Shown piece after piece: positions 1-32,000 of a DNA stretch of 32,000 nt. The stretch comes from Candidatus Saccharimonadota bacterium. Its GTDB lineage: Bacteria; Patescibacteriota; Gracilibacteria; BD1-5; UBA2023. Below the pieces are notes generated by a model. It was not told where the DNA came from. It did no database searches and saw only the letters and a list, made by a program, of their open reading frames with translations. Location of the stretch: contig JAXLZO010000001.1 of assembly GCA_046350815.1 (NCBI GenBank), positions 120,001 to 152,000 on the forward strand. Reading direction: 5' to 3'. The stretch's first letter is position 1. Every line of letters begins with the position of its first letter. The translations under genes were made by a program, and so were the position numbers.

Positions 1-2
1 GA

Positions 3-944
3 GGGAGTGTTATGGCATGGATGCTCAATGGCGGTAAAGAAGATATTGGACGGAAAAAGGGCATAGATGTAAACGAAATAGAATCTATCAATTTTTACAA
101 AGCCCTCGACCGAGCATGGCAGATGAAACTTCGAAAATACGGAGCACGCAACCCATGACTCCATAAATTCTATCAGGAACGTATTATCCCATTCACAAGA
201 TGAGGTCAGAATTTCTCAGCCATATCACGAACTGATTTTAACAACAAGGTTTCCCATGCGTTGAATAATGTAGATAAGCATCTTGAGCTAAATACCATTT
301 TTTCTCAGGATCCACTACGAAAAAAAACATTTCTGAAGATCAAAGAAATTATGGGAGTCAATCAAGTTATTGCTGTTATGTACAGTGAAATGATTGACTC
401 ACAGAATCCCAAAAAAGCAAATACCTTCTTTAATTTTATTCTCAATAATGCGGGGGAAGAATTTCTTGAGCTTTTTCCAGCCATGTGAGATAAGTATCTC
501 TCATATGGCCCAGCACAGTTTACAAAGTTTACAATAGGAAAAGATGGAAGTGCTATTGCATTTCAAGATGATCATCTTAGCGCTAATATTATTGCAGAGA
601 ATATGCGAGATATCAAAAAACAAGATCACTACGAAGGTATCTACATTATCATGTTATCTTCACTTCAGTGACTCCTTCGTAGTTTAGATAAAAATGAAAT
701 ACGAAAACTTGAAAAGTATATTATACAATCCCCGGAAAAAGCACGAAATCTCCTTGTACAATATATAGCTGCCGCTCACAATGGACCAACTGCGGCAAAA
801 AGAGCTTTTATATGACATATTCATGCTAATATTCGTAACGACACATTGAATGTTCATGGAAGGAAAGAAGCCTCAAATAATGCAAAGAAAGCGAAAAAGA
901 ATGAACGAAAACTTTCACAAAGTTATCCACATCGAAATGGATAG
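3..944 (+). CDS. hypothetical protein, 5' end cut by the window edge (weak lytic-transglycosylase-like motifs)
   Basis: The frame is open from nt 3 to TAG 942-944 when the 5 in-frame TGA are read as sense. ORF-track piece 261..488 is its middle. SYGPAQFT and AAHNGPTAA loosely recall the SLT-domain GLMQ and AYNAGP motifs. Confidence 0.5.
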
Positions 945-958
945 CTAAATTAATATTT

Positions 959-994
959 AAAAACAATAACCAAGATTTCTTGATTATTGTTTTT
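959..994. terminator. bidirectional hairpin terminator between convergent genes
   Basis: aaaaacaataa (959-969) pairs with ttattgttttt (984-994). An inner caaga/tcttg stem adds to it. A and T runs flank both sides. Confidence 0.6.
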
Positions 995-1016
995 CGTAAT
1001 TCTTTGATAAATGAGC

Positions 1017-1901
1017 CTATCTCCTCTCCTTCCGAATCTTCTCCGAATACTGACTATCATTTGCAAACTCTTCCGAAAGATCATTGATCTGATAGTACTC
1101 ACGCGCCTCCGCAAGTGGCAATGAAGTATCAATGAGTCAAAGGTCATAAGCAATCTCATCAGAATGCGATGGAAGAAGGATTCTCTTGTCCCAACCAACC
1201 TTGTCTGTTCGGAGAGCATTCACATGACGAAGAATGCTCGTAGTGCAGGTATTCCAGATAGTATTATAGAATTCAGGTTCCTTTGTCAGTTTGTCCGCTC
1301 GGTGCATAGCCGAGAGAAACAGTCATTGCATCTTATCCTTGGATGTTTTGATTGGATACATATATACAGCATCTTTTCGATAGTTTGCACGTAATTTTAC
1401 CAAATCGTTCTCATCACCAACAATATAAGTAATTTCGAACTGATTCATCAGTCCTGGGAGAACATCGAATGACTCTCCTTTTTCCTTGCGAACTTCAGCT
1501 GAAACCGTCACAAACACTCCTCATGAAAATCAGAATGAGAGCATGGTATGAGCAGGTCCATCATGTCTGGAGAATGGTTCTATTATGTAGTAAACTGACT
1601 CAATCTCATCGAGATTATAACTACGATTATAATATCATGGAGTATAATCAGTTGTCGATCGATAGGTAAAATTTCGAACATTCTTCACATCCACAAGATT
1701 TCCAGAAAAGGTGATAGCTGGGAGTACAGCATGATCTGTGGCCCAGTCACGATACAGTGAAGGCTTCTGAGAGAGCCACCAAGCAAGTCCAACCGTGAGA
1801 GCAATCATCAAACTAACAAGGAATACTCGCTCCCATATATACCAGGTGGCTTTTACAAAAAAGAAAAGAACTTTAAGAATTTTTTTTAGAAGAGGTGGCA
1901 T
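1017..1901 (-). CDS. DUF4105-like membrane-anchored protein
   Basis: ORF pieces 1635..1901 and 1323..1517 plus the downstream stretch share one frame across 5 TGA and stop at TAG 1017-1019. There is an N-terminal TM helix. The pattern VRNFTY...HTMLSF...YNTIWNTCTT resembles the DUF4105 family as I remember it. Confidence 0.65.
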
Positions 1902-2010
1902 AAAATGAAATGGGGCTATTAATTTCTACACTAAAAAGGGACAAAATATGAAAAGTGTAGAGATGAAGAGAATTTTTGCAAAGGATTTATGAGAAAAATT
2001 GAAGAAATTA

Positions 2011-2040
2011 AAAAATCCCTCCAAATTTGGAGGGATTTTT
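2011..2040 (-). terminator. rho-independent terminator after rplL
   Basis: Perfect hairpin aaaaatccctcc aaattt ggagggattttt with flanking A/T runs, 10 nt past the rplL stop. Confidence 0.8.
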
Positions 2041-2049
2041 TTGAATCAA

Positions 2050-2430
2050 TTACTTGATTTCAATAGTTGCACCTGCAGCCTCAAGATCAGCCTTAATTTT
2101 TTCAGCTTCGTCTTTCTTAACATTTTCCTTAACATTACCACCATTGTCAGCAAGAGCTTTTGCCTCAGCAAGACCAAGACCAGTAATCTCACGGATAACC
2201 TTGATAACTGCGATCTTTTGTCCACCCGCAGAAGTCATAACAACATTGAATGAAGTTTTCTCATCAGCATCAGCACCAGCTGAAGCACCACCAGCTACTA
2301 CAGCAACTGGAGCAGCAGCAGAAACACCGAATTTCTCTTCCATTGCAGAAACGAGATCAGCAAGCTCAACGATCGTAAGACCTTCAACGAGCTCCATAAT
2401 TTTTGTAGCATTTGCAGTAAGATCTGCCAT
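2050..2430 (-). CDS. rplL: 50S ribosomal protein L7/L12
   Basis: 126 aa. It has the Ala-rich hinge and the C-terminal domain [24 protein letters not shown]...[19 protein letters not shown]. Confidence 0.97.
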
Positions 2431-2520
2431 ATTCGTAAAAATAAGAATAAATATATTAATTAAGAGAATGATTCTCTCATTTTTTCCCTCCAGAAATTCT
2501 GAAGAGAAATGATGAGCGAA

Positions 2521-3135
2521 CTATTCAGCTGGAGTTTCTTCGGTTGCAGTAGGAGTTGCTTCAGGAGCAACAGTTGCTTCAACTGCTTTTGGAGCACCTT
2601 GGAGATCGCCAACCTTTTTCTTGCCTTGAGTCTCAAGCTCAGTCTTTGCACCATCGAAGAATCGGGCAAGTCCAGAGAGAGGAGACATCATAGATCCGAG
2701 GAGTTTTGCAAGGAGAACCTCACGAGAAGGAAGTGATGCGATCTTTGCAATCTCATCAGCACCAACAATCATGCCATCAAAGAAACCTCCAACGAACTTG
2801 ATTTTCTCAGCTTTCTTGAATTCACGCTCATTAGCAAACTTATTCACCACAGAGAGTCCAGCAACCTTGTCACCCTTAGAGATAATGATCGCAACTTGAC
2901 CTGGAAGTGTATCAATATCAAGATCTTGACCGAGAATATTCTTGAATGCTATACGAATAAGCGTCTTCTTAGCAAGCATGAATACAGTATTCTGTGCACG
3001 AAGCTCACGCTTCATAGTCATAGTCTCAAGAACCGTGAGACGTTGATTGGAAGTGAATGCAATAGAAGTAGCATCTTTGAGGTGCGCCTCAAGAGTTGCG
3101 AGTACTTCTTCTTTTTTAGTACGAGTGATGGCCAT
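2521..3135 (-). CDS. rplJ: 50S ribosomal protein L10, with a C-terminal low-complexity extension
   Basis: 204 aa lying directly upstream of rplL. It has an L10-like N-terminus (TRTKKEEVLATLEAHLKD) and L12-binding helix region (REVLLAKLLGSMMSPLSGLARFF), followed by a roughly 40-aa A/P/T/E-rich tail. Confidence 0.93.
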   Translation of the reverse strand: MAITRTKKEEVLATLEAHLKDATSIAFTSNQRLTVLETMTMKRELRAQNTVFMLAKKTLIRIAFKNILGQDLDIDTLPGQVAIIISKGDKVAGLSVVNKFANEREFKKAEKIKFVGGFFDGMIVGADEIAKIASLPSREVLLAKLLGSMMSPLSGLARFFDGAKTELETQGKKKVGDLQGAPKAVEATVAPEATPTATEETPAE

Positions 3136-3289
3136 GTGGCGAAAAAGAACAAAATAAAATCCGCGTATCGCGAATGACTTAAGGTTTTTTGATTGTATCT
3201 TTCTTCAAAAAAAGAGAAGAAAAGAAATAATGATCAATACCATGTCTCGGTAGGACTTACATCTGCCTACGGTCTGCGACAACGTGGGT

Positions 3290-3316
3290 ATTATAGAGAT
3301 ATTTTTATTTTGTCAA
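3290..3316 (-). promoter_or_regulatory. candidate sigma70-type promoter for rplJ-rplL, followed by a leader of about 150 nt
   Basis: On the minus strand: TTGACA (3316-3311), a 15-nt spacer, then TATAAT (3295-3290). The spacer is shorter than optimal. Confidence 0.4.
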
Positions 3317-3321
3317 AAGTT

Positions 3322-3849
3322 CTACGCTACCTCGCGTTCTTTCTCAGCAAAATATCCATCAAATACCGTTGTATAGTCATCTTGCAGTTTAATGGTTTCA
3401 ATATCATTGAGATCAAGTCACTTTTGAGCAAGCCATTTACCAGTTTGACTATATGGTTTGATTACGATCGCGTGTAAATCATGATTATATGAAACAAATC
3501 TCGCACATTCAAAAATATCCGTGTCGGGTATTCATTCAAATATCATACTCTTTTGGCTGTGTAATTTTGCAACATCTTCGAAAAATACTTCATAAGAAGA
3601 AAGTCGATATTGACTTGCACTACTCATATCCGGTATACGGTCAAGCTCAGTGATTCTACGATGAAAGAAAACATCGATCGTATCATGAGTTATATCAAGG
3701 ACTTGCTCACAAGGAACAAAAACCATACAATCAAAGAAAAAATCTTTCATCGCATAGATAATATATCCAATGACTCAAGAAGATGCTATATATCAAGAAA
3801 TCGCTCGATCATTGGATATATGCACGCGTTGTAATCACAATAGTTTCAT
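3322..3849 (-). CDS. hypothetical protein
   Basis: ATG at 3849. The frame is continuous through 5 in-frame TGA (3835, 3793, 3775, 3532, 3418) to TAG 3322-3324. I recognise no family. Confidence 0.55.
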
Positions 3850-3923
3850 CCAAATTATTTCATGAAATTTCCAAGGATTATATAAGACGAGAAAAGAGAA
3901 TAAACTTTAATTTCAATATTCAC

Positions 3924-3953
3924 TTGCAAAATCTGTGTGTGTGTGTGTAGAAT
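3924..3953 (+). promoter_or_regulatory. candidate promoter whose spacer contains a (TG)7 tract
   Basis: TTGCAA (3924-3929), an 18-nt spacer, then TAGAAT (3948-3953). The spacer is mostly tgtgtgtgtgtgtg. Confidence 0.4.
3934..3948. repeat. dinucleotide microsatellite (TG)7
   Basis: tgtgtgtgtgtgtgt read directly from the sequence. Confidence 0.95.
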
Positions 3954-4017
3954 CTATTCGCTTTGTATCAATATGTTACGAGCAAAATTCAACACATACC
4001 AAGTAGGGAGGTGTGCG

Positions 4018-4248
4018 ATGTCACACAAAAGAAAGGGTCAGTCGACCGGTAGCTGGAAAGGCAAACGTGATAAACATGAAAGTGTTGATCACAATAGTGC
4101 CAGAAAGTCCGATGGTTGGATTGACATGGGAAAAAACACGAACTCGCAGCGCAATCAAAGCCGCAAGACCGATGCAAATGGTCTAACTGCCGAAGAGCGT
4201 GCCGTCCTCAAACGCGACCGTGAATGGCGTGAACGCAACGGCTACTAA
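4018..4248 (+). CDS. small highly basic protein (76 aa), unknown function
   Basis: A GGGAGG Shine-Dalgarno sits 6 nt before the ATG. There is no TGA and the stop is TAA. A hand count of 4141-4240 gives 57 G+C per 100 nt. A hairpin terminator follows. Confidence 0.6.
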   Translation: MSHKRKGQSTGSWKGKRDKHESVDHNSARKSDGWIDMGKNTNSQRNQSRKTDANGLTAEERAVLKRDREWRERNGY

Positions 4249-4278
4249 GTTCGTTGCGAGATGTCATACAGATGCACA

Positions 4279-4312
4279 AAATCCTCATTTAATCTAGGTT
4301 AAATGAGGATTT
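4279..4312. terminator. hairpin terminator between convergent genes
   Basis: aaatcctcatttaa (4279-4292) pairs with ttaaatgaggattt (4299-4312) around a 6-nt loop. Confidence 0.7.
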
Positions 4313-4336
4313 ATCTTATTTTAGACAAAAAGTACA

Positions 4337-5143
4337 TTAATGATGCCCACCTCCACCATGCCCATGATCCACCACAATATCCCCATGCGAGTCATGTCAA
4401 CCTCCATGATCATCATGTCCATGATCTCATCCGTGTCCACCGTCACCATGATCATCATGCGAATCATTCTTTCCGAGACGTTCACTCAGTGACTGAGAAA
4501 GTGATGTCACGCTCCCATGAAGTGAAACAAGAAAAGTAAGGATCAAAAGAGTGACGAGCGGACGTAAGAACTCTCGATACAGCCAAAATGCAAGACTGAT
4601 CAGGAGTACTTCTTGTGCATGTGAAGTAACTAATAGATACAACTGACTTGTTTTGAGCGTCTCTTGGTACCAAGAATAACCCGTGAATATTCCATGAAGT
4701 GGGGAATCACTCCAAATAAAGAGCCCTTCTGAGAGTGATACAAAAAGAAAAAGGAGAAGTATTCAAGTCAGAGCATACGTCAAAATATCTTCGATCAGTG
4801 CAGCAGTCGGATGAGAGGCTTGCTCTTTTGAGCCAAATCATTTGACCACACTTCCAATGGGGAAAGCAAAAAGCACAACATACGCTACTCGAGAAATCCA
4901 CATGTTCGACTCACCTGAAAGTCAAGATACAACCGTAGGATCAACGGGGATATGAGCAATACCTATCAGTGTAAAGTAGATCAGTATTCACGTAACGAGA
5001 CCAAAATAGAACGAAGTGAGTTTCTCGGTGCCAATCCAGAACTTCACCCCAAGAGCTACGAAAAAAGCGAATATCAAAATATAGGAATCACTCATGCTAA
5101 TTCGCAAATAATCCGAGATTGTCAGGGCGAGAGAATCGAACAT
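4337..5143 (-). CDS. polytopic membrane protein with a His/Asp/Gly-rich C-terminal tail (putative metal transporter)
   Basis: One frame runs from ATG 5143 (or TTG 5188) through 6 in-frame TGA to TAA 4337-4339. It contains several hydrophobic helices. The tail reads DSHDDHGDGGHGGDHGHDDHGGGHDSHGDIVVDHGHGGGGHH. Confidence 0.65.
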
Positions 5144-5228
5144 GCGAAGAAATTTGATATCATTATAAGATTCGATGGGAATTTTCAAATTTGTTTGTCA
5201 CGTAAAAATTTTGACTACAATATCGGCT

Positions 5229-6707
5229 ATGACTCTCTATCAAAAATACCGTTCAAGAACATTCTCCGAAATCGTCGGACAAGAGTTTGCAAAACGAGCA
5301 CTTCCCTACGCACTCTTAAACAATAAGCTTGTCTCAAGCTATCTGTTTTGTGGTCCACGTGGTACCGGAAAAACATCAACCGCTCGTATTCTTGCAAAAT
5401 CGATACAATGTCTGCATCTCTCAGAAAATGGAAATCCATGTCTCACCTGTAGTCACTGTATTGGACATCAAGAAGGTTCATTTATCGATACGGTCGAGCT
5501 TGATGCCGCCTCCAACAATAGTGTTGATGATATACGATCTATTATCGATCATGCGGAGTTCATGCCAAGTGTTGGAAAATACAAAGTCTACATTATCGAT
5601 GAGGTGCATATGCTCTCAGGAAGTGCATTCAATGCATTTCTCAAGATTCTCGAAGAACCTCCAGCTCATGTCAAATTCTTACTCGCAACGACAGAACCAC
5701 ACAAACTCCCAGAGACGATCATATCTCGAGTGCAGAGATTTGAATTTCGAAAATTCTCACGCCAAGAAATCATTGACCATCTTACATTTATTGCATCACA
5801 GGAATGAATCACTACCAATCAGGAATGACTGGAACTCATAGCACGTCTGAGTGATGGTGGTATGCGAGATGCCATATCGATATTTGAGCAATATAGTATC
5901 ATGTGATCGCTCGATACTGAGGCGATTCACCAAGGCTTTGGCACCGTCAAATGAAGTGTTCTCAATGAACTCACGAATACCTATATCAAACGAAATATTG
6001 TTGAATACCAATCACTCGTCACGAAAAATGTCGTGAATTCAAAGCGACTCATCGAAGATTGGATCGAATATTGCAGTAAAATACTTCGCTCAAATCCAAA
6101 TAAAACCGTAACAAATGAAGTGATCAATCTTGCTGCGGATCTCATCCGAGCAAATTTGAGACTCAAGCAAATCCCATTCAGCCAACTTCCACTTGAACTC
6201 CTTATTCAAGAACGATGCTTTGGGAAAAATGATGGAACTATAGTTCCGGTTGCCCCATCAGGAAATAGCATATGAACAAGTAACTCTCAGCAGATCCCTC
6301 AAAAAATCGAACCAACAGAGCAACAAGAAACTATAAAAAATATGAACGAGAAGAACATAGAACCGATAAAAAATCCTCCTGTATCAACAGAAATATTATC
6401 CAACGAAGAAAAAAGGGCTCCTGTCCGAGATTTCAGTGTTATGGAATTTATTCGTTTCATCGATAACTATGAGAGTGTTCATCCAACACTGAAAGCAATC
6501 ATGAAAAAAACAACATTCACCTTTCATGACAAGAAACTCGCTATTTCTCACGCTAACAAACTCGAATACAACAAACTCGAAGAACCAAGGAACAACGCGC
6601 TTCTCAAACAAATACTCGATGAATTTATGGGAGTATCTACTGAACTAGAAATTATATTTCTCTCAAAAGGAAAGATCAACCCAAATATCGCAAATGATAT
6701 TTTCTAA
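5229..6707 (+). CDS. dnaX: DNA polymerase III subunit gamma/tau
   Basis: It has a Walker A motif (GPRGTGKTS), a Cys zinc module (CLTCSHC), DEVHML and the sensor SRVQRFEF. ORF pieces 5175..5807, 6033..6275 and 6342..6707 share a frame across 5 TGA. Confidence 0.9.
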
Positions 6708-6735
6708 CTCACCACAATCCACCCCGGCTTCACCA

Positions 6736-6851
6736 CCCCTCAAGAGGGGAAGAATATAGAATACAACTCCCCCTCAACGAGGGGAAAAACGAGCTTTCGA
6801 GTAGGGGAAGTCCGTATTCTATCATCCTGAATTCATTTCAGGATCTACTAT
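6736..6851. repeat. intergenic nest of short palindromic modules
   Basis: Hairpins cccctc-aa-gagggg (6736-6749), cccctc-aac-gagggg (6770-6784) and atcctgaa-ttcat-ttcaggat plus ctactat (6824-6851). The same modules recur at 12501-12976. Confidence 0.8.
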
Positions 6852-6906
6852 GATCTATCAAGATAGATACACATCTTCATGAGAATAATAACAGTACCAT
6901 CCTAGT

Positions 6907-7917
6907 ATGATCAACCCAACATTTTATCGCTCTCTTCTTGATTGGTATGAAAAAAATGGTCGAAACGATCTTCCATGGAGACAGTACGATGAGGATGTTA
7001 CATTGAGAAGTTATCATGTCTACCTCGCAGAAATACTCCTTCAACAAACCCAAGTATCTCGAGTTTGTGAATATTACACACGAATACTCACAGACTTTCC
7101 AAAGATAGAAAATCTCTCAAATACTGATTGGGAGCAATTTTACCCGTATTATGATGGACTCGGATACTATCGTCGCGGGAAGAATATACTACTCGCAGCA
7201 AAGAAAGTGTGTAGTGAGTTTGATGGTACATTTCCAAATGATTATACCAAACTCATCTCACTTCCATGAGTAGGAGACTACACAGCTCGAGCGATACAAT
7301 CTTTTGCATATGATAAGAGTGTGCTTGCATGGGACACCAATGTTGAAAAGATTATGCGAAGAATCCTCAATGGATCACAATATATACCCTTACGACCATG
7401 AATCCGAGAGCAGATAGAAGAGGAATTTGCACAGATGGGATTCCCTGGAAGAGCCATTAATAATGCTCTCATGGATTATGGAAGTAGTGCAAATAAGAAG
7501 AATTATCAAACTCTTGAGAAAGAATGACTCTTGCTGAAATACGGACAATTTGAAGAGAGTCTTTGAACTACCGAGATTGCACCCATACGAGAAAAATTCA
7601 CATTCCCGACAAAAGACTCTGTGATTCGAGCTATACTTCACAAGGATCATAAGCTCTACTATGTAAATCCCGAGAATAATGAGATATTTTTTTCAATACC
7701 ACCCCTCGCACTCTCGTGAGATACGGACCATAGAAGTACACTAAAAAAATACTTTCTCGATACTTATGGACTCGGTGTATCTGTACGCCCCATTCATGCA
7801 AAATATTTCCTGAATGATGCACCAATCATCGAAGCCTATGTGCAAGTCCAGAGTGGACAGGTCATATTTGAATCAAGAACGAAAGATATTTCTGATTTTT
7901 CTGTGAAGAAAGCATAA
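6907..7917 (+). CDS. mutY: MutY-like A/G-specific adenine glycosylase (HhH-GPD plus a C-terminal NUDIX-like domain), lacking the Fe-S cysteines
   Basis: Motifs: LPWRQ, EILLQQTQV, the HhH LPGVGDYTARAI with no Lys, and the catalytic Asp in WDTNVEKIMRRI. The frame is continuous across 5 TGA to TAA 7915-7917. Confidence 0.78.
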
Positions 7918-7979
7918 GAAAATTCGACACATTGTTTTTTCGAGTATACTCTCTGGGTATACTTTTTTTCTATTTCCGT

Positions 7980-9989
7980 ATGCGATCTCTTATCGCCCAG
8001 ATAGTTCGTACGACTCCAATTTTTGTCGTGATGACCCTCGCTACCATGCTATCATTCTCATCAGCCTCAGCTGAGAGTGTTACGAGCATTGATTCTTGTC
8101 AGGTGCTCTCACAAGCTCTCGCAAAAGCATCTTCTGGTAAAACCTACTACGGTGGCTATCCTATGCCATATGCTCAGATAAAAATGGAAAATGCAAGCAT
8201 GGGAATCGGTGGTGGCTGAGATTCCATATCTTCCACCTATACCAGAACAACTGGTATTGATGAAGCTGATTCTATGAAAATCACCAAAATGTATCTTGCA
8301 AATATTTCTCAGAGTGGAAGTGATACAAATATTGATATTCGCGATCACAAAGGTGGACTCATAAGTCGACTTGATCGGTCATTTTTTCAAGTACCAACTG
8401 ATCAATATTATTCGATTCAGAGTATCCTCGCAACTGATAATCGCCTCGTAGTTATCGGTGATATGCCTACTGTATCAGACAATAAAGATATCGCAACCAA
8501 GAGAATGATGCCAATATTCTATGCAAACAAAAGCGTCGTCCATATCTATGATATGAGCAATGCAAAAACGCCGAAACCCCTCAAACAAATCACTCTTCCA
8601 TACTATAGCCAACAAGTATACCTCAATAAAGATACACTTCTCATAGCAACAAATGGTACCAATACCTACCAAGCAGATACAGGAAAGTACCCACTTCCAC
8701 GAATCATCGAAACACAAGACGGTAAAACAAAGACTCGCGTTATCAGCTGTGGAAATTATCAATTCTTCTCAGGTGCTCTCGAGAGTACAAGTCTACCGAA
8801 TCTCACAACGATTCTCACGCAAGATATAGCAGATACGACAAAACCGGTGAAGGATTCAGGGTTCATTGGATCCCCAAATTCTACCTACTTCACTGGTGAC
8901 AGACTTTTTGCAAATCTTATGCGAGATCGAAGTACAGCTAACTCTTGTCTCCCAGGAAAGATGTGTGCTACGATCTGGAATCCAACGATCATGAATACTG
9001 ATATATACGGATTTGAACTCAAGAATGGCATCTACCAACTCCAAGCTCGCGCGAGTGTCATTGGGCGAGTAGGGAGTGATTATTCTATGAACTTGAAAGA
9101 CAATGTTCTCACTGTCATCTCAGAAGAATCAAATATAGGATGACGACCGGCTGCAACTCGCCTCTCAACCTATGATGCCAAGACCCTCAAGAGACTCGGA
9201 ACGGTGAGTAATATTGCCCCAGGTGAAACACTAGGTGGAGTCAAATTCCTCTGAGATAATGCATATTTTATCACCTATCGACAGACAGACCCAGTATTCA
9301 AGGTATCTCTTGCAAATCCAGCAAAACCAAAGATTCTCGGTGCACTCAAAATTCCAGGATTTTCCAACTATCTCATCGAATATGATAAAAATCATATCCT
9401 CGCTGTAGGTATGGATACCAAGACATCTACAGGAGAATGGGGAGAATTTACCACCAATCTTGGTATCAAGCTCGATCTCTACAATGTTGATGGAACAACT
9501 CCAAAACTCATATCCACCAAGACCATCGGACAAGAATGATCTTCACTTGGATTCTATGACCCTAAAGGTATGATTTGGGATGGCTCCACCAAGATGATCT
9601 CGTTCCCAGCAACTCTGAGCTACACTGGAACGGAACGAAGCAAAAATATGGTAGGTGGAATCACACTCCAAGTATCACTCGATAAAGGAATAGTAATAAA
9701 AAATCTTCTCCGTGTCGATACCGATGACAATCTCAAAACATGGTTCGATACTCAATGTGGTAAAGATATATACCCAAATGAAGATGATCGTCCTGTCTGG
9801 TGTACACGAGATTTTAATGTAGACAACGTTCGACAGAACCGCTTCAGCTCATATCAATATATGTTCTCGACCGATCGTATTGCTCGATCTGATGATCAAT
9901 ATTTTCTGAGATCCTACGACAAACTTTGGACATTTGACACATCAAAAACAAGTCCGACAAATACTTACAACGCGCAACTTGTAAAATAA
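7980..9989 (+). CDS. secreted beta-propeller domain protein (PF09826-like)
   Basis: There is a signal peptide (cleavage around ASA|ES). The stretch DNAYFITYRQTDPVFKVSLANPAKPKILGALKIPGFSNYL is typical of the beta-propeller family as I remember it. ORF pieces 7932.., 8274.. and 9570.. share a frame across 5 TGA. Confidence 0.7.
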
Positions 9990-9996
9990 GATCACA

Positions 9997-10034
9997 ATAT
10001 AAAATTCCTCTCAGATCTGAGAGGAATTTTATAT
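9997..10034 (+). terminator. rho-independent terminator
   Basis: Perfect 38-nt palindrome atataaaattcctctcaga|tctgagaggaattttatat. Confidence 0.8.
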
Positions 10035-10156
10035 TTGAATGAATATAGGATCAATGAGCAAGTGAATCTTGGCAATATCCGACACTTTATAAGGGATTTA
10101 TATTGACATGTATGAGCTCTATCATATGATTTCCGCATATTTCTTTTGTTTCTCCT

Positions 10157-10882
10157 ATGCAACATCGTCTTCATATGATACTTGCATCAGTAGTGTTCAT
10201 CGCATCCATCGCGCCAAGCACTTCATTTGCGACTGCGTATCCTGAAATCAACTGTGCAACACAGAAGGCTTTTGAGTCCAATAGTTGTGATCAATGTTTT
10301 GATGGAGGTACTATCAAGGCAGGTGACACACTTGGTCGCCTCATTGACACGTGGACAAATCGTGGATCCAACGATCAAATAGCATACAAAGACGAGCAAA
10401 AATGGCCAGATGTTGTGAATATTGGCGGATCAAACACACTCTGGAGTATGAATCCAAAAGATCCAAACGAATTTTGGACCTATGGAAAATGAGTTATCTG
10501 GACCAAGGCTCCAGCAGCAAGTGGATCAGTGGCACGAGATCAATTTATTCTTGGACCAGGAAAGAATGTTAGCTTCATCGAGGCAGATGCACTCGGATCA
10601 ACCTATACACTCGTCTCGACTGACAAGAAAAATGGAGAGCTTATCGGTCTTGCAAAATTCCCAGTTGTCTATCGCGAGACCGATGCATTCGGAAAAGAAG
10701 GAGCTGCGGATACGCACTACGAATGTGTGGCATACAAAGCACCAGTCATTGCAACAACTCCAAAGCCAATACCACCAAAAGCAACTCAAACACAGACAGG
10801 ACCTCAGGAAGTTATCCTTGTTATCGCAGCCCTCCTCCTCGGACTCCTCACGGTACTCGTTGTAAAGAAGAAATCAATCTAA
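10157..10882 (+). CDS. secreted protein with a C-terminal membrane anchor (sorting-signal-like)
   Basis: It has a signal peptide (SFA|TA). ORF pieces 10157..10492 and 10529..10882 share a frame across one TGA. The C-terminus reads TQTGPQE, then a 20-residue hydrophobic stretch, then KKKSI. Confidence 0.7.
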
Positions 10883-10884
10883 TA

Positions 10885-10918
10885 AAAATAACTTTTACCT
10901 ATAGGTAAAAGTTATTTT
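10885..10918 (+). terminator. rho-independent terminator
   Basis: aaaataacttttacc tat aggtaaaagttatttt. Confidence 0.8.
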
Positions 10919-10963
10919 CTCATACTAATTAGATTTTCACTTTAGCATCTTACAATTCAAAAA

Positions 10964-11371
10964 ATGACAAAACAAATCTTTATCAATCTAGCAGTCAAAG
11001 ACCTAAAAAAATCTATGGATTTTTATACTGCGCTCGGCTTTACGAACAATCCTCAATTTTCGGATGATAGTGGAAAATGTATGGTTTGGGGTGATAATAT
11101 TTTTGTCATGCTCTTAACTCACGAAAAGTTCGCAAACTTTGCAACCAAACCCATTGCCGATACAAAATCAAATGTAGCAGCACTTTTTTCACTATCAACT
11201 GACAGTGTAGACGAAGTAAACACTATTGTAACAAATGGGCTCAAAGCTGGTGGGATAGAACCAAGCGAAATGCGAGATTATGGATTTATGCAACAGAGAA
11301 CGATTGAAGACTTTGACGGACACGCTTGGGAGATTTTCTATATGGATATTTCAAAATTTCCGAAAGAATAA
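10964..11371 (+). CDS. VOC (glyoxalase/bleomycin-resistance) family protein
   Basis: 135 aa. The N-terminus is INLAVKDLKKSMDFYTALGF and the C-terminus is FMQQRTIEDFDGHAWEIFYMD, both typical of small VOC proteins. Confidence 0.8.
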   Translation: MTKQIFINLAVKDLKKSMDFYTALGFTNNPQFSDDSGKCMVWGDNIFVMLLTHEKFANFATKPIADTKSNVAALFSLSTDSVDEVNTIVTNGLKAGGIEPSEMRDYGFMQQRTIEDFDGHAWEIFYMDISKFPKE

Positions 11372-11381
11372 CCGACAATAT

Positions 11382-11409
11382 AAAAACCGCATCGTACGAT
11401 GCGGTTTTT
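11382..11409. terminator. bidirectional terminator
   Basis: aaaaaccgcatcg ta cgatgcggttttt lies between convergent genes. Confidence 0.8.
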
Positions 11410-11430
11410 ATATTCAGCACGAAATCACAT

Positions 11431-11742
11431 CTAAGAAATATTCCCACGAACCAGAGTACGAACTCTCTCAATCAGAAAAGTCGTCTCCTCAACATGATGC
11501 TGCTCGAGTCGATTGTAACGCTCCTCCCAAGAAAGAGTTTCATCATCACGATAGCGAGCAACTCGAATCCAACCAAATGTTTCCAATATTTTCTGAGCTT
11601 CCAGTGGAGTCAAGGATTGATCGACAGGAAGAGAATCGAGAATATGTGCTACGAGCAACTGAAAAAACTCTGGATTTTCTTCTTGAAATTGAGTAATTTT
11701 TGAAAGATCGGGGGCATTAGATGATGGAAGATTCTCTGACAT
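11431..11742 (-). CDS. hypothetical protein (103 aa)
   Basis: An intact ORF in the track, co-oriented with the next gene. I recognise no family. Confidence 0.5.
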   Translation of the reverse strand: MSENLPSSNAPDLSKITQFQEENPEFFQLLVAHILDSLPVDQSLTPLEAQKILETFGWIRVARYRDDETLSWEERYNRLEQHHVEETTFLIERVRTLVRGNIS

Positions 11743-11786
11743 GGAAAATATTTTAGTCTAAAGAAGGTAATACTTTAGATGACGTG

Positions 11787-12413
11787 TTAAAGATGTTTGC
11801 GTTTATCTAATAAAGATGATGCTATATGACTAACCTCTTTCCGTTTGAGCCCCCTATCTATAATTGTATTCACAATATTACGTGTATATATATGTTTACT
11901 TGGCAAAAGAAGCTGAAGGCTTTCAATTTGCCCCTCATGTTTTTTATTTCTTCCATAACGAAAATAGTCCTTTAGATTTTTAAGTAGCCTATTATCAATT
12001 CACATTAAATCAGCCTGATAAATCAAACCAGCATCTCTATATTTTCCATAAACGCGTATAAAGAAATCATAAGAAGTTTCATTTTGTGAGTTGTACGGAT
12101 CAAATTTCTCAATATCCCTAAATCACAACTTAATATTCTCCAATTCTTGCTCCAGCGGATCCATCACAAGACCATATTTATTCTTCCGCGGTTCGGTAAG
12201 AATTTGTTCTTTGATTTGCTCTTCTGAGAGCACTGGGATGATAGGATTCTTTCCTTTCGTAAGGACAGCTTTCACCTTCGGGGCAATCGTTGCGAATATC
12301 TCCGGATGAAGCTCACGAAACCGAACAAGAGCTTCAAGATTCGCAAGATGTTGCTGTGCTTCTTGAGTGATTTCTTGATCTGATTCTCAAAATGATTTTT
12401 GTACTTCAGACAT
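11787..12413 (-). CDS. hypothetical protein (208 aa)
   Basis: ATG at 12413 (MSEVQKSF...). The frame stays open through 3 TGA to TAA 11787-11789. The standard-code track misses this gene. Confidence 0.5.
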
Positions 12414-12561
12414 ATTACTTCTAGGAAAAATATATCATACTCATAGTTCTATTTCGTCAATACAATTGAGGAAGTCAAGAGTGAGTTTTGTCTTGGAGCA
12501 ACTCCCCTTAACTCCCTCAACGAGGAGAAACGAGAAAGAGATAGATATTCTAGATTATTAT

Positions 12562-12644
12562 CCCCCTGATAAGGGGTCAGATTTATCAATCCAGTGAGCG
12601 ACACAGTCGTCGTGAGTCGGGGAATGAAAGGGGGTTTGTATCCC
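12562..12644 (+). ncRNA. ~80-nt structured repeat module, copy A (function unknown)
   Basis: It aligns with copies at 12904-12976 and 26756-26835. The internal 5-bp hairpin (12597-12612) differs from the other copies by compensatory changes. The ends, gataagggg and gggggtttgtat, match the inverted repeats of the miaB cassette. Confidence 0.45.
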
Positions 12645-12903
12645 TAAGATAGAAAGGTCGGCTACAGGCAATACAGTGAGGCACACAAACGTACCATATC
12701 GTAAATCTTTGGTTCTTGAAATTCCATGAGAATACCTTAAATATAAAGGATTCTCCATATGATCGAAATGATAAAAACCGTCATCCTGAACTTGATTCAG
12801 GATCTACTATCCATTCAGAAGATTCCCGTCTACACGGGAATGACAACATTTATCATTCCAAAGAACACATGAAAGTTGCAGAGTTCAGCTAAATGAACTT
12901 ATT

Positions 12904-12976
12904 CCCTCTCGTTGAGGGCAAGGTTCACCAGTCCAGTAAATCGCATAGACGCGATGAGTCGGGGGTTAGGGGGAGC
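12904..12976 (+). ncRNA. structured repeat module, copy B
   Basis: ccagtaaatcgcatagacgcgatgagtcggg matches the core of copy C; its flanks have diverged. Confidence 0.4.
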
Positions 12977-12999
12977 TACCGAATCATCTCTTTCACCGA

Positions 13000-13416
13000 T
13001 CATTTGATAATCTCATTCTTTGGTCCGAGCGAATCATCTCGCCTCTCGAGAAGATAGATACGCCTATAGACACGCCCGCTTGCAGTACTCACTTGTTCCG
13101 GCGCAATATTTGTCCCATTCTCAAGTATATATGCACCAGATTCGAGCAAAGAACCGGTAAATATGGTATAGTTGTGTGTCGTATCATCTCTATATATACT
13201 GAAAGTTTCGTTCTCTACAATGCCCTTAGTGTCAATATTGTGAGCAATGGTACGAGCATTCATTTTCACGAGAAACATCATATACGACGATTCGAATTCT
13301 GTTTGCATTTGGCTACTCTTGACAAGAAAAAAAGTGATACTCACAAGAAGTCATGCCAAAATAGCAATAGCGACAATGATAGCGACAAGCGATTCTCCAC
13401 GATTTTGACGAAACAT
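13000..13416 (-). CDS. pilin-like protein (degenerate prepilin N-terminus)
   Basis: MFRQNRG|ESLVAIIVAIAILAGLLV. There is one in-frame TGA inside the hydrophobic helix. The gene is divergent from the pilin operon. Confidence 0.55.
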
Positions 13417-13476
13417 CGAGATGATATTTGAAGTATCATCAAGTATAGTTATACTCTCAAAAAGCCAAAACGAAAT

Positions 13477-14145
13477 ATGCGGATATTCTCGAATCATCGT
13501 GGCATGACACTCATCGAACTCATTGTTGGCATAAGCATTACCGGGTTGGTACTCTCAGCATTGCTCTATTTTTTGGTCGGTTCAGCAAGTCAGATTGCCA
13601 GCCTCCAATGACAAAATTCAACCGTATCGTGACTCTCAGAATTGAACGATACAATCACCTCTATCCGTCGTAGCTATAGTAGTTCAGAGATTATCTATGA
13701 AAATGGGCAGAATAAGGGATATGATGTGATCCTCTTCTCTCGCAGGGAAAACTCGTGAGCAATCAATGGTGTTCTGATGGGTATTGTAGTACAAAGTGGA
13801 AGTACCGGATCCTATCTTGATCGCCCGTCAGAAGTCAATATCTATCGAGAAAAACAATTTGGTTTTCTGAAGGTAGGTGATACGACCATAAATACTATTC
13901 TATCCGCGACAGGGTCACTCCGAGAAGAAGTACTCTTCTGATCGGGAAGCACACCATGAATTGATATGAGTGATGCTCTTGTTGTCAAAAATCTTTTTCC
14001 ACTCTCTTTTGATGTGAAGAACTACAATAGCGGAGCTATCACTGAAGGACTAATTCAACTTACTCCACAATTTTTTCCAAATCGCTCGGGTGAAGCTCTC
14101 AATACTATTGATCTCGATCGTTGGTCATTTGTACTTGATTTTTAA
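13477..14145 (+). CDS. type IV pilin / pseudopilin (prepilin-type N-terminal cleavage-methylation domain)
   Basis: Classic motif HRG|MTLIELIVGISITGLVL. The frame is continuous through 5 TGA to TAA 14143-14145. Confidence 0.8.
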
Positions 14146-14146
14146 T

Positions 14147-15412
14147 ATGCGCAATTTGCAACCACTACACAATCGCAGAGGATCCATTTTTATACTCGTA
14201 CTGATCGTGACATTTCTTGCTGTGATGTTCGGGTACCTTATCTTCCAGACTAGTACAAATATCCACAAAATGAGTGAAGAACAGACTATTCAATCGGTTC
14301 TGGAGAGAAATATGAATACAAAGGCGGAGCGAGCATTTGCACTCTCCGCAAGTCTTAATGCCAATGGATCATGATTCACAAATACACCGTCATGTCCTAA
14401 TGTGACTCTCTCAGGAAATACAATCACAGAAACAATACAAACCCATCATTCCTATGATGGATCAATGCTGACTTGTGCTGGAATATATCCATCATCCTCC
14501 ACAAATCATGCAAATTTCTACATACAATTGAGCGATGATTTTACAAGCTACACATGAGCCTCCTATAAAAGCATTGATATAAAACCTCTCTCACTCAGTG
14601 GATGAGAATATAGTGCAACCTTTACTGATAGTGATCAAACTATCGCCACATGGAATGGTGCTATCACCTGGTCAAATATCGATGCAAATCTCAATTCTGA
14701 CAATTTTCGCAGTGATTCTTATTCGGGAGTACAATATCAAATATTGAGTGGTAGCACACTTGGAAATCAATTCAGTGATGACGACAGCCAATGACGCAAA
14801 ATGATCACAGGATTTGCAGGTTATGGAGACGGATTTATAAATATCTACTGGAATACACCGGGAGTAGAATCCTACATCAAGAAAAACTCAAATAACCACT
14901 CTGGCACAACCGATCTATCGGAACCACTTTGAATGTATATTAGCGATGTACTGAGTGGAGCGATTCATCTGGAAGTTGACGGGCCTAGCGATCTTCGTAT
15001 CATCGAATACGATAAATCCCTCTACAAGGAGAATCAAACAAGAAAAATCCTCTCCACCAAGAACTATAGTTTCACTGGCGGAATCAACGGATACCTCACT
15101 TCAACAGGTATCATCAATCTATCCTATGACAGCACACCGAGTGCGGATGAATTTTCTTGGGATATGAGAGATCATCTCTATGGTGTATTTCTCAGATCGC
15201 AATCATGAGCACAAAATACACAATCTCAGATCCGATACATTCTCCGTATGAAGGATATATCATGAAAAGATATCTACATTACACCACTCATTGATGAGAT
15301 GCGAGATGCAAATAGTGGACTCTGGAAATATTGGAGCAACGATATTATTCTCCTCGATTCCTGAGATCAGTATGCTCGAGAATGAGAAGTTGTTCGTACT
15401 ATCTATCAATAA
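14147..15412 (+). CDS. PilX-N-like pilus-associated protein (421 aa)
   Basis: It starts 1 nt after the upstream stop. The N-terminus RRGSIFILVLIVTFLAVMFG resembles the PilX N-terminal domain. ORF pieces 14090.. and 14933.. share a frame across several TGA, ending at TAA 15410-15412. Confidence 0.6.
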
Positions 15413-15423
15413 TAATTACCTCT

Positions 15424-15813
15424 ATGTTTCAGATATTTAAGAAAAAATCTTCTCTTCATATTCCTTTTCTTAATGGAGAAAGCACGAACGTTTCAGAAGT
15501 AGAAAGTCTACGTACCAAAGAGAGAATTTTTCTCACGTGGGCAATCATTGCCACACTACTTCTCCTACTCGTGGGTGCTGTGATTGGTTTTTTCTACCTC
15601 AAAAATCACGTATTCGAGCTCGGAGTGAAAGCATGAGAACAAGCATCCTATAAACGCCTCTATACATCTGTACAAGATGCTGGATGTCGACCAATCGATA
15701 TTAGTGCACCGGAGGGGTCGGCACAATGAGCAAAGGTATCGCTCCTGAATATGGCGTGCTTTATGCAACCACAGAGATCAAATAGCTGAACTATCATAAG
15801 AAATGGGCGATAG
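15424..15813 (+). CDS. small single-pass membrane protein, last gene of the pilin cluster
   Basis: ATG at 15424 and TM helix WAIIATLLLLLVGAVIGFFYL. It has 3 in-frame TGA and stops at TAG 15811-15813, overlapping the recJ start. Confidence 0.5.
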
Positions 15814-17518
15814 TAAAATTCTTTCTTCGCTCCTTGAGAAACAGTATGTACTTCTACAAGAAGATAATCAATCAATAGAACATCTTCTTCTCACTCATCG
15901 TAATCTTCCTACGGATCTTCTCTCGCAGGAAGATTTTCTCCATCCACAATTTCATCATCTTCATGATCCATACCTGTTTCCTCAGATGCAAGAGGCGGTT
16001 GATAGAATCCTCAAGGCACGTGATAATTATGAACGGATAGTGATATTTGGTGATTACGATGTTGATGGAGTATCATCCACCGCTCTCCTAGTGAAATTTC
16101 TCACACAGATCGGATGTGAGGTCTCATACCGACTTCCTCATAGAGTGAAAGATGGGTATGGATTAAAAGCATATTTTATCGATGAACTCAAATCAAAAGA
16201 TGTATCTCTCGTGATCACAGTAGACTGCTGAACTCGTGACATTGACGTGATCAATCATGCTCATTCCATCGGCGTTGACGTTATCGTGACAGACCACCAT
16301 GCAGTTCCACACACCATACCAGAACATGCAATTGCCTTACTCAATCCGAAGATTCCGGATACTACCTATCCTTTTTCATCACTTTCAGGATCATGAGTAG
16401 CATTCAAGTTGCTGCATGCACTGACGATAGCACTCGAAAAAAACACAAAAAAACAAGAAGAAATACTCAGACAATACATCGATATTGCAACACTTGGTAC
16501 CATTGCTGACTGTATGCCACTCATCGGCGAAAATCGTATCATTGCTACACTCGGACTCAGAGAGCTCAGACGATCTGGATCAATCGGAATTCGTAAACTC
16601 CTCGAGGGCAAAGATCCACATGAAAAAGATGGAGATATTGTAGGATTTCATATCGGACCACGTATTAATGCTGCTGGTCGTATGGATACACCATATACCG
16701 CCCTCTCATTACTCCTCGCCGGTGAGTCCCGGATCGATCCTATCGTGGCAGAAATCGAGATGCTCAATACTTCACGCCGTGACGAGACGAAATTTGCCAC
16801 CGAACGAGCACTCGAAGAAATGGATGTTTCTGGAGAGATTCTCTGGTATGCAAAAGACGACATCGAACATGGCATCATTGGACTTATCGCAGGAAAGTTA
16901 GCAAATGATTTTTCCAAGGTATCGATCGTCCTCAAGGGTGAATGAGAAAAGCTCGTCGCATCGGCACGAAGCGGTGGAGTATGTGATCTCATGGAGCTTC
17001 TCACTCCATCTGCCCATCTCTTCATTGCCTATGGTGGTCATCGCGAAGCAGCAGGATTTAGCGTGAACAAAGCAAAAAGTGACGAGCTCTATAAGTCACT
17101 CTGTGCAACCTATCGCGAGATAGAGAAAAAAGGAGACCAAAAAACTTCATCGAAAATTACAGCCATAGACAAAATCCTCAGTGAAGAATATTTAACACTC
17201 GATTTTTATGAGCAAGTCATGCAACTTGGTCCATATGGAGTATGATTTCCAAAACCAATATTCGGAGTGGAAGTCGATCTGCGAGAAATGCAAGATCTTG
17301 GTTCATCGTGAGAGCATATATCTTTTATTCTGAAAAAATCCAAGAAATTCGAAGAGCAAGTCAAAGCAGTTGGATTTAGTATGCGAGGTCTGATTCCCAA
17401 TAATCAAGATCAAAAAGCACTTTTGATAGGTGAACTCACCAAAAACGTCTGGAACGATCGAGTAAGTCTTCAGTTTATGATACGAGATATTATTTTGTGT
17501 GACAGTGTATGAAGCTAA
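15803..17518 (+). CDS. recJ: single-stranded-DNA-specific exonuclease RecJ
   Basis: DHH motifs are present (IFGDYDVDGVSS, ITVDCG with G encoded by TGA, VTDHH) along with the DHHA1 motif GGHREAAGF. ORF pieces 15803.., 16409.. and 16991.. share one frame. Confidence 0.92.
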
Positions 17519-19539
17519 TAAAACCACAAACATTCTACATCAAGACATTCGGCTGTGCGATGAACTATGCGGATAGTGAGAAAGTAAATATGATCCTCAT
17601 GTCCGCATGACTTCGCAAGGTAGTTGATCCAACCAAAGCTGATGTTGTTATTCTGAACACCTGTAGCGTCCGTCAAAAGGGCGAAGATAAAGTGTTCGGA
17701 TTTATGAGGGAACTCGAAAAATTCCACAAATGATCAGATAAAATGCCTCTTTTCGGAGTTACTGGCTGTATGGTGCGAAAAAGTGGCATCGCACGAAAAC
17801 ATCTTAAAAGACTCAAAGATATCGAAGATATCAAACGTTCTGGTGTACAAAAGATTACACGAGTAGATTCAAGTGATGCCCTCGAAAACTATGATGATGA
17901 GCTTTTTCTGCGAACACAACTCATTGATTTTACCTTTCGTATTGAGGAGGTAAGCTATCTCACTCAGATTCTTACACGAATTTGTGGTGAACATATAGGA
18001 AACGATGCAAAATTCAACGAATATCTCCAAGTCAAACAACTCCAAGAAAATCCCGCTTCTGCTAATATCATCATCCAGACTGGTTGTGATAATTTTTGTA
18101 GTTTTTGTATTGTCCCATATACCCGCGGCCGAGAGATCTCACGTTCTCAAGATGAAATTGTACAGGAAGTGAAACGCGTGGTAAGCGAGTGAACAAAAGA
18201 AATCACCCTCCTCGGACAGAATGTAAACAGCTATGGAAAAGAAACCAAGAAAAAACTCTGGAACGAAGAAGAAATGCGATGGGTACAAAATATAGCCTCC
18301 TTTGGGAAAGAAGGTGCTGAAAACGAGAAACAAAATGGAACTCTTCCCTTCTTGAGGGGTGCCGAAGGCGGGGTGGATGTATTAAATCCCCATGATAAGG
18401 GGGACATAGGGGGTTTGTATCCACAAAACATATCCCACGAAAAATACATCCCATACAATCCAGACCTAAAAGAACGAGCTCAAGAACTACGAAAAAATCA
18501 AACTCTATTCGAGAAAATATTCTGGTATCAAATTCTCAAACAAGGAGAACTTTGACAGCACAAATTCACGAGACAAAAGCCACTCATCGATTTTATTGTT
18601 GATTTTTATTGTTCAGAACTTTCTCTTGTAATAGAAATCGATGGAGATAGTCATGCCAATCAAGAAAAATACGATATTGAGAGAACACAAAAACTTGAAT
18701 CATATGGATTGAGAGTTATTCGATACTCAAATAGAGAAGTCCAGAACAACCCAGAAGGCGTATATGAGGATTTACTCATCAAAATACAAACCCCCCTTAA
18801 TCCCCCCTTATCAGGTGGGCACACACATTTTACCACTCCATTTCGTGATCTTCTCGATGCTCTCGGGGAGATAGGCTGACTTGATCGTATTCGATTTACG
18901 AGCTCCAATCCTCATGATATGACCAAAGATATTCTCGATGCTCATTTTGAGGTACCATGAATGTGTCCATATCTTCACTTTGCACTCCAATCAGGATCGA
19001 ACAGTATGCTCAAGAGGATGAATCGTAAGCATACCTATGAAGATTTCAAAACACAGGTTGAGTATCTCCGATCTCAGGATCCACTCTTCTCAATATCCAC
19101 AGATATAATTGTCGGATTTCCATGAGAGACAGAAGAAGAATTCCAGGCAACGGTCACAGCAATGCAGGAGTGCCAATTCGACTTTGCTTATATTGCTCGC
19201 TACTCTCCACGCTCAGGAACGAGAGCGACAGATACAATGGAAGATGATATCTCAGCAGAGGAAAAAGCACGTCGATGGTCTATCCTCAACGATATTCTCA
19301 GAGAAACCGTTGCAAACCGATCAAGACTCCTTATCGGAAGAGAAGAAGAAATACTCATCAGTGGAGAAGATGGAGATGGAAATCTCTGTGGCCGTACTCG
19401 CAATTTCAAGGAAGTCTACATTCCAAATACCCACTTGATAAAGGGGGGTAGGGGGGATTTTGCTCCTATCAAAAAAGGCGATCTCGTGAAAGTAAAGATT
19501 ATTGAGCTGGATGGATGGGTATTGAGAGGGAAATTTTAA
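17509..19539 (+). CDS. miaB: tRNA methylthiotransferase MiaB-like (radical SAM + TRAM) carrying an in-frame DUF559 insertion
   Basis: Motifs: N-terminal [16 protein letters not shown], the radical-SAM [37 protein letters not shown], and GFPGET with G encoded by TGA 19123-19125. A TRAM-like C-terminus follows. All pieces (17509, 17743, 18274, 19162) share one frame. Confidence 0.85.
18394..18813 (+). mobile_element. inverted-repeat-bounded DUF559 (Vsr/PD-(D/E)XK-like endonuclease) cassette inside miaB
   Basis: The left repeat is gataagggggacatagggggtttgtat (18394-18420). The right repeat is atacaaaccccccttaatccccccttatc (18784-18812), which is its reverse complement with 2 indels. Between them lies [28 protein letters not shown]...[21 protein letters not shown]...RVIRYSN, the DUF559 pattern. 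Confidence 0.75.
19436..19460 (+). repeat. solo copy of the cassette inverted-repeat sequence, in frame in the miaB TRAM region
   Basis: gataaaggggggtaggggggatttt compared with the left repeat gataagggggacatagggggtttgtat. It translates as LIKGGRGDF. Confidence 0.7.
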
Positions 19540-19576
19540 AAGAGTTAAATTAACTAAAAATATCAGCCTGACTTTA

Positions 19577-20347
19577 ATGAAACCTATATACTATCTCAAT
19601 AGTTCACTCGCTATCTCATACGTAAGTCAATCTCAAAAAATCAGAGTAATGACTGAATCATGGGTGGAGGAGTATTGATTTTGTCCAAATTGTGGAAATC
19701 CTCTTATAAAATCTCGGGCAAATAATCCTGTTGGCGATTTTACATGTTCAAAATGTAATGAGGAGTATGAGTTAAAATCAAAGCATTTCTCTTTTGGTAA
19801 AAAAATTACTGACGGAGCTTATGGAACCATGATTAGTAGATTAAATTCAGATACGAATCCAAGTTTTTTCGGACTCACATACTCAAAAAATCTTGAAATT
19901 ACAAACCTTTTTGTGATACCAAAATTTTATTTCACTCATAAAATTATCGAAAAAAGAAAACCACTTAGCTCGACCGCGAGACGAGCGGGATGGACTGGAT
20001 GCAATATTCTTCTAAACCTTATTCCAGAAAGTGGGAAAATATACTATATACAAAATGGAGAATCTCGTGACAAATCAGATGTACTTAAGGATTGGAAGAA
20101 AACACATTTTCTTTCTGAAGAATCAAATCTGAGTGCAAAATGATGGTTAATTGACGTTATATGATGCATTGAACTACTTGGGAAGCAAGAATTTACCCTT
20201 CAAGATTTATATAACTTCACATGAATACTCCAAGAAAAATATCAAGGAAACAATAACATTGAAGCAAAAATCCGACAACAACTCCAGTTATTACGAAATA
20301 ATGGCTATTTGGACTTCATAGGAAGAGGAAAATATAAACTTTGTTAA
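19577..20347 (+). CDS. DpnI-like methyl-directed (GmATC) type IIM restriction endonuclease
   Basis: These motifs match my memory of the DpnI/Dam-replacing family: SQKIRVMTESWV, CPNCG...DFTCSKCNEEYELKSK, DGAYGTMISRL, PLSSTARRAGWTGCNI, and the C-terminal IRQQLQLLRNNGYLDFIGRGKYK. There are 4 in-frame TGA. Confidence 0.82.
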
Positions 20348-20415
20348 AGTGGAAATACCTTGCTTTCCTGAACTTTTCCTTATAATTGACCAGAATTTTG
20401 ATTTTCCACTTTTTT

Positions 20416-21741
20416 ATGGTACTAAAACATTTTGAACGGATCTGGCAATCTGAGACCATCCGTAAGCGAATCCTCGTAACACTTGCGCTTGTCGGTGTTT
20501 ACAAGTTTCTCTCTATTCTCCCAGTTCCAGGAGTAAATGTGAGCTCTCTTGCTGCATTTCAGGAATATTTTCGATTACAACCCGGTCTTGCATTCTTCTC
20601 AGGACTTCTCGGTGGTGGACTTGAGAATTTTTCAATTGTTCTCATGGGTCTCGCTCCATATATCAATGCGACGATTATTATGCAGCTCATGGCGGTGATA
20701 GTACCAAAGCTTGAAGCCCTCAAAAAAGAAGGTGAACAAGGTCAAAAGAAGATCAACATCTACACTCGATATCTCACGCTTCCTCTCGCTCTGGCACAGA
20801 GCTACGGGATGATCTACCTCATGAATAGCCTTCTTGGTGGTCAAGGACCGAATCTCATCAATACAAGTGATTTCTGGGGAACTATGCTTCCTGCAATGAT
20901 CGTTGTAACAGCTGGAACCTACCTCCTTCTATGGCTTGGTGACCTCATTACGGAGAGCGGCCTTGGTAATGGTACGTCTATAATCATCTTTGCGGGTGTT
21001 CTCGCGGGTGTTCCGACTAGCCTCCTTAGCCTTATAGGTGCAGGAAATTATCCTCTTCTCGTACTTCTTACAACACTTACAATTGGCGTAATCTACGTGA
21101 TCATCCTCTTTACGGAGGGATATCGAAAGATTCCTCTTATCTATACTCGTACAGGTCGCGAAGAGAGATCATATTTTCCGATTAAGGTCAACCAAGCAGG
21201 TATGGTACCAATCATCTTTGCTGTATCACTTGTTACATTTCCGGGTCTTATTGGGCAATTCCTTGTGAATCGATCAAGTGGAAACGCCGCGACAATCGGT
21301 ACATTTTTAGTAGAACATTTCAGTCTCAATAATCCTTCCTGGTGGATGATTGGAACCTATTTTCTTCTCATTCTTGCATTCTCATTCTTCTATATTTCTA
21401 TTGTGTTCAACCCAACAGAAGTAGCAGAGAATGTTCAAAAGCGTGGTGGTTATATTCCATGAATTCGACCAGGGACACAGACAGCTGATTATCTTCAAAA
21501 AGTATCATTTCGACTCAATTTCTGGGGTGGTTCGTTTCTTGCGCTCATTGCCGTATTTCCATATATGATTACGAAGTTGAACAATCAGTTTGGATTCATA
21601 GACTCTTCAGGTATGCAGGGAAGTCACATTGATTTTCTCATCTCTGGTGCTGGTCTCATCATCGTTGTTGGTGTGATTCTTGATATCGTAAGACGTATCG
21701 ATACGGAGATCAAAAGTTTTGATTACAAGAAATTCTACTAG
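20416..21741 (+). CDS. secY: preprotein translocase subunit SecY
   Basis: Motifs: ILPVPGVN, LGLAPYINATIIMQL, and GGYIPGIRPG with G encoded by TGA 21460-21462. The stop is TAG 21739-21741. Confidence 0.95.
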
Positions 21742-21771
21742 AAAGAGAGAGTAAAATCTCCCACCCGATCT

Positions 21772-21807
21772 AGCCACGGTCTAAAGCACCGTGGCTTTTG
21801 TTTTTTT
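21772..21807 (+). terminator. rho-independent terminator after secY
   Basis: agccacgg tctaaagca ccgtggct followed by tttgttttttt. Confidence 0.8.
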
Positions 21808-21860
21808 GCAAGTTCTTATACTGTGATTTCTAGATGAAAATCTTGTTTTTCTCATGAGTA

Positions 21861-22000
21861 ACTATACACTATTGACAACATAGTTACAATCGGCTTGAAA
21901 GCAAACGGGGTTTTGGACCCAAAGGTGGAAACTATACACTATTGACAACATAGTTACAATCGGCTTGAAAGCAAACGGGGTTTTGGACCCAAAGATGGAA
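21861..22000. repeat. perfect tandem duplication, 2 x 70 bp
   Basis: Units 21861-21930 and 21931-22000 differ at a single base (aaaggtggaa vs aaagatggaa). Each unit carries actat-ac-actat-tgacaac-atagt. Confidence 0.95.
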
Positions 22001-22029
22001 ATAAAAAGAAAGCCCCCAATGGGGGCTTT
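22001..22029 (-). terminator. rho-independent terminator of the small minus-strand gene
   Basis: The hairpin aaagccccc aat gggggcttt is followed on the minus strand by ctttttat. Confidence 0.75.
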
Positions 22030-22047
22030 AATGTAAGGCAAGAAAAA

Positions 22048-22308
22048 TCAGACCTTGGGCACAAAAATGAGCTGACTACGTCCAGTCCCACTCTCATCGC
22101 GACCACCATTGGGAACATAACGGGAACGGGTCCATTGATCACGCTGCCGTTTCCAGTCAGCCTCATCATGGCAACGAATCCCGAATTCACGACGATAAGC
22201 ATTGAAAAGCTTCGTGAGCTGAGAGAGCGTGAAGCCGTCGTTATTCTGCTTGGCAGAGGAAGGGAGGGAGGATGGAATACCACCCATGATAGAAGATGTG
22301 TTACACAT
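22048..22308 (-). CDS. small basic protein (86 aa), unknown function, G+C-rich
   Basis: AGGAG sits 7 nt before ATG 22308. The gene has its own promoter and terminator and contains no TGA. A hand count of 22101-22200 gives 53 G+C per 100 nt, against 42 in secY 20501-20600. Confidence 0.6.
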   Translation of the reverse strand: MCNTSSIMGGIPSSLPSSAKQNNDGFTLSQLTKLFNAYRREFGIRCHDEADWKRQRDQWTRSRYVPNGGRDESGTGRSQLIFVPKV

Positions 22309-22378
22309 TATTTTTCTCCTGATCAATGTGTATATGGAGAAGACACCAAGAGTCTAATTTGTACTCGAGGATTTGAGG

Positions 22379-22406
22379 ATTATATACTACATTCTTCCTT
22401 TTGCAA
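22379..22406 (-). promoter_or_regulatory. sigma70-type promoter for the small G+C-rich gene
   Basis: On the minus strand: TTGCAA (22406-22401), a 16-nt spacer, then TATAAT (22384-22379). Confidence 0.55.
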
Positions 22407-22408
22407 TA

Positions 22409-22948
22409 CTATTTAGTATTTGCAAGCCATTTTTCTACTTCAGACATAATTTGATCTCCAATATTCCCTTCAAGTTCATCAAGTTCTGCTTGAGTAAAAC
22501 GTGACAAAACCCAATCAGAGACACTGTATTTTTCGTGGCGTCCGATACCGATTTTGAGACGAGCAAAATTCTGAGTTCCAAGACACTTTTCGATAGACTT
22601 GAGACCATTTTGCCCACCACTCGAACCTGTCTGTCTCAAGCGAATTTTTCCAAATTCCATATCGATATCATCACTCAGCACAAGCATATCGGTGCGGGGA
22701 TCAATCTTATAAAAATTAAGAATACTCACCACACTCTCTCCTGAGAGATTCATATACGTGAGAGGTTTGAGAAAGAGGATTTTCTCTCATTGATACTCAC
22801 CAATCGCAACCATTCATTTGTGATGAGAATCACGAAATTCACTCCCATGCAGATGTTTTATAACATGATCCAGTGCTATCCAGCCAGCATTATGACGCGT
22901 GAGAGCATACTCATTTCCAGGGTTTCCGAGTCCGACAATCAATTTCAT
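22409..22948 (-). CDS. pth: peptidyl-tRNA hydrolase
   Basis: [23 protein letters not shown]...YMNLSGESV...[10 protein letters not shown]. There are two in-frame TGA upstream of ORF-track piece 22409..22753. Confidence 0.95.
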
Positions 22949-23020
22949 ACAACAAATATATTCTTCGAGCATATACGAAGGAGCAAAAAATCCAAGAAAA
23001 AACTCACCAATGGTGAGTTT

Positions 23021-23539
23021 TTAGACTGCTTCTGCTTCAAATGTTGCAAATACATTCTCCAAAAGAACACGGCGATCACCTGGATAAGAGAGATTCTCAC
23101 GAGCAAGTGCTATGCGTTCAAGATAATGATAGAGATGAACCTCTCGCACACGAAAAGTATTCCCCTCAAATGCGAGCGGACGAAAATCAGATAATAGCGC
23201 ACTATATTCATGTTCTACAGGAAGGATAGAAACAACACCATGACGAAATATCTCCCGAAGATTAAGACCCACATGATCATCACTTACAAAGAGATCAAAT
23301 CAATACAAATCATTCTTCGTAATTTCTTTTGGACTGTATACACGATACCTGTAACCAAGGATATCAAAAGCCTTGATAAGTTCATCCCTGAGTGTGTCAT
23401 CTTTCATAGAAATCAGAGTATAGAGGGGAATTTCTTTTTTGCTATACTCCGAAAAAATCCCCTCTTTCATTTCTTGTTTGCGCTGAAGAAGGAGGGAAAA
23501 CTCAAGTTTTTGAGCTGGACGGAGAAGATTTCGTGCCAT
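23021..23539 (-). CDS. hypothetical protein resembling only the C-terminal half of a GT-B glycosyltransferase
   Basis: ORF pieces 23300..23539 and 23021..23272 are joined by one TGA. The pattern DLFVSDDHVGLNLREIFRHGVVSILPV...FEGNTF loosely recalls glycogen-synthase/GT1 C-terminal motifs. Confidence 0.4.
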
Positions 23540-23665
23540 GGGTATTGATATTTATATACAAGCAGAATAACACATTTTTTTGATGGAAGCAAACTCTTGC
23601 CTTGACGATGAGAATTTGGTACGGGGAAAAAAGTGCTATTTTCCAAAAATCGATATACTCTTCTC

Positions 23666-25690
23666 ATGCCCTACCAACACAAAAAAAGCGAATCTCCGCA
23701 CAAAAAACGTTATAAAAAACCAATTTCTCAGAAAAAATACTGAGAAAAGAGAGAAAGAAATGATACCTATTCGAAAAATACAAAGGTAGGAACTTTTGAA
23801 ATGCGAAAAACCTCATGAATCATCAAAACGGAATCCTGAGATAATGTAGTCATTCCATCGCACATGGCTGGTAGTGCATCGACGGGTGATCTTGTGAAAT
23901 ACAGCTCACATATGTCACGATTCAATACACTCCAATGACGAATTATATCAATCATCCGACGATTCAAAGATCAGACATACGCTGAAATCGTCGCAAAGAA
24001 TGAAAAGAGCATCTCCATCAGGCTTATCGAGAGTCTCTATAATATCAGCATTCTCCTCCATAGTTCACCAGAAGTTCGAACATGACTCCGCAGATGAGAC
24101 ATTGTTCTTGTGAATAATCCCAAAGAACTCCTTCCACGATGAGTGAACTACATATCACTCGTATCGAGATGAGATAATCCTCTCCGTTTTGTTGATCTCC
24201 TCCTTGACCAACATGCTCTGAGCCGAACATTTGATCCGCTCATTATTGATAGTATTGTACTACCAAATATCAAAAGCGAACGAGCAAACAGAGAAGATAT
24301 TCGCCCACTTTCTGTGATCACGATAGATGGACTCGATGCAAAGGATCTCGATGATGCTATTAGCATTGAATCAATCGAAAATGACTGATGGAGGCTTGGT
24401 GTACACATTGCCGATGTGTCAGCTTATGTGACAGAGTGAAGTCCTATCGATCGTGAAGCAGCTGACAGATGAACTTCAATCTATATCTCAGGGGGTGTTA
24501 TTCCGATGCTTCCAGAACTTCTCTCAAACGATCATTGTTCACTCAACAGTGAAACAGACAAGCTCACACTCTCAGCATGGATGAATTACGACAAGAACGG
24601 TAATTTTCAATCAATCAGAATATCAGAGACGATCATGCGATCAATCTGGCGTGGTGACTATGATAGTGTCGGACGATATGTAGCAACGAATCATCCAGAG
24701 GAGAAAGACACACCAAAACGAAAAGATGGCTCTCTACCACCAGCAGAAACCCACACTCTTCTGGGTGATTTCTATACCCTTACACAACTCATCAATACGA
24801 CTCATGAAAAACTTGGAAAATTGGAATTCGATACCAATGAACTCTCGGTCGATATGGATACTCATGGAGAAATGAATTTCAGAAAACGAGATCGCCACGT
24901 AGCCCATCGTATGATCGAGACAGCAATGATCGAAGCAAATAGACATATAGCCAAGTGGATGTACGACCAAAAACTCATCGTACCATCTCGAGTCCACCAA
25001 TGACCAAGCCCAGAAAAAATAGAAATATATACCAAGCTCGAGCAAGGAATGCTCGAAGAATCACTCCAAAAAGAGCTTCAAAAACTTCCGATAGATAGAG
25101 CTCGGATTCAGAGATTTCTCACACATATTCGTACTCTTCCTGAGAGTGATATTCTCGAGCGAAAGATTCTCTCCACTCTCTCGAAAGCATACTATACTGC
25201 GAATGTGAAGGGGCACTTTGGTTTAGCACTTCCCCACTATATTCATTTTACCTCTCCGATTCGTCGTTATCCTGATTTACTCGCCCATCGCATCATCAAA
25301 GAACATCTCCATTCAGACAAGCAAAAACCAAACCAGCATATCAAGAAGATTGAAAAACTTCTCCTCATATCGAGTGAGAGAGAACGTCGCGCCATCGAGA
25401 TCGAGCGAGCCGTATTTGATATCTACCGGACACAATATTTTTCATCAAGAATTGGTCAACAATACGAGGCACGCATCACATCAATTCTCCCAAATGTTCT
25501 CTTTGTAGAAATCGATCCAGGTCTTGAGGTGAGTATATCTGGCGATTATTTCACCCAACAAGCTGACAACAGCATTATGATGAGTGGCAAACTATATCGC
25601 ATTACCGACAGAATACACATCGAAATAACACACATCAACTCACTCCTCTCTCGCGTAGAAGCAAGACCCATCAAGAAATTATCCACATAA
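23666..25690 (+). CDS. rnr: ribonuclease R / RNase II family exoribonuclease
   Basis: RNB motifs are present (ITIDGLDAKDLDDAIS, GVHIADVS, DREAADRGTSIY with G encoded by TGA 24470-24472, HFGLALPHYIHFTSPIRRYPDL), with an S1-like C-terminus. The start is uncertain; ATG 23666 was chosen. Confidence 0.88.
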
Positions 25691-25699
25691 TCCTCATAC

Positions 25700-26272
25700 A
25701 TGAGATATATTCTTTTTCTCATTTTTCTCCTCGTATCGAGCACAGCTCATGCTACCGAGAGCACAAAGATTGATCTAAATACAGCGTGCACACTACGAAA
25801 CGGATCGTATCCATACAGTATCGCATTTACACTCGGCGGAAAAGAAATTCTGAGTGACAAATGATTTATCATCACGAAAGATAGTATTTTCTTCATACAT
25901 CAAGGTCAAACTGATTACTATTTATCATTCTACAAATGCAAAGATAGCGAAGCAAAACTCATTGACCGCAGAGAAATATCTACTAATCTAAACATTGACC
26001 GGGTGCTTCAAAGCAAATTCATCCTCCTAAAAACTACAGAATCCACTCCAATCAAGCTCGGATACTACGACCGAGAAGCCAAAGAAATATTTGAAATAGA
26101 TGGTATGAAAATCATGAATCAATCAGAAATTAAGAAATATCTGCGAGGATTCAAGCTCCAAGCGAGAATTACCAGTATTCGAGAAGGGAAAGTACGAGTT
26201 GAGGTTTCTCGCATCAAGAAATGAGATGGAGTGATCTATCGATATGGAAAAAAGGTATTTGTTGTTGAATAA
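25700..26272 (+). CDS. secreted hypothetical protein
   Basis: Signal peptide MRYILFLIFLLVSSTAHA|TE. There are 2 in-frame TGA and the stop is TAA 26270-26272. Confidence 0.55.
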
Positions 26273-26284
26273 GCTTCTAGTGCT

Positions 26285-26710
26285 ATGAAAGAAAAAATTA
26301 CTATCAAATCACTTTCTCAAAAAGAAAGAAGAGTATATCAAAAAGAGCTTCTCAGACTCTACGATCCTGAGAAGAAGAGAACAAAAGAATACAAAAGATC
26401 TTTTGCAGAAAGTAGTTTTGTCATCGTTGCACTCTATGATGGACAAATAGTTGGAGCCATGAGGATAGCATCAGACATGTTCATGTACGCTTGTATGATC
26501 AATCTCTTAGTCGATCCAAATTGTCGATGAAAATGAGTCGGTAGTAAAATCATGGAAAAAGCTGTCAGCGTCTGTACAAAGAAAAACATAAAGTATATCA
26601 GCCTCGTAGCTGATCCGAATATTGATTGGTTGCCAGAATTCTATAGCCAATTCTGATTTGAGTATTCGGAGGGAAATGGGTTATATATGGAGCTGAAGAG
26701 AAGTAAGTAA
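26285..26710 (+). CDS. GNAT family N-acetyltransferase
   Basis: QIVGAMRI...LLVDPNCRGKGVGSKIMEKAV is GNAT motif A, with both Gly of R-G-K-G encoded by TGA. The stop is TAA 26708-26710. Confidence 0.72.
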
Positions 26711-26755
26711 ACAGAGTAGCAAAACCCAATAGGGAGTCTGTACATTCGTTGTTTT

Positions 26756-26875
26756 CCCTTTGATAATGGGTCAGATTTGCCAATCCAGTGAATCGCATAG
26801 ACGCGATGAGTCGGGAATGAAGAGGGTTTATATTCTACACTTCCTATGATCGTCATTCCGAACACAGAGAGGAAT
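26756..26875. repeat. structured repeat module copy C plus an attcc/ggaat hairpin
   Basis: 26756-26835 aligns with 12562-12644. The hairpin gtcattcc-N11-ggaat (26853-26875) is the inverted form of 12822-12844. Confidence 0.8.
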
Positions 26876-26954
26876 CCCTTACACTACTGTTTCACTCATA
26901 GTTTCCCATTCTCCTATCATCGAAAGCGAAAAATCTATCGCATTGGTAGGCTAG

Positions 26955-26982
26955 TTGACATACATAATATATTACATATATT
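26955..26982 (+). promoter_or_regulatory. candidate promoter of the 298-aa ORF
   Basis: TTGACA (26955-26960), a 16-nt spacer, then TATATT (26977-26982), 22 nt before ATG 27005. Confidence 0.45.
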
Positions 26983-27004
26983 TAATAATTATAAACTTCA
27001 GATT

Positions 27005-27901
27005 ATGGCGCATCAAAAAGAGACAGTGACGATTGACGATACTGAGATTCAAAAGCATGTTGCAGCAATGCAAGATGTACTGAGTCATCTGCTCCAGCTC
27101 CGCAATCAATCAGAACAACACGCTTCTATCATTGGTGATATTTTATGTAATACCGCTAGGCAAATCGTAGACCTGATTGATCAAGAAAAAACATCGAGCA
27201 ATCAAGCTTCGGAGCTGACACAAGATCAGGAAGGTTCAGCCAATAACAATGTTGCATGTTTTACAAAGCTTCAGCAACAATACAATATCACTCCACGCCC
27301 CATAGAATCTATCGCTACTCAAAAAGAACCTCGCCCAGTACGTACTCTTCGTGATGTACTGTCTATTCTTGATTGGGCACCAGAAGAGCTACAAAACCAC
27401 ACAGATGAAAACAGCGAATTTACGGAAAAACTTATCGAGTTTTTAGCCGAACACAATATGTTAGATAAAATCACCAAAAAACCGTTGCAGCTCCAAATTG
27501 GTGGTAATGATATATTTATATCTCTTGGCCGTTTAGCTTTGGAAAAAGAAATACAAGGATGGACTGTCTCTGACAAAGATCGGGAAGAAAACCCTGAGTA
27601 TTACAAGCAATACTCACCAAGACCACGATTGTATAAAGAACGGATTGATAAAAAGGTACTTGCACCCGACTATATTAAGCAGAGTGATACTTATGGGCGA
27701 CATTGGGATACAGGCTTATTGTACAAAGACCACCTACATGGCTTAGACCTAAGACTAAGGAATCTTTTAGAGCATATAGACGAGTCTGTGATGCAGCCAC
27801 TCCAAACTAAAGACAAGCGACTTGAAGCTGAAATAGATAGTTTTTCAGTACCAAGAGCATATTTAGCAAGGATTGGGCAAGTCGCTGGTAGACTGGAATA
27901 A
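27005..27901 (+). CDS. hypothetical protein (298 aa), atypical codon usage, no TGA
   Basis: A long intact ORF from ATG 27005 to a TAA stop. Leu codons are spread over TTA/TTG/CTG/CTA/CTT/CTC, unlike the CTC/CTT dominance in flanking genes. I recognise no family. Confidence 0.6.
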   Translation: MAHQKETVTIDDTEIQKHVAAMQDVLSHLLQLRNQSEQHASIIGDILCNTARQIVDLIDQEKTSSNQASELTQDQEGSANNNVACFTKLQQQYNITPRPIESIATQKEPRPVRTLRDVLSILDWAPEELQNHTDENSEFTEKLIEFLAEHNMLDKITKKPLQLQIGGNDIFISLGRLALEKEIQGWTVSDKDREENPEYYKQYSPRPRLYKERIDKKVLAPDYIKQSDTYGRHWDTGLLYKDHLHGLDLRLRNLLEHIDESVMQPLQTKDKRLEAEIDSFSVPRAYLARIGQVAGRLE

Positions 27902-27997
27902 TTTTTTTAGATAAAAATTGTTGATTTAATATCAAAACAATAATAAACTCACTTTAACAAGAGGAAAACAAAACCCACCCTTACAAGGGAGATTGTT

Positions 27998-28150
27998 ATG
28001 ACCGCTCCAGCACATATCCCTGTAGACATCAACCATCCCGACATTCAGGCTGAGATTCGCCGCCAAGCCGAATTGATAGCACTTCAATTGATGAATGATT
28101 CTTACCAAGACGAGTTGTCGATTATCGACACGTTATGGGATGGCAAATAA
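27998..28150 (+). CDS. small protein (50 aa), faint resemblance to DUF3018-type antitoxin C-termini
   Basis: GGGAG lies upstream of the ATG. PVDINHPDIQAEIRRQAELIA...DTLWDG resembles the ...VPD..FAAE.RRQS... pattern as I remember it. The stop overlaps the next ATG (ATAATG). Confidence 0.4.
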   Translation: MTAPAHIPVDINHPDIQAEIRRQAELIALQLMNDSYQDELSIIDTLWDGK

Positions 28151-28410
28151 TGAACATAATCAAAACCGCAATACGACTAGCATTGTGCATTAGCATTTTC
28201 CCTGCATTTGGTGGTTGGCTAACGAACCGCCGAAACCCAAAGTTTCCTTTGGTGAGTCCCATGGACATCTATTTAAACGTTAGTGACTTTATTTACGCTT
28301 TTCTCCACCGCACCCCCAAAGATTCTGTAATCCATAGAAACAAGCAGGGTGACATTGACGGCCACTTTTATCAGCACCCCCAACACGAGGATGACGATCA
28401 TGACCGCTAA
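28150..28410 (+). CDS. hypothetical small protein (86 aa)
   Basis: The start overlaps the upstream stop. No family is recognised, and a competing antisense ORF (28273..28491) exists. Confidence 0.25.
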   Translation: MNIIKTAIRLALCISIFPAFGGWLTNRRNPKFPLVSPMDIYLNVSDFIYAFLHRTPKDSVIHRNKQGDIDGHFYQHPQHEDDDHDR

Positions 28411-28562
28411 AGCTAAAACCGAAGATTTTGACTTTAAGTCAGAACCACCACCGACTGAGCCACCCATTACAAATATTTCTCCCCCAACCATTAACTACTT
28501 AGTCCAGCGTTATTCGGGATTTGCAATCCCGAAATATCATCATTATTCCTACAAAAAATGTC

Positions 28563-29804
28563 CTACTTCTCTCAGTAAAACATTTTTTTTGTTATTTTCT
28601 GAACTTCCTTCGTATTCATATCCTTCGCAACCCAGCTCCAAGAAAGTATCGTCTCTAACTTTGGGATGAATCTTGGTAAAGATGCAAGATTTGGGGTCTG
28701 GATTTCAAAATGCAGATGAGAGTGAGGATAATCTTTCTCAGGAACACCACTGACACCAACCGACCCGAGAATATCTCATCGAGACACACGAGAGCCTACT
28801 TCTCAATCTGTAAGAGTGTTCAGATGCGAATAGAATACAACTTCTCATCGATCCGTGAGGAGCCATACCTGATTTCCACGAAATATATCGAGATTCATGG
28901 CTTGTTTCTCAGGCGTGAGCGGTTGTGATCGATCGATGTGAGCAAAGTCACTCTCATCAAATGCACTCACTTTACGTAGAATATATCCATCATCAATCGC
29001 AGCAACTGGAGTGCCAATATCTGCATAGATATCCCAGCCATGATGAATACCATCAGTCGTATCCATACGATACGGACGTCCGGCTCCTGGGATAATATTC
29101 GCTCCGAGTGGAACTCGATGTCATGGTACCGGACTCAGGTATGTGTCCTCATCTCATCTTCGACGAAGAAGATCTTGCAGAAATCATATCTTCATACTCA
29201 TATCACGAACATCTATTTCTCTCCTATATTTCTGAGTAATATAACTCCCCATACTCGCACTACTTTGTGAAAGAAGATCAGTGGTTCCAGACAATGAGCT
29301 GATATCTTTTCGATACTGAGAGAGAAGTTGTCGAAGAGCAAATGTTGTGAGAAATGTAGATCGTATGGCAAAATTATTTTCAGAGAGCACCGAGACACTT
29401 CATGAAAATCCATACTTATCATTTGCATGAAACACTCGTATACAAGTCGTATCTTGAGGGGTATAACGAACAACCTGATAACTTCGTATTTCATCTTGAT
29501 ATTCACCCATAACCACTCTTGCCATCGGGCAATCAAAATGAACTTCCGAATAACTCTGAGGAGAATTTATAGGTTTCCAAAAAAGCACGAAAAGTGAATT
29601 AGGACCACTCATTTCAATCTCTTGATTGAGAAACTGTACTCAGGAACTTTGCATCTCCCAAGGCTCTGAAGCAACTCATCGAGAATTTCCAAAGAAAATA
29701 GATCCATTTGATCCAACCATTACGTCTTCACGAGCAAGTACTACAACCGACAAAATCAATCCTATAATGGAGATACCGTAGAGAACAACTTTATGAAAAG
29801 ACAT
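28563..29804 (-). CDS. M23 family metallopeptidase (LytM-type) with an N-terminal membrane anchor
   Basis: Motifs HHGWDIYADIGTPVAAIDDGYI and YSHL...GSVGVSG...HSHLHFEI. ORF pieces 29400.., 29184.. and 28845.. share a frame across many TGA, ending at TAG 28563-28565. Confidence 0.85.
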
Positions 29805-29807
29805 AGT

Positions 29808-31535
29808 CTACATATGTTGAGGAAGTGGAATAGCCATAAGTGCGAAGAGCGTACGAAGGTGTTCATATGATGCTCGTACAAGACTCAATCTCCACGCCTT
29901 GAGATTCAGATCCTCCTCAGTCGTAATCTTACCACTATGAGAATAGAATGCATTGAACATACTCGCAATAGCATAAGCCTGAAGTGCGATCATATGAGGC
30001 TTCACACGACTATGAGCATCAATGATAGTTTTGAGACTCTCACTCAATATGAGAAGGAGTTCACGATCATACGATGATACCATCTCTGAAGAGAGAGAAT
30101 AATCAAATGATACGTCACCAGCTTGTCGTAAAATTTCTTGAGCTCGAACAGAGGCATACTGAATATACGGTCCACTATTTCACTCAAGTGCTGTTGCCTT
30201 ATCAGTGTCGAATACAACATCTTTTTCCCTGTCTTGAGAGAGGTACGCATATTTCACAGCTCCGACAGCAATAGCATGGAGATCTTCATCTGAGAGTATG
30301 CGATGTTTTTCCTTAAGCACGGACGCAACGCGATCAAAGGCATCATCTATGAGAGTCTCAAGACGGATAATATTTCCTTTTCTTGTGCTCATAGCACCAT
30401 CTTTCAATCGTATAGCACCATTTCCAGCATGGAAGAAATCTACTCACTCAAGGAGTTCAGGCCAAGCAAGGTGAGTAATAGTAAAGACCTGTCGAAAATG
30501 AAGTGATTGGCGCATATCAGCAAAATATCCAATCGTTGTCGGTTTCCAACCATTCGTGAGCCGATATTTGACGCACGCTATGTCAGAAGTGATATAGAGC
30601 ATCGCACCATCTTTTTTCTGGATGACCGTTGATGGAAGTTTGAGCGATTCATCGAATATAACAGCCACGCTTCCATCTTCGTTGCGTGTAGCAATCCCCT
30701 TCTCCACTAACTCATCCACAATCATTTTCATGGTATGTGTGAGAAGCGGTATATTTTTCAACTCCTTATTAATTTCAGTAATTCACTGATAAAAGCTCTC
30801 ACCAATATGATAGTCACATTTCACACCAATAATATTCATCATGCGATCAACCTCCGTATTGGTATAATTCGTGAATTCTCTCCAGAGTTCTACATGATAA
30901 GGATTCCCTTTTGATAGCTCTACAAAGGCATCACGACATTCCTGATCTACTTCAGGATTTGCCTCCACATCAGCTGTAATCTTCACATAGAGATGAAAGA
31001 GATGATCGATCGGTGATTTTTCAAGCTCCTCTCGATTTCCATATTTTTCAAATGCGACAATAAGTTTACCGAAGATGCCACCCCAATCACCAATGTGAGA
31101 ATCACTCGTCACGCGACCACCGAGAAACCGAGTCATCTCAATCATAGATTGCCCAAGAGCAGGAGTACAGAGATGCCCAATATGCGCAGGCTTTCAGACA
31201 TTGACACCAATGTAGTCAATGATTGTATGAGTCCCACTGAGTAAATTTTGTGGTGTGAGCACGAGTGATTCTTCTGTAAGTGCCACAATACCATCAGTAG
31301 AGAGAATAACATTCACATAACCACCTATAGTTGAGAGGGACGCAATATATGAATGTCCTGAAAGCGAGTTGGCAATATTCTCCGCACAGATATTTGGATG
31401 TATACCTTGAGACTTTGCAAGAGCAAAAACATTCAGCATGATATCACCATGTTCCTTTTTCGGCGGACGTCCACCCGCAATGAGCGATACATCAACAGAA
31501 AGCGAGGAAAGGAGGGATTGAATGAGTTTTTGCAT
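29808..31535 (-). CDS. argS: arginine--tRNA ligase
   Basis: It has a HIGH-region variant (KPAHIGHL), the ArgS core (SDSHIGDWGGIFGKL, GAMSTRKGN) and ends in ...LPQHM. Five ORF pieces share one frame across 4 TGA. Confidence 0.95.
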
Positions 31536-31564
31536 ATTTTTTAAGAGAGATAATATGAAAAATG

Positions 31565-31634
31565 GCTTGTTTTACAAGCGTAATTCGTATGCAAATTGAG
31601 TACAAACCCCAAAAACTGTACAGATTATGCATAC
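31565..31634 (-). promoter_or_regulatory. possible structured 5' leader of argS (two hairpins, the second followed by a U run)
   Basis: Minus-strand stems are gtatgca/tgcatac (31634-31586) and gcttgt-aaa-acaagc (31579-31565). The second is followed by cauuuuuc, about 25 nt before the ATG. Confidence 0.25.
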
Positions 31635-32000
31635 AAATATTTAAAAAATACTTTTTTCTATTTCTTTTTGAATAATCCTTTCCTAATAAGGAAAATCACC
31701 TATTATTTCTATACAAAACATATTATATATATTTGTCTACAGAAGAGCTGTGCATTTTTTCTCATAATTTGCTAAGATACATGTGTCGGGAACAAATACA
31801 CAAATACTTCCCTGAAAACAAATTAATATAATCGTTGCTGGGTGAGATGGGCCACCATACGCCATATGGTGAAACCCTATATTACCAATATCATACCAAT
31901 ACAAATAAATAGGTAACAAAGTTTTTTTACTTCAGTTATCTGCAATTCTTGCAAATATAATGCAAACTAGAGTATATCAGGCCTCATGTCTGAGTACCAA

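Follow-up and report, generated by a model that had tools for sequence, protein, structure and literature searches.

A modular hairpin repeat with an optional 42-nt core, possibly a hairpin-directed mini-insert, in a Gracilibacteria-like genome that uses genetic code 25

Three copies of a modular repeat, each consisting of a core of exactly 42 nt joined to a G/C-clamped hairpin unit, are present in the 32,000-nt stretch of genomic DNA analyzed here (the window), and at orthologous sites of closely related genomes the core is cleanly present or absent. Our preferred reading, which we hold with moderate confidence, is that this module is no stand-alone RNA gene but an interspersed repeat of modular, REP/BOX-like build that carries a mini-insert targeting hairpins.

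Results

A four-part module in a recoded genome

In the host genome TGA encodes glycine, and the window is recoded rather than poorly coding. We assign it the Gracilibacteria-like genetic code 25 because the open reading frames (ORFs) of at least 150 aa grow from a total of 3,152 aa to 20,309 aa once TGA is dropped from the stop codons, and because TGA occupies invariant glycine positions in motifs of SecY, ArgRS, MiaB, and RecJ (e.g., the TGA at 18190-18192 in miaB). With TGA at x, the motifs are GYIP-x-IRPG of SecY, NV-x-KPAHIGH of ArgRS, GFP-x-ETEE of MiaB, and VDC-x-T of RecJ. The nearest named homologs come from Candidatus Gracilibacteria and Altimarinota. Tools that rely on translation table 11 fragment every long gene in the window.

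Six sequences went into a covariance model, which found exactly three full copies of the module in the window, at the places where a first-pass annotation of the DNA had reported a repeat, and a repeat search put these copies in families D1 and D3. The pattern CCAGTRA-N16-GAGTCGGG likewise has exactly three matches in the window against zero expected, while shuffled sequences gave 0.66 at three mismatches. Each module comprises four parts: a CCC..GGG hairpin, the core, a run of 3 to 5 G, and a tail. The core, whose length the annotation had put at about 55 nt, measures 42 nt (45 nt including GGG), and its consensus runs from YMAGnTTY..TCCAGYGA through a 5-bp stem with the 6-nt loop AYAGWC to the second stem arm and GAGTC. 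It always lies directly 3' of the G arm of the hairpin, with G-runs on either side.

Copy A (12549-12644, plus strand; 103.8 bits with the covariance model) has a near-identical ortholog in L057, a 98%-identical strain. Its hairpin unit CCCCCTGATAAGGGG at 12562-12576 is followed by the core at 12577-12618, in which the stem arms GCGAC (12598-12602) and GTCGT (12609-12613) enclose the loop ACAGTC, and then by the G-run at 12619-12622 and the tail AATGAAAGGGGGTTTGTATCC. In copy B (12891-12990, plus strand; 91.9 bits), the hairpin unit CCCTCTCGTTGAGGG occupies 12904-12918, the 42-nt core with the stem ATCGC/GCGAT 12919-12960, and the G-run 12961-12965, after which comes the tail TTAGGGGGAGCTACCGAATC. 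Copy C (26743-26836, plus strand; 95.6 bits) consists of the hairpin unit CCCTTTGATAATGGG at 26756-26770, the 42-nt core at 26771-26812, again with the stem ATCGC/GCGAT, GGG, and the tail AATGAAGAGGGTTTATATTC; its ortholog, C', lies at 15749-15842 of the related contig L135.

All three copies are on the plus strand and intergenic when the genes are read with code 25. Copies A and B have a minus-strand gene on either side, one for an unknown 208-aa protein and one for a pilin-like protein. Copy C lies 44 nt past the stop of a plus-strand gene for a GNAT acetyltransferase and is located upstream of the promoter-like site of the next gene. Orientation relative to the flanking genes is not fixed, copy C being sense and copies A and B each antisense to the genes on their two sides, and no promoter or terminator signature of a small-RNA gene was consistent at the module copies. 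ARAGORN found no tRNA or tmRNA. There was no Rfam match at the gathering score anywhere in the window, none at E values of up to 10 overlapped copy A, B, or C, and a check of Rfam and the literature for an already described RNA or repeat family gave no match to the module. Readings of the core as a hammerhead, kink-turn, IHF site, or tRNA T-arm were dropped by eye, positions that each consensus requires being absent from it.

The more distant relative L144 has no DNA match to 11702-12975 of the window and holds only 147 nt in its place (143-289 of L144). The segment includes the 208-aa gene beside copy A (11787-12413, minus strand). On this comparison the whole A/B region is a variable hot spot.

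Other small repeats in the window

Several other small repeats accompany the modules. A 65-nt element at 12780-12844, with two hairpins inside it and GTCATCC...GGAATGAC as its inverted ends, finishes in a terminator-like hairpin and T-run on the minus strand. It is reversed in L135 and L136, where the interior of the second hairpin is different and still complementary, and related hairpins are found at 6817-6851 and in L083 and L085. The element gives a sub-threshold match to Rfam FtrB (Francisella) at 12758-12856 (minus strand; 40.9 bits against a gathering score of 66, E of 3e-5) and is distinct from the module. At 12715-12765, three substitutions relative to L057 fall in or beside the hairpin CATGAGAATACCTT..AAGGATTCTCCATATG, and the T-to-C and A-to-G changes among them may be a compensating pair.

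Two tandem 70-nt units, 99% identical, are located at 21860-21999 between secY and the gene for peptidyl-tRNA hydrolase. L135 has no match to the segment that holds them (21745-21997 of the window), and L057 carries a copy of the unit at a different locus, by the palindromic terminator at 11377-11414. Judged from these sequences, the 70-nt unit is another putatively mobile or unstable small repeat. Perfect palindromes of 38 to 40 nt (AATATAAAA..TTTTATATT) stand directly past gene ends at 9996-10035 and 11377-11414 and are probably bidirectional intrinsic terminators.

The hairpin unit also occurs without the core

The chassis of the module is a G/C-clamped hairpin unit that reads CCCC-loop-GGGG, a few bases, and then GGGGG(T/A)TTGTAT. 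At least two variants exist, CCCCnTGATAAGGGG ... GGGGGTTTGTATCC (copies A and C and the miaB repeats) and CCCTCTCGTTGAGGG ... GTTAGGGGGAG (copy B), and both also occur core-less in the window and in relatives. About nine hairpin units were seen in the 32-kb window.

That the module shares its ends with the repeats of a DUF559 cassette in miaB, as the first-pass annotation had proposed, is borne out by the model, which aligns both of these repeats to module positions 1-28 and 75-96, the 46 model positions in between being replaced by 1 nt. The left inverted repeat of the insert, the short core-less unit CCCCATGATAAGGGGGACATAGGGGGTTTGTATCC at 18375-18423 (plus strand; identified by the model and by sequence), is translated in frame as 13 residues within miaB. 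The right one at 18781-18831 (minus strand; found by the model and as inverted-repeat pairs I11 and I12) is read on the plus strand as 10 residues. The 35-nt repeats around the miaB DUF559 domain are thus the hairpin unit of the module without its core. We rejected derivation of the module from the whole DUF559 cassette by internal deletion: it is a single unit with a linker insert and not the left and right ends of a cassette joined together.

Copy B, which represents the other variant of the hairpin unit, has core-less forms of its own at 12497-12535 (minus strand; reverse complement TCTCCTCGTTGAGGGAGTTAAGGGGAGTTG) and 6758-6798 (minus strand), and the ortholog of the former in L136 carries a core (copy G). 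The unit at 6758-6798 is one of two core-less units at 6717-6798, between dnaX and a mutY-like gene, which were recognized by an inverted-repeat search, the model (a weak match of 11.7 bits with an E value of about 1), and a hairpin scan. The second unit, at 6717-6753, forms the inverted-repeat pair I1 with 18342-18378 (89% complementary over 37 nt), and this latter copy of the 37-nt repeat falls within the insert of miaB, a short way upstream of its left core-less unit. The 37-nt repeat resembles the hairpin unit with a longer linker and is probably a variant of it; it is also found in a variable intergenic region of L135 (1213-1254) and L136 (1700-1756).

A DUF559 nuclease gene travels with the hairpin unit

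The miaB gene (17509-19539, plus strand) encodes 676 aa when read with code 25 and contains an insert at about 18290-18830. Within it, an in-frame DUF559 (Vsr-like endonuclease) domain at 18466-18786 (plus strand; MiaB residues 320-426) splits the radical SAM domain. The match to PF04480 (E of 1.7e-31) is full-length, covering positions 3-108 of the 109 in the profile, and its 108.8 bits exceed the cut-off of 20.6; the catalytic-type residues D..E.D..H are conserved, and the closest solved structure, 3HRL, is without an assigned function. DUF559 is found within MiaB in more than 35 homologous clusters (50 to 95% identity, 617 to 818 aa), with at least two DUF559 subtypes at the insert site. 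In all 27 insert-bearing sequences that were read, the site is the same, after KKLWN..W and before TPFR(D/E)LL, and the frame is always open; the close relatives L144 and L145 encode MiaB of 489 to 499 aa without the insert. There is no intein or intron signature at the MiaB insert, which looks like a recurrent or long-lived homing-type occupation that is translated as part of the host enzyme.

Free-standing DUF559 ORFs with the same flanks in translation, at most 61% identical to the query, are encoded by Sulfurimicrobium, Desulfuromonadales, Nitrospirae, Zixibacteria, Patescibacteria, and others. PPDKGxxGG precedes the domain and TPLxPPLSGG follows it, and at the DNA level the two flanks are mutual reverse complements. 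At least one translated motif inside the called ORF was present in 68 of the 120 best DUF559 homologs, a count that is biased because the query included the flanks. The DNA of three DUF559 loci of other phyla (L133, 3980-4560; L134, 3960-4480; L131, 140-185) shows the units directly: CCCC(C)-TGAYAA-GGGG(G), then GGGGGTT, brackets the DUF559 gene, and in L133 and L134 inverted doublets of the unit are repeated on either side of it. Rfam gave nothing convincing for these doublets, and neither Rfam nor the searchable literature yielded a family or a paper describing the DUF559-bracketing hairpin unit. Among the ORFs of the 32-kb window, a Pfam search detected no transposase, RAYT, recombinase, or integrase.

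Filled and empty sites in close relatives

We compared the window with two syntenic genomes, L135 (about 88 to 95% identical) and L136 (about 81 to 89% identical). At orthologous sites the genomes differ by a clean indel of 45 nt, the 42-nt core plus GGG, whose position is in every case immediately 3' of the hairpin. The B site is filled in the window and in L057, while L135 and L136 hold a short unit without the core. The G site is filled in L136, with a clean 45-nt insert that holds the core, and empty in the window and in L135. Copy A is missing from both L135 and L136. These filled and empty sites show directly that the short repeat is the module minus its core, or the module the repeat plus a core, as had been suggested from the window. 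Counted in total, there are 5 G in the empty allele and 8 G in the filled one at the B site as well as at the G site, so that the extra GGG is either a 3-bp target duplication or the end of an element that terminates in GGG. The unit that surrounds copy G is reversed, and the core nonetheless lies directly 3' of the hairpin; the hairpin itself, and not the whole unit, marks the spot.

Two contigs of the second recoded genome, L083 and L085, are 98.6% identical and differ by a 165-nt indel that contains the whole of module E. Two independent assemblies end inside the core, namely, L001 (a Logan contig, in the core of copy C) and L068, as expected of a multicopy sequence. At the B site of L144 there is a decayed, AT-rich module-like sequence (22.9 bits), and the history of this site therefore needs two events in any scenario. 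We claim no direction of core gain or loss at the B site; slippage between G-runs could by itself explain losses.

Stem pairing is kept while the stem letters change

The covariation reported for the window is as claimed: the stem GCGAC/GTCGT of copy A differs from ATCGC/GCGAT of copies B and C by one pair altered on one side (A-T to G-T) and three altered on both sides, with one pair unchanged. Pairing was also kept in a larger alignment of 10 distinct sequences from 7 loci, which has five stem forms. There, 92.9% of the cells that the proposed structure assigns to pairs were standard pairs, against 84.4 ± 1.4 in shuffles, with 0 of 500 shuffles reaching the observed value, and pairing fell to 40 to 48% when partners were slid. 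In the core helix pairing reaches 98%, and at three of its pairs both partners have changed; an upstream 2-bp mini-helix covaries too (columns 33-34 with 39-40; pairs G-C, C-G, A-U, and U-G). Uncompensated changes comprise an A.C in C', an A.C in E, and a broken hairpin 1 in copy B of L057.

Mean pairwise identity among loci is 0.89 for the TCCAGYGA flank and 0.96 for the GAGTCGG flank, both values being raised by search-pattern bias; the loop reaches 0.75, the stems 0.58, and the sequence beyond the module 0.35. The view that selection acts on the fold rather than on the sequence is supported, with a qualification: pairing of the stem is maintained as its letters change, but only the stem is free, and the near-invariant TCCAGYGA and GAGTCGG indicate that sequence is constrained as well.

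Folding of single sequences was no better than that of shuffled ones (z-scores of -1.5 to +0.8 for RNA and -2.4 to +0.35 for DNA), so it is the comparison of copies that makes the case for structure. From these alignments the fold is supported, and RNA, single-stranded DNA, and cruciform DNA are all compatible with it; the variable helices have no strand preference (G-T 10 versus A-C 8). Template-switch repair of quasi-palindromes would also keep a palindrome paired without selection. Such mechanical self-correction could produce some of the compensation while leaving the invariant flanks unexplained.

Further copies and distribution

Searches with the model and BLAST of metagenome loci and of contigs reached via MiaB homologs revealed five more loci in related metagenome contigs, all of which adjoin a CCC..GGG hairpin. 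Copy D (stem ATTGC/GCAAT) sits in a long-tail unit, copies E (GGTAT/GCACT) and F (ATCAC/GTGAT) sit in type 2 units, and copy G of L136 (ATCGC/GCGAT) sits in a reverse-oriented unit; C', the ortholog of C in L135, has one uncompensated stem change. With A and C in type 1 and B in type 2, the core is therefore found in four unit contexts. A pattern scan of metagenomes showed orthologs of A and B in L057, and one locus of the second recoded genome across L061, L068, L083, and L085.

The exact core pattern had at least 80 matches in metagenomes, with 5 genuine loci among the matches listed, and no matches in viral contigs. The 47 matches in 185,579 species representatives were all single, in unrelated taxa, and without module flanks. 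In 83 kb of more distant relatives that have MiaB-DUF559, neither the module nor the short unit was present, which argues that the core-bearing module is confined to a narrow, genus-level code-25 group. A protein search with peptides from spurious ORFs across the module (7-sequence alignment) gave no further copies.

Discussion

Likeness to known repeats and mobile elements

The module is of the small-palindromic-repeat kind, and we file it as a member of no named family, since it lacks the defining features of those with which it was compared. BOX elements (boxA-boxB-boxC) are dispersed and noncoding and combine conserved end modules with or without an internal stem-loop subunit of ~45 nt. 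In architecture, the only level at which the two were compared, pneumococcal BOX resembles our module as a modular intergenic repeat with an optional internal stem-loop. Here, by contrast, the ends are a DUF559-tied, G/C-clamped hairpin, no tandem multiples of the core were seen, and the host is a code-25 bacterium from a candidate phylum. Neisseria Correia and enterobacterial ERIC elements are intergenic and exist in a longer and a shorter class, set apart by a discrete internal stretch of ~50 to 70 bp, and their potential to fold can affect transcripts. Their long and short forms recall the module with and without the core; unlike Correia, with its 26-bp terminal inverted repeats and TA target duplication, the 42-nt core has no terminal inverted repeats and sits in a G-run by a hairpin.

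The REP/REPIN-RAYT system shares with our units the short, G/C-rich palindromes, occurring singly or as inverted doublets, and a nuclease-type gene flanked by its own units (as in L133 and L134). Small repeats nested in palindromes and in-frame insertions into genes have been documented for REPs (PMC3733652). The GTAG/CGTC tag, however, is absent; the module units begin with (T)CCCC, and CGTC or GACG inside some core stems is not conserved in the alignment. Moreover, the gene in question is a PD-(D/E)XK, Vsr-like DUF559 gene and not an IS200/IS605-type Y1 transposase, and the window encodes no RAYT. Rickettsia RPEs are palindromes tolerated in frame in essential genes, much as the units and DUF559 are read through in miaB, but they carry no nuclease gene, and their sequence and host are unrelated.

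In IS200/IS605 elements and their non-autonomous PATE derivatives, class C group II introns (which insert after terminators), and REP-targeting insertion sequences, a neighboring DNA hairpin instead of a long target sequence sets the position of insertion. Recognition of structure, as in such hairpin-directed insertion, would explain the covarying stem. Enzymes or ribozyme domains can be identified for these inserters, however, and their lengths run from 100 nt up to several kb; a 42-nt insert with one hairpin is far smaller than all of them. As in miniature inverted-repeat transposable elements (MITEs), the presence of the core is polymorphic (the G site, the B site, and the L083/L085 indel); unlike in MITEs, the core has no terminal inverted repeats, and no autonomous element with the ends of the core was found in the window or the fetched loci. 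Integron attC sites differ in their GTTRRRY-type ends (RYYYAAC...GTTRRRY boxes), which the units lack, and there is no integrase in the window.

Readings of the module

According to our preferred reading, the module consists of a chassis, the hairpin unit that brackets DUF559 genes in many phyla and, here, the DUF559 domain of miaB, and of an added part, the 42-nt core, which would have been joined to some hairpin units in this genus-level code-25 group. A trans-acting enzyme that recognizes the folded single strand may be copying the core to new hairpin sites, or may have done so until recently. Such recognition would keep the stem paired and the sequences flanking the loop fixed. Loss could then occur through slippage between the flanking G-runs. 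By association, the DUF559 nuclease is a candidate for nicking at the hairpins. Several observations count against this reading: the ends of the core (YMAGnTT... and ...GAGTC) are not complementary and thus form no terminal inverted repeats, the 32-kb window encodes no transposase, RAYT, or recombinase, the apparent GGG duplication may simply be the end of the element, the near-invariant flanks would equally suit a protein- or RNA-binding motif with a host function, and the known loci number only 7 to 8 in all.

A more far-reaching version is tentative and, as a whole, rather unlikely. In this version, the hairpin units and DUF559 would together be an undescribed selfish element that crosses phyla, with a Vsr-like nuclease gene in its own palindromes as a counterpart of RAYT-REPIN built on another enzyme, which can settle in frame in the essential miaB and be kept there across long evolutionary distances. 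The core, riding on these units, would in that case be the smallest hairpin-targeting mobile insert known, and its covarying stem would be a recognition structure in single-stranded DNA.

The main rival, which we consider unlikely, is that the module is an RNA motif whose structure serves the host, for instance as a small RNA, a 3'-UTR stabilizer, or a protein-binding element. CCAGYGA / GAGUCGG would then form a conserved internal loop, in which tandem G.A pairs and G.U pairs may occur, and this loop would be the binding surface on a stem that is only a scaffold, and dispersal would mean that several genes are regulated. Covariation of the stem beside an invariant loop-flanking sequence fits this proposal, as do the pair types of the second mini-helix and the location of copies B and C just past gene ends. 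If the outer pairs are real, the plus strand also pairs better (92.9% versus 77.6% on the minus strand), but the asymmetry comes from invariant pairs proposed by the analysis, and the variable helices show none. The inconsistent orientation to flanking genes, the dispensability of the core at orthologous sites of sister genomes, and the missing transcription signals argue against an RNA gene, and the ordinary folding energies do not help a motif. The absence of an Rfam match and of a promoter or terminator pattern, the lack of a fixed orientation, and the assemblies that break in the core lead us away from that reading and back to the interspersed repeat with its mini-insert.

A host site at the DNA level, i.e., a protein-binding or recombination site or a hairpin related to the nucleoid, termination, or replication, as with REP/BIME, spread by recombination between hairpin units instead of by transposition, is very unlikely. 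Two short, highly conserved blocks beside a stem that is conserved in structure only, the clustering in a few intergenic hot spots with other small repeats, and variable helices without strand preference would suit it. No partner protein was identified, however, sister genomes do without the copies, and the distribution is confined to a narrow lineage, with none in the 83 kb of distant relatives and chance matches in the species representatives. Finally, a decaying selfish or neutral repeat with an unselected fold, its complementarity restored by template-switch repair or gene conversion, could draw on the ability of the arms of short palindromes to correct each other (established for bacterial quasi-palindromes), on the uncompensated changes, and on the ordinary thermodynamic stability, but it is very unlikely given five stem variants still paired across two to three genomes and a divergence so uneven between flanks, stems, and surroundings as to be unlike neutral decay.

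Significance

Small palindromic repeats are known from proteobacteria and firmicutes, and none have been described for Gracilibacteria-like genomes in the searchable literature. These genomes are reduced and recoded, and every base in them is thought to be under pressure. In practice, the repeats break metagenome assemblies and, when translated, give spurious "PDKG/PLSGG" extensions on annotated proteins. The natural filled and empty sites offer a way to study how a 42-nt insert comes to lie beside a hairpin, and the module family is a testable link between the common, uncharacterized DUF559 nucleases and the hairpin that travels with DUF559 across phyla.

Follow-up and report, generated by a model that had tools for sequence, protein, structure and literature searches.

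The Rickettsia palindromic elements (RPEs) are non-coding, palindromic repeat families of 100-150 bp that are inserted in frame in Rickettsia, and they were reportedly described by Ogata et al. in 2000 as in-frame, MITE-like repeats. In-frame insertions of LAGLIDADG homing endonuclease genes are said to have been found by Sethuraman et al. in 2009 in the rps3 gene of fungal mitochondria. Vsr, DUF559 and the homing endonuclease I-Bth0305I have been placed in one PD-(D/E)XK group (PMC3424549; PMC3239194), and the literature and databases searched assign no function to DUF559 and hold one structural-genomics structure of it. The REPIN/RAYT architecture has been described as well (PMC3116915; PMC3337134).

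The locus reported here lies in a stretch of DNA of 32,000 nucleotides, referred to below as the window, in which the start of a miaB gene overlaps the 3' end of recJ (15800-17518). The features of this gene and of its insert are the following.

17509-19539, plus strand: miaB coding sequence, 676 aa in genetic code 25 (TGA = Gly), insert included, by translation and Pfam
18283-18831, plus strand: variable segment (aa 259-441), by DNA and protein alignment with the empty allele L001/P0004 and the filled allele L002
18295-18317, plus strand: unit a, hairpin repeat GCCTCCTTTGGGAAAGAAGGTGC, encoding ASFGKEGA, common to L002, L003 and L004
18343-18379, plus strand: unit b, repeat CTTCCCTTCTTGAGGGGTGCCGAAGGCGGGGTGGATG, encoding 12 residues, a GC island
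18388-18420, plus strand: unit c, the left inverted repeat, hairpin CCCC-ATGATAA-GGGG plus G-box AGGGGGTTTGTAT, encoding 12 residues, by gapped alignment
18466-18786, plus strand: DUF559 (Vsr-like PD-(D/E)XK) nuclease domain, aa 320-426, Pfam PF04480, with one TGA-Gly at 18553
18784-18818, plus strand: right inverted repeat (unit c reversed) ATACAAACCCCCCTTAATCCCCCCTTATCAGGTGG, encoding 12 residues, by gapped alignment
19433-19462, plus strand: solo G-rich unit of 30 nt, of the unit-c type, in frame in the TRAM domain, encoding 10 residues, by alignment

Under translation table 25 miaB is a single open reading frame with seven in-frame TGA codons and no TAA or TAG, and under table 11 the frame is broken. 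One TGA lies within the insert (aa 349, nt 18553), and one is read as Gly in the GFPGET sequence of the product. The original prediction of an insert in the miaB frame, with no TAA or TAG and one TGA-Gly codon, is borne out by this translation. The product displays the architecture of MiaB, the tRNA-i6A37 methylthiotransferase, i.e. UPF0004 (aa 9-93), a radical-SAM domain with the CxxxCxxC motif and TRAM, the sequence CDNFCSFC and the cysteines of the N-terminal cluster being visible in the translation; Pfam recovers the radical-SAM domain in two stretches, interrupted by DUF559. The predicted structure is an AlphaFold model of P0001, a protein 95% identical to that of the window, for which the top Foldseek matches are the MiaB structures 7mjz, 7mjx and 7mjv. 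The MiaB homologues are labelled Candidatus Gracilibacteria or Altimarinota.

The variable segment starts directly after the codon of the conserved Trp258. The closest empty allele (P0004/L001) is syntenic with the window (recJ-miaB) and, judged by eye from the alignment, roughly 85% identical to it in nucleotide sequence; where it has the five codons THKDV the window has 183, a net gain of 178, so that the insertion predicted originally stands but its size, given as about 185 extra codons, does not. The empty site, which an alignment of orthologues had been expected to reveal, reads ..AAACTCTGGAA...TGG/ACN...ACNCCATTYCG.. in L001 or L100. The spacing from a conserved 11-residue motif to NPHD amounts to 60-65 residues in 81 of the 121 homologues and to 238 in the window, and an ordinary lineage-wide MiaB linker, which the original prediction had named as an alternative, is rejected on this ground. 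Another alternative named there, an assembly chimera, is ruled out by L002, an independent assembly (95% amino acid identity) that has this insert with identical junctions, the same junctions also being carried by L003 and L004, assembled from other samples. In the alignments of loci, including P0005/P0045, no target-site duplication was found at the insert junctions; host codons are replaced instead.

The core of the insert is a complete DUF559 domain, as the profile search suggested with the original prediction established (PF04480, E=1.7e-31, 108.8 bits where the cut-off is 20.6, covering positions 3-108 of the 109 in the profile). It also matches NCBIfam PRK09767 (DUF559; E=3e-20, under the equivalog cut-off) and, by sequence, PDB 3hrl (E=9e-16). 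In the model of P0001 the DUF559 lobe adopts a restriction-endonuclease-like fold (TM 0.84 and rmsd 2.1 A to 3hrl) with a pLDDT of about 90, the linkers 260-310 and 430-437 staying below 50, and the prediction is accordingly of a DUF559 lobe that folds by itself and is tethered by disordered linkers, the outcome for which a structure prediction had been proposed. Nearly all of the 34 nested copies retain the motif D-F...E-x-D-G-x-x-H (VDF...E-I-D-G-x-S-H). In one sequence pair, the window and L002, the DUF559 core shows a dN/dS of 0.076 in the miaB frame (19 synonymous and seven nonsynonymous changes) and the host part one of 0.034-0.036, while the repeat-encoded linker, at 0.65, is nearly neutral. 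These values indicate purifying selection on the DUF559 core in the frame of miaB, in support of the earlier statement that the insert is translated together with MiaB or else has its open frame preserved by selection, and because of them (host 0.035, DUF559 0.076) a pseudogene is untenable. The nuclease is probably kept active by selection; its activity, its target and the homing step are inferred.

Several known classes of elements do not accommodate the insert. The miaB product contains no Hint or intein Pfam domain and there is no His-Asn at the C-terminal junction, the first residue of the insert being Val, or in other alleles Ile or Asp, and its end being ...GGHTHF followed by Thr; an intein is therefore rejected, in agreement with the original prediction, which saw no intein junction residues. 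Likewise, a group I or group II intron or other structured RNA is rejected, since no Rfam family reaches threshold in the whole 32-kb window and the insert is an uninterrupted in-frame ORF. The window motif is E-I-D-G-D-S-H and not EDxHD, the Pfam search of the miaB product finds no NUMOD or other DNA-binding domain, and DUF559 is the only domain that Pfam detects in the insert, with no DDE, HUH, Ser or Tyr transposase. The best PADLOC matches, DpdF (E=0.005) and mREase_II (E=0.006), cover short partial stretches only, and a protein of an anti-phage defence system is rejected. The insert also departs from Rickettsia palindromic elements, as it encodes a nuclease, has units of 30-40 nt and resides in a code-25, Gracilibacteria-type host; the likeness to an RPE with its own nuclease, drawn originally, is confirmed in that the insert is in frame, palindromic and DUF559-encoding.

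The two inverted repeats (18388-18420 and 18784-18818) are identical in 28 of 35 alignment columns (80%), with a single gap of 2 nt and two cores that match perfectly, TGATAAGGGGG and GGGGGTTTGTAT, and their score of 20 exceeds both the mean (8.7) and the maximum (16) of 1000 shuffled sequences (p<0.001). The repeats said to bound DUF559 are thus real, but they are not near-perfect as had been claimed. Their arms are predicted to form an RNA duplex of -45 kcal/mol, and they give the insert the terminal inverted repeats of a transposon or MITE. Besides the nuclease, the insert contains hairpin repeats of at least three families, stacked together. A hairpin related to unit a is also found in L003 to the right of a different DUF559, and in L097 unit a is present as a repeat-only remnant. 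Unit b has a reverse copy in the intergenic region 6718-6750 and, in L004, brackets a type B DUF559 together with an inverted partner. Unit c is found on 11 metagenome contigs as well (30-49% GC), and its peptide form, PPDKGGxGG, stands ahead of DUF559 in many phyla. Solo units of the window's repeat family populate the intergenic clusters 6707-6905 and 12490-12985, and the search for further copies suggested earlier was thereby rewarded in intergenic clusters, in the TRAM domain and in metagenome contigs. Repeat-only units are inserted in frame at other sites of MiaB as well, after aa 76-80, after aa 100-108 and in TRAM. The solo unit in the TRAM domain is missing in the empty L001 and present in L002; units at this site occur in 18 of the 121 homologues, namely in 12 of 34 DUF559-bearing alleles and in six of 87 others (p=2.5e-4, no phylogenetic correction). 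In the window and in P0005 the hairpin type of the TRAM unit matches that of the repeats around the resident DUF559, and the empty sister alleles of both have neither the cassette nor the TRAM unit.

At the insertion site of the window, about 40 of the 121 Gracilibacteria MiaB homologues carry cargo, which may be one of three DUF559 lineages, a HAD/NT5C domain or repeat-only remnants, and in all 40 filled alleles the insert is an unbroken in-frame ORF. On the host tree (neighbour-joining on protein identity, association tests being made without phylogenetic correction) filled and empty alleles, those with NT5C and the remnants lie intermingled, and the identities of host and insert are poorly correlated (r=0.21). 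In fact, the MiaB core of the window is 96% identical to that of P0002 and 91% to that of P0003, whereas the DUF559 domains are 52% and 40% identical, respectively. Each of the three DUF559 lineages is accompanied by its own inverted-repeat family, as read from the DNA of four closely related loci. The DUF559 fusion persists across MiaB proteins that are 50-60% identical overall. The alternative alleles whose existence was to be checked were both found, including a filled and an empty sister (P0005 and P0045) with 92% nucleotide identity. In P0005 the repeat arms reach to about 6 nt from each junction, the adjoining bases being near-inverted (ATTATGA / CATATT); just about five mismatches between the sisters adjoin the junction, and no extended co-conversion tract was seen in this pair. 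A linker of the type T-x-K-D-V-K is conserved among empty alleles and missing from filled ones, and changes of state are therefore allele replacements and not random deletions. In the remnant P0098/L097 the two ends of a P0023-type cassette are still present and the nuclease is gone. One precise site in a conserved gene is thus filled in some alleles and empty in others, independently of host phylogeny, which is the distribution of a homing endonuclease gene. The HAD/NT5C domain, on the other hand, is AT-rich and free of G-rich repeats, so that the MiaB loop may simply be a permissive hotspot in which any cargo survives.

The window is one instance of a pattern that is widespread in many host genes. 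Flanking inverted repeats with the hairpin-plus-G-box architecture were detected at 40 of 80 DUF559 loci from many phyla and at none of 80 shuffled ones, and in a Bacteroidales NAD-epimerase the nesting of DUF559 in frame was read from DNA. Among the 150 nearest cluster representatives, 18 are predicted proteins of great length in which DUF559 lies internally or at a terminus, the predicted hosts including RecJ, RecG-like helicases, MiaA (P0307, where DUF559 is nested), class I aminoacyl-tRNA synthetases including LeuRS, iPGM, Mur ligase, His_biosynth (HisA/HisF-type), RNase HII, Sua5 and RibF. Related DUF559 domains in other hosts have flanking peptides similar to those of the window, some DUF559-bearing host proteins carry further guests (NUDIX, GNAT, methyltransferase, hydrolase), and tandem arrays of units adjoin DUF559 in L050, L054 and L032. 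The DUF559 family is among the most widespread nuclease-like ones, with 15,664 cluster representatives at E<=0.001. A contig scan with the DUF559 peptide returned only relatives of 40-56% identity from other phyla and no Gracilibacteria miaB locus, and with tblastn no second or degenerate DUF559 copy was found beyond miaB in the 32-kb window, the repeat cluster 12490-12985 included, or in related loci. No relative was found on viral contigs, and a phage vector is rejected; nor was a transposase gene seen next to any cassette examined. The original prediction knew of no described in-frame DUF559 element, and the literature searched indeed holds no description of such a cassette, but the case is not a solitary one: in-frame hairpin/DUF559 cassettes are apparently an undescribed class that invades many housekeeping genes without an intron or intein.

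The comparisons demonstrate an insertion polymorphism, swapping of cargo, in-frame purifying selection, a domain predicted to fold separately and generality across hosts and phyla. On balance, we hypothesize that the insert is probably a selfish, translated-through nuclease cassette which spreads and is retained in a homing-like manner, without splicing. It would be a mobile cassette in which a DUF559 nuclease gene lies between inverted copies of a G/C-rich hairpin-plus-G-box repeat, and its landing site would be a surface loop within the radical-SAM domain of MiaB, right after Trp258, where it would be read through as part of MiaB with no splicing of RNA or protein. Such a cassette may be tolerated because the repeat ends have one stop-free frame encoding disordered linkers rich in Pro, Gly, Asp and Lys, from which, we propose, the nuclease hangs as a separate lobe and so leaves MiaB functional. 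The nuclease most likely drives the spread and retention of its own cassette: empty alleles, or else the cognate repeat units, would be nicked or cut by it, and recombinational repair would then copy the cassette in, a homing-like gene conversion via the conserved miaB flanks, whereas loss of the nuclease would leave repeat-only remnants. Against this reading, the nuclease alone cannot explain a first insertion into a new gene, neither a target-site duplication nor an extended co-conversion tract is seen, and the 32-kb window has a single DUF559 copy while viral contigs yielded none. A wider reading, possible but put forward tentatively, is that DUF559 is the engine of a third homing-type route into essential genes, by read-through, and also seeds or maintains families of short, RPE-like, in-frame palindromic repeats in many bacterial phyla; next to self-splicing introns and inteins, this route would rely on translatable hairpin ends that double as disordered linkers, the element being left in the mature enzyme.

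Part of the same evidence could be read differently. DUF559 might be a single-copy nuclease that disperses or maintains its cognate hairpin repeats genome-wide, in the manner of REPIN/RAYT systems, its location in miaB being incidental and homing playing no part. Its position between two inverted repeats, as RAYT genes lie between REPs, would fit, as would the solo units in intergenic clusters, other genomes and the TRAM domain, the match of TRAM units to the resident hairpin type and their enrichment in DUF559-bearing alleles, and the tandem arrays beside DUF559. Nevertheless, we regard this as unlikely: a PD-(D/E)XK nuclease has no known strand-transfer chemistry, RAYTs being HUH transposases, three DUF559 lineages at exactly one miaB codon position are left without an account, and the TRAM enrichment could come from linkage within the gene or from shared ancestry. 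Other machinery, such as a transposase in trans, replication slippage or recombination at hairpins, might instead move the repeats, DUF559 being cargo, e.g. a repair or defence nuclease, kept for the benefit of the host. Repeat-only units that enter MiaB alone, an unrelated HAD/NT5C domain in the loop used by DUF559 and the various guests of other DUF559-bearing hosts are what such a process would leave, but the repeat families specific to each DUF559 lineage and the association of nuclease and repeat architecture across phyla point to a specific partnership, which together with the lack of a convincing match in PADLOC and of a transposase gene beside the cassettes examined makes mere cargo quite improbable.

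A nuclease domain recruited to work with the methylthiotransferase, for instance on tRNA or other RNA, with the repeats as a mere linker, would in turn agree with purifying selection on host and insert in two diverged filled alleles, with the persistence of the fusion across distant MiaB proteins and with the DUF559 nested in MiaA, the preceding enzyme of the pathway. We consider it very improbable, given that the domain is missing from two thirds of close homologues, the 92%-identical sister included, that the cargo is swapped among unrelated DUF559 lineages and a nucleotidase, and that this cassette type is also found in more than 12 functionally unrelated enzymes and in free-standing genes. 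As for an artefact, i.e. an assembly chimera or read-through of a disrupted pseudogene, the data are metagenome-derived and G-rich repeats without stop codons can passively give open frames; it is rejected, its probability being practically nil, in view of the junctions shared by independent assemblies and the dN/dS values of host and nuclease.

If the homing-like cassette that we favor is real, a very large nuclease-like family would gain a testable biological role, and selfish nuclease genes would need no splicing machinery to enter conserved enzymes, since they would bring along flexible linkers free of stop codons. Large insertions in the housekeeping proteins of these Gracilibacteria-type and Bacteroidales homologue sets, so far unexplained, may in some cases have arisen in this way. 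Permissive loops in MiaB, RecJ, LeuRS and iPGM would tolerate a guest domain of about 180 aa, which would be useful for protein engineering, and annotators would have a reason not to label such genes as fusions or pseudogenes.

Compared with the systems described so far, the cassette resembles REPIN/RAYT (PMC3116915; PMC3337134) in having a single enzyme gene flanked by inverted short hairpin repeats, solo or doublet copies scattered in the genome and specific pairings of enzyme and repeat; the RAYT, however, is a HUH tyrosine transposase and its REPs are extragenic, whereas here a PD-(D/E)XK nuclease is involved and the elements lie in frame within coding sequence. With the RPEs (reviewed in PMC10969869) it shares the in-frame, palindromic insertion, but those elements, confined to Rickettsia, have no coding content of their own, while the repeats of the window bracket a conserved nuclease gene, are unrelated in sequence and are shorter (30-40 nt). 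Inteins with homing endonuclease domains are likewise nuclease-carrying insertions in frame in conserved enzymes and translated with the host; in contrast to them, the insert has no Hint splicing domain, junction nucleophiles or His-Asn and is predicted to stay in the mature protein. The LAGLIDADG insertions of rps3 come close in that a homing endonuclease ORF is fused in frame to a host gene without splicing, although the nuclease family is another one, the setting is organellar, hairpin repeats do not flank them and a single host gene is concerned. I-Bth0305I (PMC3239194), of the PD-(D/E)XK group that includes Vsr and DUF559 (PMC3424549), is similarly encoded inside a conserved housekeeping gene, is present or absent at one precise site and presumably spreads by break-induced recombination. 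Its own setting is a self-splicing group I intron or a split intein and it carries N-terminal NUMOD DNA-binding modules and the EDxHD motif (PMC3239194), whereas the cassette of the window, outside any intron or intein, has the motif E-x-D-G-x-x-H, an ORF translated within the host protein and hairpin inverted repeats at its ends.

Translated with table 25 (TGA=Gly), miaB (17509-19539, +) is a single 676-aa open reading frame terminated by TAA; with table 11 it is interrupted at TGA codons, seven of which lie in frame, one as the Gly inside GFPGET. In the product, Pfam recognizes UPF0004 (aa 9-93), TRAM and a radical-SAM domain in two pieces, together with an entire DUF559 domain (aa 320-426, E=1.7e-31). 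The original prediction of a continuous frame with a complete DUF559 inside the radical-SAM gene is thus borne out. The start of miaB (17509-17518) overlaps the 3' end of recJ (15800-17518) by 10 nt, and the recJ-miaB pair is syntenic at the related loci L001, L002 and L004. The downstream neighbor, a DpnI-like methyl-directed restriction endonuclease gene (19577-20347, +; PF06044 E=2e-72, plus DpnI_C), differs among the window, L001 and L002, and this flank is therefore variable. The insert (18283-18831) is built as a stack:

18295-18317, unit a, a hairpin, first in the stack
about 18343-18379, unit b, second in the stack
18388-18420, unit c, left inverted repeat, hairpin CCCC-ATGATAA-GGGG with G-box AGGGGGTTTGTAT
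between the two unit c copies, DUF559 open reading frame, fourth in the stack
18784-18818, unit c inverted, right repeat, last in the stack

The left and right repeats agree in 28/35 aligned columns, with two perfect cores, and their alignment score of 20 exceeds the best of 1000 shuffles (16); the predicted inverted repeats around DUF559 are accordingly present, but 80% identical rather than near-perfect. Unit c has one open frame and stops (TGA, TAA/TAG) in the other two, which would explain why only in-frame copies persist inside genes. The genome is abundant in REP-like elements, and several hairpin-repeat families, with copies of the insert's units and hairpins such as GTCATCCTGAACTTGATTCAGGATC, cluster in the intergenic stretches 6707-6905 and 12490-12985:

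6718-6750, reverse copy of unit b
6769, CCCCCTCAACGAGGGG
12560-12645, unit-c-like copy interrupted by an insertion
12961, GGGGGTTAGGGGG

MiaB homologues recovered with the full-length protein as query range from 440 to 820 aa, and the interval up to NPHD was compared in 121 sequences. This interval measures 60-65 residues in 81/121, and 40/121 carry additional material at one identical position, between the KLWNxEExxW Trp and TPFR(E/D)LL. The closest empty allele, P0004 (82% identity in its best local alignment, which spans 44% of the query), lies at L001 in the same recJ-miaB context as in the window, and in the DNA alignment 18283-18831 (183 codons) stands in place of five codons (THKDV), an empty site that defines the junctions and upholds the earlier reading of this segment as an insertion. 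An assembly chimera is ruled out, since L002, an independent assembly with 95% amino acid identity, has both the cassette and the TRAM unit at identical junctions. Bounded by its repeats, the cassette forms a discrete unit that is gained or lost at one fixed codon position.

Three DUF559 lineages occur among four MiaB genes whose cores are 91-97% identical, and at the four loci read every lineage has its own repeat pair, as the flanks differ: A1 (window and L002) is flanked by unit c, A2 (L003) by unit-a-type hairpins and B (L004) by unit b and its inverse. Filled and empty alleles, remnants and those with HAD/NT5C are scattered among one another on the neighbour-joining tree built from the MiaB core, and the identity of the inserts tracks that of their hosts weakly (r=0.21). 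The window and the homologue P0002 share 96% identity in the MiaB core and 52% in DUF559, the window's domain being nearer to copies in hosts just 72-75% identical; cargo exchange is independent of host divergence. P0005 (filled) and its sister P0045 (empty) share 92% DNA identity; in P0005 the cassette arms ATTATGACCCCCCTGTCAAGGGGGG ... CCCCCCTTGACAGGGGGGCATATT reach to about 6 nt from each junction and the cassette takes the place of 18 host nucleotides (TSKDVK), the remaining flanks being near-identical and no target-site duplication being found at the junctions. Since a T-x-K-D-V-K-type linker is conserved across empty alleles, the state changes look less like excision than like replacement of the allele via the conserved miaB flanks. 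The homologue P0098 is a degeneration remnant: both ends of a P0023-type cassette survive in it, and the nuclease and one half of the right hairpin are gone.

For one pair of filled alleles, the window and L002, dN/dS is 0.034 and 0.036 in the two parts of MiaB, 0.076 in the DUF559 core (19 synonymous and 7 nonsynonymous changes) and 0.65 in the repeat-encoded left linker. These ratios mark MiaB and the nuclease alike as functional proteins in the miaB frame, and the linker need only remain open. The D-F...E-x-D-G-x-x-H motif is retained in nearly all of 34 nested DUF559 copies. The structure model of P0001, a stand-in for the window's code-25 protein, gives a DUF559 lobe with pLDDT ~90 and linkers (260-310 and 430-437) below 50; Foldseek matched the model to MiaB structures (7mjz and others) and the lobe to the DUF559 structure 3hrl (TM 0.84). 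The cassette is translated in frame, and a selected nuclease-type domain is retained on disordered tethers. Two stretches, 18679-18824 (3' part of DUF559 and right repeat) and 19309-19488 (around the TRAM unit), are identical or nearly so to L002, against a dS of 0.2-0.4 in the rest of miaB, a pattern that either recent gene conversion or constraint on the DNA near the repeats could produce.

Free-standing relatives in Omnitrophota, Desulfuromonadales, Zixibacteria, Nitrospirae, Trichlorobacter and others share the flanking peptides PPDKGGxGGY ... PPLSGG, which correspond to the unit-c hairpin translated from either strand in its open frame, and the exact unit-c pattern also turned up in 11 metagenome contigs (30-49% GC). 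Strong inverted repeats enclose the gene at 40 of 80 DUF559 loci taken from GTDB genomes across many phyla (0/80 shuffled controls). Their arms follow a common plan, a C4-6 / loop / G4-6 hairpin that a short spacer separates from a GGGG(T)G box; the DUF559 stop codon frequently lies inside the right arm, and some loci have tandem unit arrays beside the gene. In-frame nesting of DUF559 is common. A Bacteroidales NAD-epimerase has it in a loop (L066, L074, L076, L080), and among the best 150 of 15,664 cluster representatives matched in an exhaustive DUF559-core search, 18 are long predicted proteins that contain DUF559 internally or at a terminus, most with unit-type linker peptides on either side. 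Their hosts are RecG-like helicases, class I aminoacyl-tRNA synthetases including LeuRS, HsdS, Mur ligase, RecJ, MiaA, iPGM, Eco57I-type methylases, His_biosynth (HisA/HisF-type), Sua5, RNase HII and riboflavin kinase; those with DUF559 at one end may represent upstream read-through. Some hosts (iPGM, LeuRS and another class I aminoacyl-tRNA synthetase; P0331, P0337, P0342, P0339, P0377) hold further nested guests (NUDIX, DUF218, GNAT, methyltransferase, alpha/beta hydrolase) and reach 800-1330 aa. In standard-code genomes, cassettes also lie directly upstream of miaA, rnpA and ispG (L035, Chitinibacter sp.; L016/L026/L036/L062, Flavobacteriaceae; L082), where stop-to-stop frames join the genes because they share a frame with no intervening stop, and this arrangement may be an N-terminal fusion or a read-through annotation.

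We infer that the nuclease drives spread or retention of the cassette, a homing-like process being the most economical model: the predicted nuclease would nick or break the empty allele or the cognate repeat, and repair from a filled allele would proceed through the conserved miaB flanks. This model fits a classification in which I-Bth0305I, a homing endonuclease, shares one PD-(D/E)XK group with Vsr and DUF559 (PMC3424549; PMC3239194). A REPIN/RAYT-like relationship (PMC3116915) between DUF559 and its repeats is a serious competitor to this model, favored by the co-occurrence of cognate-type solo units with the nuclease. Such a unit, an in-frame 30-nt G-rich repeat (CTTGATAAAGGGGGGTAGGGGGGATTTTGC), lies in the TRAM domain at 19433-19462 and is missing in L001; the window and P0005 have one and both empty sisters lack it, and TRAM-site units, present in 18/121 homologues, are in excess in DUF559-bearing alleles (12/34 vs 6/87 of the others; p=2.5e-4, uncorrected for phylogeny).

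This MiaB loop also serves as a permissive hotspot in general, because an AT-rich HAD/NT5C-type nucleotidase domain of ~200 aa sits after the conserved Trp without G-rich repeats in four scattered Gracilibacteria lineages (P0030, L096 10001-12058; P0084, P0090, P0093). After window aa 76-80 and 100-108, many homologues carry short in-frame repeat-derived peptides (such as PLIRGTQGV, FVIPSEAEES and ISRLQTSSSARDDN), and none of the 121 sequences has DUF559 there.

The miaB product has no Pfam domain supporting an intein, Rfam has no match in the 32,000-nt window that would indicate an intron, a classical transposon is rejected for lack of a transposase (Pfam) and of a target-site duplication, and a known defence protein was rejected after defence-protein comparison; no cassette relative was seen in phage contigs. 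In the full text searched on DUF559, COG2852 and Gracilibacteria, which covers a minority of subscription journals, no description of such cassettes was found. The cassette is general and would give DUF559 a testable role, and it varies on known kinds of element, namely homing-endonuclease genes and in-frame palindromic repeats.
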